A stretch of 64,000 nt of DNA from Sandaracinaceae bacterium (GTDB lineage Bacteria; Myxococcota_A; Polyangia; Polyangiales; Sandaracinaceae). Shown piece by piece: positions 1 through 64,000 of this stretch (positions are counted from its first letter, which is position 1; each line of letters starts with the position of its first letter). Where the stretch lies: NCBI GenBank assembly GCA_044220955.1, contig JBGAQA010000008.1:32001-96000 (forward strand), given 5' to 3'. The position numbers and the translations under genes were made by a program. Below the pieces are notes generated by a model. It was not told the DNA's origin, ran no database searches, and worked only from the letters and a program-made list of their open reading frames with translations.

Positions 1-1975
1 ACTTCTTCCACCGGCGGCCGCTGCCGCACGGGCACGTCGCGGTGTCCGCAGGCGGTGGCTCGCCGGGCGGTGGGCGCCATCGCTCGCGAGCGGGGCCGCG
101 CGGGGCCTCACGCGCGAGGGCGGCGTTCCTGGCGGCGATGTAGCGCTGCACGGCGGTGTCGTCGGAGATGTCGACGCCGGCCGCGATCATCTCTCCGAAC
201 AACGACTTCGCCGGGCTCCAGGCTCGCGGGTCGCGCGCTGCGCCGAGGAACGCGGCGCGCTTGTCCCTCGTCACGCGGCGGATACGCTCGGCGTCGGCAG
301 CATCGAGGTGGTCCGCCTCCTCGAGGAACGTCGCGAACGCTGCGAGCGCGTCGGGGACCGCGTCGATCTCGTGCGCGCGCCAGAGCACCTTGCGCGGGCC
401 GTAGCTGCGCATGAAGTCGGCGACGGATGACGTCGTGAGCCACGCCCGGGTGTTGCCCTCCGCCTGCGCTTGCCCGAAGAGCGCCTGCGGTATTCCGCGG
501 GAGACCTCGACGACGGCGTCGGAGAGGCCGCGGTGCAGGGTCCAGTCCACGAACGCCGCGGCGAGGACGCTGATGTCGGGCTCGTCATCTTCGTGCTCCG
601 CGAGGTCGTCGTCATCGAGGTCACCGTCGTCGTCGAGATCGTCGTGGTCGAGATCGTCGAGATCGTCGAGATCGCCCGCTTCGTCGTCGCCGTCCTCGGT
701 CGCATCGGCGCGCTCCTCGTCCTCGTCCTCGTCTTCTTCGGCCTCGAGCACGAGCCGCACGTCGACTGCGCCACGGTCGATCTCGATGGTCGTGCTCGCG
801 CTCTGCTCGGCGTCGTTGTCGACATCGAGCGCTGGGGCGAGCCGCGTGATGGCGATCGCTGCCGCGATGATCACGCGCAGCTCGTGGGCGTCCGGCTCGC
901 GCCAGGTATCCTCGTCGACGCGTGCGTGTGCGTTCGGGACGAACTGGCCTTCGCTGAGCGGCCAGCCGTTGGCGATTCGCTCGCGCAAGAACGTGAGGGG
1001 CATGTCGGCGCGTTCGTCGAGCATGAGCGCGAGGTCGGGCTCTTCGGCGTCGCGACGCTCGCGAAGCGCGATGCCGCTCGGCTGCCACGACGTGCGCGCC
1101 CAGCCGCTCCACGTCGTAGCGCCGGTGAGCTCGACGCGAACATCACGCCACTCGTCGATGTCCAGCCACGGCTGCTCGCAGCCGAGCGCCGCCGCGGCCG
1201 CGTACATCTCCGCGACGAGCGCCGCCGGGATCACACCGCCGCACAGGTAGCCGCCGTTGGCGGAACCGAGCGCGGGTGCGCTCGTCAAGCGCCGTCTCTC
1301 GAGGTGCGAGCCGACGATCCATGCGCCTTGGGCGCGGACGTCGTCGTGCCGCTCGCTCAGCCGACGCAGCAGCTTGCTGTCGGCGATGGCCTCGCCCCAG
1401 AGTGCGCGGCCGAGGCTGTCACCGGTCCGTGCGCTGCGGCCGAGCCGCCCGACCGCCGACGCCGGCTCTCCGCCACCGAAGGGCACGAAGTGCAGCGACG
1501 TCTCGCCGCAGGTGCACGCAGGGTCCGGGCACGAGGCGTCGAGCACGTACCACCACGCGCCGTCGCGCACGACGTACGGCGTGAGGTCGTGCGGGAAGAT
1601 GTCGGCGTGGTGCACCTTATCCCCCGGCTGCCAGTCGCTCGGCGCTTCCCTGACTCGCCCGGCAGGAAGCGCGCGCCGCGCACGCGCACGAGCGAAGCGA
1701 TGATCGAGGACGTCGCGGTGCTCGGTCACCCACTGCCGGAGCCACGGGGCGTCGACCTCGAGGAGGCGCCGCGCGGCGTCGCTCGCCGGCTCGAGCACGC
1801 CGGCGTCGTAGGTGAACACGCCACGGCTCGCGCTCTCGTCGCGCTGGTGGATCACGATGTGCGCGGTGAGGCAACGCGGCGCGGCGCAGAGCGACGCGTC
1901 GAGCACGTACGCCTCGCCGCCCGGAGCCACCGCCACGACCGGCAGACCGGAGTCGAGCTTGAATGAGGTCAGCAT
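1..1975 (-). CDS. SEC-C motif domain protein (>658 aa, runs off the window start) with a long acidic linker
   Basis: Not in the ORF track. Open frame read from ATG 1975 (MLTSFKLDSGLPV) to the window edge, ending ATCPCGSGRRWKK(C), a SEC-C zinc motif. Internal CPDPACTC motif and a D/E-rich tract at ~580-740. The 470..1966 + ORF is its antisense shadow. Confidence 0.8.
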   Translation of the reverse strand, partial: MLTSFKLDSGLPVVAVAPGGEAYVLDASLCAAPRCLTAHIVIHQRDESASRGVFTYDAGVLEPASDAARRLLEVDAPWLRQWVTEHRDVLDHRFARARARRALPAGRVREAPSDWQPGDKVHHADIFPHDLTPYVVRDGAWWYVLDASCPDPACTCGETSLHFVPFGGGEPASAVGRLGRSARTGDSLGRALWGEAIADSKLLRRLSERHDDVRAQGAWIVGSHLERRRLTSAPALGSANGGYLCGGVIPAALVAEMYAAAAALGCEQPWLDIDEWRDVRVELTGATTWSGWARTSWQPSGIALRERRDAEEPDLALMLDERADMPLTFLRERIANGWPLSEGQFVPNAHARVDEDTWREPDAHELRVIIAAAIAITRLAPALDVDNDAEQSASTTIEIDRGAVDVRLVLEAEEDEDEDEERADATEDGDDEAGDLDDLDDLDHDDLDDDGDLDDDDLAEHEDDEPDISVLAAAFVDWTLHRGLSDAVVEVSRGIPQALFGQAQAEGNTRAWLTTSSVADFMRSYGPRKVLWRAHEIDAVPDALAAFATFLEEADHLDAADAERIRRVTRDKRAAFLGAARDPRAWSPAKSLFGEMIAAGVDISDDTAVQRYIAARNAALAREAPRGPARERWRPPPGEPPPADTATCPCGSGRRWKK

Positions 1976-2324
1976 CGTGCGTCCGTTCTACCAGACCCCG
2001 CGGGCACCTTGGATGGGACGAGGCCGGTCGCCATGGCGGGCGCGCCCCTCGCGTCGAGTGCGCTGACCTCGGGCAATCCCGCGGACCAGGCCGAGTGGAA
2101 ACGCTGGGATCGGTGCCCGTGTGCCCGGGCATGACGCGGCCGCCTGGCCTCGCGAGCGAGTCGAGTGCGTCGTGGATGGGCTCGCGCACGCTCGGGGGAC
2201 CGCTCCGCTGCAGCTCGCGGCCGACGAGATCTGCGCGACCGCGTCGCCGCGGCATCGACTGGAGCTCGCCGCCGTCGCCCTCCCGTCTTCGTGATCTTCC
2301 AGCTCCCTGCGATCTCTGCGCCGG

Positions 2325-2801
2325 TCATCGCTCCTTCTTCTGGTCCGTCTTCGCTCCCGGCCCGAGCGCGGCGACCTCATCGGCCTCACCGGTGCTCGCG
2401 TCGAGCACCTGACGGATGACGCGGTCGGTCACCTGGTGCAGGTGCGCGTGAAGCTCCTTATCGATCGCGACGTAGTGCGGCCAGAGCGTCTCGTCCACGA
2501 AGCGCTTGCTGACCTTGAGCATCACGCTCTGCCGATGCTGGCCGTGCAGCCGGTACGGACGAAGCCCGTAGCGTCGCGCGAGCGCGTTGAAGACCTGGCG
2601 CGACCACGGGTCCGGGAGCGAGAATCGGTACTCGATCGGCGGGTCAGCCGTGAACAGCTCGGCGAGCCGCGCGAGGATGCGCTGCTTCGCGTTCGCGGCG
2701 GCGTCGCGCTCGCCCGGCGTCGTCGCACCAGCGTGGAGCGCCTCGATGCGTCGGAGCTTCTCGATGAGCGCCGCTTCGTCGGGGATGGCCATCGCCGACA
2801 T
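2325..2801 (-). CDS. Conserved hypothetical protein (DUF2786-like N-terminus)
   Basis: 158 aa with protein-like composition. LIEKLRRIEALHAGATTPGERDAA resembles the DUF2786 helical motif. Confidence 0.7.
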   Translation of the reverse strand: MSAMAIPDEAALIEKLRRIEALHAGATTPGERDAAANAKQRILARLAELFTADPPIEYRFSLPDPWSRQVFNALARRYGLRPYRLHGQHRQSVMLKVSKRFVDETLWPHYVAIDKELHAHLHQVTDRVIRQVLDASTGEADEVAALGPGAKTDQKKER

Positions 2802-2889
2802 GATCGCACGCCTCGCGGCGGTCCGTCGTCGCCGTCCCGGCCCCGTCCGCGCACGAGGTCCGTGTCACACGCACGGCGGACACCGCCGC

Positions 2890-3344
2890 GGCACGAGGCT
2901 GGCGACCACCGTCGGCACGCTCGCTGCGCCAGCCGCCTGCGGACAAGATCGAGCGCGGTCGCTGCGGGCGCCGAGACCCGCATCGTGCCGGTCGGCGTCT
3001 TCGTCGCGAGGACCGGGACGCCCTCGACGTCGTGCCGAACGAAGAATCGGATCCGCGTACGACCGACGGCGACGGGTCGCAGTGGTGTGCTCGTCATGAC
3101 CTGGAGCTCCTGCGGTGCGTGGTGCGCCGCGCCGTGGGGCGCCGCCGCCGAGAGCAGCGCCACGTAGTAGGGCTGCTCGTGGAACCGCATCAGCGCATCG
3201 ACGTACCAGCTCGGCGGCGGCGCCCCGGCGTCACGGTACTCGGCCGGGACGATCACGTAGAAGCCGCGCCGGGGACGAAGAGGACCCCGTCGGCTCGGGC
3301 GGGAAGGCTTCCGAGCGCTCGCGAATGTCGTCTTCGTTGAACAT
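2890..3344 (-). pseudogene. Second AbiEi-family antitoxin, deleted and frameshifted remnant
   Basis: RRGFYVIVPAEY...PYYVALLSAAAPHGAAHHAPQELQV...TPTGTMRVSAPAATALDLV is paralogous to 4260..5038. The N-terminal wHTH is mostly missing and the C-terminus is frameshifted. Confidence 0.8.
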
Positions 3345-3447
3345 GGAGGCGCTGCGGCGTCTCAGTGATAGCGAACGGCCGGAAACCACAACAAGGAGTG
3401 GCCGCGCCGCCCATGCCGAAGCCGTGGCTCCGTCCTGCCGAGCGGTG

Positions 3448-4263
3448 TCAGCGCGTGCCTTCCACGGCTCCCCCGGCAGCTGAGTGACGATGCGCTCGCG
3501 GACGTGCTCGAGCGCGGCATCGACGTCCCATCGCCGCCCGTGCGTGAGCAGCGGGGAGAGGTCGGCCCGGAACGTCGCGTCGCGCTCCTTCTGCGCGAGG
3601 TTCTTCTCGAAGATGGCGCGGCTCACGCGCTCGCCTTCGGCCTCGAGGTACCGCTCGAACGAGGTGATGATCTTCGCCGGGTCGGCCGCCGTCTCGCGCA
3701 GCGCGAGGTCGAGGTCGAAGAGGTCGCGCGCCTTCTTGCGCTGGAAGAGCGCCCGCAGCTTCGTCCCGAGCAGCTCGTCGAGCTGGTAGGTCGTCACCGC
3801 CGCCTCGCCGGAGAACCAGCGCGAGGTCGTCTCGATCTGCTCTTGGTGGAGGCCGAGCACGGTGAAGTGCTCGCGCACGTTGATCTCCACCTTGAGCTTC
3901 AGCTTCAGCGGCGGGACGTCCTCGGACTCGAAGCGGTAGAGCAGCGTCACGCGGCCCTGGCTCTGCTTCCACTGTGGCCGGCCGAGCCAGCCGTCGAGCG
4001 CGTCGTGGATGGCGTCGAGCACCGGCCCGATCGGGCCCGACGCCACCTGCACGAGGTCGATGTCCTCCGAGTAGCGGGCGGGGGGCCGGACGTGGAGCTT
4101 GTAGAGCGCGGTGCCACCGCGGAACGCCAGCGCTTCCCGCACGAGCGGTCGCCGGTACAGCTCGATGAGCGCGCGGGTGATGACGAGGTCCTGCTCGACC
4201 TGTGCGTCCTCGATCCACGGCGCGTGCTCGCGCCACTCGGGTGATGAAGTCGCGCGGGATCAT
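3448..4263 (-). pseudogene. AbiEii/AbiGii nucleotidyltransferase toxin with apparent frameshifts
   Basis: MIPRDFIT, then +1 C at ~4240, then EWREHAPWIEDAQVEQDL...AFRGGTALYK...RYSEDIDLV...KLRALFQRKKARDLFDL. Its ATG overlaps the antitoxin stop. Confidence 0.85.
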
Positions 4264-5038
4264 GAGTCCGCCTCGATGCGAGCGTTCGCGAGCACGCGCC
4301 AGCGCGGGACACGGCGACCGCGCCGGCGGGAGCCCGTCACGAGCGGCACGTACTGCGTGACGACCTCATCGACGTGTGCGGCCAGGTCCGCGGCGACCTC
4401 CGCGTGGCCTACCGTGTCGAGCAAGTAGCCGAGACGCTGCGCCCACGGCACCGGGGCGACCGCCGCCACGCGCACGAGACGCTTCGCGTCGAGCGACTCG
4501 CCAAGCTCGCGCAGGACGGAGGCAACCACGTCGACGCCACCAACACGATCGGGGTAGCCCACGAGATCGAAGGCCGTCGCCTCGGGGCTCGAGATCCGCA
4601 TCTGGCCCCGCGGCGTGTTCACCGTGATCGTCGGCACCTCGCGCACGGCGGTGCGCACGACGAAGCGAACGCGCACCTTGCCGCAGACGATCGGTCGCCG
4701 AGGCTTGCCGACCATGACCTGGAGCTCCTGCGGCCGATGGTGCGCGGCACCGTGATGCGCCGCCGCCGAGAGCAGGCCAACGTAGTACGGCTCGCCCAGG
4801 CGCTGCATCAGCTGCGGGATGAACTGCTCCGCGGGCACGCAGCCGAGACGCCGGTACTCGGGCGGGACGATGACGTAGAACCCGCGCACCGGCGCCGCGA
4901 TCTCGCCCTTCTTCACCAGCCGGCGCAGCACGGCCTGCGCGGCGACCGCAGAGCCCCCGAGCGCACGCTGGGCCTCCCGCGACGTGAAGTCGTGGCGGCC
5001 GCGCGAGGCGAGTTCGGTGATGTACGGGGTGCCTAGCA
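4260..5038 (-). CDS. Type IV TA antitoxin, AbiEi family
   Basis: RGFYVIVPPEY, YYVGLLSAAAHHGAAH, SSPEATAFDL and QRLGYLL motifs. Directly upstream of AbiEii. Start chosen at ATG 5038, although the frame is open to 5084. Confidence 0.9.
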
Positions 5039-5047
5039 TCTCGATCT

Positions 5048-5086
5048 GTTTGCCGAAACTAACGGGACGCATCACTTTACGCAAAC
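5048..5086. promoter_or_regulatory. Imperfect inverted repeat, putative AbiEi operator
   Basis: GTTTGCCGAAACT-N13-ACTTTACGCAAAC (10/13 complementary), AT-rich, just upstream of abiEi. AbiEi proteins are known to autorepress via promoter inverted repeats. Confidence 0.55.
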
Positions 5087-5555
5087 GGGTGCGTCACCGT
5101 CGGTCTTCGACCGGTACAAGCACAGTGCGTGATGTGATGCGTTCGGCGCACATGACGCACCGGGGCTGTCCCGACGGTCGTGGCGGCGCCGGGGCGAGGC
5201 GCGCTTCCCCGATCTCGGCCTTCGGCCGTACGATCTTCGGGCATGGAAGCCGTGCTGTGCCAGTCGACAGAGACCGAGGGGCAGATCGCGATCGCCGCCA
5301 GGCGGGGCCGGTGCTTCTCCTTCCGCGCGCTCGACCCCGGCCGCAACGCCTCGAGAGAGGTCGCCCCGCTCGTGAGCGCGTACTTCGAGTTGGTGCTCGG
5401 GCGGCCCGAGGAGGACGAGCGCGTGCAGCTGGCCGTGTCTGCCGCGCTCGGCCTCGATCGTGTCGGCTCCGGGCCTGGCTGCGGCCGTGCTCGATCCGCA
5501 TCCCTGGCAACCGTTCCTGTGCGCCCTCGTGGCGGCCCAGGGCGCCGAACGCACG

Positions 5556-5760
5556 CCGGCGCTCCACGACCTCCGGCACTCGTTCATCTCGAATCAGCTC
5601 GCGGCGGGAACGCCGATCCACGTCGTCCGCGACATGGCGGCCCACCGCAACCTGGTGATCACCGCGCGCTACGCGCACGGCACCGACGAGGCTCGGCGCG
5701 CGGCGTTCGACCGCGTGCAGATCGAGGTCGGCGCGGGACCCGATCGGCGCACCGATCCGG
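5556..5760 (+). pseudogene. Tyrosine recombinase/integrase C-terminal remnant
   Basis: LHDLRHSF (HxxR box), VRDMAAHRNLVITARYAH (box II and catalytic Tyr). No N-terminal three quarters. Confidence 0.85.
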
Positions 5761-5763
5761 TCG

Positions 5764-5787
5764 CCGTGGCACCAACCGTGGCACCAA
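5764..5787 (+). repeat. Perfect 12-bp tandem repeat CCGTGGCACCAA x2, possible integrase arm-type sites
   Basis: Seen directly. Lies between the integrase remnant and the tRNA 3' end. Confidence 0.55.
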
Positions 5788-5848
5788 GCGTCGTGGAAGT
5801 ACTTCGGCGGAAGGCCAGCAAGTCCCGGAAAACACGGGACGAAGGTGA

Positions 5849-5923
<75 letters not shown>

Positions 5924-5997
5924 GAAACGGAGCGCGAAAGTAGCGGAAGGGTCGGGGCTGTCAAGCGCGGGGGGGCGCGGTTCTACGAGAATTTGCC

Positions 5998-7104
5998 GTG
6001 GCGGCGTCCGACGCGGGACACTTCGTGCGCGTGGACTCTCGGAACGCGGCGCTGCATCGACTTCTCTTGGATGCGCAACAGGGCGGGCAGGCCAAGGTCG
6101 ACGCGCTCATCGCGCTCACGCAGCGCACCGTGTTCGTGGTGCCCTGGCCCAACCCGGCGGACGGCTATCGGACACTGGTGAACTCCGGCGGGCTGGCGGC
6201 GCTGCCGATCTTCACCGACGCACAGGGGCTGCACGAGGCGGCGAGCCGCTTCGGCTGGGTGGACGCGAGCGGAAACGTCGCACACGCCGAGATCGGATCA
6301 CGGCAGGCGCTCTCGTTCGCGCGCGAGCGTCAGCTGGCGTTCGTCGTGGTGGACATCGCCGCCGACCACTCGCTCGAGATCTCGGCCGCCGAGATCGAGC
6401 CACTGCTGACGCCCGCCGCGCGTCGTGAGTCACAGGGGCCCTTCGCCGGCGCGGGCCGCATCTCGAGCACGCTGATGCGCTCGGTGATGCCCATGACCGC
6501 CGGCGCGACCGGTCCGACACGACCGCCGACACCGCCACCCGGCAGCGTGCCGGCCGCGAGCCCGAAGAACACTCCGTACCCCGGCACGCTCGCTCAGCGA
6601 CCGCAGGTGCACGCGCCTCCTCCCGGCTCGAGTCCCGGCAACGTGGCCGCTCCCGCGATGACGCCGGGCTCGAGTCCCGGCAACGTCGCGGCGCCGCCCG
6701 CGACGGGCTCGAGCCCCGGCGCGGCCCCGGCCCGCGGCCGCACCAGCGGGTCGAGCCCGGGGATGATCGCCGTCGTGCAGGCCAAGGGCCCGCCCTCGCC
6801 GCTGCTCCCCACGCAGCCGCTCTCACCGCTGAAGGCGATGGTCGACGCGCAACAGCTGGACATGCTCGAGATCGTGCTGCGCGAGTACCCGGAGGTGGAG
6901 TGGGCGTGCCTCGGTCTCGCCGGCGGCGCGCTCGCGATGGGGCTGCGCCTCGACGATCGGCTGCGCACGCGCCTGGAGGCGCTCGCCGCCGAGGTCGGAC
7001 GCGTGTCGAACGGGATGCCCATCGTGCTGCTCGACGATCCGAAGCTGATGCGCGCCGCACGCGCCGAGGCCTACGCGTTCTATCCGTGGCGCAAGAAGGG
7101 CTGA
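5998..7104 (+). CDS. SseB-family protein with Pro-rich linker
   Basis: N-terminal ALPIFTD-type SseB motif, a GSSPG-repeat linker and a globular C-terminal domain. Confidence 0.7.
   Translation: MAASDAGHFVRVDSRNAALHRLLLDAQQGGQAKVDALIALTQRTVFVVPWPNPADGYRTLVNSGGLAALPIFTDAQGLHEAASRFGWVDASGNVAHAEIGSRQALSFARERQLAFVVVDIAADHSLEISAAEIEPLLTPAARRESQGPFAGAGRISSTLMRSVMPMTAGATGPTRPPTPPPGSVPAASPKNTPYPGTLAQRPQVHAPPPGSSPGNVAAPAMTPGSSPGNVAAPPATGSSPGAAPARGRTSGSSPGMIAVVQAKGPPSPLLPTQPLSPLKAMVDAQQLDMLEIVLREYPEVEWACLGLAGGALAMGLRLDDRLRTRLEALAAEVGRVSNGMPIVLLDDPKLMRAARAEAYAFYPWRKKG
6622..6762 (+). repeat. Coding tandem repeat, ~39-42 bp period (GSSPG x4)
   Basis: GGCTCGAGTCCCGGC-like units at 6625, 6667, 6706 and 6748. 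Confidence 0.8.
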
Positions 7105-7355
7105 AGAGCTGTCCCGAGATCAGGACGGCTCTTCTCGCGCAGCGATGCGAGGGGGAGGCTCCCCTCCAATTCACCCGGTGTGGAGCGGGCCGCGTATCGG
7201 CCCCGGCCAACCGAGCTAGCCATCCGACATCCTGCGCGGATGGCGGACGTGCACGCCTCGCGTCGCCGTCAGTTCCCGCACGCGGCGAGCCGCGCGTGTG
7301 CTGACGCTCGCGCCGGCGCGAGCGCACGCCTCTCACGTCGAGTGTGGCGGTCCGT

Positions 7356-7371
7356 TGGAACGGGGGCTGCT
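7356..7371 (+). promoter_or_regulatory. Putative sigma-54 promoter (-24/-12)
   Basis: TGGAACG-GGGG-CTGCT has GG-N10-GC spacing and lies ~38 bp upstream of the RBS-bearing ATG at 7409. Confidence 0.5.
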
Positions 7372-7408
7372 ATGAGCGTCCGGTCGCGTGTTTCCAAGGA
7401 GGTCGGTC

Positions 7409-7972
7409 ATGGGTCGGGTTCGCTCTCTCTTCGCGCTCTTCGTGCTCGCCCTCGTGCTGACGACGGCGGGCCTCGCGCACGCCACGGTGGTCGTACCTCT
7501 CTCCGTCGAGCAGCAGGTGGCGCAGGCCGACCTCGTCGTGCGCGCGCGCGTCGTCGCGATGCAGAGCGCCTTCGTCCCGGAGCGCGGCGCGATCCTCACG
7601 TACACCGAGCTGAGCGTCACCGACGTGATGAAGGGGCAAGCGCCCGCGACGCTCGTGCTCCGCCAGATGGGCGGTACGGCCGACGGCCAGACGATGCTCG
7701 TCCCGGGCGATGCGCACCTGACGACGGGGGACGACGTGATCCTCTTTCTCCGCCGCGATCCGTCGGGCGGGGACAACGTGTTCTTGCTCTCGCTCGCGCA
7801 GTCCGCGTGGTTCGTGAGCGGGCAGCGGGCCTCGCGAGATCTCTCGCAGCTCACGTTCGCCGTTCTCGGCGGTCCCGCCGGCACGCAGCTGAGCGAGCCC
7901 GGGCGCGAGGCGTCGGTGGACGTCGCCGAGCTGGTTGCGGAGATCCGCAGCCTCGTGGGAGGTGCGCGATGA
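7409..7972 (+). CDS. Secreted hypothetical protein, partner of the matrixin
   Basis: AGGAGG RBS, signal peptide, ATVVVPLSVEQQVAQADLVVRARV motif. ATGA overlap with the next gene. Confidence 0.8.
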   Translation: MGRVRSLFALFVLALVLTTAGLAHATVVVPLSVEQQVAQADLVVRARVVAMQSAFVPERGAILTYTELSVTDVMKGQAPATLVLRQMGGTADGQTMLVPGDAHLTTGDDVILFLRRDPSGGDNVFLLSLAQSAWFVSGQRASRDLSQLTFAVLGGPAGTQLSEPGREASVDVAELVAEIRSLVGGAR

Positions 7973-9231
7973 GCCGCTCGCTCCTGGCCGCCTCGACGCT
8001 CGCGGCGCTCGCGCTGGTCTCCGTCGCCACGCCCGCACAGGCGTACGTGCGCGAGAGCTCGAACTGGAATCCGGGCACGCTGCCCGTCACCTACTACATC
8101 AACCAGAGCACCATCCCCTCGACGCTCGGGATGAGCGCGGGCATCGCCGCGGTCGAGGGCGGGTTCGCGACGTGGGCCGCGCCGGCCTGCACGTCGTGGC
8201 GCACGACGGACGCAGGCAACACGACCACCGGGGCCAGCACCGGCGACCGCCGCAACGTGATTCTCTGGCTGAACAGCTGGCCTGCCGAGCTCGGGAGCGT
8301 GAACAGCGTCATCGGGGTGACGACGCCGGTCTGGACCAGCGGCGGCTACTTCATCGACGCCGACATCCAGTTCAACAACCAGGGCTTCCGCTGGAACACC
8401 ACGGGCAGCGGTGGCGGCAGCTACGTGGACGCGCAGTCGATCGCGACGCACGAAGAAGGCCACTTCCTCGGCCTCGACCACTCGCCCACCGGCTCGGCGA
8501 TCATGTACGCGTCCTACTCGGGCGGGCTCAAGCGCAACCTCGCGGCGGACGATCAGAACGGCGTGTGCGCGATCTATCCGTCGGGCGTCGCGCCGACCGA
8601 CGCGGGCGTGTCGACGGGCGACCCGTGCAACGCGTTCGGCACCACGTGCGCCGACTGCACGCCCAACGACGGCTGTGGGTTCTGTCCCGGAACGAGCCAG
8701 TGCGTGAGCGGCACGCCGACGGGTCCGGTCTCGGGCGCGTGCTCGGGCTACGTTTGGCTCCCGCGCGACTGCAGCGCGCCCGGGACGGACGCGGGCACGG
8801 GAGGCACGGGCCGCTTCGGCGATCCGTGCACCCAGCCGACCGACTGCGGCTCGGGCGGCCTCTGCGTGGTCGACGGAAGCGGCAACGGGTTCTGCACGCG
8901 CGCCTGCTCGGACGACTGCACGTGTCCCGACGCGTACCAGTGCTACGTCGTGAACCCCACCATCAGCGTGTGCGTGCCCGGGACGCGCTCGTGCGCGACC
9001 GGGAACGACGCAGGCATGGTGCTTCCGGGCGACGACGCGGCCGTGCTCCCCGGCGACGACGCGGCCGTGCTCCCGGGTGACGACGGCGGCACGACCTCGG
9101 GCGGCACGCGCGCCAGTGGATGTGGCTGCGCCGCGGCGGGGACGGGAGCGGAGGGTCTCGGCGCGGGTGCCCTCGCGCTCGCCCTGCTCGGCCTCGTCGC
9201 ATCGCGCCGCCGACGGCGCAGCGCCCGCTGA
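7969..9231 (+). CDS. Matrixin-family (M10) zinc metalloprotease with Cys-rich repeats and MYXO-CTERM-like tail
   Basis: HEEGHFLGLDH and the Met-turn AIMY. GCGCAAA...LALLGLVASRRRRR C-terminus. VLPGDDAA x3 repeat. Confidence 0.9.
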   Translation: MSRSLLAASTLAALALVSVATPAQAYVRESSNWNPGTLPVTYYINQSTIPSTLGMSAGIAAVEGGFATWAAPACTSWRTTDAGNTTTGASTGDRRNVILWLNSWPAELGSVNSVIGVTTPVWTSGGYFIDADIQFNNQGFRWNTTGSGGGSYVDAQSIATHEEGHFLGLDHSPTGSAIMYASYSGGLKRNLAADDQNGVCAIYPSGVAPTDAGVSTGDPCNAFGTTCADCTPNDGCGFCPGTSQCVSGTPTGPVSGACSGYVWLPRDCSAPGTDAGTGGTGRFGDPCTQPTDCGSGGLCVVDGSGNGFCTRACSDDCTCPDAYQCYVVNPTISVCVPGTRSCATGNDAGMVLPGDDAAVLPGDDAAVLPGDDGGTTSGGTRASGCGCAAAGTGAEGLGAGALALALLGLVASRRRRRSAR

Positions 9232-9253
9232 AGCGCGTGTAGGATCGGCGTGC

Positions 9254-10507
9254 ATGAAGCGCCCGCCGATCGCCGCCTCGCTCCTCGCCCTCTGCGTCGC
9301 GTGCTCGGGCTCCGCCTCGACCGGCGCGGATGCGTCTCGCTCCTTGGACGCGGGCATCCTGCTCGATGGCGGGTCGGACGGGAGCCCGGCGGACGCCGGC
9401 GTGCCGCCCACGGACGCCGGCGACGGCAGGTACGCGTGCGACCCGAGCGTGGGGCTCGTCGCTCCCCTGCCGGTCTGCAGCGTGGGCGATCCCTGCACGC
9501 GTCTGATCGTAGGCGCGGGCACGACGCCGATCACGACCGCGAGCGAGGTCCCGACGTGCACGGCGAGCGCGGCGCGCGGCGGCTTCACCGACGGCGCTCC
9601 TCGGACGTTCACGGACGCCGACGGGAACACGCGATACGCGTGCGCGTACCTCCCGCCGGCCGCGAGCGCCAGCGCGCAGGTGCCGCTGGTGGTGTTCTGG
9701 CACGGCGCGGGCGGGCACGCGGACGACGCCTACGAGGGCACCTCGCTCCGCCTGCACGCGCAGAGCTACGACCTGAGCGGCGACGCGGCGCGGCCGGGCT
9801 TCGCGCTCGTGTCGATCCAGGGCCGCAACCTCCACTGGCCGACGCTCGACCCGCGCGACGGACCGCACCACGACCAGTTCCACCGCGACCTCGCCGCGCC
9901 GTCCACGAACCGTGACGTCGCGCTGGCCGACACGATCATCGACGAGCTCGTCGCGGACGGGCGCATCGACGCGAGCCGCGTCTACGTGATGGGCTGGTCG
10001 AACGGCGGCTTCTTCGCGCAGCTCTACGCGATCGCGCGTCACGAGGTGCCGACGCCGGGCGGCAACCGCGTCGCGGCGGCGTCGGTGTTCACGGCGGCCG
10101 ATCCCTTCCAGTCTCCGCGCTTCGCCGACGCGGGCCGCTGCGATCTCGCGCCCGTGCCGGCGACGACCGTGCCGATCCGCATCGTGTCGCGCGCTTGCGA
10201 CATCATCGCGTGCGACCAGGCCCAGCTCGACGACCTCGTCGCGAACGACATGTACGTCGCGCCGCCGGGCGTGGTCGTGGAGAGCTGGGTGATGCGTCTG
10301 TCGACCGAGCTGGGTGATCCCACCACGGAGTGGGAGATCGTGGCGGGCACCGGCGCGACGACTGCGTCGTGCACGAGCCCCGCGCTCTGCGGCCTCGGCA
10401 TCGCCGGGCTCAACCACATCCGCTGGCCCGACGGAGTCGGCGACGGGAGCGGCACCGATCACGAGCCCGCGATGCTCGACTTCCTCCGCGCGCACCCGCT
10501 GCCGTGA
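9254..10507 (+). CDS. Alpha/beta-hydrolase lipoprotein (PHB-depolymerase/esterase-like)
   Basis: Lipobox CVAC, PLVVFWHG, RVYVMGWSNGG nucleophile elbow. Confidence 0.8.
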   Translation: MKRPPIAASLLALCVACSGSASTGADASRSLDAGILLDGGSDGSPADAGVPPTDAGDGRYACDPSVGLVAPLPVCSVGDPCTRLIVGAGTTPITTASEVPTCTASAARGGFTDGAPRTFTDADGNTRYACAYLPPAASASAQVPLVVFWHGAGGHADDAYEGTSLRLHAQSYDLSGDAARPGFALVSIQGRNLHWPTLDPRDGPHHDQFHRDLAAPSTNRDVALADTIIDELVADGRIDASRVYVMGWSNGGFFAQLYAIARHEVPTPGGNRVAAASVFTAADPFQSPRFADAGRCDLAPVPATTVPIRIVSRACDIIACDQAQLDDLVANDMYVAPPGVVVESWVMRLSTELGDPTTEWEIVAGTGATTASCTSPALCGLGIAGLNHIRWPDGVGDGSGTDHEPAMLDFLRAHPLP

Positions 10508-10545
10508 GGCGTTCTCGACGTTCGTCCCACGACCGGTGACCCCGA

Positions 10546-11457
10546 TCAGATGTGGAAGCCGATCTGGCCGAAGCCGCTCAGCTGGTAGCCGACGGCATCA
10601 CCCTGACGGCTCGGGCAGAAGTCGGTGACACCCATGCACGGCATCCGCGGATCGCTCTGACGCGTCATGTTGAGCACGTCGAGCCCGATGCCGGCGCCGA
10701 TCGTGAACCAGTTGGCGAGGAAGATGTCGACGCCGAGCGCGGCGTCGATCGCCCAGCCGTACACGGTCGTCGCCGGCTGTGTCGTCACGCCCGCCGTCGT
10801 CACGGTGTAGTTCGCGTCGCCCTGCCAGGCGTACCCCGCACCGACGCGCAGGTAGGGCTCGACCACGGGGATCGGTAGCCGGAGCGCGACCTCGCCGCCG
10901 ACGGTTCCGATCTGGAACGTGTTGTACGACGCGAACGTCGTGCGCGCGCCGACGGCGATCCAGTAGACGCGGAAGCCGAGCGCACCGCCGACCAGAGGCC
11001 CCGTGGAGTTGATCTCGTCGAACACCGAGCCGCCCCCCGTAGCGGCGGCTTCGGCGAAGTTGGTGTTTCCGAAGGCGACGAGGTTGACGTTGGCGATGCC
11101 ACCGAAGGCCTCGATCCAGAGGAAGTCCACGTCCCGCCCGTCGCCCTCGTCCTCTTCTTCCGCGGGCGCGGGCGCGGGCGCCGTCGAGGTCGCGGTGGCA
11201 CGCGAGGGCGAGGTCGAGCCCGAGCCCGAGGTCGAGCGCGCGATCGAGGTCGAGGTCGAGCCCGACGACGTCGAGGTCGAGCCCGACGACGTCGAGCCCG
11301 AGGTCGACGTCGTGCTCGCCGCGCCCGCCCCGTCGGTCGAGCCCGCGCCGGTCGCCGTGCCGCCGCCCGCGGTCTGCGCCGCCGCTCGGCTCGTCGTCGC
11401 GCCGATCCCGAGCACGCACGCCACCACGATCGCGACCGCGCTCCGAGATCTCGTCAT
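10546..11457 (-). CDS. Outer-membrane beta-barrel-like protein
   Basis: Signal peptide, S/T-rich linker, alternating beta strands, C-terminal GQIGFHI. Confidence 0.7.
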   Translation of the reverse strand: MTRSRSAVAIVVACVLGIGATTSRAAAQTAGGGTATGAGSTDGAGAASTTSTSGSTSSGSTSTSSGSTSTSIARSTSGSGSTSPSRATATSTAPAPAPAEEEDEGDGRDVDFLWIEAFGGIANVNLVAFGNTNFAEAAATGGGSVFDEINSTGPLVGGALGFRVYWIAVGARTTFASYNTFQIGTVGGEVALRLPIPVVEPYLRVGAGYAWQGDANYTVTTAGVTTQPATTVYGWAIDAALGVDIFLANWFTIGAGIGLDVLNMTRQSDPRMPCMGVTDFCPSRQGDAVGYQLSGFGQIGFHI

Positions 11458-11678
11458 GTTTCGTCTCCCGAGCGCTCCGAGGCGCCTTCGTCCATCATGT
11501 CGGCCGACTCGCCCGCCACGCGGTAGCCCTCCCCGAGCCACGTCGCGAGGTCGATGCGCTTGCAGCGCAGCGAGCAGAGCGGTGCGAACTTCGGGCCCCG
11601 CTCGGGGCCCTCCTCCGTCGTCGGAAGCACGCCTCGGCAGATCGGGCAGCGCGCCTTTCGCACGCGCTCACTCGCCAT
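11454..11678 (-). CDS. yacG: DNA gyrase inhibitor YacG
   Basis: CPIC...PLCSLRCKRIDLATWLGEGYRV signature. Confidence 0.9.
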   Translation of the reverse strand: MASERVRKARCPICRGVLPTTEEGPERGPKFAPLCSLRCKRIDLATWLGEGYRVAGESADMMDEGASERSGDET

Positions 11679-12783
11679 CGGCGTCGATCTCCTCTTCTTC
11701 CATCGCCCGCCGCTCGGCCGTCGTCGGCTCCTCCGTGAGCAGGCCCGTCTCGAGCACGCTGCGCGGCTGGGGGCGGGGGAAGCGGCCCTTCACGGCGGCG
11801 ACCACGTCGCCCTTTCCGGCGTTCGCCGGGACGACCACGATCTCCGGGTCGCTGGTGTCCGAGTCGTCGTCCACCATCATGATCTCCGCGTCGTCGTCGC
11901 TGCGGGGTGGGGGCCGGCTGGGGCGCCGGGGCGCCGGGGGCGGCCGCGTGGCATGGCGCTTGGGGATCGCCGACACGCCTTGATAGGCATCGATCCGCAC
12001 CACGACGACGGCCACGTTGTCGTCCGCCGGCGCGAGCAGCGCGCGCGCGACCAGCGTCTTGGCCGTCTCTGCGGCGCGCACCGTCGTCGAGAGCACCTCG
12101 GCGATGTCGTCGTCGCTGAGGACGTCCGTGAGGCCGTCGCTGCAGAGCACGAAGCGGTCGAGCGGAGCGAGGTCGAGCGTGCGCACGCTGACGCGCAGCG
12201 CTTCGCTCATCCCGAGCGCGCGGGTGATCACGTTGCGAGGCAGGCGCGCGGCGTCCTCCTCCGGCAGGTCCGGCCGCAGCTCGAGGACCTCGTTCGCGAG
12301 CGAGTGATCCTGCGTGAGGAGCTCGAGCCGCCCCTGGCGCATGCGATAGCAGCGGCTGTCGCCGACGTGCGCCACGTGTACCAGGCCGTGCGTCGGCGCC
12401 GGTGCGATGGCCACCACCGTCGTGCCCATGCCTCGGTAGCGGCTGCCGCTCTTGGCGACCTCGAGCACCTCGCGGTTGGCGGCCTGGAAGCCCGAGCTGA
12501 GGCGTCGCGCGATGACCGGCAGGCCGAGCACGTCGAACACGGGGGCGCTCGCCATCGCGTCGCGCGTCGCCTCGAAGTGTCGCGCGAGCCCGGCGAGGGC
12601 GATGCTCGATGCCACGTTGCCGGCGTTCTCGCCTCCCGCCCCGTCTGCCACCGCGAAGAGGCCGAGATCCGGCCGGACCAGCACGCCGTCCTCGTCGTAG
12701 CTGCGCGCGCCGATGTTCTTCTCCGACGCGGCGTCGACCTCGAAGAGCGGTGCTTCGGGCTCGGTCCCTTCCGTGATCGTCAT
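11668..12783 (-). CDS. PP2C-family Ser/Thr phosphatase
   Basis: LFAVADGAGG, GMGTT, HVGDSRCY, LTQDHS, LCSDGL, DNV motifs. Confidence 0.92.
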   Translation of the reverse strand: MTITEGTEPEAPLFEVDAASEKNIGARSYDEDGVLVRPDLGLFAVADGAGGENAGNVASSIALAGLARHFEATRDAMASAPVFDVLGLPVIARRLSSGFQAANREVLEVAKSGSRYRGMGTTVVAIAPAPTHGLVHVAHVGDSRCYRMRQGRLELLTQDHSLANEVLELRPDLPEEDAARLPRNVITRALGMSEALRVSVRTLDLAPLDRFVLCSDGLTDVLSDDDIAEVLSTTVRAAETAKTLVARALLAPADDNVAVVVVRIDAYQGVSAIPKRHATRPPPAPRRPSRPPPRSDDDAEIMMVDDDSDTSDPEIVVVPANAGKGDVVAAVKGRFPRPQPRSVLETGLLTEEPTTAERRAMEEEEIDADGE

Positions 12784-12810
12784 CGTACCCCCGAGTATAC
12801 ACTCGCCTCC

Positions 12811-13809
12811 ATGCGCGCCCTCGCTTCTCCGCCCGATGCGGTCGTGGACCCACGAACCGGCTCGCCCGCATACGGCTCGTACCGCGGGGCGCTGCGCCGC
12901 TCGGACCTCACGCGCCTCGCGCCTGATCTCGTCAGTCGCGTGCTGACCGAGAAGCGCTGGCTCTGGGGCGCGATCGTCAAGGACGAGCTGATGCTCGCCT
13001 TCGCGGTGGTGGACCTGGGCTACGCGTCGAACGGGTTCGCGTACGCCTACACCCCGAGCGAAGGGATCGTCGCCCACACCTCGATCGTGGGCGTGCCCCG
13101 GCTCTCCCGCGTGAGGCAGACGGCCACGCGCCGCATCGACGCCCGCGTGCGCGACCCGCGCCTCGGGATTCGCGTGACCCACGACGATCACGATCCCCAG
13201 ATCGAGGTCGCGCTGCGCTCCGGCACGCTGGAGGTCCACGCCACGATGGACACCCGCGGGGCGCCGCCGCCGATCACCGCGATCGCACCCGTCGAGAAAG
13301 GGGTCGTCGACGTCACCGAGAAGCGCGTGCTGATGCCGGTGCGCGGCTCGGCGCTCGTCCGGGGCAAGCGGGTCTCGCTCGACGGGGCGCTCGGGGGGTA
13401 CGACTTCTCGCATGGGATCCTGCCGCGCCACACGAAGTGGAACTGGGCGTTCTTCATGGGGCGCGACGCGTCGGGCGTGCCGGTGGCGCTCAACGTCGTC
13501 GCGGGCTGGACGCGCGAGCACGAGTGCGCGCTCTGGGCCGGCGGCGAGCTCCACGGGGTGCCCGAGGCGGTGTTCGCGTACGACGGCGCGCGGCCGACGG
13601 CGCCCTGGAAGGTGACGACGCCCGACGGCTCCGTCGACGTCGTGCTGGCGCCGCGCGCGATCCACGCGGAGGAGAAGGACCTCGGCGTCGTGCGATCGGC
13701 CTTCAAGCAGGCGATCGGCCGCTACGAGGGCACGCTGCGCGTCGACGGGCACGCACACGGGATCCGCGACGTGATCGGCGTCGCCGAAGAGCAGGACGTC
13801 GTCTGGTGA
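12811..13809 (+). CDS. DUF2804-family protein
   Basis: AVVDLGYASNGF, TEK, DFSHGILPRHTKWNWA, EEQDVVW C-terminus. Confidence 0.75.
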   Translation: MRALASPPDAVVDPRTGSPAYGSYRGALRRSDLTRLAPDLVSRVLTEKRWLWGAIVKDELMLAFAVVDLGYASNGFAYAYTPSEGIVAHTSIVGVPRLSRVRQTATRRIDARVRDPRLGIRVTHDDHDPQIEVALRSGTLEVHATMDTRGAPPPITAIAPVEKGVVDVTEKRVLMPVRGSALVRGKRVSLDGALGGYDFSHGILPRHTKWNWAFFMGRDASGVPVALNVVAGWTREHECALWAGGELHGVPEAVFAYDGARPTAPWKVTTPDGSVDVVLAPRAIHAEEKDLGVVRSAFKQAIGRYEGTLRVDGHAHGIRDVIGVAEEQDVVW

Positions 13810-14885
13810 GCGCGGGAACGCTCGACCGGCCCGAGAAGGTGCGCGAAGGGGCGGAGCTCGACACCACGCGCCTCGCGCCCTGGCTCGCGGCGCGGGGCCT
13901 CGCCGGCGACGTGGAGGTCATGCAGTTCCCGCGCGGCTACTCGAACGTCACGTACCTGCTCCGGGTCGGAGACCGCGAGGTGGTGCTGCGGCGCGGTCCG
14001 CCGGGCGTGAAGATCGCGTCGGCGCACGACATGGGCCGCGAGCACAAGATCCTCTCCCACCTCGCGAACGTCTGGCCGAAGGTGCCCCGCGTCGTCCTGA
14101 TGTGCGAGGACGAGAGCGTGATCGGCGGCGCGTTCTACGTGATGGAGCGCGTGCGCGGCGTGATCCTGCGCGCGAAGCTCCCCGCGGGAATCGTCCTTCC
14201 GCCCGAGCGCATGAAGCACCTGAGCGAGGCGCTCGTCGACACGCTCGCCGAGATCCACGGCATCGACCTCGCGGCGGCGGGTCTGAGCGATCTCGGCAAG
14301 CCGACCGGCTACAACCAGCGGCAGGTGAGGGGCTGGAGCGAGCGCTACGAGAAGGCTCGGACCGACGAGATCCCCGAGATGGAAGAGGTCGCGCGCTGGC
14401 TCGCGGCGAGCGTGCCCGCCGAGTCGGCGGCGACGCTCGTCCACAACGACTTCAAGTACGACAACGTCGTGCTGAGCGAGGATCTCGAGCGGGTGGTCGC
14501 CGTGCTCGACTGGGAGATGTCCACGATCGGCGATCCCCTGATGGATCTCGGCTGCGCGCTCTCGTACTGGGTCGAGGAGAAGGACTCGCCCTTGCTGCGC
14601 GCGACGCGCTTCGGTCCGACCGATCTGCCGGGGAGCCTCACCCGAGCCGAGGTCGTCGCCCGCTGGGAAGCGAAGACCGGCCGCGCGGCGACCAACATGC
14701 CCTTCTACTACTCGTTCGCGCTCTTCAAGCTCGCGGTCGTCGCGCAGCAGCTCTATCAGCGCTACGTGCGCGGGCTCACGAAGGAGCAGCGGTACGCGTT
14801 CCTGATCGAGGGCGTGAAGGGCCTGAGCCGGGCCGCGGCGCGGGTGATCGCGACCGGGAACTGGCAGACGCTCGAGGCCGGTTGA
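13806..14885 (+). CDS. APH-family phosphotransferase (ACAD10/11-kinase-like)
   Basis: QFPRGYSNVTY, AHDMGRE, LVHNDFKYDN, VLDWEM. GTGA overlap with the DUF2804 gene. Confidence 0.9.
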   Translation: MSAGTLDRPEKVREGAELDTTRLAPWLAARGLAGDVEVMQFPRGYSNVTYLLRVGDREVVLRRGPPGVKIASAHDMGREHKILSHLANVWPKVPRVVLMCEDESVIGGAFYVMERVRGVILRAKLPAGIVLPPERMKHLSEALVDTLAEIHGIDLAAAGLSDLGKPTGYNQRQVRGWSERYEKARTDEIPEMEEVARWLAASVPAESAATLVHNDFKYDNVVLSEDLERVVAVLDWEMSTIGDPLMDLGCALSYWVEEKDSPLLRATRFGPTDLPGSLTRAEVVARWEAKTGRAATNMPFYYSFALFKLAVVAQQLYQRYVRGLTKEQRYAFLIEGVKGLSRAAARVIATGNWQTLEAG

Positions 14886-14931
14886 TCCCAGCCGGGGCCA
14901 CGCGCGCCGCGGGCTGATACGCTCCGCGCCC

Positions 14932-16140
14932 ATGGCGTTCCTCCCCACCGATCGTGCGAAGGCCGTCGTCGACGGCGTGAAGAAGTTCCTCGACGAGCGG
15001 GTGATCCCGCTCGAGCCGATGCTCGTGCGAGAGGGCTTCGTGGCGATGCTGCCGAAGCTCGCCGAGCTGCGCGCGGACGCGAAGGCGCGCGGGCTCTGGG
15101 CGCCGTTCCTGCCCGAGTCGCTCGGCGGGCGCGGGCTCACGCTCGTCGAGTACGCCTACGTGAGCGAGGCGCTCGGCCGCTCCCCCGTCGCGCACTACAC
15201 GCTGAACTGCCAGGCGCCCGACGTCGGCAACATGGAGCTCCTGCATCAATTCGGCAGCGACGCCCAGAAGCAGCGCTGGCTCGGGCCCCTCGCGCGCGGC
15301 GAGATCCGCAGCTGCTTCGGCATGACCGAGCCCGAGAACGCCGGCTCGAACCCGGTGTGGCTCGGCACCCGTGCCCGCAAGGAGGGCAGCGACTACGTCA
15401 TCGACGGCCGCAAGTGGTTCACCTCCGGCGCCGAGGGATCGAAGGTCTGCATCGTGATGGCGGTGACGGATCCCGACGCGTCCCCGTACGCGCGCGCGTC
15501 GCAGATCCTCGTCCCGACCGACACGCCCGGCTTCGAGATCGTGCGCAACATCTCGGTGATGGGCGAGAGCGGCGGTGACTGGGCGAGCCACGCCGAGGTC
15601 GTGCTGCGCGGCGTGCGCGTGCCACAGGACAACCGTCTCGGCGCCGAGGGTGCCGGCTTCCTGCTGGCGCAGGAGCGCCTCGGGCCGGGTCGCATCCACC
15701 ACGCGATGCGCTGGATCGGCGTCGCGGAGCGCGCGCTCGAGCTGATGGTGAAGCGCGCCGCCACGCGCGAGCTCTCCCCCGGCAAGCCGCTCGGCACGCA
15801 GCAGCAGGTGCAGTTCTGGATCGCCGAGAGCCGCGCCGAGATCGACGCCGCGCGCCTCTCGGTGCTCGACTGCGCCGAGCGCATCGACCGCGACGGGGCG
15901 GCGGCGGCGCGCGACTCGATCTCGACCATCAAGTTCTTCGTGGCGAAGATCCTCAACGACGTGCTCGACCGTGCCATCCAGGTGCACGGCGCGCTCGGCA
16001 TGACCGACGACACGCCGCTGGCGTGGTGGTACCGCCACGAGCGCGCGGCGCGCATCTACGACGGCCCGGACGAGGTCCACAAGGCATCGCTCGGCAGGCG
16101 GATCCTGGCGCGCGCGGGGATGCCGCAGAAGAAGGACTAG
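14932..16140 (+). CDS. Acyl-CoA dehydrogenase
   Basis: NCQAPDVGNME, MTEP, GRKWFTSG, QERLGPGRIHH, RIYDGPDEVH. Confidence 0.95.
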   Translation: MAFLPTDRAKAVVDGVKKFLDERVIPLEPMLVREGFVAMLPKLAELRADAKARGLWAPFLPESLGGRGLTLVEYAYVSEALGRSPVAHYTLNCQAPDVGNMELLHQFGSDAQKQRWLGPLARGEIRSCFGMTEPENAGSNPVWLGTRARKEGSDYVIDGRKWFTSGAEGSKVCIVMAVTDPDASPYARASQILVPTDTPGFEIVRNISVMGESGGDWASHAEVVLRGVRVPQDNRLGAEGAGFLLAQERLGPGRIHHAMRWIGVAERALELMVKRAATRELSPGKPLGTQQQVQFWIAESRAEIDAARLSVLDCAERIDRDGAAAARDSISTIKFFVAKILNDVLDRAIQVHGALGMTDDTPLAWWYRHERAARIYDGPDEVHKASLGRRILARAGMPQKKD

Positions 16141-16240
16141 AGAGGGACTGACGATCGACGGGTCGCCCCTCACCCGACCGTCTCCTCCCGTCTCGTCTGA
16201 GTGGCCGGTCGATTCTGTCCCCAGAATCGTGATCGGTCAT

Positions 16241-17239
16241 CTAGGGCGAGGGCGCGCCCGGCGGTGCGTACGCGTGGGTCGGCATGTCGGGGACGACGTC
16301 GTGGACCGGGGCGTCTCGCGCGTCCCTCACGGGCGCGTGGAGCTCGCTCGCTCGCTCGCTCGTGCGGTGCCGGCGCGGGCCCTCGCGGCCCGAGGGATCG
16401 TGCTCGGCGTCGTGCACGTCGAGGAGCACGACGCGCGTGCGCAGCAGTGGCCGTCCGAGCGCCGTGCACTGCAGGCCCTGGCCGGCCTGGTCCTCCATGC
16501 AGCCCGCCTGGCCGACGTAGGGCACGACCTCGCCGGCCCAGAACGACCAGTCGCTCTCGATGGTCTGCCGCTCGCCGAGGACTCCGGGAGGCGGCGGCTG
16601 GGCCACCGCGGCCGTCGAGACGGCGGTGAGCGCGGCGGCGTCCAGCGTGTGCGAGTCGGAGCCGTGCGTGATGGTCGCGCTCAGCACGTGGCCGGTGCGG
16701 TCCTGGAGCACGTGCACCTCGACGCGGGTCCATCGCGTGTGCGCGTTCAGCATCGACTGGATCTCGAACTGCTGCTGCACCTGGGCGTCCTCGGCCGTCG
16801 TGGTGCGCATCTCGGGCGTGTACGCCGAGGCTGGCCCGCGCGGCGCCTCGGGCGGCCCGTAGCGCTCCAGCTCGTCGAGGGCGAGCTCGGGCAAGCTCAT
16901 CCCGCGACGCCGCTCGGCCTCGATCGCGACGAGGTCGGGGTGGAACTCCGCCCGCATCGAGCGCCCGAGCTCGGCGTAGTAGCCGCTGACGACTCCGTGC
17001 CGGATCGCATCGCGCCTCTGGCCGTCGACGAGCCACTGCTCCGTGCCCCGGATCGCCTCTGCCGTCGCGTCGATCGGGCCGGGCGCGTCTGCGCGGCTGC
17101 TCTGGGCCGCCACCTCGGCGGGTGCGAGCGAGGGGGCAGCGGCGTCCGGGGCCGGGGTGACGCCCGCGTCGGCCTGAGCGTTCGCCAGCCCCGGTGGCCA
17201 GAGCAAGAGGCACCCCGAGACGGCCAGCAGCGCGCGCAC
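16241..17239 (-). CDS. Secreted protein with TonB C-terminal-like domain
   Basis: Signal peptide from GTG 17239. GHVLSATITHGSDSHTLDAAALTAV resembles TonB_C. Confidence 0.6.
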   Translation of the reverse strand: MRALLAVSGCLLLWPPGLANAQADAGVTPAPDAAAPSLAPAEVAAQSSRADAPGPIDATAEAIRGTEQWLVDGQRRDAIRHGVVSGYYAELGRSMRAEFHPDLVAIEAERRRGMSLPELALDELERYGPPEAPRGPASAYTPEMRTTTAEDAQVQQQFEIQSMLNAHTRWTRVEVHVLQDRTGHVLSATITHGSDSHTLDAAALTAVSTAAVAQPPPPGVLGERQTIESDWSFWAGEVVPYVGQAGCMEDQAGQGLQCTALGRPLLRTRVVLLDVHDAEHDPSGREGPRRHRTSERASELHAPVRDARDAPVHDVVPDMPTHAYAPPGAPSP

Positions 17240-17321
17240 GCGTGGAACATACGCACCGCGTGTGCGCTTTCTTTCGCGCCCGCCCGCGGCTATACCGCGC
17301 CCACCCTCAGGACCCTCCCGC

Positions 17322-17942
17322 ATGCCGCAGTACGATCCTCGCGCGTTCTTCACGTTCCTCAAGCAGGGCATCACCAAGTGGGATCAGACGGCGAGCCTGG
17401 TCCCGAGCCAGCGCTTCCTCGTCAACGCCATGGTCGACGGGGCGCGACCCGAGACGGCTGGCGCGATCCTCGAGCTCGGCCCCGGCGTCGGCGTGATGAC
17501 CAAGCCGCTGCTGCGCCGCATGCGCCCCGACGCGCGCCTCTTCACGATCGAGATCGACGAGCCGATCCACGAGGCGCTCTGCCGCAACGTGACGGACCCA
17601 CGCCTGGTGCCGATGCTCGGCTCGGCCGCCGACGCCGAGAAGCTGCTCGCCGAGCACGGCTTCGACGGCAAGCTCGATGCGGTCGTGTCCTCGCTCGGCA
17701 TGAGCCTCATCCCGGAGGCCATCCGCGAGCAGATCCTGAACGGCGCCAAGCGCGTGCTCGCCCCGCACGGCGTGTACGTGCAGTTCGGCTACTTCCACAC
17801 GAAGCACGTCGCCTACACCAAGGATCGCGGCTGGTCGGGGTTCGACTACCAGGGAATGCTCGAGGGCCACTTCGCGAGCGTGACGCGCCGCGCGGTCCCC
17901 CTGAACGTGCCGCCCGCGTGGTGCTACGTCGCGCGGCCTTAG
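17322..17942 (+). CDS. SAM-dependent methyltransferase (phospholipid N-methyltransferase-like)
   Basis: ASLVPS, ILELGPGVG, VVSSL, YVQFGY, NVPPA. Confidence 0.85.
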   Translation: MPQYDPRAFFTFLKQGITKWDQTASLVPSQRFLVNAMVDGARPETAGAILELGPGVGVMTKPLLRRMRPDARLFTIEIDEPIHEALCRNVTDPRLVPMLGSAADAEKLLAEHGFDGKLDAVVSSLGMSLIPEAIREQILNGAKRVLAPHGVYVQFGYFHTKHVAYTKDRGWSGFDYQGMLEGHFASVTRRAVPLNVPPAWCYVARP

Positions 17943-17980
17943 CGCGAAAGCCCACCCGGCTCTGGTATCGTTCCCCGCGC

Positions 17981-18733
17981 ATGGCGGGACGGACCTTCGC
18001 GATCGGCGACATCCACGGAGATCTGGTGGCGCTGCGCACGGTGATGGGCAAGCTCCCCCTCGTCGACAAGGACGACACCGTCGTCTTCATGGGGGACTAC
18101 CTCGATCGCGGCCCGTGCTCGCGGCAGGTCATCGAGGTCGTGCGCGGTCTCGACAAGGACGTCGGCTGCAACGTGGTGTGCCTGCGCGGCAACCACGAGG
18201 ACGCGTGGCTGCGCGTGCGCGAGCGCCGCTGGGACGAGTTCGTGTTCCCGCCCCAGAACGGCTGCTTCGCGACGTACCGCTCGTTCGTCGGCGGGCCCGT
18301 CCCGGCCAAGGGCGAGATGCCGAAGATGGAGGACATGGAGTCCCTGTTCTCCGGCGCGTTCTTCCCGCCCGACATCGCCCTGTGGATGGAGAAGCTGCTC
18401 TACTGGTACGAGGACGACCACGCGATCTACGTCCACGCAGGCCTGCTCGAGCGCGACGGAAAGTTCCTGCACCCGAGGGACACCGAGCAGAAGCTCGCGC
18501 TCATGTGGACGCGCACCGACGAGTTCTTCCGCAACTACCGCGGCAAGACCGTGGTGATCGGCCACACGGTGACCGAGCTGCTCCCCCAGGAGCTCTCGTC
18601 ACACACACCGTCCGATCCGACCGACATGTGGGTGGGTGAGTCGATCATCGCGATCGACACCGGCGCAGGAAAAGAGGGCGGGTTCCTCACGGCCGTCGAG
18701 CTCCCCTCGCGCACGGTCTACGAGTCGCGGTGA
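17981..18733 (+). CDS. Metallophosphoesterase (PPP-like phosphatase)
   Basis: GDIHG, GDYLDRG, GNHE, VHAG, GHT, IDTG. Confidence 0.92.
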   Translation: MAGRTFAIGDIHGDLVALRTVMGKLPLVDKDDTVVFMGDYLDRGPCSRQVIEVVRGLDKDVGCNVVCLRGNHEDAWLRVRERRWDEFVFPPQNGCFATYRSFVGGPVPAKGEMPKMEDMESLFSGAFFPPDIALWMEKLLYWYEDDHAIYVHAGLLERDGKFLHPRDTEQKLALMWTRTDEFFRNYRGKTVVIGHTVTELLPQELSSHTPSDPTDMWVGESIIAIDTGAGKEGGFLTAVELPSRTVYESR

Positions 18734-18918
18734 GCCGGGCGGCGCTCTTGCTCGCGATCGTCGGGCAGGCGGCCCGCGGTGAGCGCCGTCGGCAGGGGCT
18801 CGCGATGCGGCGCGGCCGGGTGCCAGGTCCCGGTGTGCACGCCCCCACCCCCCGCGCGCCCTGACCCGGACTCGCGTGGCGAGCACTCCCGTCGACCGCC
18901 GTGTTATGAGCGTGACAC

Positions 18919-20118
18919 ATGCCGCCGAGGCGTCTGCGCCCGATCGATTCGCCCGTGACGCTGACCGTGGACGGCGCCGAGGTCGCGGCGCGCGCGGGGG
19001 AGCCCATCGCGATCGCGCTCTACGCCGCCAGGCGCATCGTGCTCGGCCGGAGCGTGAAATACCACCGGGCCCGCGGCGCCGCCTGCTTCTCCGGGCGGTG
19101 CGACGGCTGCCTCATGCGCGTCGACGGCGCGCCGAGCGTGCGGACGTGCCGCAAGAAGGCCGCGCACGGGACCGTGGTCGAGACGCAGAACGTGCTCGGG
19201 ACCGCGGGCCTCGACCTGCTCTCCGCCGCCGACGTCTTGTTCGCGGGCGGGCTGAACCACCACGAGATGTTCACCTGGAGCAAGCCGGTCAACCGCGTGA
19301 TGCAGGAGGTGGCGCGGCACGTCGCGGGCCTGGGAAGGTTGCCGGACGAGGCGCGTGTCGCCGCGGACGTCGAGCGCGCGGCGTGCGACGTGTGCGTGAT
19401 CGGCGCCGGGGAGTCCGGCACGGCGTGCGCCGAGGCTCTCGTGCGCGGCGGCGCCGACGTCGTCGTGCTCGAGGAGGAGGACACCTCGCGCGCGCCGCCG
19501 GTGCGCACGGCGACGAGCGCGGTCGGCGTGTTCGACGAGACCGACGGTGCGCGCATCGTGCTCGCGGTGGGTGAGCGGGGTGCGACGGTCATCACGCCGC
19601 GCCTCGTGGTGATCGCGACCGGGCGTGCGGAGTCTGCCGAGGCGTTCGAAGGGAACGATCTGCCAGGCGTGCTCTCGCTCGACGCGGCCGAGCGTCTCTT
19701 CGCGTCGGGCGTGCTGCCTGGCGAGAGGCCGGTGATCGCGGGTGAGGGCGACCGCGCACACGCGCTGGCGGCTCGCTTCGCGAGCGCGGGCGCGAGGCCG
19801 GTGCGGATCCTGCGCGACGATGTCGTGCGCGCGCGAGGTCGCTCGTCGGTGCGCCTCGTGGAGACGGCCGGCGGCGAGAAGCTCGCGTGCGACGTGCTCG
19901 TCGTCGAGGGACGCGCGAGCGCGCGCTACGAGCTCGCGGCGCAGGCGGGGGTGGAGGTCGTCTTCGACGGTGAGGTCTTCGACCTCGTCGCGTCGAAGGA
20001 CGACGGCACGACGCGGCACCCCCGGGTTCTGGTCGCAGGATCGGCGGCGCGCGTGGACGACGCTGCAGCACACGGCGCTCGGGTCGGCCAGAAGGCGCTC
20101 GAGGTGCTCCGTGGCTGA
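18919..20118 (+). CDS. Sarcosine oxidase/proline dehydrogenase alpha-like subunit (2Fe-2S plus dinucleotide fold)
   Basis: RSVKYHRARG, CFSGRCDGC...C, VIGAGESG, NDLPGV. Confidence 0.8.
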   Translation: MPPRRLRPIDSPVTLTVDGAEVAARAGEPIAIALYAARRIVLGRSVKYHRARGAACFSGRCDGCLMRVDGAPSVRTCRKKAAHGTVVETQNVLGTAGLDLLSAADVLFAGGLNHHEMFTWSKPVNRVMQEVARHVAGLGRLPDEARVAADVERAACDVCVIGAGESGTACAEALVRGGADVVVLEEEDTSRAPPVRTATSAVGVFDETDGARIVLAVGERGATVITPRLVVIATGRAESAEAFEGNDLPGVLSLDAAERLFASGVLPGERPVIAGEGDRAHALAARFASAGARPVRILRDDVVRARGRSSVRLVETAGGEKLACDVLVVEGRASARYELAAQAGVEVVFDGEVFDLVASKDDGTTRHPRVLVAGSAARVDDAAAHGARVGQKALEVLRG

Positions 20119-20383
20119 CAAGACCTTCGTCTGCCGCTGCGAGGACGTCACGAAGCACGACGTGGAGGAGGCGGTCGCGCTCGGGCATCGCGATCTCGAG
20201 TCGGTGAAGCGCTACACGGGCCTCGGCACGGGGCTCTGCCAGGGCAAGCAGTGCGTCGCGCTCTCGGCGCGCCTCGTCAGCGAGCTCTCCGGCGAGCGCG
20301 TGCGCCAGCCGATCACCCCGCGGCCGCTCCTCTACCCCACCAAGCTCGCGCACCTCGCGCGCCTCCTGCCGGACGACGAATGA
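20111..20383 (+). CDS. BFD-like (2Fe-2S)-binding subunit
   Basis: VCRCEDVT...KRYTGLGTGLCQGKQC...TPRP. Overlaps both neighbours. Confidence 0.88.
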   Translation: MADKTFVCRCEDVTKHDVEEAVALGHRDLESVKRYTGLGTGLCQGKQCVALSARLVSELSGERVRQPITPRPLLYPTKLAHLARLLPDDE

Positions 20384-21528
20384 GCGAGCGGGCTCGCACC
20401 GTGATCGTCGGGGGCGGCATCATGGGCCTCGCCATCGCGTGGAACCTCGCGAAGCTGGGCGAGGAGGGCGTCGTGGTGCTCGAGAGGAGCTACCTCACGA
20501 GCGGCGCGAGCGGTCGCAACGGGGGCGGCGTGCGCGCGCAGTGGTCGAGCGACGTCAACGTGCGCCTGATGAAGCGCTCTCTCGCGCTCTGCGCCGAGTT
20601 CGCGACCGAGATGCGCATCAACGTCTGGTTCCGCCGCGGCGGCTACCTCTTCCTCGCGCGCGACGACGCGCGAGCGAAGAGCCTCGCGCGTGCCGCGGAG
20701 ATCCAGCAGGCCCACGGGCTCGGCACGCGGATGATCGAGCCGTCCGAGGCCAAGGAGATCGTCCCCGAGCTCGACCCCACCCGCTTCGTCGCCGCGAGCT
20801 TCAACGCCGACGACGGAGTCGTGTTCCCGTGGCCCTTCGTCTGGGGCTACGCGCGCGCGGCGCAGAAGCTCGGCGTCACCATCCGCACCCACATGCCCGT
20901 CACGGCGCTCGTCACCGAGGGCGCCCGCGTGTGTGGCGTCGTGACGGAGAGCGGCGAGACGATCCGCGCCGGGCGCGTGCTCGTGTGCTGCGGCGCGTGG
21001 AGCCCGGAGGTCACGCGCATGGTCGGGGTGGAGCTGCCGAGCCACCCGCACCGTCACGAGATCTGCTCGACCGAGCCGCTCAAGCCCTTTCTCGGGCCCC
21101 TCGTGGGCGATCTCGCCGACGGGCTCTACTTCTCCCAGTCGGCGCGTGGCGAGATCGTGGGCGGCATCAGCAACGAGGACGTCCCGCCCGGGATCGACCA
21201 GCGCTCGAGCGCGCGCTTCCTCGGCCTCTACGCGCGTGCGCTCACGCGCGTGATGCCCATCCTGGGTGACGTGAAGATCCTGCGGCAGTGGGCCGGCTGC
21301 TACGACCTCACGCCCGACAAGAGCCCGATGATCGGCGAGGTCGACGAAACCCCCGGCCTCTATCTCGCGAGCGGCTTCATGGGGCACGGCTTCATGATGG
21401 CGCCCGTGATCGGCGAGCTCTACGCGAAGTACCTCGTGCGCGGCGAGGAGCCCGAGCTCTTCGAGCGCTGGAACCTGCGCCGCTTTCGCGAGGGCAAGCT
21501 GCTCGACGAGAGCATGATCCTCGGCTGA
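20380..21528 (+). CDS. FAD-dependent oxidoreductase (DAO family, sarcosine oxidase beta-like)
   Basis: IVGGGIMG, GASGRNGGG, WAGCYDLTPD, GFMGHGF. Confidence 0.92.
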   Translation: MSERARTVIVGGGIMGLAIAWNLAKLGEEGVVVLERSYLTSGASGRNGGGVRAQWSSDVNVRLMKRSLALCAEFATEMRINVWFRRGGYLFLARDDARAKSLARAAEIQQAHGLGTRMIEPSEAKEIVPELDPTRFVAASFNADDGVVFPWPFVWGYARAAQKLGVTIRTHMPVTALVTEGARVCGVVTESGETIRAGRVLVCCGAWSPEVTRMVGVELPSHPHRHEICSTEPLKPFLGPLVGDLADGLYFSQSARGEIVGGISNEDVPPGIDQRSSARFLGLYARALTRVMPILGDVKILRQWAGCYDLTPDKSPMIGEVDETPGLYLASGFMGHGFMMAPVIGELYAKYLVRGEEPELFERWNLRRFREGKLLDESMILG

Positions 21529-21575
21529 AGGCCGTGGCGGAGTCGGGGCCGGCGCGCGCCCGTGGCGTCGGCGAG

Positions 21576-22448
21576 TCAGGGCCTGCGCGCGAAGAAGAGC
21601 CGCGCCGTGCTCGCGGCGAGCGGCGGCTCGACCGGATCCGCGAACCCCGCGCGCGTGATTCGCTCGCGCAGCGCGTCGGGGGAGACGAGGGCGCCGCCGC
21701 TCCGCACCATCCGCAGCTCGGCCAGGCGTGCGCCGAGCGGGCTCGGTGGGGGGCGGAACACCCCGGCGACGACGAGGCCGCCCGGCCTCAGCGCGGCGAA
21801 GACCGCCCCCAGCACGTCGTCGAGGATCGCGTCCGGCAGGAACGGCACCGGTACCCACGCGAGGCTGAACGCCTCCCGCTCGGGCACGTCGCGCGCGTCT
21901 TGCTCGCGGAGCGTGATGCGATCGCCGACCCCCGAGCGCGCCACGTTCTCCTTCGCGAGGGTCAGCGAGGGTGCGAACACGTCGACGCCGACGGTGCGCA
22001 GCGTCGGGAAGCGCCGGCACATCGTGATCGCGAGGTGCCCGACGCCCGTGCCGAGATCGAGGAACGTCGCCCCCGGCGACGAGGTCGCGGCGGGCAGGCC
22101 CGGTACGTGTGGCAGCGCCTCGATGACCGCGTCGGCGATCGTGCTCGAGGCGCGTCCCGTGGCCTCGAGGATCAGCGGATCGGTGCTCGTCCACCCCGGC
22201 TCGCGCGCCGGGTCGTCGAGCAGGTCCATCGCCATGCGCGAGAACGCGCGCGCCGCGCCGATCGCTGCGCGCCGCTCGTCGGCCGTCCCTGGCTCCACGT
22301 CCAGCGCCTCCACGATCGCTGCGACGCGCGAGGCGACTTCGGGTGGCAGCAAGAGGCCCTCTTCTTCGGCGCGGAGCCAGGCGCCGAGCGCGGCGAGCGC
22401 CTCGACCGACGCCACGAGCTCGAGCACCTTCGTCGTCGCGGTCGCCAT
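21576..22448 (-). CDS. Class I SAM-dependent methyltransferase
   Basis: FLDLGTGVG, VGVD, ALRPGG. Confidence 0.85.
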   Translation of the reverse strand: MATATTKVLELVASVEALAALGAWLRAEEEGLLLPPEVASRVAAIVEALDVEPGTADERRAAIGAARAFSRMAMDLLDDPAREPGWTSTDPLILEATGRASSTIADAVIEALPHVPGLPAATSSPGATFLDLGTGVGHLAITMCRRFPTLRTVGVDVFAPSLTLAKENVARSGVGDRITLREQDARDVPEREAFSLAWVPVPFLPDAILDDVLGAVFAALRPGGLVVAGVFRPPPSPLGARLAELRMVRSGGALVSPDALRERITRAGFADPVEPPLAASTARLFFARRP

Positions 22449-22466
22449 CGACGGGACGATACGCGC

Positions 22467-23204
22467 TCAGCGCACGAAAGTGCGGGCGTCGTGCGGGCGT
22501 ACGTCCACGTGGAAGTGGTCGTGGTGCCCCTCGTTGTACTCGGGGGTGATGACGGTCGAGAGCCCCGCGCGATCGGCGAGGTCGCACGCGAGGGCGCGCA
22601 GCGCCGGCCCGGCCTCGGCCCGGGGTGCGCGATCGACGCCGTCACAGGTGGAGGTCGCCGGCTCGGGGTCCCAGTCGCGCTCGACGACGAGCACCGAGCC
22701 GTCGTCCCGGGCGAAGCGCGTGAGATCGAGCGCGAGGCCGAACGTGTGGAAGCTCGTGCGTGGTGCGAGGCGCCAGGCCGAGAGCACGGTCGCTTCCCGC
22801 ACGTGGTGATCGCGCATCACGGCGGCGAGCGCGGGCAGCCGGACCGCGAGCTCGCACGCGACGTAGAGCGGCGCGCCCTCTCGCGCCTTCGGGAACGCGA
22901 CCCCTCCGACGGGGCCATCCACGCGGACGGGGGCCGGGATCGGCGTACGCGCCGTCGTGAACGGGACGACCGGAAGCGAGCGCGCGGCTTCGAGACAGCC
23001 TGCCTCGGGCCGGATGCTCCACGGGCTCGCGTCGCGCCACTCGCCGTGCACGGCCTCGCTGCGGAAAGCGCGGAACGTGGCGACGCGCCGGTCGATCTCG
23101 CCGGCGACCGCGAGCGCGGGGTCGACACGACCCTCGGTGCGGCGCTGCCCCGTGGCAGGGGCGGCCAGGGTCAGGATGGTCAGGAACGCCGCAGCGCGCC
23201 TCAT
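22467..23204 (-). CDS. Extensin-like C-terminal domain protein
   Basis: SFHTFGLALDL and TPEYNEGHHDHFHVD motifs, signal peptide. Confidence 0.82.
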   Translation of the reverse strand: MRRAAAFLTILTLAAPATGQRRTEGRVDPALAVAGEIDRRVATFRAFRSEAVHGEWRDASPWSIRPEAGCLEAARSLPVVPFTTARTPIPAPVRVDGPVGGVAFPKAREGAPLYVACELAVRLPALAAVMRDHHVREATVLSAWRLAPRTSFHTFGLALDLTRFARDDGSVLVVERDWDPEPATSTCDGVDRAPRAEAGPALRALACDLADRAGLSTVITPEYNEGHHDHFHVDVRPHDARTFVR

Positions 23205-23253
23205 GCAGAGGAGTCTACGTGCGGAGCAGGGCGATCCATTCCATACCCCCGCC

Positions 23254-23790
23254 ATGCGGACGCTCCTCGCCCTGGCCGTGACGGTCGCGCTCTTCTCTTC
23301 TTGCGGCTCGTCGTCCTCCTCGGGGACGTCGGCCTCCACCATGCCGGCGGTCGGCAGCGCGGCACCCGACATCATGCTCCAGGACCAGACCGGTCGCGTC
23401 CGCACGCTCGCCGAGTACCGGGGGCATCCGGTGGTCGTGTACTTCTATCCGCGCGACGCGACGCCGGGCTGCACCCACGAGGCCTGCGCGTTTCGCGACG
23501 CGTGGGACCGCCTGCAGGCGACCGGCACCGTCGTGCTCGGGATCTCGGGCGACGACGTGGCGTCGCATCTGTCGTTCCACGACGCCGAGCATCTTCCGTT
23601 CGATCTGCTCGCCGATCCGGAGAACACGGCGGCGAACGCCTATGGCGTCCCGGTGCACGCCGGGATCGAGTCGCGCGTGTCGTTCCTCGTCGACCGCGAC
23701 GGCCAGATCGCGCACGTGTTCCCGGACGTCGATCCGGCCATTCACTGCGACGAGGTGCTCGAGGCGATCGCGGCCCTGCCCGCGCCCTGA
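23254..23790 (+). CDS. bcp: Peroxiredoxin, BCP/PrxQ type, with lipoprotein signal
   Basis: YFYPRDATPGCTHEACAFRD. Confidence 0.9.
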   Translation: MRTLLALAVTVALFSSCGSSSSSGTSASTMPAVGSAAPDIMLQDQTGRVRTLAEYRGHPVVVYFYPRDATPGCTHEACAFRDAWDRLQATGTVVLGISGDDVASHLSFHDAEHLPFDLLADPENTAANAYGVPVHAGIESRVSFLVDRDGQIAHVFPDVDPAIHCDEVLEAIAALPAP

Positions 23791-23862
23791 ATTCAGCGCG
23801 CTTCGTTTGAAACGCTGGGCTGCCTCTGGTAGACGAGGCGGGCTTCTTGGCGGAGGAAACGA

Positions 23863-25155
23863 ATGGCGACCGTGGTGACGATGCCCTCGCTCGGCGAGAG
23901 CGTGCTCGAGGGCACCGTAGGCAAGTGGCTCGTGCGTGAGGGTGATCGCGTCGAGCGCGAGCAGATGGTCGTCGAGATCCTGACCGACAAGACCGACAGC
24001 CCCGTTCCCTCGCCGGTCGCCGGCGTGGTCACGAAGCTCTTCGTGAAGGAGAACGACGTCGTCCCGGTCGGCGCCAAGCTCTGCGAGATCGACGAGGCCG
24101 CCAGGGCGTCGTCAGGCGCGGCGGTGGCGGCGGCGCCCGAGGTGGCCCCGAGCGTGGCGCACGACGACGGGGGCCGCGCGTCGCCCTCGGTGCGCAAGCT
24201 CGCCCGCGAGATGGACGTCGACCTGAAAGGGGTGTCGGGCTCCGGCCAGGGCGGCGTGATCACGCGCGAGGACGTGCTGCGGGCGGGGAGCGGCGGCACG
24301 TCGCATCCCGCCACGCCGCCGCCGGCGCCGGCGCCGGTGACGCGCTCCACGGCGATCGGAGCGCCTGCGCCGAGCTCGAGCGGCCTGACCGAGGCGATGA
24401 AGGTGGCGTCCCCGACCGGCATGGGCGCGTTCCGCGTTCCGCCCTACCAGCCGAAGCCGGGCGACAAGGTCGTGCCTTTCACGCGTCGCCGCCGCGTGAT
24501 CGCCGATCACATGGTCTACTCGAAGCTCACCTCGCCTCACGTGGTGACGTTCGCGGAGTGCGATCTGCAGAAGACGCACCTGCTCCGCGAGAAGCACAAG
24601 GACGCGCTGAAGAAGGAGGGCGTGAGTCTCACCTTCCTCTCGTTCGTGGCGGCGGCCGTCGCGCGGGCCCTGCGCGAGTTCCCGGTGATGAACGCGCGCG
24701 TGCTCGACGACGCGTACGTCCAGCTCGGCGACGTGAACCTCGGCCTCGCGGTCGAGACGAACGAGGGGCTCGTCGTCCCCGTCATCCGCAACGCCGACAT
24801 GCTCAAGGTCCGGGGGCTCGCGAAGGCGATCGACGACATCGCCAAGCGCGCGCGCGACAACGTCCTCTTGCCCGACGATCTCGCCGGCAAGACGTTCTCG
24901 ATCTCGAACCCCGGCAAGAAGGGCAACCTCGTCGGCGGCGCGATCATCAGCCAGCCGAACGTCGGGATCCTCCGGATCGGCGAGATCAAGAAGCGCGTGG
25001 TCGTGATCGACCAGGACGGGGCGGACGTGATGGCCATCCACCCCGTGATGTACATGGGGCTGAGCTACGACCACCGCATCGTCGATGGCGTCGTCGCCAA
25101 CGGGTTCTTGTTCCGCGTGAACGAGCTCCTCGAGGCCGGCACCTTCGACATCTGA
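23863..25155 (+). CDS. 2-oxoacid dehydrogenase E2 (dihydrolipoamide acyltransferase)
   Basis: Lipoyl domain (ILTDK), E3-binding ASPSVRKLARE, catalytic YDHRIVDG. Confidence 0.95.
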   Translation: MATVVTMPSLGESVLEGTVGKWLVREGDRVEREQMVVEILTDKTDSPVPSPVAGVVTKLFVKENDVVPVGAKLCEIDEAARASSGAAVAAAPEVAPSVAHDDGGRASPSVRKLAREMDVDLKGVSGSGQGGVITREDVLRAGSGGTSHPATPPPAPAPVTRSTAIGAPAPSSSGLTEAMKVASPTGMGAFRVPPYQPKPGDKVVPFTRRRRVIADHMVYSKLTSPHVVTFAECDLQKTHLLREKHKDALKKEGVSLTFLSFVAAAVARALREFPVMNARVLDDAYVQLGDVNLGLAVETNEGLVVPVIRNADMLKVRGLAKAIDDIAKRARDNVLLPDDLAGKTFSISNPGKKGNLVGGAIISQPNVGILRIGEIKKRVVVIDQDGADVMAIHPVMYMGLSYDHRIVDGVVANGFLFRVNELLEAGTFDI

Positions 25156-25161
25156 GGCGAG

Positions 25162-25506
25162 ATGAGCGACGAGACGGAAAACACCGAGGAGGCCGAGGCG
25201 AAGGCGGCCGAGGCCGAAGTTCCGTCGGCGCCCGAGCCCGAGAAGCCCAAGAAGAAGAAGAAGACCAAGGTCGAGGCGGCGGTCACGGACCCGCGCGCGG
25301 CCGAGATCGCGAGCGCGTTCGACGCGGGGAACTTCGCGCGCGTGCGCGTGCTGGGCGCCGAGCTCGCCGGAGCGACCGACCCCGCGCTGGCGGCGATCGG
25401 TCGCGACTACCTCGCGCGCATCGCCGTCGACCCGGTGCAGATCGCGTTCCTGGGTCTCTGCGCCGTCGCCCTGCTGACGATCGCCTGGATCTACATTCCC
25501 CACTGA
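25162..25506 (+). CDS. Hypothetical protein with C-terminal TM helix
   Basis: 6 bp after E2, coding-like composition. Confidence 0.7.
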   Translation: MSDETENTEEAEAKAAEAEVPSAPEPEKPKKKKKTKVEAAVTDPRAAEIASAFDAGNFARVRVLGAELAGATDPALAAIGRDYLARIAVDPVQIAFLGLCAVALLTIAWIYIPH

Positions 25507-25593
25507 CGTGAGCGCCGGCGCGAGGCCCACGCGCGCGGCGTTCGCGTTCGTCACCGTCGCGCCGGACATGCTGGCTCTTGGCGTGATGATCCG

Positions 25594-26430
25594 TCACTCG
25601 GTCGGATACGGCGGATACTGGGGCACGTCGTCGGGGATCACCCAGCCGCTCGACCACAGGCTCTGGCCACCGTCGATGATGAAGACCTGCCCGGTCACGT
25701 AGTCGGCCGCGCGCGAGCACACGTAGACGATCAGGTGACTCGTCTCCTCTTCGCCCCCGAGGCGCTTGAGCGGGATGGCCTTGCGCGCGGCCTCGAGGAA
25801 TTCCGCCGGGTACTGCGCGGTGCCGCTCGACTTGATCACGCCGGGCGCGACCGCGTTGACGCGGATGCCGTGGCAGGCCCACTCGACGGCGAGCGTCTTG
25901 GTCGCGTTCTCGACGCCTGCGCGCGCCGCGCCCGTGTGGATCATGCCGGGAAAGCCGCGCGTCACCTGCGCGGTGATGTTCACGATGCGGCCGCGCTGGC
26001 GGGGAATCATCGCGCGGTTGGCGACCGCGTGCGTCATCGTCCAGGTGCCGAGCAGGTTGTTGCGCACGACGGCCTCGAAGCCCTTCGGCGAGAGGTGCTG
26101 GGCGGGGGTCGGGAACTGGCCGCCCGCGTTGTTCACGAGGATGTCGATGCGGCCGAAGCGGGCGAGCACGGCGTCGACGAAGCCCTCGACCTCCTCCGGC
26201 TTCCGGATGTCGGTCGGACGCGCGTAGGCATCGACGCCCTCGCTCCGGAGGAGCGCCTCTGCCGCGGCGAGGGGCTCGGGCCGCCGCCCGCAGATCGCGA
26301 TCTTGGCCCCGAGCTTGCCGAGCTCGCGCGCGACGGTGAGGCCGATGCCGGTGCCTCCGCCCGTGACGATCGCGACTTCGTTCTCGAACATTCCGTCCCG
26401 GAAAATCGTCTCGACCACGCCTGCCTCCAC
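25594..26430 (-). CDS. SDR oxidoreductase (peroxisomal enoyl/dienoyl-CoA reductase-like)
   Basis: TGGGTGIG, NNAGGQF, HTGAARAGV, VNAVAPG. Confidence 0.92.
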   Translation of the reverse strand: MEAGVVETIFRDGMFENEVAIVTGGGTGIGLTVARELGKLGAKIAICGRRPEPLAAAEALLRSEGVDAYARPTDIRKPEEVEGFVDAVLARFGRIDILVNNAGGQFPTPAQHLSPKGFEAVVRNNLLGTWTMTHAVANRAMIPRQRGRIVNITAQVTRGFPGMIHTGAARAGVENATKTLAVEWACHGIRVNAVAPGVIKSSGTAQYPAEFLEAARKAIPLKRLGGEEETSHLIVYVCSRAADYVTGQVFIIDGGQSLWSSGWVIPDDVPQYPPYPTE

Positions 26431-26487
26431 ACACCCGACCTCGGGGCGGCGGATGGTAGCGCGCGCGGGGCGTATGCTTCACCCGTC

Positions 26488-27915
26488 ATGACGTCGCGCG
26501 CCGATGCCGATGACGCGAAGCTCGCGGGGGAGGGCGCCGTGCGCCGGGCCGGGTCACCGCTGCGTCCGACTCCGCTGATCCGCGGCTCGCTGGGCCTCTT
26601 GCGGGCGCATCCGGTCGTCTCGCTCTCGATCGGGGCCGCCGTCGTGCTCACGCTCCTGGCCGTCCCCACCGGGCTCGGGGCGCTCCTGGCGCCGTGGTTC
26701 GTGTGCGAGCTCTTCGCCGTGCAGCTCGCGATGCGCGGCGAGACGCCCCAGGCGCGCGGGCGCGGGTGGGCCTCGGCCGCGCTCGTCGTGTTCTTCACCG
26801 TGGTCGTCATCGCCATCGCGGGCTGGATCGCGGCCCTCGGCTTCGGGCCCGACTTCACCACCGCCGATCGCTCGCTCGCGCCCCTGCCATGGCCCGAGGC
26901 GCTCCGCCGCGGTCTGCTCGTCGCGGGGACGCTCGCGCTCGCGGTCGCGGCGGGCACGCCCTTCGTCTACGCGCCGCTCGTGCTCCTCGATCGTGGCGGG
27001 CGTCTCGGTGGCGCCTGCCTCGAGAGCGCCGCGCTCGTGCGACGAGGAGGCGCCCTTCGCCACTACGCGCTCGCGTTCTTCGCGTACCTGCTCTCGCTCT
27101 CGCCGGCTCTGGTGAGCATGATCCTCGTCGCGCGGACCGTGGAGCGGGCGGCGACTCCGCTCGGCGCGCTCGTCGCGCTGCCCCTCTTGCCGGCGAGCAT
27201 CCCGCTCGGGCTCGGGCTCGTCACGGTCGCCTACCTCGCCCAGCGCGACGCGCTTCCGGAGGCGCACGTCGTCCGCGCAGGTGGGGCCCTGCCGCGCCCG
27301 CTCGTCGCGTTCCTCTCCGCCGTCTCGCTCGCCCCCCTCGTCGGGCTGCTGCTCATGGCGATCGCCGGCGTCGTGCCCTCGCGGCCTGCGCGTGGAACGC
27401 TGGCCGACGACGCCCAGCTCATCGTCGACGTCCCGGCGCGCGCGCACATCGACGTCCCTCGGACGACCCTCGAGATCGACATCGACGGCGCCCGAGCGGC
27501 CGTGTTCGCCGGCGACCACGACGGCGTCGGGCGGCTCCCGCCGGTGTTCGCCGCTCCCATCGCGCACGTGCGTGTCAGCCGCCACGGCGACGACTTCGCG
27601 ATCGAGCTCACGCCCGAGCGCGGAGCCGCGCACGTCGTTCGCGTGGACCGCGCGGGTCTGCGCGTGGACGACTCGGTCGAGGCGCGCCTGCGCTCGCGCT
27701 CGCCGGACGGCGTGCTCATCGGCTTCATCGTCTCGTTCGCGATCTGCGCGTTCGGCTCCCTCACCTATCTCGGTCCGCTCGGCGAGGCGCGAGCCCGTCA
27801 GCGAGCGCGCACGGTCGCGAGCCGGCGAGCGTTCCTCGCGGCGCTCGCGGTGCTCCCGTTCTCGTGCATGGCGTTCGCGGCGGGCGCGATCGCGCTCTTC
27901 GGTCTGCCGCGCTGA
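26488..27915 (+). CDS. Multi-pass membrane protein
   Basis: Many hydrophobic helices plus a soluble loop. Confidence 0.7.
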   Translation: MTSRADADDAKLAGEGAVRRAGSPLRPTPLIRGSLGLLRAHPVVSLSIGAAVVLTLLAVPTGLGALLAPWFVCELFAVQLAMRGETPQARGRGWASAALVVFFTVVVIAIAGWIAALGFGPDFTTADRSLAPLPWPEALRRGLLVAGTLALAVAAGTPFVYAPLVLLDRGGRLGGACLESAALVRRGGALRHYALAFFAYLLSLSPALVSMILVARTVERAATPLGALVALPLLPASIPLGLGLVTVAYLAQRDALPEAHVVRAGGALPRPLVAFLSAVSLAPLVGLLLMAIAGVVPSRPARGTLADDAQLIVDVPARAHIDVPRTTLEIDIDGARAAVFAGDHDGVGRLPPVFAAPIAHVRVSRHGDDFAIELTPERGAAHVVRVDRAGLRVDDSVEARLRSRSPDGVLIGFIVSFAICAFGSLTYLGPLGEARARQRARTVASRRAFLAALAVLPFSCMAFAAGAIALFGLPR

Positions 27916-27929
27916 AGCGGTAGCGCGCG

Positions 27930-28856
27930 TCAGGGACAGCCGGCCGGGCGCCAGGTCAGATCCACCGGACCGTACGTCTCCGCGTAGACCTGGGCGCCCG
28001 TCTCGGAGGCGCGCGGCAGGCATGCTGGCCCGTACGTGATGTACGTGCAGAGCGGGTTCGACGCGTGCACGCAGTCGTAGTCGTGATCGATCTCGAGCGC
28101 GTAGGGATCGACCAGGGTCGCGAGATCCATCCGGCCGAGCGCCGAGGTCGCGGCCGCGGACGCGGGGTCACGGAAGAACTGCACCTGGCCGCGCGGCGCC
28201 GCCGAGGCGGTCTCGTCGCTGAGATCGAAGGGCGTGTGCGGTCCCGCGAGGTCGTGCGAGTCCCGCCAGCCGCTCTCGGCCGGGATGTCGGCGAGATCGT
28301 GAGGTGCCGCGCCGCCCCGGTCGTTCGCGGCCACCAGGGCGTCGTGCAGCGCCGCGTCGATCGACACGATCATGCGGTTGTACTCGCCGCCGCCGCAGCT
28401 CCCGGGGTCCGTCGCCGTCGCATCCTGCCCGCCCGTCACTCGGTACAGGCGCACGACGTGGTCGAGCGCTGCGGTGCCGTCGCTCCCGAGGTGGCTGCCC
28501 GCGAGCCGCGCCGTGAGCGTCAGGTAGGTCGCCCGCGACGAGGGGTCGAGCGCGGCCCAGAGATCGCAGACGCTGGCGAGCGCATCGCCCCGCAGGCCGT
28601 TCGACTGCGCGACCGTCGGCGTCTCTTCGAGGAACGCGAGGTAGGTCGCGAGCAGGCGGTCGCGCGGGTCCGCCGGCGCGAACGCGTCCGCGCCCGTGAA
28701 CGCATCGATCCCCGCGAACGCGTCGATGCCCTCTCCGGCGTCGGCCTCCGGGCGTGCGTCCTGCGGCACCCGGGCGGCGTCGGTGCTCGAGGCAGGCGAC
28801 GAGCAGCCGCTCCCGAGCAGGGCCGAGACCAGCGCGATGACACCCGCCCGCCGCAC
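27930..28856 (-). CDS. Hypothetical lipoprotein
   Basis: Lipobox LGSGC, DAF repeats, globular Cys-containing domain. Confidence 0.7.
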   Translation of the reverse strand: MRRAGVIALVSALLGSGCSSPASSTDAARVPQDARPEADAGEGIDAFAGIDAFTGADAFAPADPRDRLLATYLAFLEETPTVAQSNGLRGDALASVCDLWAALDPSSRATYLTLTARLAGSHLGSDGTAALDHVVRLYRVTGGQDATATDPGSCGGGEYNRMIVSIDAALHDALVAANDRGGAAPHDLADIPAESGWRDSHDLAGPHTPFDLSDETASAAPRGQVQFFRDPASAAATSALGRMDLATLVDPYALEIDHDYDCVHASNPLCTYITYGPACLPRASETGAQVYAETYGPVDLTWRPAGCP

Positions 28857-28905
28857 ACCGGTAACATACCATCCACGCGCGCCGCCCGCGGTACGATGGC
28901 CCGTC

Positions 28906-30372
28906 ATGGCCGAGGTCCGCTTCCTCCTGAACGGTGCGCCGCACGTCGCGAAGGACGTCGACCCCAACGAGACACTGCTCGAGCACCTGCGCGTCGCGGG
29001 GCTCACCGGTACCAAGGAGGGCTGCGCCGAGGGCGAGTGCGGCGCCTGCGCGGTGGCGCTCGTGGCCCGCGCCCCGGACGGGACCACCCGCTACGAGGCG
29101 GTGAACGCGTGCCTGCTCCTGCTCGCGACGCTCGACGGGCGCGAGGTCGTCAGCGTCGAGGGGATCGCGCGCGGCGGCGAGCTGCACCCCTGCCAGGCCG
29201 AGATGGCGCGGGCGGGCGGCTCGCAGTGCGGCTACTGCACGCCGGGCTTCGTCGTCTCGCTCTTCGCCGAGTACTACCGGGGCCGCGATGGCGCGCTCGA
29301 CCCGGAGTCCATCGCGGGCAACCTGTGCCGCTGCACCGGTTACCGGCCGATCCGCGAGGCGGCCGAGCGGCTCGCGACGGTCCGCACCAAGGAGCGGGCC
29401 GAGGCAGCGCCCGATCCACACCGAGCTCGCCTCGCCTCGCCCGCGGTGCCGCTCGGAGGCGTGAGGCTCGTGTCGGCCGACGCGAGCGGGGCCTCGCGTC
29501 GCTTCGTCCGACCGACGAGCCTCTCGGAGGCGTGCGCCCTGCGCGCTGCCGATCCGACGCTCGTCCCCGTCTCCGGCGGGACCGACCTCGTGGTGGAGAT
29601 CAACCAGCGGCACCGTCGCTTCGAGGGGCTGCTCTCGCTCGAGGCGATCCCCGAGCTCCGGGTCTGGGAGGAGACGGACGCTCACCTCGCGATCGGCGCG
29701 GGCGTGCCGCTCGCAGAGGTCGAGGAGCGCGTCCACGGGCGCGGGGAGCTCCGGATGCTGACGGAGCTCCTGCCGCTCTTCTCGTCGCGCCTCATCCGCA
29801 CGCGCGCGACCTTCGGTGGCAACCTCGGCACAGCCTCGCCGATCGGCGACGGCCCCCCGGCGCTGCTCGGCCTCGGGGCGGAGCTCGTCCTCGTGTCCGC
29901 GCGCGGCCAGCGCTCCGTCTCGCTCGACGCATTCTTCCTGGACTACCGGAAGACCGCGCTCGCGCCGGACGAGCTGATCGCCGAGGTGCGCATCCCGAAG
30001 CCATTCGCGCGGACCCAGCGCTTCTACAAGGTCAGCAAGCGACGCATGGACGACATCTCCACGGTCGCCGCCGGATTCGCCTTGGATCGCGGCGAGGGCG
30101 GAGACGTGACGAGCTTGCGGCTCGCGTTCGGCGGCGTCGCCGCGACACCGAAGCGCGCCCGAGCGGCGGAGAGCGTGCTGCTCGGCAGGACGATCACGTC
30201 GGACGGCGTCGGGCGCGCGCGCGCCGAGGCGCTGCACGAGCTCTCACCGATCGACGACCACCGCGGCAGCGCGCGCTATCGCCGGGCGATGATCGATCGC
30301 TTGATCCAGCGATTCTTCGACGAGGTGTCGGCCTCGGACGCGGCCGCGGCGCTGCCGGCGAGGCAGGCATGA
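28906..30372 (+). CDS. xdhA: Xanthine dehydrogenase small subunit (Fe-S/FAD)
   Basis: GTKEGCAEGECGAC, SQCGYCTPGF, GNLCRCTGY, YKVSKRRMDDIS. Confidence 0.95.
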   Translation: MAEVRFLLNGAPHVAKDVDPNETLLEHLRVAGLTGTKEGCAEGECGACAVALVARAPDGTTRYEAVNACLLLLATLDGREVVSVEGIARGGELHPCQAEMARAGGSQCGYCTPGFVVSLFAEYYRGRDGALDPESIAGNLCRCTGYRPIREAAERLATVRTKERAEAAPDPHRARLASPAVPLGGVRLVSADASGASRRFVRPTSLSEACALRAADPTLVPVSGGTDLVVEINQRHRRFEGLLSLEAIPELRVWEETDAHLAIGAGVPLAEVEERVHGRGELRMLTELLPLFSSRLIRTRATFGGNLGTASPIGDGPPALLGLGAELVLVSARGQRSVSLDAFFLDYRKTALAPDELIAEVRIPKPFARTQRFYKVSKRRMDDISTVAAGFALDRGEGGDVTSLRLAFGGVAATPKRARAAESVLLGRTITSDGVGRARAEALHELSPIDDHRGSARYRRAMIDRLIQRFFDEVSASDAAAALPARQA

Positions 30373-32702
30373 GCGCGCGTCGCGCGGTCGGGCAGCCGAT
30401 CCCCCACGAGAGCGCGGTCGGCCACGTCTCGGGCGCGGCGCTCTACACCGACGATCTGGTGACGCGCTACCCCGGCACGCTGCACGCATGGCCCGTGCAA
30501 GCGCCCCACGCGCGCGCATCGCTCGCGCACCTCGACGTCGCGCCCGCGCGTGCCGTGCACGGAGTCGTGCACGCCATGACCGCGGCCGACGTGATCGGCG
30601 AGAACGACACCGGGCCCTCGCGGCGCGACGAGCCCCTGTTTCCCCGCCCGCCGGCCGCCGGGGAGCACCCGGAGATCCTGTTCCACGCGATGCCCGTCGC
30701 GTGGGTGCTCGCCGAGACGGTCGAGGCCGCGAAGCTCGGGGCGAGCAGGGTGGTCACGAGATACGAGCCGCTCCCGGCGATCCTCACGATCGACGACGCG
30801 ATCCGCGCCGGCTCGTTCCACACGAACGAGGAGAAGATCCGCCGTGGCGAGCCCGAGCGAGCGCTCGCGTCCGCGCCGCATCGTCTCTCCGGGACGTTCG
30901 ACGTCGGCGGGCAGGAGCACTTCTACCTGGAGACGCAGGCCTCGCTCGCGCTCGTGGACGAGGCCGGCTCGGTCTTCGTGCACGCCTCCACGCAGCACCC
31001 GACCGAGACGCAGGAGATCGTCGCGCGTGTGTGCGGTGTTCCGAAGTCGCAGGTGGTGGTGCAGCAGCTCCGGATGGGTGGCGGCTTCGGCGGCAAGGAG
31101 ACGCAGGCCAACCCGTACGCGTCGGTCGCGGCGCTCGGCGCGCTGATCACGAAGAGGCCGGTGCGGGTGCGGCTCGATCGCCTCCGCGACTTCCAGCTCA
31201 CCGGCAAGCGGCATCCTTTTCACGCGCGCTTCGAGTGCGGCTTCGACACCAGCGGCAAGATCCTCGCGCTCTCGGTCGACCTCTTCTCCGACGGCGGTTT
31301 CTCGCTCGACCTCTCGTTCCCCGTGCTCGGGCGCGCGATGTTCCACGTCGACAACGCGTACTTCTTGCCCGACGTCGAGGTGCGCGGCCGAGCGTGCAAG
31401 ACGCACAAGTGCTCGAACACGGCGTTCCGCGGCTTCGGCGGGCCGCAGGGCATGATCGTGATCGAGGAGATCGTCGATCGCGTCGCGCGCACGCTGGGTC
31501 TCTCGCCCGACGTCGTGCGGGAGCGGAACTTCTACGCGGAGGCCGGCACCGACACGACGCACTACGAGCAGACGGTCGACGACCCGCGCATCCACCGCAT
31601 CTGGCGCGAGCTGAAGGCGGAGTCCGACTACGACGCGCGCGCGGCCGCGATCACGGTGCACAACGCGCGCTCGCCGATGCTCAAGCGCGGGATCGCCATC
31701 ACACCCGTGAAGTTCGGCATCTCGTTCACCGCCAAGTACTACAACCAGGCCGGCGCGCTGGTGCTCGTCTACAAGGACGGGTCGATCCAGGTCAGCCACG
31801 GCGGCACCGAGATGGGGCAGGGCCTCTACACCAAGACCTCGCAGATCGCGGCCGACGCGCTCGGCGTCCCGCTCGCGAGCGTGCGCGCGATGCCGACGCG
31901 CACGGACAAGGTCCCGAACACCAGCGCGACCGCGGCCTCGGCGGGGGCAGACCTCAACGGCGCCGCGGTGAAGAACGCCTGCGAGACCATCCGGGCGCGC
32001 CTCGCCGAGTGTGCGGGTCGCGCGCTCGGCGTACCTGCCGACGAGGTCACGTTCGACGACGGCACGATCGGGGCAGTCGGCCAGCCTCGGAAGTCGATGA
32101 CCTTCGCGGCGCTCTGCGATCTCGCCTACCACGAGCGCGTGCAGCTCTGGGCGAGCGGCTTCTACAAGACGCCGACGATCCACTGGGACCCGAAGGCCGG
32201 GCGCGGCAAGCCCTTCTTCTACTTCGCGTGGGGCGCAGCGGTCTGCGAGGTCGCCGTCGATGGCTACACCGGCATGGCCTCGATCGAGCGCGTCGACATC
32301 GTGCACGACGTCGGCGACTCGCTCTCGCCGCTCGTGGATCTCGGGCAGGTCGAGGGCGCCTTCGCGCAGGGCGCGGGGTGGCTGACCCAGGAGGAGCTCG
32401 TCTGGGACGCACAGGGTGCTCTGAGGACGAGCAACGCGAGCACCTACAAGCTGCCGAGCCTCGGCGAGTGCCCGCCCGTCTTCCGCGCGCGCCTGCTCGA
32501 GCGCGCGCCGCAGCCCGGCGTCGTCATGGGCAGCAAGGCCGTCGGCGAGCCGCCCTTCATGCTGGCGTTCTCGGTGCGCGAGGCGATCCGCGCCGCCGTC
32601 GCGGCGTTCGCGCCGCAGGGCCACCGCGCGCCCGTCGCGCTCGGCTGCCCCGCGACGAGCGAGCAGATCTACTGGGCGATCGAGGCGGTGCGCGAGGGCT
32701 AG
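30369..32702 (+). CDS. xdhB: Xanthine dehydrogenase molybdopterin subunit
   Basis: GGQEHFYLE, RMGGGFGGKE, AFRGFGGPQG, VKFGISF, SKAVGEPP. Confidence 0.95.
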   Translation: MSARRAVGQPIPHESAVGHVSGAALYTDDLVTRYPGTLHAWPVQAPHARASLAHLDVAPARAVHGVVHAMTAADVIGENDTGPSRRDEPLFPRPPAAGEHPEILFHAMPVAWVLAETVEAAKLGASRVVTRYEPLPAILTIDDAIRAGSFHTNEEKIRRGEPERALASAPHRLSGTFDVGGQEHFYLETQASLALVDEAGSVFVHASTQHPTETQEIVARVCGVPKSQVVVQQLRMGGGFGGKETQANPYASVAALGALITKRPVRVRLDRLRDFQLTGKRHPFHARFECGFDTSGKILALSVDLFSDGGFSLDLSFPVLGRAMFHVDNAYFLPDVEVRGRACKTHKCSNTAFRGFGGPQGMIVIEEIVDRVARTLGLSPDVVRERNFYAEAGTDTTHYEQTVDDPRIHRIWRELKAESDYDARAAAITVHNARSPMLKRGIAITPVKFGISFTAKYYNQAGALVLVYKDGSIQVSHGGTEMGQGLYTKTSQIAADALGVPLASVRAMPTRTDKVPNTSATAASAGADLNGAAVKNACETIRARLAECAGRALGVPADEVTFDDGTIGAVGQPRKSMTFAALCDLAYHERVQLWASGFYKTPTIHWDPKAGRGKPFFYFAWGAAVCEVAVDGYTGMASIERVDIVHDVGDSLSPLVDLGQVEGAFAQGAGWLTQEELVWDAQGALRTSNASTYKLPSLGECPPVFRARLLERAPQPGVVMGSKAVGEPPFMLAFSVREAIRAAVAAFAPQGHRAPVALGCPATSEQIYWAIEAVREG

Positions 32703-32870
32703 GTTTCCAGGGGCCCTGGGCGGGCCCCTCGACGCACCGGCAGAGCCGGATGCGTCTCACCCCCTCACCGACTCGGCTCGCTACCGCTCGCCTCGCGAGG
32801 CACAGCGCTCGTCTCGCGCACCAACCTCGTCGTGCCCGAGGCCGTCGTCGATCTAGGGACAGCCTTCGAG

Positions 32871-33917
32871 TCAGGCGACGGCGCCGTACTCGGAGTCGTC
32901 GGCCGAGACGGTGCCTTCGCGGACGCGGGCGTCGATCCAGGGCTCGTCTTGCCGCGGCGGCCCGAGCACGACCGGCGTGCCGTCGTAGCGCACGCGGCGG
33001 CCCGGGAAGATGTACGCCTTGAAGCAGTAGACGAAGAGCGACTTCTGCTCGAGGCGCGGATCGATGAAGGGCGCGAGCTCCTTCGCGTGCGCCGCGGGCG
33101 TCAGGCTCCAGTGCAGGCCGGCGTGCATGTGGTGGATGCCGTGGAAGCCGTTGTTGAACGTGAACCAGTTGACGAACTTCCCGACGAAGTTCCGCGAGTG
33201 GTTGTAGGGCGACTCCGGATCGCAGCCGTCGTGCTGCACGAAGTTGATGCCGGCGATTCCCCACACCGCGTACTGGTGCGGGATGAAGACGAACACGATG
33301 AACTTCCACGGCTCGAAGGAGGGCCAGAGCGAGATCGCGAGGGTCACCGCGAGGAAGAGCGCGTACGCGCCGAGCTCGAGCATGAGCTGGCGGTACCAGA
33401 CGGGCTTGCGGGTGCGCATCACCTTCGCGTACTCGTAGTTGTCCTTGAAGATGGCGCCGCCGACCGCGAAGTTGAAGAAGAGCTGGTTCAGCAGGTTCCA
33501 GCGGAAGCGCATCTTGTCCGTGCGCATCCGGTCCTTCGGCGTCTGCGTGTACTTGTGGTGCGAGAGGTTGTGCCCGGGCACGAACATGCTGACCGGGTGC
33601 CCGTAGGTCAGCGAGAGCGCCATCTGGAAGATGCGGTTGTGCGTGCGATCGCGGAACACCGGCGCATGCACCGTGTTGTGCGTCGCCACGGCGCAGAAGA
33701 ACGAGAGGAAGCAGATCGTCGCGCAGAGGATCGCCGCGGCCCATCCGGGCATCGGGACGGCGTAGCCGACCGCGACCAGCGCGAAGTACGTGACCACGAA
33801 GGCGACGGTGCGCCGGTCCGCCGCATATCGGAGCAGGCCCGCGCGCCGCGCGCCGCCGTGCGTGTAGAGCGCGTCCACTGCGTGCTGGTTGCCCGTGTCC
33901 CCCGGGATGGCTTGCAT
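32871..33917 (-). CDS. Membrane fatty acid desaturase
   Basis: His boxes HNTVH, HNLSHH and HGIHH. Confidence 0.9.
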   Translation of the reverse strand: MQAIPGDTGNQHAVDALYTHGGARRAGLLRYAADRRTVAFVVTYFALVAVGYAVPMPGWAAAILCATICFLSFFCAVATHNTVHAPVFRDRTHNRIFQMALSLTYGHPVSMFVPGHNLSHHKYTQTPKDRMRTDKMRFRWNLLNQLFFNFAVGGAIFKDNYEYAKVMRTRKPVWYRQLMLELGAYALFLAVTLAISLWPSFEPWKFIVFVFIPHQYAVWGIAGINFVQHDGCDPESPYNHSRNFVGKFVNWFTFNNGFHGIHHMHAGLHWSLTPAAHAKELAPFIDPRLEQKSLFVYCFKAYIFPGRRVRYDGTPVVLGPPRQDEPWIDARVREGTVSADDSEYGAVA

Positions 33918-33930
33918 GACGCGGCGAGTC

Positions 33931-35843
33931 TTAGCCCCGGCTCTGCGCTTGTCCATTTCGGGCCAGGGCCGTTCTGAGGCCCGTCACACGGTGCGAAGCG
34001 CGCTTCACGCCAGCGCTCAGGAGCCGCGGATCTCCTACGATCAGCGCGGATCTTCGTGCTCGGGTGATGGCCGTGTAGAGCAGCGAGCGGCCGAGGAGCA
34101 AGGGGACGTCCTGGCTCGGGAGCAGCAGGGTCACGTGATCGTGCTCGGACCCCTGCGCCTTGTGGACCGTGGTCGCGTACGCGCGCTCGACGGTGCCGAG
34201 CACCAGCTCGAGCGGGTGGTGGACCAGCCGACCGCCGCGCACGAACACGGCCATCAGCCGCGGACCCTCGGGCGTCGACAGCGTCGCGACCATGCCCTGG
34301 TCGCCGTTCAAGAGCTCGCGGTCGTAGTCGTTGCGGTGCGCCAGGAGCGGCTCGCCCGGGACGAACCCCTCGGAGCCGGAGAGCTCGGCGGCCATGCGGC
34401 CGAGGCGCGCGTTCGCGCCGTCTGCGCTCGCGGCGTCGCGACCCGTGCGCGTCACCGTGAGCACCCGGCTGGCTGCCAGCTGCGTGAGGCAGCTCTCGAG
34501 GCGCGCGCGATCGAGCTGGCTCTGCATGTCGAACGCCGCGCGCGCGAGCTCGAGCACAGGGGCGAAGCGCTCGGCGAACGTCGCCCTGAGAAACGCCGCG
34601 CGCTCCCGCTCGAGCCGCGCGACGCCCGAGTCGTGCTGGGCCGCCTGGGCCGGGTCGTCGAGCGCGCGGACCGAGGCCGGGTCGAGCGAGCCGTCCCGGA
34701 TCGACGCGGCGACGCGGCGCACCTCGGCTCCGCCTGGATCGCGCGCGTCGGTCCGGTGGCTCACGCTCAGTCGCGCGACCGGCACGACGCCCGGCGCCGC
34801 CACCAGGTCGGCGAGCACCGCGCCGGGATCCACGGAGGGCAGCTGATCGGGGTCGCCCAGGAGCACGAGTCGCGTGTCCGGCGAGAGCGCCGCGACGAGG
34901 CGCTCGGCGAGCGCGAGGTCGAGCATCGACGCCTCGTCCACGATCACCAGGCGCTGAGGGAGCGGGTTCTGCCCGTGGAACGTGAACGCGCCGTCGGAGG
35001 GGCGGAACCCGAGCAGGCGGTGCACCGTCTCCGCGCGGGGCAGCCGGTCGAGCAGGGCGGTCTCGCCGCGCAGCGTGGCCGAGAGCGAGGCGAAGATGCG
35101 GTCTGCCGCCTTCCCGGTCGGTGCGGCGAGCGCCACCGACGCTGGAGCGACGATCGGGCGATCGCCTCCCGCGAGCGCGCGGACGATCGCGGCCACGATC
35201 GACGTCTTGCCCGTGCCGGGGCCGCCGGCGATGACGACCTGCGGGCCAGCCACGGCGGCCCGGAGCGCCGCGAGCTGCTCGGGGCCGAGCGCGGCAGGTC
35301 CCTCTGGCGTCATCAACGTTCCGGCGCGCTCCGTCGCGGCCTCCGTCGCGGTCCCCGCTGCGCCCGGAGCCGCCGCCGCTCGCGCCGCGAGCGAGCGGGC
35401 GAGGCGGTCCTCGAGCGCGACGTGGCGCGCGGCCGCGAGCCGTCCCTCGTCGAGCACGAGCGGCCGCGCCTCGCCCGGTCCCCCGACGATCGAGCCGAGC
35501 AGGAGCCGCGCGCGAGAGAGACCGTCCGTGAGGGCGTCGCGCTCGGCGGCGTCGAGCCCGAGCTCCTCCGCGCGGGCGAGCGCATCGTCACGATCTCCGA
35601 GCACGATCGCCGTTCCGCCGCGGTGGGCCGCGTCGAGCGTGGCGAGCACCACGAGGGTCGCGGCGAGCGGATCGCTCGGTCGTGGCCGCACGAGGCGCAC
35701 GAGCTCCCACGCGAGCGCGAGCGGCTCGGCGCCGAGGTCGCTCTCGGCGAGGCGCTCCGCCAGCGCGTGAGGGAAGGGCAGCTCGTCTCGGGCCGCGAGC
35801 CCTGCGCGGAGCCACGCGGTGCCGTGCGGCGTCAGCGTGCTCT

Positions 35844-35847
<4 letters not shown>
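33931..35847 (-). CDS. recD: Exodeoxyribonuclease V alpha subunit
   Basis: GGPGTGKT, AAPTGKAA, IVDEASM, GDPDQLPSV, TVHKAQGSE, LYTAITRAR. Confidence 0.95.
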
Positions 35848-39331
<3,484 letters not shown>

Positions 39332-39335
<4 letters not shown>

Positions 39336-42300
39336 CGCGCCGCTCCCTTGGACGGTGGGACGATCGCGGGCTCGTGCAGGTGCTGGAAGAAGAGCGCGAA
39401 GCGTTGCCCCACGAGCCGCGCGGGCGCGCTCGGCGCGGGGAGCCTCACCGCGCCGCGCACGGGGCCGTAGCGGCTGCGGCCACCCTCCCACTTGGGGCCA
39501 CGGACGACGTCGATCGAGCGCGAGAGGTCGCGCTCGAGCGTCGGGCTGCCCGAGACGAAGAGGTGGGCGACGCGCAGCACCGACTCGATGGGCATGAACG
39601 ACGTCTGCGGCTCGGTCGCGAGCTCCCTGGCCAGGCCGGCGAGCCAGCGCCGGGCGAGGTCGGGTCGCAGTGGCTTGAGCGTGACGCTCGTGCTGCCGTG
39701 GCGAGCGACGACGAGCGCGCGGCGCGAGCGAGCCGTCGCGCGGGGCTCGAGGCAGAGCGCGGCGTGGTCGACGAATGCGCGCAGTGCGAGCCGCAGGTCG
39801 GCGATCTGCTTGCGCTCGCGCGCGCGCTCGGCGCCGAAGTCGAGCTGGAGCGGCTCCTCCCCGCCGAGCAGCGGGGCCGTCGTGCCCACGAGCTCGAGCG
39901 CTCGGCCATCGGGGAGCGGTCCGAGCGCGATCGGATCGAGCGCGCGGCCCGCGGCGTCGCCGTGCTCGCGGCCCGCACCGAAGCGCACCGCCGCCGCCTC
40001 GCGGACGCCCGGCCGCGCGCGGCGAAGCTCGGCGAGCATCTGCTCGGCCTCGTCCGACGCGAGCGAGCGTGCCCGCTCACCGAACGCGCCGAGCGGGAAC
40101 GTCCCGTGCGCGACGCCGTGGGCCGCCAGCGCCTCGACGGACGTCGTCGCGCCGAGCGCCCCGAGCACCAGCGCGCGGACGACGTCGGCGTGCGTCCAGC
40201 GGTCGAGGTCGAATGGCTCCGAGTCGCCGCTCGCGTCGTCGTCGTCGTCCGCGCGCCCCACGATGCGGCGCGCAGCCGCCTGCACGGGGCAGTCGAGGAA
40301 GCGGCGCAGATCATCGAGCGTCACCCGGACCACGGCGCCGGCCTCGGCAGCCGGTCGCGGCGGGATCGGCGGCAGCAGGAGCCCGGCCCGGCGCGGATCG
40401 TCCGGGGCGAGCTCGCGCAGCAGATCCGCCAGCGGCAGGGCGCTGCTCGCCCAGCGCGCGCGCTCGGCGTCGCCGAGCACGCGAGCCCGAGCCTCCGCCT
40501 CGGCGATAGGGAACGCGAGCGTGGCGACGCGCGCCGCGAGGTCGCCCTCTCTCGCCGCGGCGAGCAGCGCCACGTCGCGGCGGAGCGGGGGGCGGGAGCG
40601 CTCGAGCTCCGGTAGCTGCGCGTGCAGCTCGCTCAGCGCGTGCGCGGGTGCGATGTCGTCGCCCGTCTGCTCGTCGCGCGCGACCCACGAGAGCACCAGC
40701 GCGTCCCGCGCCGACACGAGCGCCTCGAGCAGCGCCAGGCGATCGCGGTCCTCCGCCGTGACCTCGCAGGCCTGACGGCCCGTCTCCGCGCGCAGGTCCA
40801 GCCCCGTCTCCGGCTCGTGCGAGGGGAAGCGGCTCTCCCCGAGGCCGAGGACGAAGACGAGCCGGTGGTCGCCGGCGCGGTGCGGCGCGAGCGCTCCGAC
40901 GAGCACGCCGCGATCGCTGGCGCCGCGCGCCGCCGGGAGCGACTCGAGCGCGCGGAGCGCCAGGCTGGAGGCCGCGGCGCAGCCGAGCCTCGCCCCCCCG
41001 TCCAGCGAAGGTCCGCCCAGATCGCGCAGGGCCAGGAGCGCACGGCGATGCTCCGCCTGCTCCATCCCCTCGGTCACGACGTACGTCTCCGCGAGCGACA
41101 CGAAGAAGCGCGCCCACGCGTCGACGGGCAGCGACGCGCGGCGCGCAGCCGCCACGTCGGCGGCGAGCGAGCGGATCAGCGACACCACGCCGTCCACGCC
41201 TCCATCCAAGTCCAGCTCCTCGGGGAGCCATCGCTGCCCGTCCTGCTCGAAGAAGCGCTCGTCGCCGCTTCGCTCGCCGAGCATCACAGCGCCCAGCGCG
41301 AGCCGCTCGATCGCCTGCTCGAGGTGGATCGCGCACGGATCGGCCGCGTACGTGGCGGGCAGCTCTTCCGGGCCCGTGCCGAAGTACACGCCGAGGCGTT
41401 CGATCGCCAGCGCGAGCGCCTCCGGCTCGGGAGCGCCCGCCTCGCCGGCGCCCGGCAGCCGCGCGAGCACGAGCGGGTGGAGCAGCACGTCGAGCAGGCC
41501 CGCGCGCGTCGGCCCCGCCGCGACCAGCCGCACGAGGCGCACGATCACCTCGAGGACGCGGCTGCGCGAGGCGAGCGCGAGATCGACGCCGCTCCAGGGG
41601 ATGTCGCGCGCCTCGGCGAAGACGGTCTCGATCTGCGGGAGATAGAGGTCGCGGTCGCGCGCCGGGATCCAGACGGCCACGTCCGGGAAGCGCAGCGGCG
41701 CGCCGGTGGTCGCGGCCTGGTGAACGCGCGCCCAGATCTCGCCGGCGACCGCCTCGACCTCGCGGCGCAGCGAGGGCGCGGCGACGACGACGACGGAACC
41801 GTCCCGGGCGGCGCTCGCCTCCGCGGCGCGGATCGGGCGCCTCTGCCGGATCGAGGCCTGCAGGCGCCCGAGGCGCGTGCGCTCGTCGGCGTCGGCGAAG
41901 AAGCGCTCCGCCGCGTACTCGGTCGCCGCGTCGAGCGCTGCGACGTGCTCGCGGGCCGCGGTTCCCCACGACGCGAGCAGAGGGCTCTCGGAGCCGGTGT
42001 CGTCGGCCGAGCGCCGCGTCGCGTCCTCCCAGAACTCGGCGCAGGGCGCCGGCGTGAGCACCAGCACTTCGCCGCGCGTCGCGATGGCGCGCACGAGCTC
42101 GTGCTCGACGCGGGAGAAGTACGAGTAGCCGAGCACGACGAGCGGCACGCTCTCCGCGCGTCGATCCGGCGCCGCGAGCGCGAGCGCGCCCTCCGCGAGC
42201 GTCGTGACCGCGTCGTCGAGCGGACCGAGCGCCTCGCGCAGGAGCGCGCCCTGCCACCAAGCCCGGGCGCCCGGACCGCGCTCGCCGGCGCGCCAGGCGC

Positions 42301-42751
42301 GGACGAGCTCCGGCCGGTCGAGGGTGTAGCTGGCGTAGAGCCGTGCGAGGCGTGAGGCCAGCTCGCACGCGCGGCGCTCGCGCAGCGCGCGCGTGCCGCC
42401 GCCTTCGCCTTCGCCGTCGACGTAGGCGCGCACGGGCGCGAGCTCGTCGCTCGCGAGCCGCGCCGGAGTGAGCAGGACGTCCCGGACGAGCCCCTCGCAG
42501 AGGCTCGCCGAGAGCACCTCGCGCCCGGTCGCGCTCCGCACGCGCGCCTCGAGCTCCGCCGGCAGCCGCGTCAGATCGATCGCCGCGACGATCCCCAGCG
42601 CGCGCGCGAGCGCTAGCTCGGCGCGCCGCTCGACGACCCGGCTCGGCACGGCGACGACCAGCCGCTCGAAGGGATCGACGCGCGCGCGCACCCGCTCCGC
42701 GAGCACCTCCCACAACCGCTCCACGCGATCGGAGAAGACGACGCGCAGCAC
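39332..42751 (-). CDS. recC: Exodeoxyribonuclease V gamma subunit
   Basis: VFSDRVERL, SPLLASWG, RREVEAV, VLGLGESRFP, DLRRFLDCP. 1139 aa, first gene of recCBD. Confidence 0.92.
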
Positions 42752-42755
42752 GCGC

Positions 42756-43253
42756 TCAGCCCTTCCGGCGTCCCTCGAAGGGCGCCCGCCCGCGCACCAC
42801 GAGGTCCCACCACTTGAAGGTCATCGCGAGCGCCGCGTCGAGCTCGCGCGTCGCCTCGGTGGGCGCGAGCGTCGCGTCCGGGAGGCACTGCGCGGCGATC
42901 GGCGAGGCCGCGAGCATGTGCTGGATTCCCTGCGAGAACCCCTCGCCCGCATACACGAGGCAGACGGGCATCCCGAGCTGTGCGAGGTCCTGGAGCGCGT
43001 ACGGGATCTTCTCGTCTGCCGTGCCCGCGCTGTCCTGGTACTTGCACTCGAGCGCCATCGCGGTGCGCGTGGACTCCTCGATGATCAGGATGTCGATCCG
43101 TCGGTTCTTGCCGATGATCGTCTTGCCGAGCGGGACCTCGCGATAGATCGTGATGCCGCGGTGGCCGAAGCTCGTGGCCAGATACGACGCGATGGTGTTC
43201 GCGTACTGGGCCCCGGTCATGGTGACGGTCTTGCGCACGGCCGGTTCTCTCAC
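42756..43253 (-). CDS. Small PD-(D/E)XK nuclease, restriction-endonuclease-like
   Basis: YREV...RRIDIL...ALECKYQ...GTADEKIPY. Alternative start at ATG 43220. Confidence 0.85.
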   Translation of the reverse strand: MREPAVRKTVTMTGAQYANTIASYLATSFGHRGITIYREVPLGKTIIGKNRRIDILIIEESTRTAMALECKYQDSAGTADEKIPYALQDLAQLGMPVCLVYAGEGFSQGIQHMLAASPIAAQCLPDATLAPTEATRELDAALAMTFKWWDLVVRGRAPFEGRRKG

Positions 43254-43660
43254 GCGAGGAGTCGAAAGCCCAGCGCGCGCGCGGCCACGGCCATCTGCTC
43301 GTCGTGGGTCGCGAAGCGCAGGGCGGAGTCACGCTGCCGCAGCGCCAGCGCGCTGGCGAGGTGGATGGCGTCCAGCGTACGGAGGCTCGTCGGCATCGGC
43401 TCGGCAGCGCGGCGGAGGATGCGGCGATCGAGCACCGCGATCTCGAACGCCGACAGGATCTCGTCGACCGCGTCGCGCCGGTCGGCGACCTCGTCGTCGT
43501 CGAGCTCGCCCGCGAGCCGCTGCCGGTCGACGACCCGGAAGCACTCGACGCGCGCGAGCTCGCTCGTCACCGGGTCGCGCAGCTTCGACCAGCTGGCGAG
43601 GCGTGCCCGCTCACCGAACGCCACGCGCAGCACGACCGAGGAGTCGACGTAGGCCCTCAA
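43250..43660 (-). CDS. vapC: PIN-domain toxin (VapC family)
   Basis: YVDSSVV, SELARVE, LRTLDAIHLASA, ATHD. TTG start preceded by GAGGA. Confidence 0.9.
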   Translation of the reverse strand: MRAYVDSSVVLRVAFGERARLASWSKLRDPVTSELARVECFRVVDRQRLAGELDDDEVADRRDAVDEILSAFEIAVLDRRILRRAAEPMPTSLRTLDAIHLASALALRQRDSALRFATHDEQMAVAARALGFRLLA

Positions 43661-43670
43661 GGCTCGGTCC

Positions 43671-43925
43671 TCATCGCTCGCCGCGCTCGGCGCGGAGGGT
43701 GGCCAGCGTCGAGGCGCGCGCGCGGGTGGGCGCGTAGCGCTTCCGCCGGAGCGCACCGAACGACGTCGACGCGGGGATCACCGTGACGCCCTCGTCGTCG
43801 TCCACGGGCACGAGCCGTGCGACGGGTCGATCCCGGTCGGTGACGAGGATCGTCTCGCCGCGCTGCACGCGACGCAGCGTCACCGAGAGCTCGTCCTTCA
43901 GGCGCGCGATCTTGATCGACCTCAT
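43671..43925 (-). CDS. Phd/YefM antitoxin
   Basis: MRSIKIARLKDELSVTLRRVQRGETILVTDRDRPVARLVP. Confidence 0.9.
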   Translation of the reverse strand: MRSIKIARLKDELSVTLRRVQRGETILVTDRDRPVARLVPVDDDEGVTVIPASTSFGALRRKRYAPTRARASTLATLRAERGER

Positions 43926-43942
43926 GGCTAGATCTGGCCATG
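43923..43942. promoter_or_regulatory. Near-perfect 20-bp palindrome, putative TA operator
   Basis: CATGGCTAGATCTGGCCATG overlaps the antitoxin start codon. Confidence 0.6.
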
Positions 43943-43981
43943 ACGCCCCCTCCACGTCAAACGTACCGAGGTCGAGGCGCA

Positions 43982-46060
43982 TCACTTCTCCTCGTCCATC
44001 GCGAGCGTCAGCTGGCCCACGCGGCTCTCGGGCGTCGTCCGGATCCGCTCCGCGCCCGTCGCCCCGAGCCGCTCCTCGGCGATCGCGAGCGCCTTCTCGC
44101 TGATGTCGGCGCCGGCGAACGAGCGCCCGCCGAGCACCGCCGCCACCCCCGCGCTCGCCGTCCCCATGAAGGGATCGATCACCAGCTCGGCCGGCGACGA
44201 GGACTGCTCGATCAGCACGCGGCTCACCGCCACCGGCTTCTCGGTCGGATAGCCGCGGTGGATGCGCTTTTCCCGGATCAGGTCGGCGACCCCGAGGTCG
44301 GCGAGCTTCCGCTTCCCCTTCTCGAAGAAGAGGATCAGCTCGTACCTGGAACGGTAGTGGTATCCCATGCCGATCGCGCAATTGTGCGTCACGAGGCCGT
44401 TCGCGAGCACGAAGAGCTGGGCATCGTCGTCGATCGCGATGTCCACCAGCTCCTGCTCGGGTCCCGACTCGACCGAGGTGACGGTGAGCGGCTCCGCCCG
44501 GCGCTGCGGGTCGCTCCTCACCCGAAATCCTCCGGCGTGATCGTTCGAGAACGGCCGCAGGGTCGCGTGCTCTCCGCGCCGACGCAGCTCGCGTAGGGCG
44601 AAGTACGAGAGATCCGCCGACGCGAGGTTCAAGGTCGTTCGCTGCTCGTCGTGGGACCACGATCCGTCGCCCTCGAGCAGTCCGTCGAGGACGCCGTCAC
44701 GAAACGCTCGCGGCGCCCGATACACGGCAGGCTTGAAGTACTTGGTGGTCGCGTCGGTGCCTCCGACGAACGTCTCGACGAGGCGCCGCGCGATCAGGAA
44801 CGAGACGTGAACGATCGTCGATCTCGTTCCGTCTCGCGTCTCGATCCGGGCTCGGAGGCCCAGGCGGCGTGCCATGCGGGCCACGTGGGCGTGGAGGATC
44901 ACCTCGCGCTCGTGGAAGGCGAACGAGATCCCGGCTTGATCGACGCAACCTTCGGCGGCGAAGAGCCCGACGAAGCGGCCCCACGCGTGGTCGAGCTCGA
45001 TCGCGTCCGGAATCGTGCGTGCGGAATCGTTCGCCAGTGCCTGCCGGAACCGGCCGGTCGCGAGGTGCTCGAGCCCGAGCGCGCGGGCCCAGGTCGCGGG
45101 CAGGGCCCGCTTCGCCATCCATCGGCGCAGTCGACGCGCGGGAATGCCGAGCTCGGCGGCCATCGCTTCCTTGCTCCGTGCCTGCTCGCAGTGGCGTGCC
45201 TGGTGCGCGGAGCACGCGCGAGGGGTCTCGAACGATCGGCCGCAGAACAGGCACGAGCTCGCGCTCGGGAGCTCGAGCACGCGCTCCTCGTCGCTCAGGA
45301 GCGCGTCCAGCGAGAGCACGGCTTCGACGTCGCGATCGACCTCCGTGCTCGTGGCGAGCGTCGCGCCGGCCACCAGGGCGTGGGCCTCGACGTGCGACCC
45401 ATCCGCGAGGACGAACCGGTGCTCCGCCGATGAGATGACGTCGGTCCCGTCCGACAAGCCCAGTCGCAACGTCGGCGCGTGCGTCCGACGCGTCGCGAGG
45501 ACGGGAACCAAGCGCCCTTCGTGCGTTCGGACGCTCTCGCCACCTCGGACCTCCCCGATGGGTACGACGCCACGTTCCGTCCATACCGGCGTGGACGGGT
45601 GAAGGCACTTGTCCCACACCAGAGGCTTCCAGAACTTGAAGCCGGCCGCCTCGCCCGCCGGCTTGGCCACGAACGCCGTCTCCTGGTCGCAGTAGAGATA
45701 GAAGTGCGCGTTCTTCTTCAGCACGCGGTGCACCTCCGCGAAGAGCTCGGGGAAGCGCGCGTTCGGGAACACGGTGAACCAGTCGTTGCTCGACGACTTG
45801 CTGTGCGAGAGGCGCGTCGTCGTGCCGACCGCACGGTGCTTCTCCAGCGACTCGTAGGGCGGGTCCGTCACCACCAGATCCACCGACGCGTCGGGCAGGG
45901 TGCGCAGCCACGCGACGGCGTCGAGGCGGGTGAGCGCGTAGCGCGTGCCCGGCGGGGCACGCTCGACGGCTACCTCTTTCTCCTCGTCTCGGGCCACGGG
46001 ATGCTCCGTCGCCCATACCACGGGCTCGGAAGGGGTCAGGGAGGGATCTCGCTCGGTCAC
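43982..46060 (-). CDS. N4/N6 site-specific DNA methyltransferase (beta-class order) containing an intein
   Basis: VVTDPPY before the intein, then YPTEKP and VIDPFMGTAS after it. The start is uncertain (GTG 46060 or 45997). Confidence 0.92.
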   Translation of the reverse strand: MTERDPSLTPSEPVVWATEHPVARDEEKEVAVERAPPGTRYALTRLDAVAWLRTLPDASVDLVVTDPPYESLEKHRAVGTTTRLSHSKSSSNDWFTVFPNARFPELFAEVHRVLKKNAHFYLYCDQETAFVAKPAGEAAGFKFWKPLVWDKCLHPSTPVWTERGVVPIGEVRGGESVRTHEGRLVPVLATRRTHAPTLRLGLSDGTDVISSAEHRFVLADGSHVEAHALVAGATLATSTEVDRDVEAVLSLDALLSDEERVLELPSASSCLFCGRSFETPRACSAHQARHCEQARSKEAMAAELGIPARRLRRWMAKRALPATWARALGLEHLATGRFRQALANDSARTIPDAIELDHAWGRFVGLFAAEGCVDQAGISFAFHEREVILHAHVARMARRLGLRARIETRDGTRSTIVHVSFLIARRLVETFVGGTDATTKYFKPAVYRAPRAFRDGVLDGLLEGDGSWSHDEQRTTLNLASADLSYFALRELRRRGEHATLRPFSNDHAGGFRVRSDPQRRAEPLTVTSVESGPEQELVDIAIDDDAQLFVLANGLVTHNCAIGMGYHYRSRYELILFFEKGKRKLADLGVADLIREKRIHRGYPTEKPVAVSRVLIEQSSSPAELVIDPFMGTASAGVAAVLGGRSFAGADISEKALAIAEERLGATGAERIRTTPESRVGQLTLAMDEEK
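44381..45607 (-). mobile_element. Class 1 intein (409 aa) with LAGLIDADG homing endonuclease
   Basis: Junctions LVWDK/CLHPST and LANGLVTHN/CAIGMG. Block B SSAEHRF. Endonuclease motifs FVGLFAAEGC and VLDGLLEGDGS. Confidence 0.95.
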
Positions 46061-46117
46061 CCCCCACCGACGTCCGGGTCCCGTCCGGACTGACGCCTCG
46101 TGGTAGGAGACACGGCC

Positions 46118-46573
46118 ATGACGCGTCACACCCTGCTGATGGGCCTGCTCCTGCTCGGAGCGTGCGGCGCGTCCCGCGCGTCCGATCCCCCGCCGAGCGT
46201 CGCCCCCATCGACACCGTGCCGCCGCCGCCTCCGGGGCCGGAGCCCTGCACCGGCGCGTGCCCCGGCGCCGGCGCGACGTGCACGCGCGGTCCTGCCTGG
46301 AGCTGCACGTGCACCGAGCACGCGGACGTGAACTGCGGCGGGGCGCAGCGCATGCTCGGCCCGAGCTGGTGGGCCTGGTCGTGTGTGCCGACCGACGACT
46401 CGGCCGATCGCGGCGACGGCTGTCCGTTCGCCGAACCGATCGAGGGCAGCGCCTGCTCTGGCGCTCCCACGTGTCGCTACGAGCAGGGCCCCTGCGGCTG
46501 GAGCGGCGTCGACGCTGCGTGCGTCGGCGGGGCGTGGCACCTCACCGCGTTCATGATGCCGCCGCCCCCGTGA
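46118..46573 (+). CDS. Small Cys-rich lipoprotein
   Basis: AGGAG RBS, lipobox LGAC, many Cys. Confidence 0.78.
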   Translation: MTRHTLLMGLLLLGACGASRASDPPPSVAPIDTVPPPPPGPEPCTGACPGAGATCTRGPAWSCTCTEHADVNCGGAQRMLGPSWWAWSCVPTDDSADRGDGCPFAEPIEGSACSGAPTCRYEQGPCGWSGVDAACVGGAWHLTAFMMPPPP

Positions 46574-46576
46574 GCA

Positions 46577-48550
46577 TCAGCGCGGCAGCGCGATCAGCGC
46601 GAGCCGCGCGTGCCCCGCGCTCTCTTGCGTCGAGAGCATGACGAGCCGGTCGCCGACGAAGGCCCAGCGAGCCTGGTGCGTGTCGAAGGGCAGCGCGGGG
46701 ATCGCGACCGACCACGTGCGCGCCGCCGGGTCGAAGACCTCGATCGAGCGGTCGGCGACGAGGCCGCCGTCGCCGCGGGCGGAGCCGCCGACCAGATAGA
46801 GGTGTCCGTCGTGCGCGAGCATCGTCGCCGAGATGCGCACGTGGGCGGGGCAGGGCATCGGCGCGAACGTGCGCGCGGCGAGGTCGAAGTCGAGGCAGTC
46901 GTCGACCGGGGCGAAGCCCTCGCGCATGCCGCCGACGATGAAGAAGTGATCGCCTTGCGCCGCCGATGCGAACGCGCGCCGCGTACCCGTGAGCTCCGCG
47001 TCGATCGTCTCGCACGTGCCCACCGTGCCGTCCGTCACCGGGCAGCGCAGCACGTCGGACAGGTGCGTGAACTGCTCCTGCTCCGGCAGGCTCTCGTCGA
47101 AGCGGAGGCCGGCGAAGATCCAGATCGCTCCTTCGAAGAACGTCGCGCCGAACTGCGTGCGGCCCGCCGGGAGCACGTCGCGCGCGATCGCGAAGCGCTC
47201 GTCCTCTCCGATGACGAAGCCGTCCGCGAACGTGCGCGCCGCGTGCCCGTCGTGGCCGAAGCCACCCAGCGCGAGCACGCGATCGCCGAGATCGATCGAC
47301 TCGAGCGACTGCCGTGCCTCGGGCAGCGGCGCGAGCGGGAACCAGCGGAGCGAGGGCACGTGCAGGCGGAACGCCTCGGCCACGAAGTTCGTCTCGGCGA
47401 AGTCGTGCTGCTCCGGGCTGTCGTTGCCGCCGAAGACGTAGAGCGAGTCGTCCGACGCGAACATGCCGAAGCGGTTGCGCGCGCGTCCGGGGAACGAGAT
47501 CTCCGCCCAGCCGACGGCAGGCGCGCCGGGCCGGATCCACTCGATGAGGCGCGCGCGACCGTCCATCGTCATCGCGCCGATCCCGCCGAGGGCGAGCACA
47601 CCGTCGCCGTAGGCCACCAGCCGGTGGAAGAAGCGCGGCTGCGCGAGCGCGCCCGCTGCGCTCCACGTCTCGCCCTCGAGCCGGAACAGCGTGCCGTCCG
47701 CACCGCTCGCGAAGATGGCGTCGCCGATGGCGACCGCGGCCATGCCGAAGCCGTCGCCCGGGAAGTCGGGGCCGCGTGACCACGTGCCCGTCGCGGGATC
47801 GAGCAGGTCCACCGAGGTCGAGGTGTGGAGCGCGGCGTCGAGACCTCCGACGACGACGATCGCGCGCGAGGTCGCGACCACGGCCAGCGCGCGGCGCTGG
47901 ATCGGGCAGGGCGCGCTCGTCCACGCATGGCTCGCGGGGTCGTACACGTTCATCGTGTCCGCGAACGTCGCGTGGTCCTGGTCGCCGTCCACGTTCCAGC
48001 CGCCGACGACGTAGAGACGTCCGTCGAGCGCCGCCATGTCGAACGACGAGCGCGGCGTGGGCAGATCGGGGAAGGGCTCCCACGCGCCGGTCGCCACGAC
48101 GTAGCGCATGCACGTCGCGATCGAGTGCATGTCGGTGGGCGCGCCGTGCGCGTTGTCGATGCGCGAGCCGCCGCAGCGCACGAGATCGCCGCCGAGCGCC
48201 ACGAGCCCGAAGCCCTGCAGGCCCGACTCCATCGCCGCGAGCGACGTCCAGCCGCCACCCGGCTCGAGCCGATCGAGCGCGTGCGACTGCCCCTCGCGGT
48301 CGTAGTCGTGGGGCGTGCCGTGGTAGCCGCCGAGCACGTACACGCGGCCCTCGAGCGCGACCGCGCCGAAGCTCGTCACCGGCTCGTCCATCGACGCCGC
48401 GAACACGCCGTGCACCGCGTCGATCGAGGCGGCCGTGAAGGGCGGCACCGGGTCCTCCGAAGCCACGGGCGGGGTCTGCGCCCGCGGCGTAGCACCACCG
48501 CACGCGGCGAGCACGACCAGCGAGGCCACGGATGCGCTTCGACCCATCAC
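46577..48550 (-). CDS. Kelch-repeat lipoprotein (probably two propellers)
   Basis: Lipobox LAAC. Repeated YVLGG/YVVGG...YDP...W motifs. Confidence 0.9.
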   Translation of the reverse strand: MMGRSASVASLVVLAACGGATPRAQTPPVASEDPVPPFTAASIDAVHGVFAASMDEPVTSFGAVALEGRVYVLGGYHGTPHDYDREGQSHALDRLEPGGGWTSLAAMESGLQGFGLVALGGDLVRCGGSRIDNAHGAPTDMHSIATCMRYVVATGAWEPFPDLPTPRSSFDMAALDGRLYVVGGWNVDGDQDHATFADTMNVYDPASHAWTSAPCPIQRRALAVVATSRAIVVVGGLDAALHTSTSVDLLDPATGTWSRGPDFPGDGFGMAAVAIGDAIFASGADGTLFRLEGETWSAAGALAQPRFFHRLVAYGDGVLALGGIGAMTMDGRARLIEWIRPGAPAVGWAEISFPGRARNRFGMFASDDSLYVFGGNDSPEQHDFAETNFVAEAFRLHVPSLRWFPLAPLPEARQSLESIDLGDRVLALGGFGHDGHAARTFADGFVIGEDERFAIARDVLPAGRTQFGATFFEGAIWIFAGLRFDESLPEQEQFTHLSDVLRCPVTDGTVGTCETIDAELTGTRRAFASAAQGDHFFIVGGMREGFAPVDDCLDFDLAARTFAPMPCPAHVRISATMLAHDGHLYLVGGSARGDGGLVADRSIEVFDPAARTWSVAIPALPFDTHQARWAFVGDRLVMLSTQESAGHARLALIALPR

Positions 48551-48602
48551 GGCGGCAGGACAGCACGCGCGGCCCGGGCCGTCGAGCCCGTCCGGCGCTC
48601 AC

Positions 48603-49045
48603 TCAGCGGCAGACGTACGTGCCGCTCGGGATCGCGGCGCACTCGGCGTCGGAGAGGCAGCCGAGGCCGCGGCAGACGCCGGCCTCGCAGGCGAAGTTGT
48701 CGGCGTCGGCGTAGGGGACGCCGAGCGAGCAGTCGTCCGCGTTGCTGCAGGCCTGGATGCACCCGGCGACGCCGCCACCGAGGTCGCGGCAGACGTAGGT
48801 TCCGCCGGGGATCGCGGCGCACTCGGCGTCGGAGAGGCAGCCGAGGCCGCGGCAGACGCCGGCGTCGCAGGCGAAGTTGTCGGCGTCGGCGTAGGGGACG
48901 CCGAGCGAGCAGTCGTCCGCGGTGCTGCAGGCCTCGACGCAGCCGGCGAGGCCTCCGCCGAGGTCGCGACAGACGTAGGTGCCGCTCGGGATCGTGGCGC
49001 ACTCGGTGTCGGACAGGCAGCCGAGGCTCCGGCACACGCCGGCGT
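48603..49045 (-). pseudogene. 5'-truncated Cys-rich repeat protein
   Basis: 60-aa unit GVCRGLGCLSDAECAAIP-GTYVCRDLGGG...ADNFAC. No signal peptide, and the repeat breaks off at ~49045. Confidence 0.7.
48606..49045. repeat. 180-bp tandem repeat, ~2.4 copies
   Basis: Units begin at 48606, 48786 and 48966 and are near-identical. Confidence 0.92.
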
Positions 49046-49558
49046 GGCTCTGCCATCGTCCTCTTCGTCTCGCTCGCCGTCGCCCTCAGCGTCGCCCTGG
49101 CCCGGCGCAGCGTGGGCGACCGCTCGTGGGCGCTCACGGCCTTGCCGTTCGTGCTCGTGGCGGCCGGGCACCTCGTTCTCGCTCTTCGCGCGGGCAGCGC
49201 GCAGAGCTCGCGCGACGCGGAGCGCGAGTCACGGGCTCGGGTGGTGCAAGCGAGGTTCGACGAGATCCCGGCGAGCTTCCGCCATCGCGGGAGCTTCGGT
49301 GAGCTCTCCGAGCAGCTCGACTCCGTCCTCGTGATCGACGACGCGTCGCAGTCGATCGTCCGCGTCGACCACGAGCGAGAGTCGCTGGTGGCCATCTGCG
49401 TGGGCCGGATCGAGGGCACGACGCTCCGGCTCGTCGACGACACGAGCGTCCGCGACTACGCGGACGAGAGCGGACGGACGGTCTACGAGCGATTCACCGT
49501 ACTGCCGGGCGAGGCGGCAGGACGCACGGACTGCGCCTACGAGCGCTACACGTTCTGA
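49046..49558 (+). pseudogene. 5'-truncated membrane-anchored hypothetical protein
   Basis: Two TM-like segments followed by the duplicated EQLDSV...YERYTF domain. No credible start, because the upstream DNA is the antisense of the Cys repeat. Confidence 0.6.
49309..49558 (+). repeat. 250-bp direct repeat, copy 1
   Basis: Identical by eye to 51543..51792 and ends exactly at TGA. Confidence 0.95.
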
Positions 49559-49563
49559 TCCCT

Positions 49564-51417
49564 TCACTCGTCGCAGATGCGTGTGCAGGTGTGGCGCGCG
49601 CCCGTGCGCACGAACGACGAAGTGAAGGGAGTGGGCCCGAAGTACTCGGACGCGGAGCGCTGATCGCAGGTCTGTGCCGGCAGGTCCGAGGGTGTCGCGC
49701 AGTCCGCGTCCGTGCTGCACGGACGGGCACACCCCTCTGCGAAGGGATCACAGATCAGCGCGGTGTACGGGCTCCCGGGCATCGGAGTCGCGCGCGTGCA
49801 AGGGTCGTCGGCGCCGGTCAGGCGTGGGTCACAGGGCAGCCCCAGCTCGCGCGGGACCTCCGGGCCGGGCGGCTCCCGCAGACAGCTCCGCGTGATCCAC
49901 GCGCCTGCGACAGGTGTGATCACGCTGAAGGCGATGCGCCGTGCGCAGCCCACCGGCAGCCCCGCGGAGAACGCGCCGAGCGTCCCATCGTCGTACACCC
50001 AGCCCGGCAGCCTGTCTGCATCTGCCCCCGTCACCTGCGACACGCGACAGACCTCGCGCAGAGCCCCGGCGGCGTCGGCCTCGAGTCCGCCGAACGTGAA
50101 CGCCTCGGGGTGATCGAGGTCGCCGCAACGAACGCCGAGGGGCAAGATCTCCCAGACGTCGCACCCCGCGAGCCCCTGGGCATCGCGCGTGAGCGGGCTC
50201 CACTGACAGCGTCCATCGAGGACGGGCGCGAGGCGGCGCACGAGCAGGTCGATGGCGGGCCCGAAGTCGTCGCCGCAGATCGACTGCACGATGCCGCCCG
50301 TCTGCCGTGTGAAGTCGACCAGGCGCCGCGCCGGGAACGCGTCGCCTGTCGCGCCCACGCATGCCGGAACGAGGAACCCCGTGCGGGTCGGGTCTTGTCG
50401 AACGTCCATGCGTGGGTCGGCGAGGATCGCGTCGAGGTTCGTCGTCCCCTCGCCGTGCTCGGGCTCGTCCACGAGATCGGGGGGAACGCCGGCGAGCGTC
50501 AGCACCACCGCGTGGTCGCCGGCCACCGCGCGCAGCCCATCGACGTAGCGCTCGATCGGGTACGTGACCTCGGGATGGAGTGGAACACGGATGTTCGGCT
50601 CGTCGGGCGTGAACGAGAGGCTCTCGTCGAAGATGTCCGAGCTCGACACCGAGCCGTCGTCCGAGTTGGCCAGGATCACGACCACCAGCGTCGAGTCGCC
50701 GCCGGGAAACTCATTGTCCCCGTAGCCCCCATGCGCCGGCGTGCCCGAGAGATACGGGCCCGTCGGAGGAACGTAGTCTGGCCGGGCGACCGCCTTGAGC
50801 ATCGCCTCGAGGCTCTGCTCGTAGCCGCAGCCGCCCGCTCCGACGCGCGTCTGACACTCGAGCGTGCTCGTGAACGTCGCGACGTCGGTCGAGAACCAGA
50901 GCTGGGCGATCGGCGCGATCGAGGCTGGATCACAGGCTGCATCGGCCCTCCGCCGCGCGTTCGCCTCGGGCATGGCGAGCAGGCCGTCGTCGCCTGCGAC
51001 ACTCGTACAGACGTGCGAGCGCCCGAGACCCCCCATGTCCTGCGTGGTGACGCCGACGCGCAGGATCTGAACCGGGGAGAAGTCTCGCTCGCCGGCCCCG
51101 GGATCGCTCGTCCCGGCCTCGAGATCGCCCGTGGCGAGGATCTGCACCAGGCGCGGCAGCTGCGCGCGGAGCGCGTCCCGCGCAGGCTCCATCGCGGCCG
51201 ACGTTCCGAGGACGAAGAGGATGTCCACGTCTCCGCCCGGATACGTGTACTCGACCGGGTTGATGATGGGACCACACGGCCGGTGCGGCGAGCTGGGCGT
51301 GCAGCTCCCCGCGATCGCCGACACGGCGACCGAGGCGAGCACGCGAGCGAGCGCACGACGGAGGCTCACGAGGCACCTCCCGACTCCCATCCTCCGCGTA
51401 GTCCGACCGATTCTCAA
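49564..51417 (-). CDS. Myxobacterial vWA/Cys-rich lipoprotein (CglB-like)
   Basis: Lipobox AGSC, DVDILFVL, VGVTTQDMG, GCGYEQSLEAM, VQSIC. The start may be ATG 51390. Confidence 0.75.
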   Translation of the reverse strand: MRIGRTTRRMGVGRCLVSLRRALARVLASVAVSAIAGSCTPSSPHRPCGPIINPVEYTYPGGDVDILFVLGTSAAMEPARDALRAQLPRLVQILATGDLEAGTSDPGAGERDFSPVQILRVGVTTQDMGGLGRSHVCTSVAGDDGLLAMPEANARRRADAACDPASIAPIAQLWFSTDVATFTSTLECQTRVGAGGCGYEQSLEAMLKAVARPDYVPPTGPYLSGTPAHGGYGDNEFPGGDSTLVVVILANSDDGSVSSSDIFDESLSFTPDEPNIRVPLHPEVTYPIERYVDGLRAVAGDHAVVLTLAGVPPDLVDEPEHGEGTTNLDAILADPRMDVRQDPTRTGFLVPACVGATGDAFPARRLVDFTRQTGGIVQSICGDDFGPAIDLLVRRLAPVLDGRCQWSPLTRDAQGLAGCDVWEILPLGVRCGDLDHPEAFTFGGLEADAAGALREVCRVSQVTGADADRLPGWVYDDGTLGAFSAGLPVGCARRIAFSVITPVAGAWITRSCLREPPGPEVPRELGLPCDPRLTGADDPCTRATPMPGSPYTALICDPFAEGCARPCSTDADCATPSDLPAQTCDQRSASEYFGPTPFTSSFVRTGARHTCTRICDE

Positions 51418-51456
51418 GGAGGGCGCGGCTCGCGATCACGATGCGCTCCGGTCCGG

Positions 51457-51792
51457 ATGAAGGCCGCCCTGCATGTGCTCGCGGTCCTCGTCTGCCTCGT
51501 GTGGGCGGGCGCGTACTACCTGCGGGAGCTCGGCAGGGCTTTCGAGCAGCTCGACTCCGTCCTCGTGATCGACGACGCGTCGCAGTCGATCGTCCGCGTC
51601 GACCACGAGCGAGAGTCGCTGGTGGCCATCTGCGTGGGCCGGATCGAGGGCACGACGCTCCGGCTCGTCGACGACACGAGCGTCCGCGACTACGCGGACG
51701 AGAGCGGACGGACGGTCTACGAGCGATTCACCGTACTGCCGGGCGAGGCGGCAGGACGCACGGACTGCGCCTACGAGCGCTACACGTTCTGA
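51457..51792 (+). CDS. 111-aa hypothetical protein (one TM plus the duplicated domain)
   Basis: MKAALHVLAVLVCLVWAG joined to EQLDSV...YERYTF. May be internally deleted. Confidence 0.55.
   Translation: MKAALHVLAVLVCLVWAGAYYLRELGRAFEQLDSVLVIDDASQSIVRVDHERESLVAICVGRIEGTTLRLVDDTSVRDYADESGRTVYERFTVLPGEAAGRTDCAYERYTF
51543..51792 (+). repeat. 250-bp direct repeat, copy 2
   Basis: See 49309..49558. Confidence 0.95.
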
Positions 51793-51848
51793 GCCAACGG
51801 GCCGCAGGCCGGAGTCGCTCTGAGGTAGGGTTCGCGACGAGGTGGGGC

Positions 51849-52937
51849 ATGCGGGCACCGACGGTGTGTCTGATCGTCCTGGGGGCGCTCGCGCTCGCGA
51901 CGCCGGTGAGGGCGCAGGACGACGACGGCGGTGATGGCGACGGCGCCTCGGGCGACGCGGGCCAGCCGCCGGTGACGGCCGGCGGGGTCTTCACGCAGGA
52001 GTCGTATCCGCAGGCGGAGGTGGACCGGCCGCTCACGCTGGCGCAGGGAGCGATCGCGTTCGGTGCCCCCGCCGACGGCTCCTTCCGGCTCTCCGCGCAG
52101 TGGGACACGGCGGTGTTCACCGAGACGGCGGCGTCGGGGCTCGGCACGGCCGTGAACGTGACCTCGTGGAGCAACCTCTTCTCCTTCGAGCTGGACACCG
52201 GCGACTTCGTCGGGCGCGTCGTGCTCCCGCTCGGCTACCTGCGCAGCGCGCTCAGCCCGGCGCCGGCCACCGGGAGCGGCGCGAGCGATCAGGCCGAGCT
52301 CGGCAACGTCGAGCTCGAAGGGTACGCGAGCATCGTCCTGGGCGCGGAGCACCGCCTCCTGATCGGAGGCGGCGTCGCGCTCCCCACGGCCACCGATCAG
52401 CCGTGCGACTCCGGCGCGTGCAGTGGGACGGGCGCGATCGTCCGTCAGATCTCGTGGGTCGCGACGTTCCGGAACGCGCCTGCGTGGGCCAACCAGGCCT
52501 TCACGCTCTGGCCGAGCGTCGACTACACGCTGGGCGTCCCCTGGGTGCTGGTGCACGCGAGCGCGGCGATCCCGATCTTCTTCCCGACGAGCTCGCGCAT
52601 CGGCGGCGGCCCGATCGTGCAGCACGGCAACGTGGACCTGATGCTCTCGCTCGACGTGTCGGGCGCCGTGCGCATCGTGAACGTGGTGGACGTCGGCGCT
52701 TCGTTCCTCGCGTGGGCGCTGCCGAGCGGGGTCGGCTACAGCCCCGGCCCGGGCCGCACGATCGACCTCGGGCAGACGGCGCTCTCCTTCTTCGTCCGGA
52801 CCGATCCGGAGCTCGACGTGCCCGTGAACGGCGGCGCCGAGTTCATCCTCGACCTCGACAACAGCTGGGGCCCGACCGGCGACACCGGCAAGTTCTGGGG
52901 CCTGCGCTTCTGGCTCGGCGGGCGCTTCGACGTTTGA
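51849..52937 (+). CDS. Outer-membrane beta-barrel-like protein
   Basis: Signal peptide, DRPLTL motif, beta-strand pattern, C-terminal LGGRFDV. Confidence 0.72.
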   Translation: MRAPTVCLIVLGALALATPVRAQDDDGGDGDGASGDAGQPPVTAGGVFTQESYPQAEVDRPLTLAQGAIAFGAPADGSFRLSAQWDTAVFTETAASGLGTAVNVTSWSNLFSFELDTGDFVGRVVLPLGYLRSALSPAPATGSGASDQAELGNVELEGYASIVLGAEHRLLIGGGVALPTATDQPCDSGACSGTGAIVRQISWVATFRNAPAWANQAFTLWPSVDYTLGVPWVLVHASAAIPIFFPTSSRIGGGPIVQHGNVDLMLSLDVSGAVRIVNVVDVGASFLAWALPSGVGYSPGPGRTIDLGQTALSFFVRTDPELDVPVNGGAEFILDLDNSWGPTGDTGKFWGLRFWLGGRFDV

Positions 52938-53003
52938 GCCTAAGGGGCGCTCGCGCGGATCGCGAAGGTGTGCCAACCGCGCAGAGGCAGACCGTCGCCC
53001 GTG

Positions 53004-53372
53004 TCAGCGGGCGCGCTTCATGGGCTTCGCGCTCATTCGCCGAAGCGTGCGCGTCACGGGGTCCACGCCGATGCCGGTGCTCTCGAGAGCGACGACGCCG
53101 AGGATGGGCTCCACGTCGTCGGCGCCGAACACCATCTTGGTGACCGTCTCGTCACCCATGAAGCGGATGCGGGCGAAGCCGACCGGAAGCTCGACCGAGC
53201 TCCCGTCCGCCAGCTCGTACGTCTCCTTGCGGGTCGGCTTGATGCCGATCTTTCGCATCAGCTTCGCGGGAGCGAGGCAGTCGATCGCGCCCGTGTCGAC
53301 GAGGAACTCGCTCGAGAACGAGCGCTTGCCCGCGAGCGCGAAGACTTCGACGGTCACGTGCGTCAGACCCAT
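53004..53372 (-). CDS. Clan AA (retroviral-like) aspartic protease
   Basis: FLVDTGA, ELADG, PILGVVALE. Confidence 0.88.
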   Translation of the reverse strand: MGLTHVTVEVFALAGKRSFSSEFLVDTGAIDCLAPAKLMRKIGIKPTRKETYELADGSSVELPVGFARIRFMGDETVTKMVFGADDVEPILGVVALESTGIGVDPVTRTLRRMSAKPMKRAR

Positions 53373-53424
53373 CGCGCCAGCGTAGCACCGGCCCGCGCCG
53401 TGGCTCGGAGCGCAAGGGGTCGAT

Positions 53425-54990
53425 TCAGCTCTCGGTGAAGTGCGCGGCGTGCTGCTGGCGTAGCTCGCGCTTGAGCAGCTTGCCGCTCGGGTTCTTCGGG
53501 AGCGACTCCGCCAGCACGACGGCCTTCGGGCACTTGAAGCTCGCGAGGTGCTCGTCGCAGTGCGCGCGCACCCTCGCCTCGTCGAGGGTGTGGCCGGGCT
53601 TGCCGACGACGACGGCGAGCACCGCCTCGATCCAGCGCGGGTGCGGCACGCCGATGACGGCGACCTCCGAGACCTGGGGCAGGCGGTAGATGGCTTCCTC
53701 CACCTCGCGGCTGGCGACGTTCTCGCCGCCGGTCTTGATCATGTCCTTCTTGCGATCGACGACGGTGATGTAGCCCTCGGCGTCGATCGTCGCGAGGTCG
53801 CCCGAGTGGAACCAGCCGCCCTCGAACGCCGCCCTCGTCCGCTCCTCGTCCCGGAAGTAGCCGAGCATCAGGTGCGGGGAGCGATGCACGATCTCGCCGA
53901 CCTCGCCGGGCGCCACGTCGCGCATCGCGTCGTCGACCACGCGCGTCTCGACGTTGAGCACGGCGCGGCCGCACGAGCCCGGCTTGCGGAGCTGATCCTC
54001 GGGACCGAGCATCGTGGCGAGCGGCGCGATCTCGGTCTGTCCGTAGAGGTTCCAGAGCCGCACGCCCGGCAGCCGCTCCGCGAGCTCGCGCAGCACCTCG
54101 ACCGGCATGATCGAGGCGCCGTAGTAGCCCTTGCGCAGGCTCGAGAGATCGGTGCGCGCGAGGAGCGGCGAGCGCAGGAGCGAGATCCACACCGTCGGCG
54201 GCGCGAAGAACGAGCTGATGCGATGCCGCTCCATCAAGGGGAGCAGGTTCTCGGGCGTCGGCTTGGCGGTGATCACGTTGGTCGCGCCGACGTAGAGCGA
54301 GGGCCCGAGGAACGCGTCGAGCTGCGCGCAGTGGTAGAGCGGCAGCGCGTGCAGCGCGAGATCGGTGCCCTCGATGCTCGCATCGACGAGGCAGCTCACG
54401 TACTGCGAGATCACCGCCTCGTGCGTGAGCATCGCGCCCTTGGGCAGCGACTCGGTGCCGCTGGTGTAGACGATCTGCGCGAGATCCGCGCCGCCGAGCG
54501 AGACGTCCGGGAGCGCGGCCGTGCTCGCACGGAGCAGCTCGAAGCTCGTCATATCGGGCGCGGGCTCCGTCGGGTCCTCCGAGGGCAGCCAGACCAGCTC
54601 GCGCACGGCGGTGTCCTGCGCGGTGGCGGCCCGCGCGAGCTCGGCGAGGCCCGAGTCGGTGGCCAGCACCTCCGCCCCCGCGTGCCGCAGGACGTACGCG
54701 ACCTCCTCGGCCTTGAGCATGAAGTTGACGGGCACGAGTACCGCGCCGATGCGCGCGAGCGCGAAGCGCAGCGCCGCGAACCCGTGCGAGTTGCGCGCGA
54801 GGACGGCCACGCGATCTCCGAGGGCCACGCCGCGACCGGAGAGGCCCGCCGCGAGGCGATCGCAGAGCGCGTCGAGCTCGGCGTAGCTCCACCGCGTGTC
54901 GCCGCACACGACGGCGGTCTTCTCGGGATGACGCTTGGCGCTGCGACGCAAGAGGTCGGCGAGCGTCTGGCGGCGAGCGAGGTCGTGCAT
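53425..54990 (-). CDS. Fatty acyl-CoA synthetase (AMP-binding)
   Basis: YTSGTESLPKG, YGQTE, FHSGD, DRKKDMIKTGGENV, PKNPSGK. Confidence 0.95.
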   Translation of the reverse strand: MHDLARRQTLADLLRRSAKRHPEKTAVVCGDTRWSYAELDALCDRLAAGLSGRGVALGDRVAVLARNSHGFAALRFALARIGAVLVPVNFMLKAEEVAYVLRHAGAEVLATDSGLAELARAATAQDTAVRELVWLPSEDPTEPAPDMTSFELLRASTAALPDVSLGGADLAQIVYTSGTESLPKGAMLTHEAVISQYVSCLVDASIEGTDLALHALPLYHCAQLDAFLGPSLYVGATNVITAKPTPENLLPLMERHRISSFFAPPTVWISLLRSPLLARTDLSSLRKGYYGASIMPVEVLRELAERLPGVRLWNLYGQTEIAPLATMLGPEDQLRKPGSCGRAVLNVETRVVDDAMRDVAPGEVGEIVHRSPHLMLGYFRDEERTRAAFEGGWFHSGDLATIDAEGYITVVDRKKDMIKTGGENVASREVEEAIYRLPQVSEVAVIGVPHPRWIEAVLAVVVGKPGHTLDEARVRAHCDEHLASFKCPKAVVLAESLPKNPSGKLLKRELRQQHAAHFTES

Positions 54991-55049
54991 GGCGTCTCCG
55001 GCGCGAGAGGATACATCGTGCGCAGACCGTCCGTTGCGCTCCACGCTCC

Positions 55050-55068
55050 ATGCGCATACGATGCGCAT
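55050..55068. promoter_or_regulatory. Tandem palindromes ATGCGCAT x2, putative Ccd operator
   Basis: ATGCGCAT-acg-ATGCGCAT, 11-bp period, directly before the ccdA ATG. Confidence 0.6.
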
Positions 55069-55335
55069 ATGGTGAAGGCGATGCCGTCGGCCGCGATCGA
55101 CACGCGGGGGTCCAAGCGTCCGGTCAACCTGACGCTCGATGCGGAGCTCGTGAAGCGAGCGCGAGGCATGTCGAGCAACCTCTCCGCGCAAGTGGAGTCG
55201 CTGCTCACGGAGTTCGTCGAGAAGCGTGAGGCCGAGGATCGCGCGCGCAGGGGCCGCTCCGAGCGTGCGGCGCGCTCCTGGAACGCGTTCGCCGAGCGAC
55301 ATGGCTCGTTCGCCGACGAGTTCTCGACCCTCTGA
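55069..55335 (+). CDS. ccdA: CcdA-family antitoxin
   Basis: KRPVNLTLDAELV...NLSAQVE...WNAFAERHGSFADEFSTL. Alternative start at 55081. Confidence 0.88.
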   Translation: MVKAMPSAAIDTRGSKRPVNLTLDAELVKRARGMSSNLSAQVESLLTEFVEKREAEDRARRGRSERAARSWNAFAERHGSFADEFSTL

Positions 55336-55655
55336 TGAGCCAGTTCGACGTCCACCGGAATCCGGGCACGAACCGCGAGGCCATCCCGTTCGTGGTCGTG
55401 GTGCAGTCGTCGAGCCTCGACGGCTTTCGTCGGCGCGTCGTGGTCCCGCTCGTGCGCAAGTCGCTCCTCGGCCAGGTCCATCAACCCCGTCTCAACCCGT
55501 CCTTCACGGTGAAGGGGACCGCGGTGGTGCTGCACCCGCTCGAGATCGTCTCGGTCCCGCTCGAGAGGCTGGGCAAGCCGATCGCCTCGCTGGCCAGCCG
55601 CGGCGCGAAGATATCGGACGCGCTCGACGAGCTCCTGAGTCGCGTGTACGACTGA
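55335..55655 (+). CDS. ccdB: CcdB-family toxin
   Basis: MSQFDVHRN, PFVVVVQS, RRVVVPL, RLNP, ISDALDEL. TGATG coupling to ccdA. Confidence 0.9.
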   Translation: MSQFDVHRNPGTNREAIPFVVVVQSSSLDGFRRRVVVPLVRKSLLGQVHQPRLNPSFTVKGTAVVLHPLEIVSVPLERLGKPIASLASRGAKISDALDELLSRVYD

Positions 55656-55664
55656 TCGGATCGC

Positions 55665-55985
55665 ATGACGACACGACGACCGCGCGGCCTCCGAGCTCAC
55701 GACATCGTGGCCACGCGCACCGGCCGGCGTGGGGCCCTCGCGCTGCTGGGCCTCGCGGGGATCTCGGTCGTCGCGCCCGCGCGTGCAACGGCCCAGAGCG
55801 GCTGCTCCGATCACGACGCGCACGACCCGGCCGGCAACGGCCGCAGGTGCGGCGAGTCCGGCTGCAGCGACGCCGATCACGCCGACGCCGGCGGCAGCGG
55901 CCGCCATTGCCCGCCGATGCACGACCTCTACCGCTGCTCGGACACCGACCCGACCGATCCGGCCGGCGGCGGCAGGCACTGCTGA
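55665..55985 (+). CDS. Small Tat-signal protein with three Cys-flanked Asp-rich repeats
   Basis: TGRRGALALLGLAG...ATA signal, then CSDxDxxDxxGxGRxC x3. Confidence 0.7.
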   Translation: MTTRRPRGLRAHDIVATRTGRRGALALLGLAGISVVAPARATAQSGCSDHDAHDPAGNGRRCGESGCSDADHADAGGSGRHCPPMHDLYRCSDTDPTDPAGGGRHC

Positions 55986-56057
55986 AGGTCAGGCCGGCGG
56001 CGGCGCGCCGAGCGCGCTGATCGCGGGGGAATCACGGGGGCGATTCGTGATCACGAA

Positions 56058-56808
56058 TCACGATCCCCTGGCTTCGCGGCTCACGATGCGCGCGCCCACC
56101 TCGAGCGCCGCCGCGGCGAGCACGACGCAGCTCGCCGCGAAGCCGAGCTCGAACGCCGCGCCGCTCGCCACTTCGTCCACGAGCACGTAGCCGATGACCA
56201 GGCTGAGCAGGCCGATGAAGAACGACGTGTACTGCATGGACGTGCGCACGTCGCTCGAGAGCGCCGAGATCACCGTCCCGATCGTGCCCACGAGCGCGGC
56301 CGATGCGGGCGCGCCCGCGAGGAACGCGACCCACCACGCGGCGCTGCCCCCGAACGCGGGGAAGGGCGCGAGCAGCGGCAGGCGGCCGAGGAGCAGACAG
56401 CCCGCCCCGACGAACACGACGTGCAGCAGGGCGGGCAGCGCCATCGCGCCCGCGAGCTTGCCGGCGAGCAGCTCGCGTCGTCCGACGGGCGCGAGCATGA
56501 GGAAGGGCAGCGCCCCGGTGCTTCGATCGTGCAGCACGGAGTAGCCCGAGAGGATGGCGACGTAGAGCGGTAGGCTCGGTCACGAGACCGACGAGCCCGG
56601 CCGCCTCGAGCGCGAGCCGATGCGCGGGGTGCCCGGCCACCGTCACGCGCCCCGACGTCGGCGTGAGCAGACCCGCGAGCAGGAGCAGCAGCGTGCTCTT
56701 GCCGCCGCCGTTCGGCCCCACGACGCCGACCGCCTCGCCTGCCCTCACGCGCGGCGTGATCTCGCGCTGCACGGTGCGCCCCCCGAAGTCGCGGCGCACG
56801 TCGTCCAT
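56058..56808 (-). pseudogene. Deletion-fused ABC transporter remnant (ATPase 5' end plus permease 3' end)
   Basis: Walker A GPNGGGKST, then an out-of-frame jump at ~56570 into LYVAILSGYSVLHDRSTGALPFLMLAPV...LLAGKL. No signature motif or Walker B. Confidence 0.8.
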
Positions 56809-56947
56809 GCTCGCCACGATCTCGCTCGCCGATGGTGCGCGCGGCTTCTTCTTGATCGCGGTGGCGGAGTGTACGGCAACCGGCTCGCGCCGCCTCCGGG
56901 ACGAGACGCAGGTTTGAGCCGTCGTTCGCACCGTGGTACGAAATCGG

Positions 56948-57199
56948 ATGGCCAAGCTCAGCATCTCCATCGCGGACGACGATCTCCGATGGCTCGAGCG
57001 CCGCGCCAAACGGCTGCACCGTGGCAACCTCTCCGCCGCCGTCGCGGAGCAGACGCGACTCGCCCGGCACCACGAGGCGCTGGGGGTCATGCTCGATCGA
57101 CTCGGCGTTCCCGAGCTGTCCGAGCCAGAGAGCGACGCATGGATCGCCGAGATCGACGGGCGCGCGAAGAAGGCGAAGCGGCGGAAGCGCGCGGCGTGA
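56948..57199 (+). CDS. Ribbon-helix-helix-type antitoxin
   Basis: MAKLSISIADDDL...NLSAAVAE. GTGA overlap with the PIN gene. Confidence 0.8.
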   Translation: MAKLSISIADDDLRWLERRAKRLHRGNLSAAVAEQTRLARHHEALGVMLDRLGVPELSEPESDAWIAEIDGRAKKAKRRKRAA

Positions 57200-57585
57200 A
57201 CGAGCCGTTCGGAGGCGGCCTCACCCTCGACGCGGGCGCGCTGATCGCCCTCGAGCGCCGGGGTGCGAGAGTGACGCGCCTGCTGCGCGCGGCACACGCC
57301 CATCATCGGACCGTCACGGCCCCGGTCGCGGCGATCGCCGAGTGGTGGCGGGGGCGTAGCGATCGTCGCGAGTGGATCGAGGCGGGCCTCCTCGTGGAGC
57401 CGATGGATCGGCAGCTCGCGCACGTCGCGGGTGAGGCGCTCGCCAGAGTGCGCGGCGCGACCGTGGTCGATGCGATCGTCGCCGCGTCCGCAGCGAGGCG
57501 AGGCGACGTGGTGCTCACCAGCGATCCCGGGGACCTCGCGCGCCTGGCGGCCCACTTCCCCGGGCTGCGTGTCCTCGCGGTCTGA
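57196..57585 (+). CDS. vapC: PIN-domain toxin (VapC family)
   Basis: LTLDAGALIA, AIAE, VVDAIVA, LTSDPGDL. Confidence 0.85.
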   Translation: MNEPFGGGLTLDAGALIALERRGARVTRLLRAAHAHHRTVTAPVAAIAEWWRGRSDRREWIEAGLLVEPMDRQLAHVAGEALARVRGATVVDAIVAASAARRGDVVLTSDPGDLARLAAHFPGLRVLAV

Positions 57586-57594
57586 ATGACTGGT

Positions 57595-57698
57595 TCGCAG
57601 CTCGCACCGGTCGCGGCGTGTCTGCGTACGCATGCTCCGCCGACCGAGTCACGGCTCCGCGGTCCGGTGACGGCTCACGTCGTGTTCACGACGCCCTG
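57595..57698 (+). repeat. 104-bp orphan copy of the 3' end of gene 61755..63050
   Basis: Matches 62946..63049 with about 3 substitutions. Confidence 0.92.
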
Positions 57699-57728
57699 CG
57701 ACTCGTTTCGCTATGCTGCGCGACCATC

Positions 57729-59357
57729 GTGCCGAAGCCCAAGGCAGCCAAGAGCCCGAAGTCGTCGCTCGACGCGCTCGCGAGCGCCGCGAAGTGGACG
57801 CCCAAGCTCGTCGACGCGGCCTTCGCCGAGCACGGCGCGCGCACGCTGAGCGAGCTCGCGCCCCTGCTCGCGCGTCGCGACCTCTTCGAGAAGAACGTCG
57901 CGTCCGACACGTGCGACTACCTGCTCGTGCACGTGCTCGATCACGCGCTCGACGCCTCGCCGCTCGTCCCCCTGCTCGAGTCCATCGTACGTGCGCCCGC
58001 GGCCGATCCCGCGAAGAGCCCACGCCTCGAGGGCGTGCGGACCTGGGCGATGCTCGTCTTCGCGCGGGACGCGCATCCTGCGTTGCGCCCGCAGCTCGCG
58101 CTCATGCTCGCTCGCCTCCCGCGTCCGCTGGACGCCTACGGAGCGCCGTTCCGGCTCCACACGCTCGCGAGGACCGCGGCGATGCTCGGTGATCCCACGC
58201 TCGCCCCGCTCTTCACGCCGCTCTTCGACGACCTGCCCTCCCTGACCCAGCCCGTCGCGGACGTGATCGCCGAGGCGCGCGGGTGGATCTCGGACCTCGC
58301 GGCGGGAAAGAGGGCGCAGTGGGTCAGCGTGCCGATCGTGGCCGCGCCCGCACCCGCCATGCCCGCGGTCGCGCCCCGTCGCGTCGTCGTGGAGACCGAC
58401 GAGCCGACCCCTCCGGCGCACACCGAGGACGGCCGCCTGCCGGGCGCGTTCGCCGCGCTGTGCTGCGATCTGCACCTCGAGCCGCTGGTGTTCGCCGATC
58501 GGGAAGGCCTCGGGTCGGCCCTCGCCGTCTTGCGTGAGGCGCTCGGCGATCGCCTCGCGTACACCGTCGACTCTCGGCGTGGCACGCGTGTCGTCCGGCA
58601 TCGCAGCGAGCACTTCGACGACCTCGTGGATGGAGTCGCGTTCCTCACGCCCGAGTCGGATGCCAAGGCCACGCCGCTGGTGGCCGCGACCGCGGACACG
58701 CCGACCGGTGGGCCGTGGATCCTGGATGTCGCCTTCAAGGGGCCGAGCGCGGGAGACGACGCACCGGGAGAAGCCTCGCCGTGGACGCTCTCGTTCTACG
58801 CCGAGGTGGCTCCTCCGCGCGCAGCCCCGTACCTGCCGGTGGTGCCCGCGCTCCTGCGCTTCTCGGTGCCGCTCACGTTTCCGCGCGCGCGCTTCCAGAA
58901 CCTCGTCGCGCGCGTCGCCTCGTCGCTGCGCGTGCGCTGGGGCAACGCGGGCCTCGGCTACGCCACGTGGGCCTACCTGGGCGGCTCGCGCGGTGAGCAC
59001 GAGCAGCACGCAGCGCAGCACCCGAGCTTCGATCGCGGCGATCACGCGGGGCACATGCTCGCGCTGCTCGAGCGCGTGCGCAGCGTCAGCTGGCTCACGC
59101 TGATCGGCTCGGTGCTCTGGTGGCGCCTGCCCGAGGCGAGCCGCGACGCGCTGATCGCCGAGCTCGACGTCACGCGCGTCGGTGCGTGCGTGATCGTGCG
59201 CCTGCCGACCGTGCCCGACGCAGCCACGCGCGAGACGCCCGCCGCCTACGCGAGAGCGGACGCGCTCATCCGAGCGATCCGGCTCGAGACCGTCGACGAG
59301 AGCTACGTCGGCGAGGCGCGCGGCCTTCCGGCCTGGCTCGAGCGCTTCCACGCGTGA
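57729..59357 (+). CDS. Protein with C-terminal DUF3396 (TsiV-like type VI immunity) domain
   Basis: LRFSVPL, RWGNAGLGY and VRSVSWLTLIG resemble DUF3396. The N-terminal half is helical-repeat-like. Confidence 0.65.
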   Translation: MPKPKAAKSPKSSLDALASAAKWTPKLVDAAFAEHGARTLSELAPLLARRDLFEKNVASDTCDYLLVHVLDHALDASPLVPLLESIVRAPAADPAKSPRLEGVRTWAMLVFARDAHPALRPQLALMLARLPRPLDAYGAPFRLHTLARTAAMLGDPTLAPLFTPLFDDLPSLTQPVADVIAEARGWISDLAAGKRAQWVSVPIVAAPAPAMPAVAPRRVVVETDEPTPPAHTEDGRLPGAFAALCCDLHLEPLVFADREGLGSALAVLREALGDRLAYTVDSRRGTRVVRHRSEHFDDLVDGVAFLTPESDAKATPLVAATADTPTGGPWILDVAFKGPSAGDDAPGEASPWTLSFYAEVAPPRAAPYLPVVPALLRFSVPLTFPRARFQNLVARVASSLRVRWGNAGLGYATWAYLGGSRGEHEQHAAQHPSFDRGDHAGHMLALLERVRSVSWLTLIGSVLWWRLPEASRDALIAELDVTRVGACVIVRLPTVPDAATRETPAAYARADALIRAIRLETVDESYVGEARGLPAWLERFHA

Positions 59358-59661
59358 CGTTCAGGTACGGACGGGTGCGGCGGGGGGGTTGCGTAGTGCG
59401 GGCGTATGGCTCGGCGGCGCAGCGGGGGCCCCCGAAGTGCGGGGGGCGTGCTCGACGTGGGCGAGCAGGGCCGCGCGAAGTTGCGGACGCGTGCCGCGCC
59501 GGTCGTGCGAGGGGCTGCGAAGTGCGGGGCGCGAGGATCGGCGGCGCGAGGGGCGAGCACACGAGTGCCGGCGCGTGGTGGTCCGGACGAGGAGTGACCC
59601 CGCGATCCGCGGGCGCGGTGCCGCATCGGTCGGGTGGCGTGCCGCTACGGCGCGCTCCCGA

Positions 59662-60670
59662 TCAGGGGCGAGCCACGATCTCGAACGAGGCCGCGTCGGG
59701 CGAGCTCGGCGCCGGGGTGCACGTCACGCCGTGCGGCGCGACGGTTCCGCTCGCGGGCACGATGATCGTGCCGAGCGCCCAGTGCCCGACGATCGCGACG
59801 ACCACGCCGGAAGGCGCGAAGGTGCACGCGCTCGCGTCGTCGCTCAGATCGAGCGCCTCGATGAGCAGGTCGCCCGCCGTGGACGCCACGCCCCCGAACA
59901 TGAACGGCGCGTGGAGCGGGCCGATCGTGCGCGTGCCCGCCGCGCTCGCGCCGTGCGCGACCACGATCACCCAGCTCGCACCGCCGGACGCGGGGAAGCG
60001 ATAGCGCGCCGGGCTGCTCGCCTCGTCCGCGGCCGCGTGCCTCTGCGCTCCTTCGGCGTAGGCGCCGCGCGCGAGGCCGACGCCCAAGGAAGTCCAGCCC
60101 GTGCCGGTCACGGGCGCGATCGGGCCGCTCTCTCCCGGCCGCTCGAGCAGGAGGATCACGATGTCTCCGAGCGCGGCGTCCTGGGGCGGCTCGATCTGCA
60201 CCCAGCCAGCGACGCTGCCCGTCGCGCCGCCGTGGAACGTGAGCTCCACGGGCGCCGGCGCACCCGCGTCGCCGCGGCTCGCGTCGAAGAGCACGTTGCC
60301 CACGTCGTTGGCGGCGTCCACGCCCGGGCGCGCATCCGGACGGCCGGTGTCCGCCGCGATGCCCGCGTCGGCCGGAGCGTCGGCGTCGTCGGAAGGGCCA
60401 GCGTCGAGCTGCGCGGCGTCCATGGTCTGGCCCGCATCCACGCCGCTCGGGACGGGCACGCAGCGCGCGCGCCCGTCGCCGATAGGCTCACACGTGGCGT
60501 CGCGCGGGCACTCCACCACGCTCGTGCACGCGTTCACGCACTCCCCGCGCACGCAGAGCAAGGGCGCGCGGCAAGCCCTCGAGGTGCACACGTCGTCGTC
60601 GAGCGCGCACGTGCCGCCGCCAGCCACGAGGAGGCAGCGCGTGCCGACCGGACAGTCGCGGTTCTCGCCG
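59662..60670 (-). pseudogene. Cys-rich, DAG-linker surface protein, apparently 5'-truncated
   Basis: DCPVGTRC...CVNAC...CEP, Asp-Ala-Gly linker and a beta-rich tail. No signal peptide or clear start before the upstream gene's stop at 60675. Confidence 0.5.
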
Positions 60671-60674
60671 GCGC

Positions 60675-61685
60675 CTACTCGGTCGCGAGCTGGGCACGGG
60701 CACAGGTCGCCCACGGCGCCAGAGGCGTCGACTCGCTGTCCGCCGTGAGCTGCACCAGCAGCGGCCCGGTCGGCGCGCCGCGACGCTGCGCGAGGCGGAC
60801 CGCCATCCAGGAGGCACGCGCGCGAGAGAGCGCGACCTCGGGACCTTCGACGCCGAGCTGATCGGCGAGGGTCCGGGCGCTCGCGTAGCTCTCGGCCGCG
60901 CGCTCGAGCTGGTCCAGCGCCTCGCGCTCTGCGCCGATGAGCAGCGCCGCGTCGACCGCGAGGAAGCTCGGCGCGTACTCGTCGACGAGGCGCGTGAGCG
61001 CGGCGAGGCTGCGCGCCAGATCGCCGAGCGTCCACGCCGCGTACGCGAGGGCCGCCAGGGCGCCCTCTGCGTTCACCGTCTGCGGGAACTCCTCGATCAG
61101 CAGCTCCCAGTAGCGGACCTCGTTCTCGAGGGCGTCGTGCTCGTCTCGCTGCTGGTCCGCGATCCGGCACGCGATCTCCTCGCGCTGAGCCGTCGTCGTG
61201 GCGCGTGCCAGCTCGAGCTCGACCTCGGCGCGGGACGGCACCGCCGTGAACCGGTCGAACGCCTCGGCCACCTCGATCAGGAGCCGCTCGCGACGCGGAT
61301 CACCGCGAGGGTAGCGCTCCAAGAGCTGCATCATCGGCCAGGGCCCGGGGTCCACAGGATCGAGCTGGCGTGCCGGGCCCGACTGCGAGCCGAGCGAGAA
61401 CGGCACGTACGAGAGCGGATCGGCCGGGCAGGTGTCACGCTCGAGATCGAGGGACCGAGGGACGTCGACACGCGTCAGCCCGAGGATGCGCGCGAGGCAA
61501 GCGCGGGCCGCCTCGGTGTCGGCGACGTCCGCAGCAGGCCCGGCGTCGGCAGGTGTCGCTGGCGCGGTCGTCGTCACCTCGGTGCCTTCGGTCTCGGCGG
61601 TGGGTGGTGTCGCGGGTGCGGCCGTTGCCTGCGCGGCGCATCCCGCGAGCCACACGAGCGCTACGGCGATGGGTCGTCGGTTCAT
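60675..61685 (-). CDS. TPR-like lipoprotein
   Basis: Lipobox LAGC. LIEEFP/LVDEYAP helical repeats. Confidence 0.72.
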   Translation of the reverse strand: MNRRPIAVALVWLAGCAAQATAAPATPPTAETEGTEVTTTAPATPADAGPAADVADTEAARACLARILGLTRVDVPRSLDLERDTCPADPLSYVPFSLGSQSGPARQLDPVDPGPWPMMQLLERYPRGDPRRERLLIEVAEAFDRFTAVPSRAEVELELARATTTAQREEIACRIADQQRDEHDALENEVRYWELLIEEFPQTVNAEGALAALAYAAWTLGDLARSLAALTRLVDEYAPSFLAVDAALLIGAEREALDQLERAAESYASARTLADQLGVEGPEVALSRARASWMAVRLAQRRGAPTGPLLVQLTADSESTPLAPWATCARAQLATE

Positions 61686-61754
61686 CTCGGCATCGTGGGC
61701 CGGGCGCTGCGATGGCGCACCGCCCCCCCGCCCCGTGCGATGCTGGTGGTCACG

Positions 61755-63050
61755 ATGCGACCTCCGGCCCTCGGCGTCCTCGCCCTCTGCCTCGTGTTCG
61801 CTCCATCCGTGCACGCACAGACCGTCGACCTCGGCGAGATCGAGATCGTCGTGCCCCGTGGGGAGCCGCCGACCTACGTGATGCCGCAGCTCGAGGTCCC
61901 GGCACCGACGGCCGCGGACGTGCCGGCGTCCGCGTCCGACGAGCTCGAGCGATGGCGGGCGGCGTGCGGTGCCGCTGTCTCGGCCGCCGACTGCCCGGCT
62001 GCTGCCGCGGCGCTGCTGGCGGCTCTCGAGCCCTCGGAGCCCTCGCTCTCGCGACCGGCGCTTCTGCTCGTCGGCATGCTCCGCTATCACGCCGCCGGGT
62101 GGGCCCTCGCGGCGGCGTGCGACGCCTGTGCCGACGCGCCGGGGCCGTGCGAGAGCTGTTCCGACGTGCCCGACCAGACCCGTGCGATCACTACGTGGTC
62201 GCGGATCACGGGCGACGACACGGTCGCGGCGTACGCACGCTACGAGCGCGCCACATGCCTGGCCGACGCGGGGCAGAGCGACGAGGCCGTCGCGGGCTTC
62301 GACGCGGTGCTCGACGCCCATGGCCTGCCGGACGAGCTCGTCGCGGCCGCCGCGTTCTACCGGGGTGTCATCGGGGGCGTCGACGATGCGCGCTCCGTGG
62401 CGCGCACGTACGGGCGATGCGCGGGGCTCGGCGTGCCGGAGCTCTCGGAGAGCTGTCGAGAGGTCGCCGTCGACGAGCTCGACCGGCTGCGGCTCGTGGA
62501 CGAGCCGATCGCGCTCCTCGTGCCACGCCTCTCCTCGGCCGACGAGACGACGGCGTTTCGAGCCGCGGATCTCATCGCGTTCATCCTCGCGAGGGCTGGC
62601 GCCGGCGCGGCCTCGCATCTGCCGACCACGATCACCTCCCCGGCGCGCGCCGCAATCCTCGGGCGAACGGCCCTGCTGCTCGAGCGCCAGGGGCTGCTCA
62701 CGTGGGCCCTCGAGGCGGTCCAGGCCGCGAACGCCGTCGTGCCCAACTCCGGCAGGACCGAGCTCATCACGGCGCTGACCGCACGTCGCGCCGCGACCGC
62801 CGACGCTCCAGAGCCGTGGCTGCGTCGAGCGATCGCGTTCTGCCTCGGGCGACCGGCGTGGCCCACGGGGGCGTTCGGGGTCCGCTGGAGCTTCGGGCCG
62901 ACGGGTGCTCGGGCGATGCGGGTCGTCGTCGAGCGCGACGACGGCTCGCAGCTCGCACCGGTCGCGGCGTGTCTGCGTACGCATGCTCCGCCCACCGAGT
63001 CACGGCTCCGCGGCGCGGTGACGGCTCACGTCGTGTTCACGACGCCCTGA
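61755..63050 (+). CDS. Secreted TPR-like hypothetical protein
   Basis: Signal peptide ending VHAQ, ARYERATCLADAGQSDEA TPR-like helices, C-terminal VAACL domain. Confidence 0.68.
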   Translation: MRPPALGVLALCLVFAPSVHAQTVDLGEIEIVVPRGEPPTYVMPQLEVPAPTAADVPASASDELERWRAACGAAVSAADCPAAAAALLAALEPSEPSLSRPALLLVGMLRYHAAGWALAAACDACADAPGPCESCSDVPDQTRAITTWSRITGDDTVAAYARYERATCLADAGQSDEAVAGFDAVLDAHGLPDELVAAAAFYRGVIGGVDDARSVARTYGRCAGLGVPELSESCREVAVDELDRLRLVDEPIALLVPRLSSADETTAFRAADLIAFILARAGAGAASHLPTTITSPARAAILGRTALLLERQGLLTWALEAVQAANAVVPNSGRTELITALTARRAATADAPEPWLRRAIAFCLGRPAWPTGAFGVRWSFGPTGARAMRVVVERDDGSQLAPVAACLRTHAPPTESRLRGAVTAHVVFTTP

Positions 63051-63090
63051 GGTCGCGGCACGACGCAGCGCGCGCGCCGACAGGCGAGCC

Positions 63091-63447
63091 TCAGCGCGCG
63101 AGCGGAACGAGCTTGCTCCGGAGCATCTTGCGATCGCGGGTCACGAGCGCTGCGCCGTGAACCATGCTCGTGGCTGCGATCAGCTCGTCGGCGGGATCGC
63201 TCCGGAAGTCGAGGCGCGTCGACGCGCGCGCGACCGCGAGATCGATCGGCCACACGTGAACGCTGTGAACGGCGCGTTCGAGGCGTTCGGCGTCGATCGT
63301 GAGGCGACCGAGCTGGCGGAGCTTCTCGATCTCCCAGAGTACGATCGCCGAGATGCTCCACGGCTCGCGAACGAGGAGTCGCTCTTCGGCAGGACGAAGC
63401 TCACCGGCGAGCGCGTGGACGAGGACGTGCGTGTCGAGGTTCAGCAT
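63091..63447 (-). CDS. vapC: PIN-domain toxin (VapC family)
   Basis: LNLDTHV, SAIVLWE, DPADELIAAT, LVTRD. Confidence 0.92.
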   Translation of the reverse strand: MLNLDTHVLVHALAGELRPAEERLLVREPWSISAIVLWEIEKLRQLGRLTIDAERLERAVHSVHVWPIDLAVARASTRLDFRSDPADELIAATSMVHGAALVTRDRKMLRSKLVPLAR

Positions 63448-63652
63448 CCCAGCGGACTCCCGTGGTCATGATGTCGCCGTGAACCGCGACGTGCCCGGCG
63501 AGCGCGCCGATCAAGCTGGCCGGCGCCTGGCGGAAGGGCACGAGACGGGCGACGGGGCGGCCATGCTTCGTGATGACGATGCCGTCGTCGTCGACGTGAT
63601 CGAGCAACGAAAGACACTCGCTCTTGAACTTCGCTGCCCCGATCGTGCGCAT
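63401..63652 (-). CDS. Phd/YefM antitoxin
   Basis: IGAAKFKSECLSLLD...VITKHGRPVARLVP. 47-bp overlap with the toxin. Confidence 0.9.
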   Translation of the reverse strand: MRTIGAAKFKSECLSLLDHVDDDGIVITKHGRPVARLVPFRQAPASLIGALAGHVAVHGDIMTTGVRWDAEPRHARPRPRARR

Positions 63653-63709
63653 GACACAACCTAGCGCGGGCGACGCCGGATGACCAGTAGTGTGGCCACT
63701 CCGCGCTGC

Positions 63710-63951
63710 CCGACACGTGCGACTACCTGCTCGTGTGCGATGCGCTGATCGCCGAGCTCGACGTCACGCGCATCGGCGCGTGCGTGATGGTGCGACTGCC
63801 GATCGCGCCCGACACAGCCACGCGCGAGCCGCCCGCCGCCTACACGAGAGCGGACGCGCTCATTCGAGCGATCCGGCTCGAGACCGTCGACGAGAGCTAC
63901 GTCGGTGAGGCGCGCGGCCTGCCGGCCTGGCTCGAGCGCTTCCACGCGTGA
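63710..63951 (+). pseudogene. Internally deleted copy of the DUF3396-like gene
   Basis: 63710..63735 matches 57904..57929, then joins a ~90%-identical (by eye) copy of ~59144..59357. Confidence 0.88.
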
Positions 63952-64000
63952 CGTGCGTCACCGCCGGGGGCTCGAGCGGGTCTCAGCGCAGCCCCAGCAC

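Follow-up and report, generated by a model that had tools for sequence, protein, structure and literature searches.

The methyltransferase gene and its insert

The window analysed here is a stretch of 64,000 nucleotides from a Sandaracinaceae bacterium, and all coordinates are positions within it. On its minus strand a gene for an N6/N4 DNA methyltransferase is interrupted by a long in-frame insert, and is followed by genes for an antitoxin and a toxin, a nuclease gene, and recC, recB and recD. The features are listed below.

45608..45997, minus: N-extein of a beta-class N6/N4 methyltransferase, ending in WDK; the start is uncertain and GTG at 45997 is used
45854-45865, minus: DPPY, methyltransferase motif of the N-extein
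44381..45607, minus: class 1 intein of 409 amino acids (HINT, accessory region and LAGLIDADG), assigned from the frame, Pfam, TIGR01443, an AlphaFold model and structure matches
45605..45607, minus: TGC codon of intein C1; Cys in 111/111 full-length copies
45419..45430, minus: block B S-x-x-H (S60-A-E-H63); H63 in 111/111 and S60 in 100/111 full-length copies
45020..45286, minus: accessory region (residues 108-196), with a putative zinc knuckle C119-x2-C122...H135-x4-C140 and then three HTH-like helices, from conservation, sub-threshold Pfam matches and the model
44492..45001, minus: double-motif LAGLIDADG endonuclease domain (residues ~203-372); match to I-DmoI (Z 16.0, rmsd 2.7, 154 aligned) and PF14528
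44948..44974, minus: LAGLIDADG motif 1, FVGLFAAEG (212-220), catalytic E219; E in 106/111 full-length copies
44663..44689, minus: LAGLIDADG motif 2, LDGLLEGDG (307-315), catalytic D314; D in 110/111 full-length copies
44381..44386, minus: terminal His408-Asn409; in 111/111 full-length copies, H/S-N being demanded by the parser
44378..44380, minus: TGC codon of Cys+1, first residue of the C-extein; Cys, Ser or Thr in 14/280 empty alleles
43982..44380, minus: C-extein of the methyltransferase, from profile and model matches
44153-44176, minus: SAM-binding motif DPFMGTAS within the C-extein
43671..43925, minus: Phd/YefM antitoxin between methylase and nuclease (PF02604, E 7e-8)
43250..43660, minus: PIN/VapC toxin, second member of the inserted pair (PF01850, E 3e-11)
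42756..43253, minus: PD-(D/E)XK nuclease PF20472, usually found downstream of the methylase as its partner; E39, D54 and E69-C-K71 are intact
39332..42751, minus: recC, chromosomal context
35844-39491, minus: recB
33931-35955, minus: recD

From 45607 to 44381 the minus strand is a single open frame of 409 codons that begins with C1 (CLHPSTP), ends with His408-Asn409 and is followed by Cys+1; together with the exteins it makes a methylase precursor of 671 amino acids. When the insert is excised, KPLVWDK joins CAIGMGYHYR between DPPY and DPFMGTAS. A nucleophile at position 1, H63, the block F Asp (D389), H408, N409, Cys+1, a HINT fold and an in-frame insertion at a defined site place the element in class 1 on the grounds of sequence and model, and splicing is predicted. 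Block B of the window intein has Ser at a position where Thr is the usual residue of inteins. The intein C-terminus profile TIGR01443 scores 17.1 bits with a cut-off of 15.6, and Pfam Hint_2 gives a weak match below its cut-off. The AlphaFold model, with 22 aligned inteins as input and a pLDDT of 88.9, has its best match in TliVMA (Foldseek E 1.9e-17; Z 27.8, rmsd 4.2, 306 aligned); like TliVMA, the inteins PI-PfuI, PI-SceI and intein endonuclease II match it along its length. Its HINT fold, which joins the N- and C-terminal regions, compares with mini-inteins at Z 17-20 and rmsd 1.6-2.1 over about 125 aligned residues.

The insert is not an assembly artefact, since both junctions are spanned by contigs from independent activated-sludge runs (X12 and X3). 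The two exteins have a third-position GC content of 0.94 and 0.96, and the intein one of 0.86. There is no second copy of the intein in its own genome, where one weak HINT-like match was seen on C229, and a scan for promoters and terminators found nothing.

The hallmarks of a LAGLIDADG endonuclease are all present, namely two helices with the terminal acids E219 and D314 and the block D Lys K289, and Pfam LAGLIDADG_3 is above its cut-off (E 1.5e-7). Both catalytic acids are retained in 105 of the 111 full-length inteins. For the endonuclease domain dN/dS is 0.08-0.31 in the four usable, unsaturated pairs; between the window intein and those of congeners the synonymous difference exceeds 0.55, which makes dN/dS unusable. 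Judged by these residues and dN/dS values the endonuclease looks functional, and cleavage is predicted.

The accessory region sits between HINT-N and the endonuclease. Its four putative zinc ligands (C119, C122, H135 and C140) are kept in 111/111 full-length copies, helices are modelled at 146-176, and two Pfam families match below cut-off (zf-C2H2_4, E 0.0045; YdaS HTH, E 0.002), which suggests binding of zinc and of DNA. In 17 shorter inteins the deletions reach part or all of this region, and two of them also lack the endonuclease; mini and endonuclease-less forms are represented by P0099 and P0122, and natural deletions of the accessory region by P0101 and P0103-P0106. The region has no usable match in the ESM Atlas, and in a search of 1.84 billion proteins the matches beyond the methylase family mostly begin near residue 190 or span only the N-terminal HINT part; in the searches made we could not match it to a known domain. 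TliVMA (7qsu/7qss), PI-TkoII or intein endonuclease II (2cw7/2cw8), PI-PfuI (1dq3) and PI-SceI share the HINT and double LAGLIDADG fold with the window intein at only 8-20% identity. Accessory domains tune cleavage in archaeal inteins, and an extra putative DNA-binding region, HTH-like, is described for TliVMA and PI-TkoII in the available text of PMC8966425. In the VMA inteins, however, the accessory domain follows the endonuclease, whereas in the window intein it precedes it and carries the invariant C-x2-C...H-x4-C, a motif that the same portion of PMC8966425 does not mention.

The exteins belong to PF01555, with DPPY preceding the SAM-binding motif and a beta-class fold, and methylation of a DNA motif is predicted. 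The closest titled relatives of the methylase are records from Sandaracinaceae, Polyangiales and Kofleriaceae. When an empty homologue, P0126, was modelled, its structure matched CcrM, M.BceJIV, MboIIA and RsrI. CcrM (6pbd), M.MboIIA (1g60) and M.BceJIV (8urk) have the same motif order and fold (E 2e-16), and the WxK strand aligns with the W117-K118 region of CcrM; they differ from the window methylase, whose partner is the PF20472 nuclease, and identity is 20-25%. In a profile alignment the final Lys of the N-extein aligns to chain position 126 of CcrM; corrected by an 8-residue offset, set from the DPPY Asp, this position is K118. The intein is thus located directly after the K118-equivalent Lys, at the start of the DNA-recognition loop. 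In CcrM, according to the available text of PMC6787082 and PMC13092597, K118 helps to keep the target adenine in place, and bases are read by Loop-45 (119-133). With an insert at the beginning of the Loop-45 equivalent, the mature methylase very likely needs splicing, and 409 amino acids in the recognition loop should block its activity until they are removed. A general preference of inteins for conserved sites is described in the accessible part of PMC2814812.

The PF20472 nuclease is linked to the methylase in 62 of 80 genome loci and in 0 of 66 viral loci, and of 28 metagenome loci with the intein, 20 have the nuclease next to the methylase, while several others are short. Among the genomes of the family that have the nuclease, 16 of 17 also have the methylase, not always adjacent. 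E39, D54, E69 and K71 are each at least 95% conserved among 89 matches. One unpublished genome (G026) is a row in these tallies of linkage, family and motif and stands outside the allele counts and trees. An adjacent methylase and a nuclease with an intact catalytic motif make a candidate type II restriction-modification system. PADLOC has no model matching the nuclease and no paper on it was found in the literature search, and restriction is therefore a candidate function only. The Phd-VapC pair was not seen in 40 other loci compared, none of which gave a PIN match. This pair and the accessory region at residues 108-196 are absent from the sequence-only reading of the locus. In 4 of 5 congener regions fetched the methylase gene shares synteny with the nuclease, recC, recB and recD, as would be expected of a chromosomal site.

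The sequence-only reading described a full-length homing intein at 44381..45607 in a chromosomal methyltransferase, with C1, the block B His, the terminal His-Asn, C+1 and two LAGLIDADG motifs. All of these are exact on re-reading, and the intact residues and the synteny agree with its account of the element and its setting. It named alignment with intein-free alleles as a check, and the intein-free congeners indeed carry a contiguous WDK-x-x-IGMGYHYR. The linked nuclease on which it relied is confirmed by the genome loci, and its proposal that methylation depends on splicing is very likely right given the position in the loop.

Distribution and inheritance of the intein

All members of the family share one site in the methylase. 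From matches to the precursor, genome loci and metagenome loci, 142 occupied alleles with 128 distinct inteins were parsed, and the best 120 of 279 matches to the precursor are nearly all occupied at this same site. Mean identity between inteins is 53% (104 full-length rows compared). It is the largest family of cellular methylase inteins turned up by the searches made. Within genomes the intein is scattered: 6 of 401 genomes of the order have it, its own included (an unpublished genome, G723, is one row of this tally and stands outside the allele counts and trees; two further matches are a different intein), as do 5 of 401 genomes of the class, its own included, or about 1% of those sampled. 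It is present in 2 of 5 congeners and absent from 3.

A phage or plasmid vector is not supported by the collections searched. The intein was not found in IMG/VR with two pattern scans, an insensitive method that gave two weak unrelated matches; there was no full-length match in 50,697 phage records; and no record among the top plasmid matches covered 80% of the query. Empty methylase alleles occur as orphans in 66 viral contigs and on plasmids. No empty allele of the window's own strain was seen in contigs of 8 runs, contigs being prone to drop rare variants.

The extein tree has 370 rows (422 before short exteins and identical rows were removed) and excludes the +1 and +2 columns. By parsimony, which does not separate gain from loss in these counts, it requires at least 66 changes of state between occupied and empty. 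A tree that keeps the intein-bearing alleles of the family-level clade monophyletic is rejected by the AU test (p 8e-5, 9 versus 53 rows). For L207 and L213 the synonymous difference is 0.08 in the intein versus 0.27 in the exteins, and the intein of P0021 is 83-87% identical to those of a group whose exteins are 73-76% identical; in both cases recent movement of the intein appears visible in the sequences. P0098, which tops the list of pairs with the intein closer than the extein, has 1072 amino acids and an aberrant C-terminus and was disregarded. Intein and extein distances are correlated (r 0.72) and the intein is closer than the extein in only 65 of 5356 pairs, so much of the inheritance is vertical or within close kin.

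Inteins in methylases have been described before. Those of actinophage N6/N4 methylases (DNMT-1/2 in PMC5050341; also PMC9957025 and bioRxiv 10.1101/2025.01.02.630785) resemble the window intein, as far as the available text of these sources goes, in having a PF01555 host, a patchy distribution and a phylogeny unlike that of the host gene. They differ in being phage-borne. In cellular genomes, the available portion of the PMC4760082 supplement lists bacterial methylases as hosts, as here, with inteins in Dam (4), Dcm (2) and N6_N4 (at least 2; Planktothrix, Cyanobacteria/Firmicutes). These are a handful compared with the 128 at one site here. Its rows, to the same extent, include no myxobacterial methylase intein and score Haliangium ochraceum as intein-negative. 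PMC6390638 has no methylase intein in it.

The earlier view that methylase inteins come mainly from phages fits the actinophage cases and is weakened by the bacterial ones. The site is common in the sequence databases, with 128 distinct inteins, but no paper on this family or site was found, with subscription journals, InBase, REBASE and bioRxiv supplements, which may describe it, outside the search. The element is a real, intact and probably mobile intein at a site not found described.

The +1 residue in occupied and empty alleles

The Cys, Ser or Thr that an intein precedes is usually one already conserved in the host gene, and this is believed to restrict the sites open to inteins. Cys+1 is found in 142/142 parsed intein-bearing alleles; the parser demanded it, and four unparsed intein proteins had it too. 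Cys in an occupied allele is no surprise; what stands out is how seldom the empty sisters have it. In the 280 parsed empty alleles, drawn from best-hit lists and not at random, +1 is Cys in 13, Ser in 1 and Thr in 0, compared with Val in 65, Glu in 42, Gln in 38 and Arg in 38, and 14 residue types occur. Rows dropped were 45 unparsed records, the loci of two unpublished genomes and duplicate loci. The variability of the +1 column ranks 9th of 221, while most neighbouring columns are nearly fixed, which at positions -8 to -1 and +3 to +7 is partly set by the parser.

The residue follows the intein between close relatives. Of 20 independent pairs with support in the tree, 16-17 show a switch at +1 together with intein state, and none shows the opposite switch. 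Empty neighbours at 90% identity or more of 36 occupied alleles have Cys, Ser or Thr in only 6 cases. Between such relatives a point mutation is no easy route from one codon to the other, because TGY is 2-3 base changes away in 83 of the 97 distinct cellular empty alleles for which there is DNA. P0009 has the intein and CQ, and 9/9 of its empty cluster mates have VQ or IQ, the closest being identical in 301 of 305 extein residues. P0010 (intein, CK) sits among EK and QK empties, its intein grouping with that of P0065 at 65% extein identity, and P0012 (intein, CK) adjoins an EK empty. In sludge run X3 the intein allele coexists with two empty alleles of relatives, which have ER and VK at the site.

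How far the change extends beyond +1 may vary. Among seven informative cases the +2 residue is like that of the empty sister only in 4, like that of the nearest intein relative only in 0, like both in 1 and like neither in 2. At +6, codons ending in A or T are enriched in intein alleles (15/25 versus 25/97; p 0.002, uncorrected for 40 positions and with kin that are not independent), which suggests that conversion tracts are not always one codon.

The +1 residue may likewise vary with occupancy at other sites, for example a mycobacterial RecA intein site, and if so the feature is less rare. The hundreds of natural alleles here, some 99% identical, suggest that the nucleophile limit can be bypassed routinely, and with this family the colonisation of new sites by inteins becomes directly testable.

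The one comparable published case found is haloarchaeal MCM-d, where alleles without a nucleophile are nearly resistant. As told in the accessible part of PMC10643990, MCM-d resembles the present site in having a nucleophile at +1 in occupied alleles and mostly not in empty ones, with co-conversion of +1 invoked; it differs in that Pro dominates the empties and co-conversion (Pro to Ser) is rare, whereas here 14 residues occur and switching accompanies most gains or losses. Methylase inteins and rare +1 co-conversion are thus already in print, and co-conversion as an apparent rule was not found in the literature searched.

Probable homing with conversion of the +1 codon, and other explanations

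These patterns are probably due to a selfish homing intein with routine co-conversion of the +1 codon. The LAGLIDADG domain would cut intein-free copies of the methylase gene, and repair from an occupied copy would import the intein together with the adjoining Cys codon, replacing the Val, Glu, Gln, Arg, Leu, Met or Lys codon of the empty allele. HINT would then splice after translation via C1, His63, His408-Asn409 and Cys+1, and the spliced methylase should differ from the empty allele at one tolerant position. Homing in general co-converts the flanks, and the cuts made by LAGLIDADG enzymes have 4-base 3' overhangs (PMC3943268, available text); a +1 codon in or beside the overhang might be trimmed and then recopied from the donor every time. 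The Cys+1 empties might be scars of occasional precise loss between two TGY codons, or preferred targets. The two TGY codons bounding the window intein share similar 7-base contexts.

A bolder version, which we hold tentatively and think a little short of an even chance, concerns how a site without its own nucleophile is colonised. The endonuclease and the zinc-knuckle/HTH domain might read the conserved flanking codons and ignore +1, and each invasion might write Cys by a tract as short as one codon. The intein would in this way routinely create the splice junction that it needs, within the recognition loop of the methylase of a candidate restriction-modification system and in dozens of myxobacterial lineages. 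LAGLIDADG enzymes are reported to discriminate at the central four bases, which account for a large share of cleavage fidelity in the available text of PMC3943268, and this counts against an endonuclease that ignores +1, should +1 lie there.

In an alternative account the endonuclease needs TGY and enters only the rare Cys alleles, non-Cys alleles being immune, and the switching is produced by empty non-Cys alleles that overwrite occupied ones or by ordinary recombination of occupied segments. Among cellular Cys+1 empties the nearest row is intein-bearing in 7 of 8, and the 21-row clade to which the window's allele belongs has 14 empty alleles, 5 of them with Cys+1, so the window's copy may itself have entered a Cys allele without conversion. 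The resistance of Pro+1 alleles in MCM-d (PMC10643990, in the part available) points the same way, as does the scarcity of Ser and Thr at +1 (0.4% together, tied lowest of 30 hypervariable columns), which host escape might give. That scarcity may, however, be structural, because the viral homologues, none with an intein found, have Ser or Thr at +1 in 0/51. P0009 and P0010 are nested in starred, otherwise all-empty clades and would require several separate losses, and the intein of P0010 groups with alleles of distant exteins. The 13 Cys alleles among 280 empties would also be scarce targets for an endonuclease under purifying selection. A strict need for Cys is unlikely, and homing with conversion of +1 is the simplest account.

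A domesticated element is less likely still. The sequence-only reading saw a possible conditional switch, in which splicing would gate methylation and with it protection from the linked nuclease; the cue might be zinc or redox acting at Cys1/Cys+1 or the C2HC ligands. The insert in the recognition loop probably makes the precursor inactive, most cellular loci have the nuclease next to the methylase, some inteins are mini or endonuclease-less, and zinc-inhibited splicing is published for another intein (PMC7360933, available text). A switch would, however, have no need of the endonuclease that nearly all full-length copies retain, and the nuclease is unlinked from the methylase in several family members and occurs without it in G030, an incomplete assembly (90% complete, 600 contigs). 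Delayed methylation beside an active restriction enzyme would probably be harmful as well. Patchiness even within the genus and the order, the many changes of state and the retained endonuclease are what is expected of a parasite, and that part of the earlier reading is not supported. It is more improbable again, to the point of being hardly credible, that the element is a relic that no longer splices or homes in a genome where the methylase is dead or dispensable. The SAM-binding motif is FMGTAS rather than FxGSG, and the Phd-VapC pair separates methylase from nuclease. But FMGTAS is also found in intein-free congeners such as L004, the exteins differ from those of congeners by 0.03-0.06 at non-synonymous and 0.3-0.4 at synonymous sites, the splicing and endonuclease residues are all intact, and the frame of 671 amino acids is kept in two further cluster members.

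Alleles and relatives at the insertion site

With the intein removed, the junction in the window reads WDK-CA-IGMG, which is identical to the natural reading of five viral orphan methylase alleles on viral contigs (L147, L152, L168, L176 and L189). Neither the viral methylase loci nor pattern scans of IMG/VR revealed an intein on a viral contig. The intein may have landed first in these viral alleles.

A further five members at the identical insertion site (P0244, P0247, P0254, P0259 and P0274) are divergent and degenerate. Mini-inteins are included among them, and one remnant is free-standing and lacks both C1 and the terminal Asn. One genome, G923, has the intein-bearing methylase gene on two contigs (L255 and L258) with near-equal scores, reflecting either duplication or assembly redundancy.

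Two genomes from the order to which the window's organism belongs contain a second, different LAGLIDADG intein (L205 in G499:C872 and L206 in G505:C27). It starts with Ser, has the junctions WVGE/SLPY...VHN/SEE and resides in a Cdc48/FtsH-like AAA ATPase.

The methylase-nuclease pair and its interval

The features concerned are:
42756-43253, minus strand, PF20472 nuclease
43250-43925, minus strand, inserted toxin-antitoxin pair (Phd/YefM-VapC) separating the methylase from the nuclease
44153-44176, minus strand, methylase SAM-binding motif, DPFMGTAS as against DPFxGSG

The DPFMGTAS variant also occurs in intein-free congeners and in members of the family. The pairing of nuclease and methylase is widespread and well conserved across myxobacteria-type genomes, and a literature search for it gave no paper; the two genes are a candidate uncharacterised restriction-modification system. 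Among the congeners, two have a differing gap of 3.6-3.7 kb between methylase and nuclease and two have no gap. The interval, upstream of recC, looks like an insertion hotspot.

Other features of the window

Identical 253-nt direct copies are found at 49309-49561 and 51543-51795, spaced 2234 nt apart, each forming the 3' end of a plus strand ORF. They represent either a duplication or an assembly artefact. A Cys-rich repeat protein is encoded by 180-nt tandem repeats at 48606-49048 on the minus strand, and a chromosomal CcdA-CcdB toxin-antitoxin pair lies at 55075-55655.
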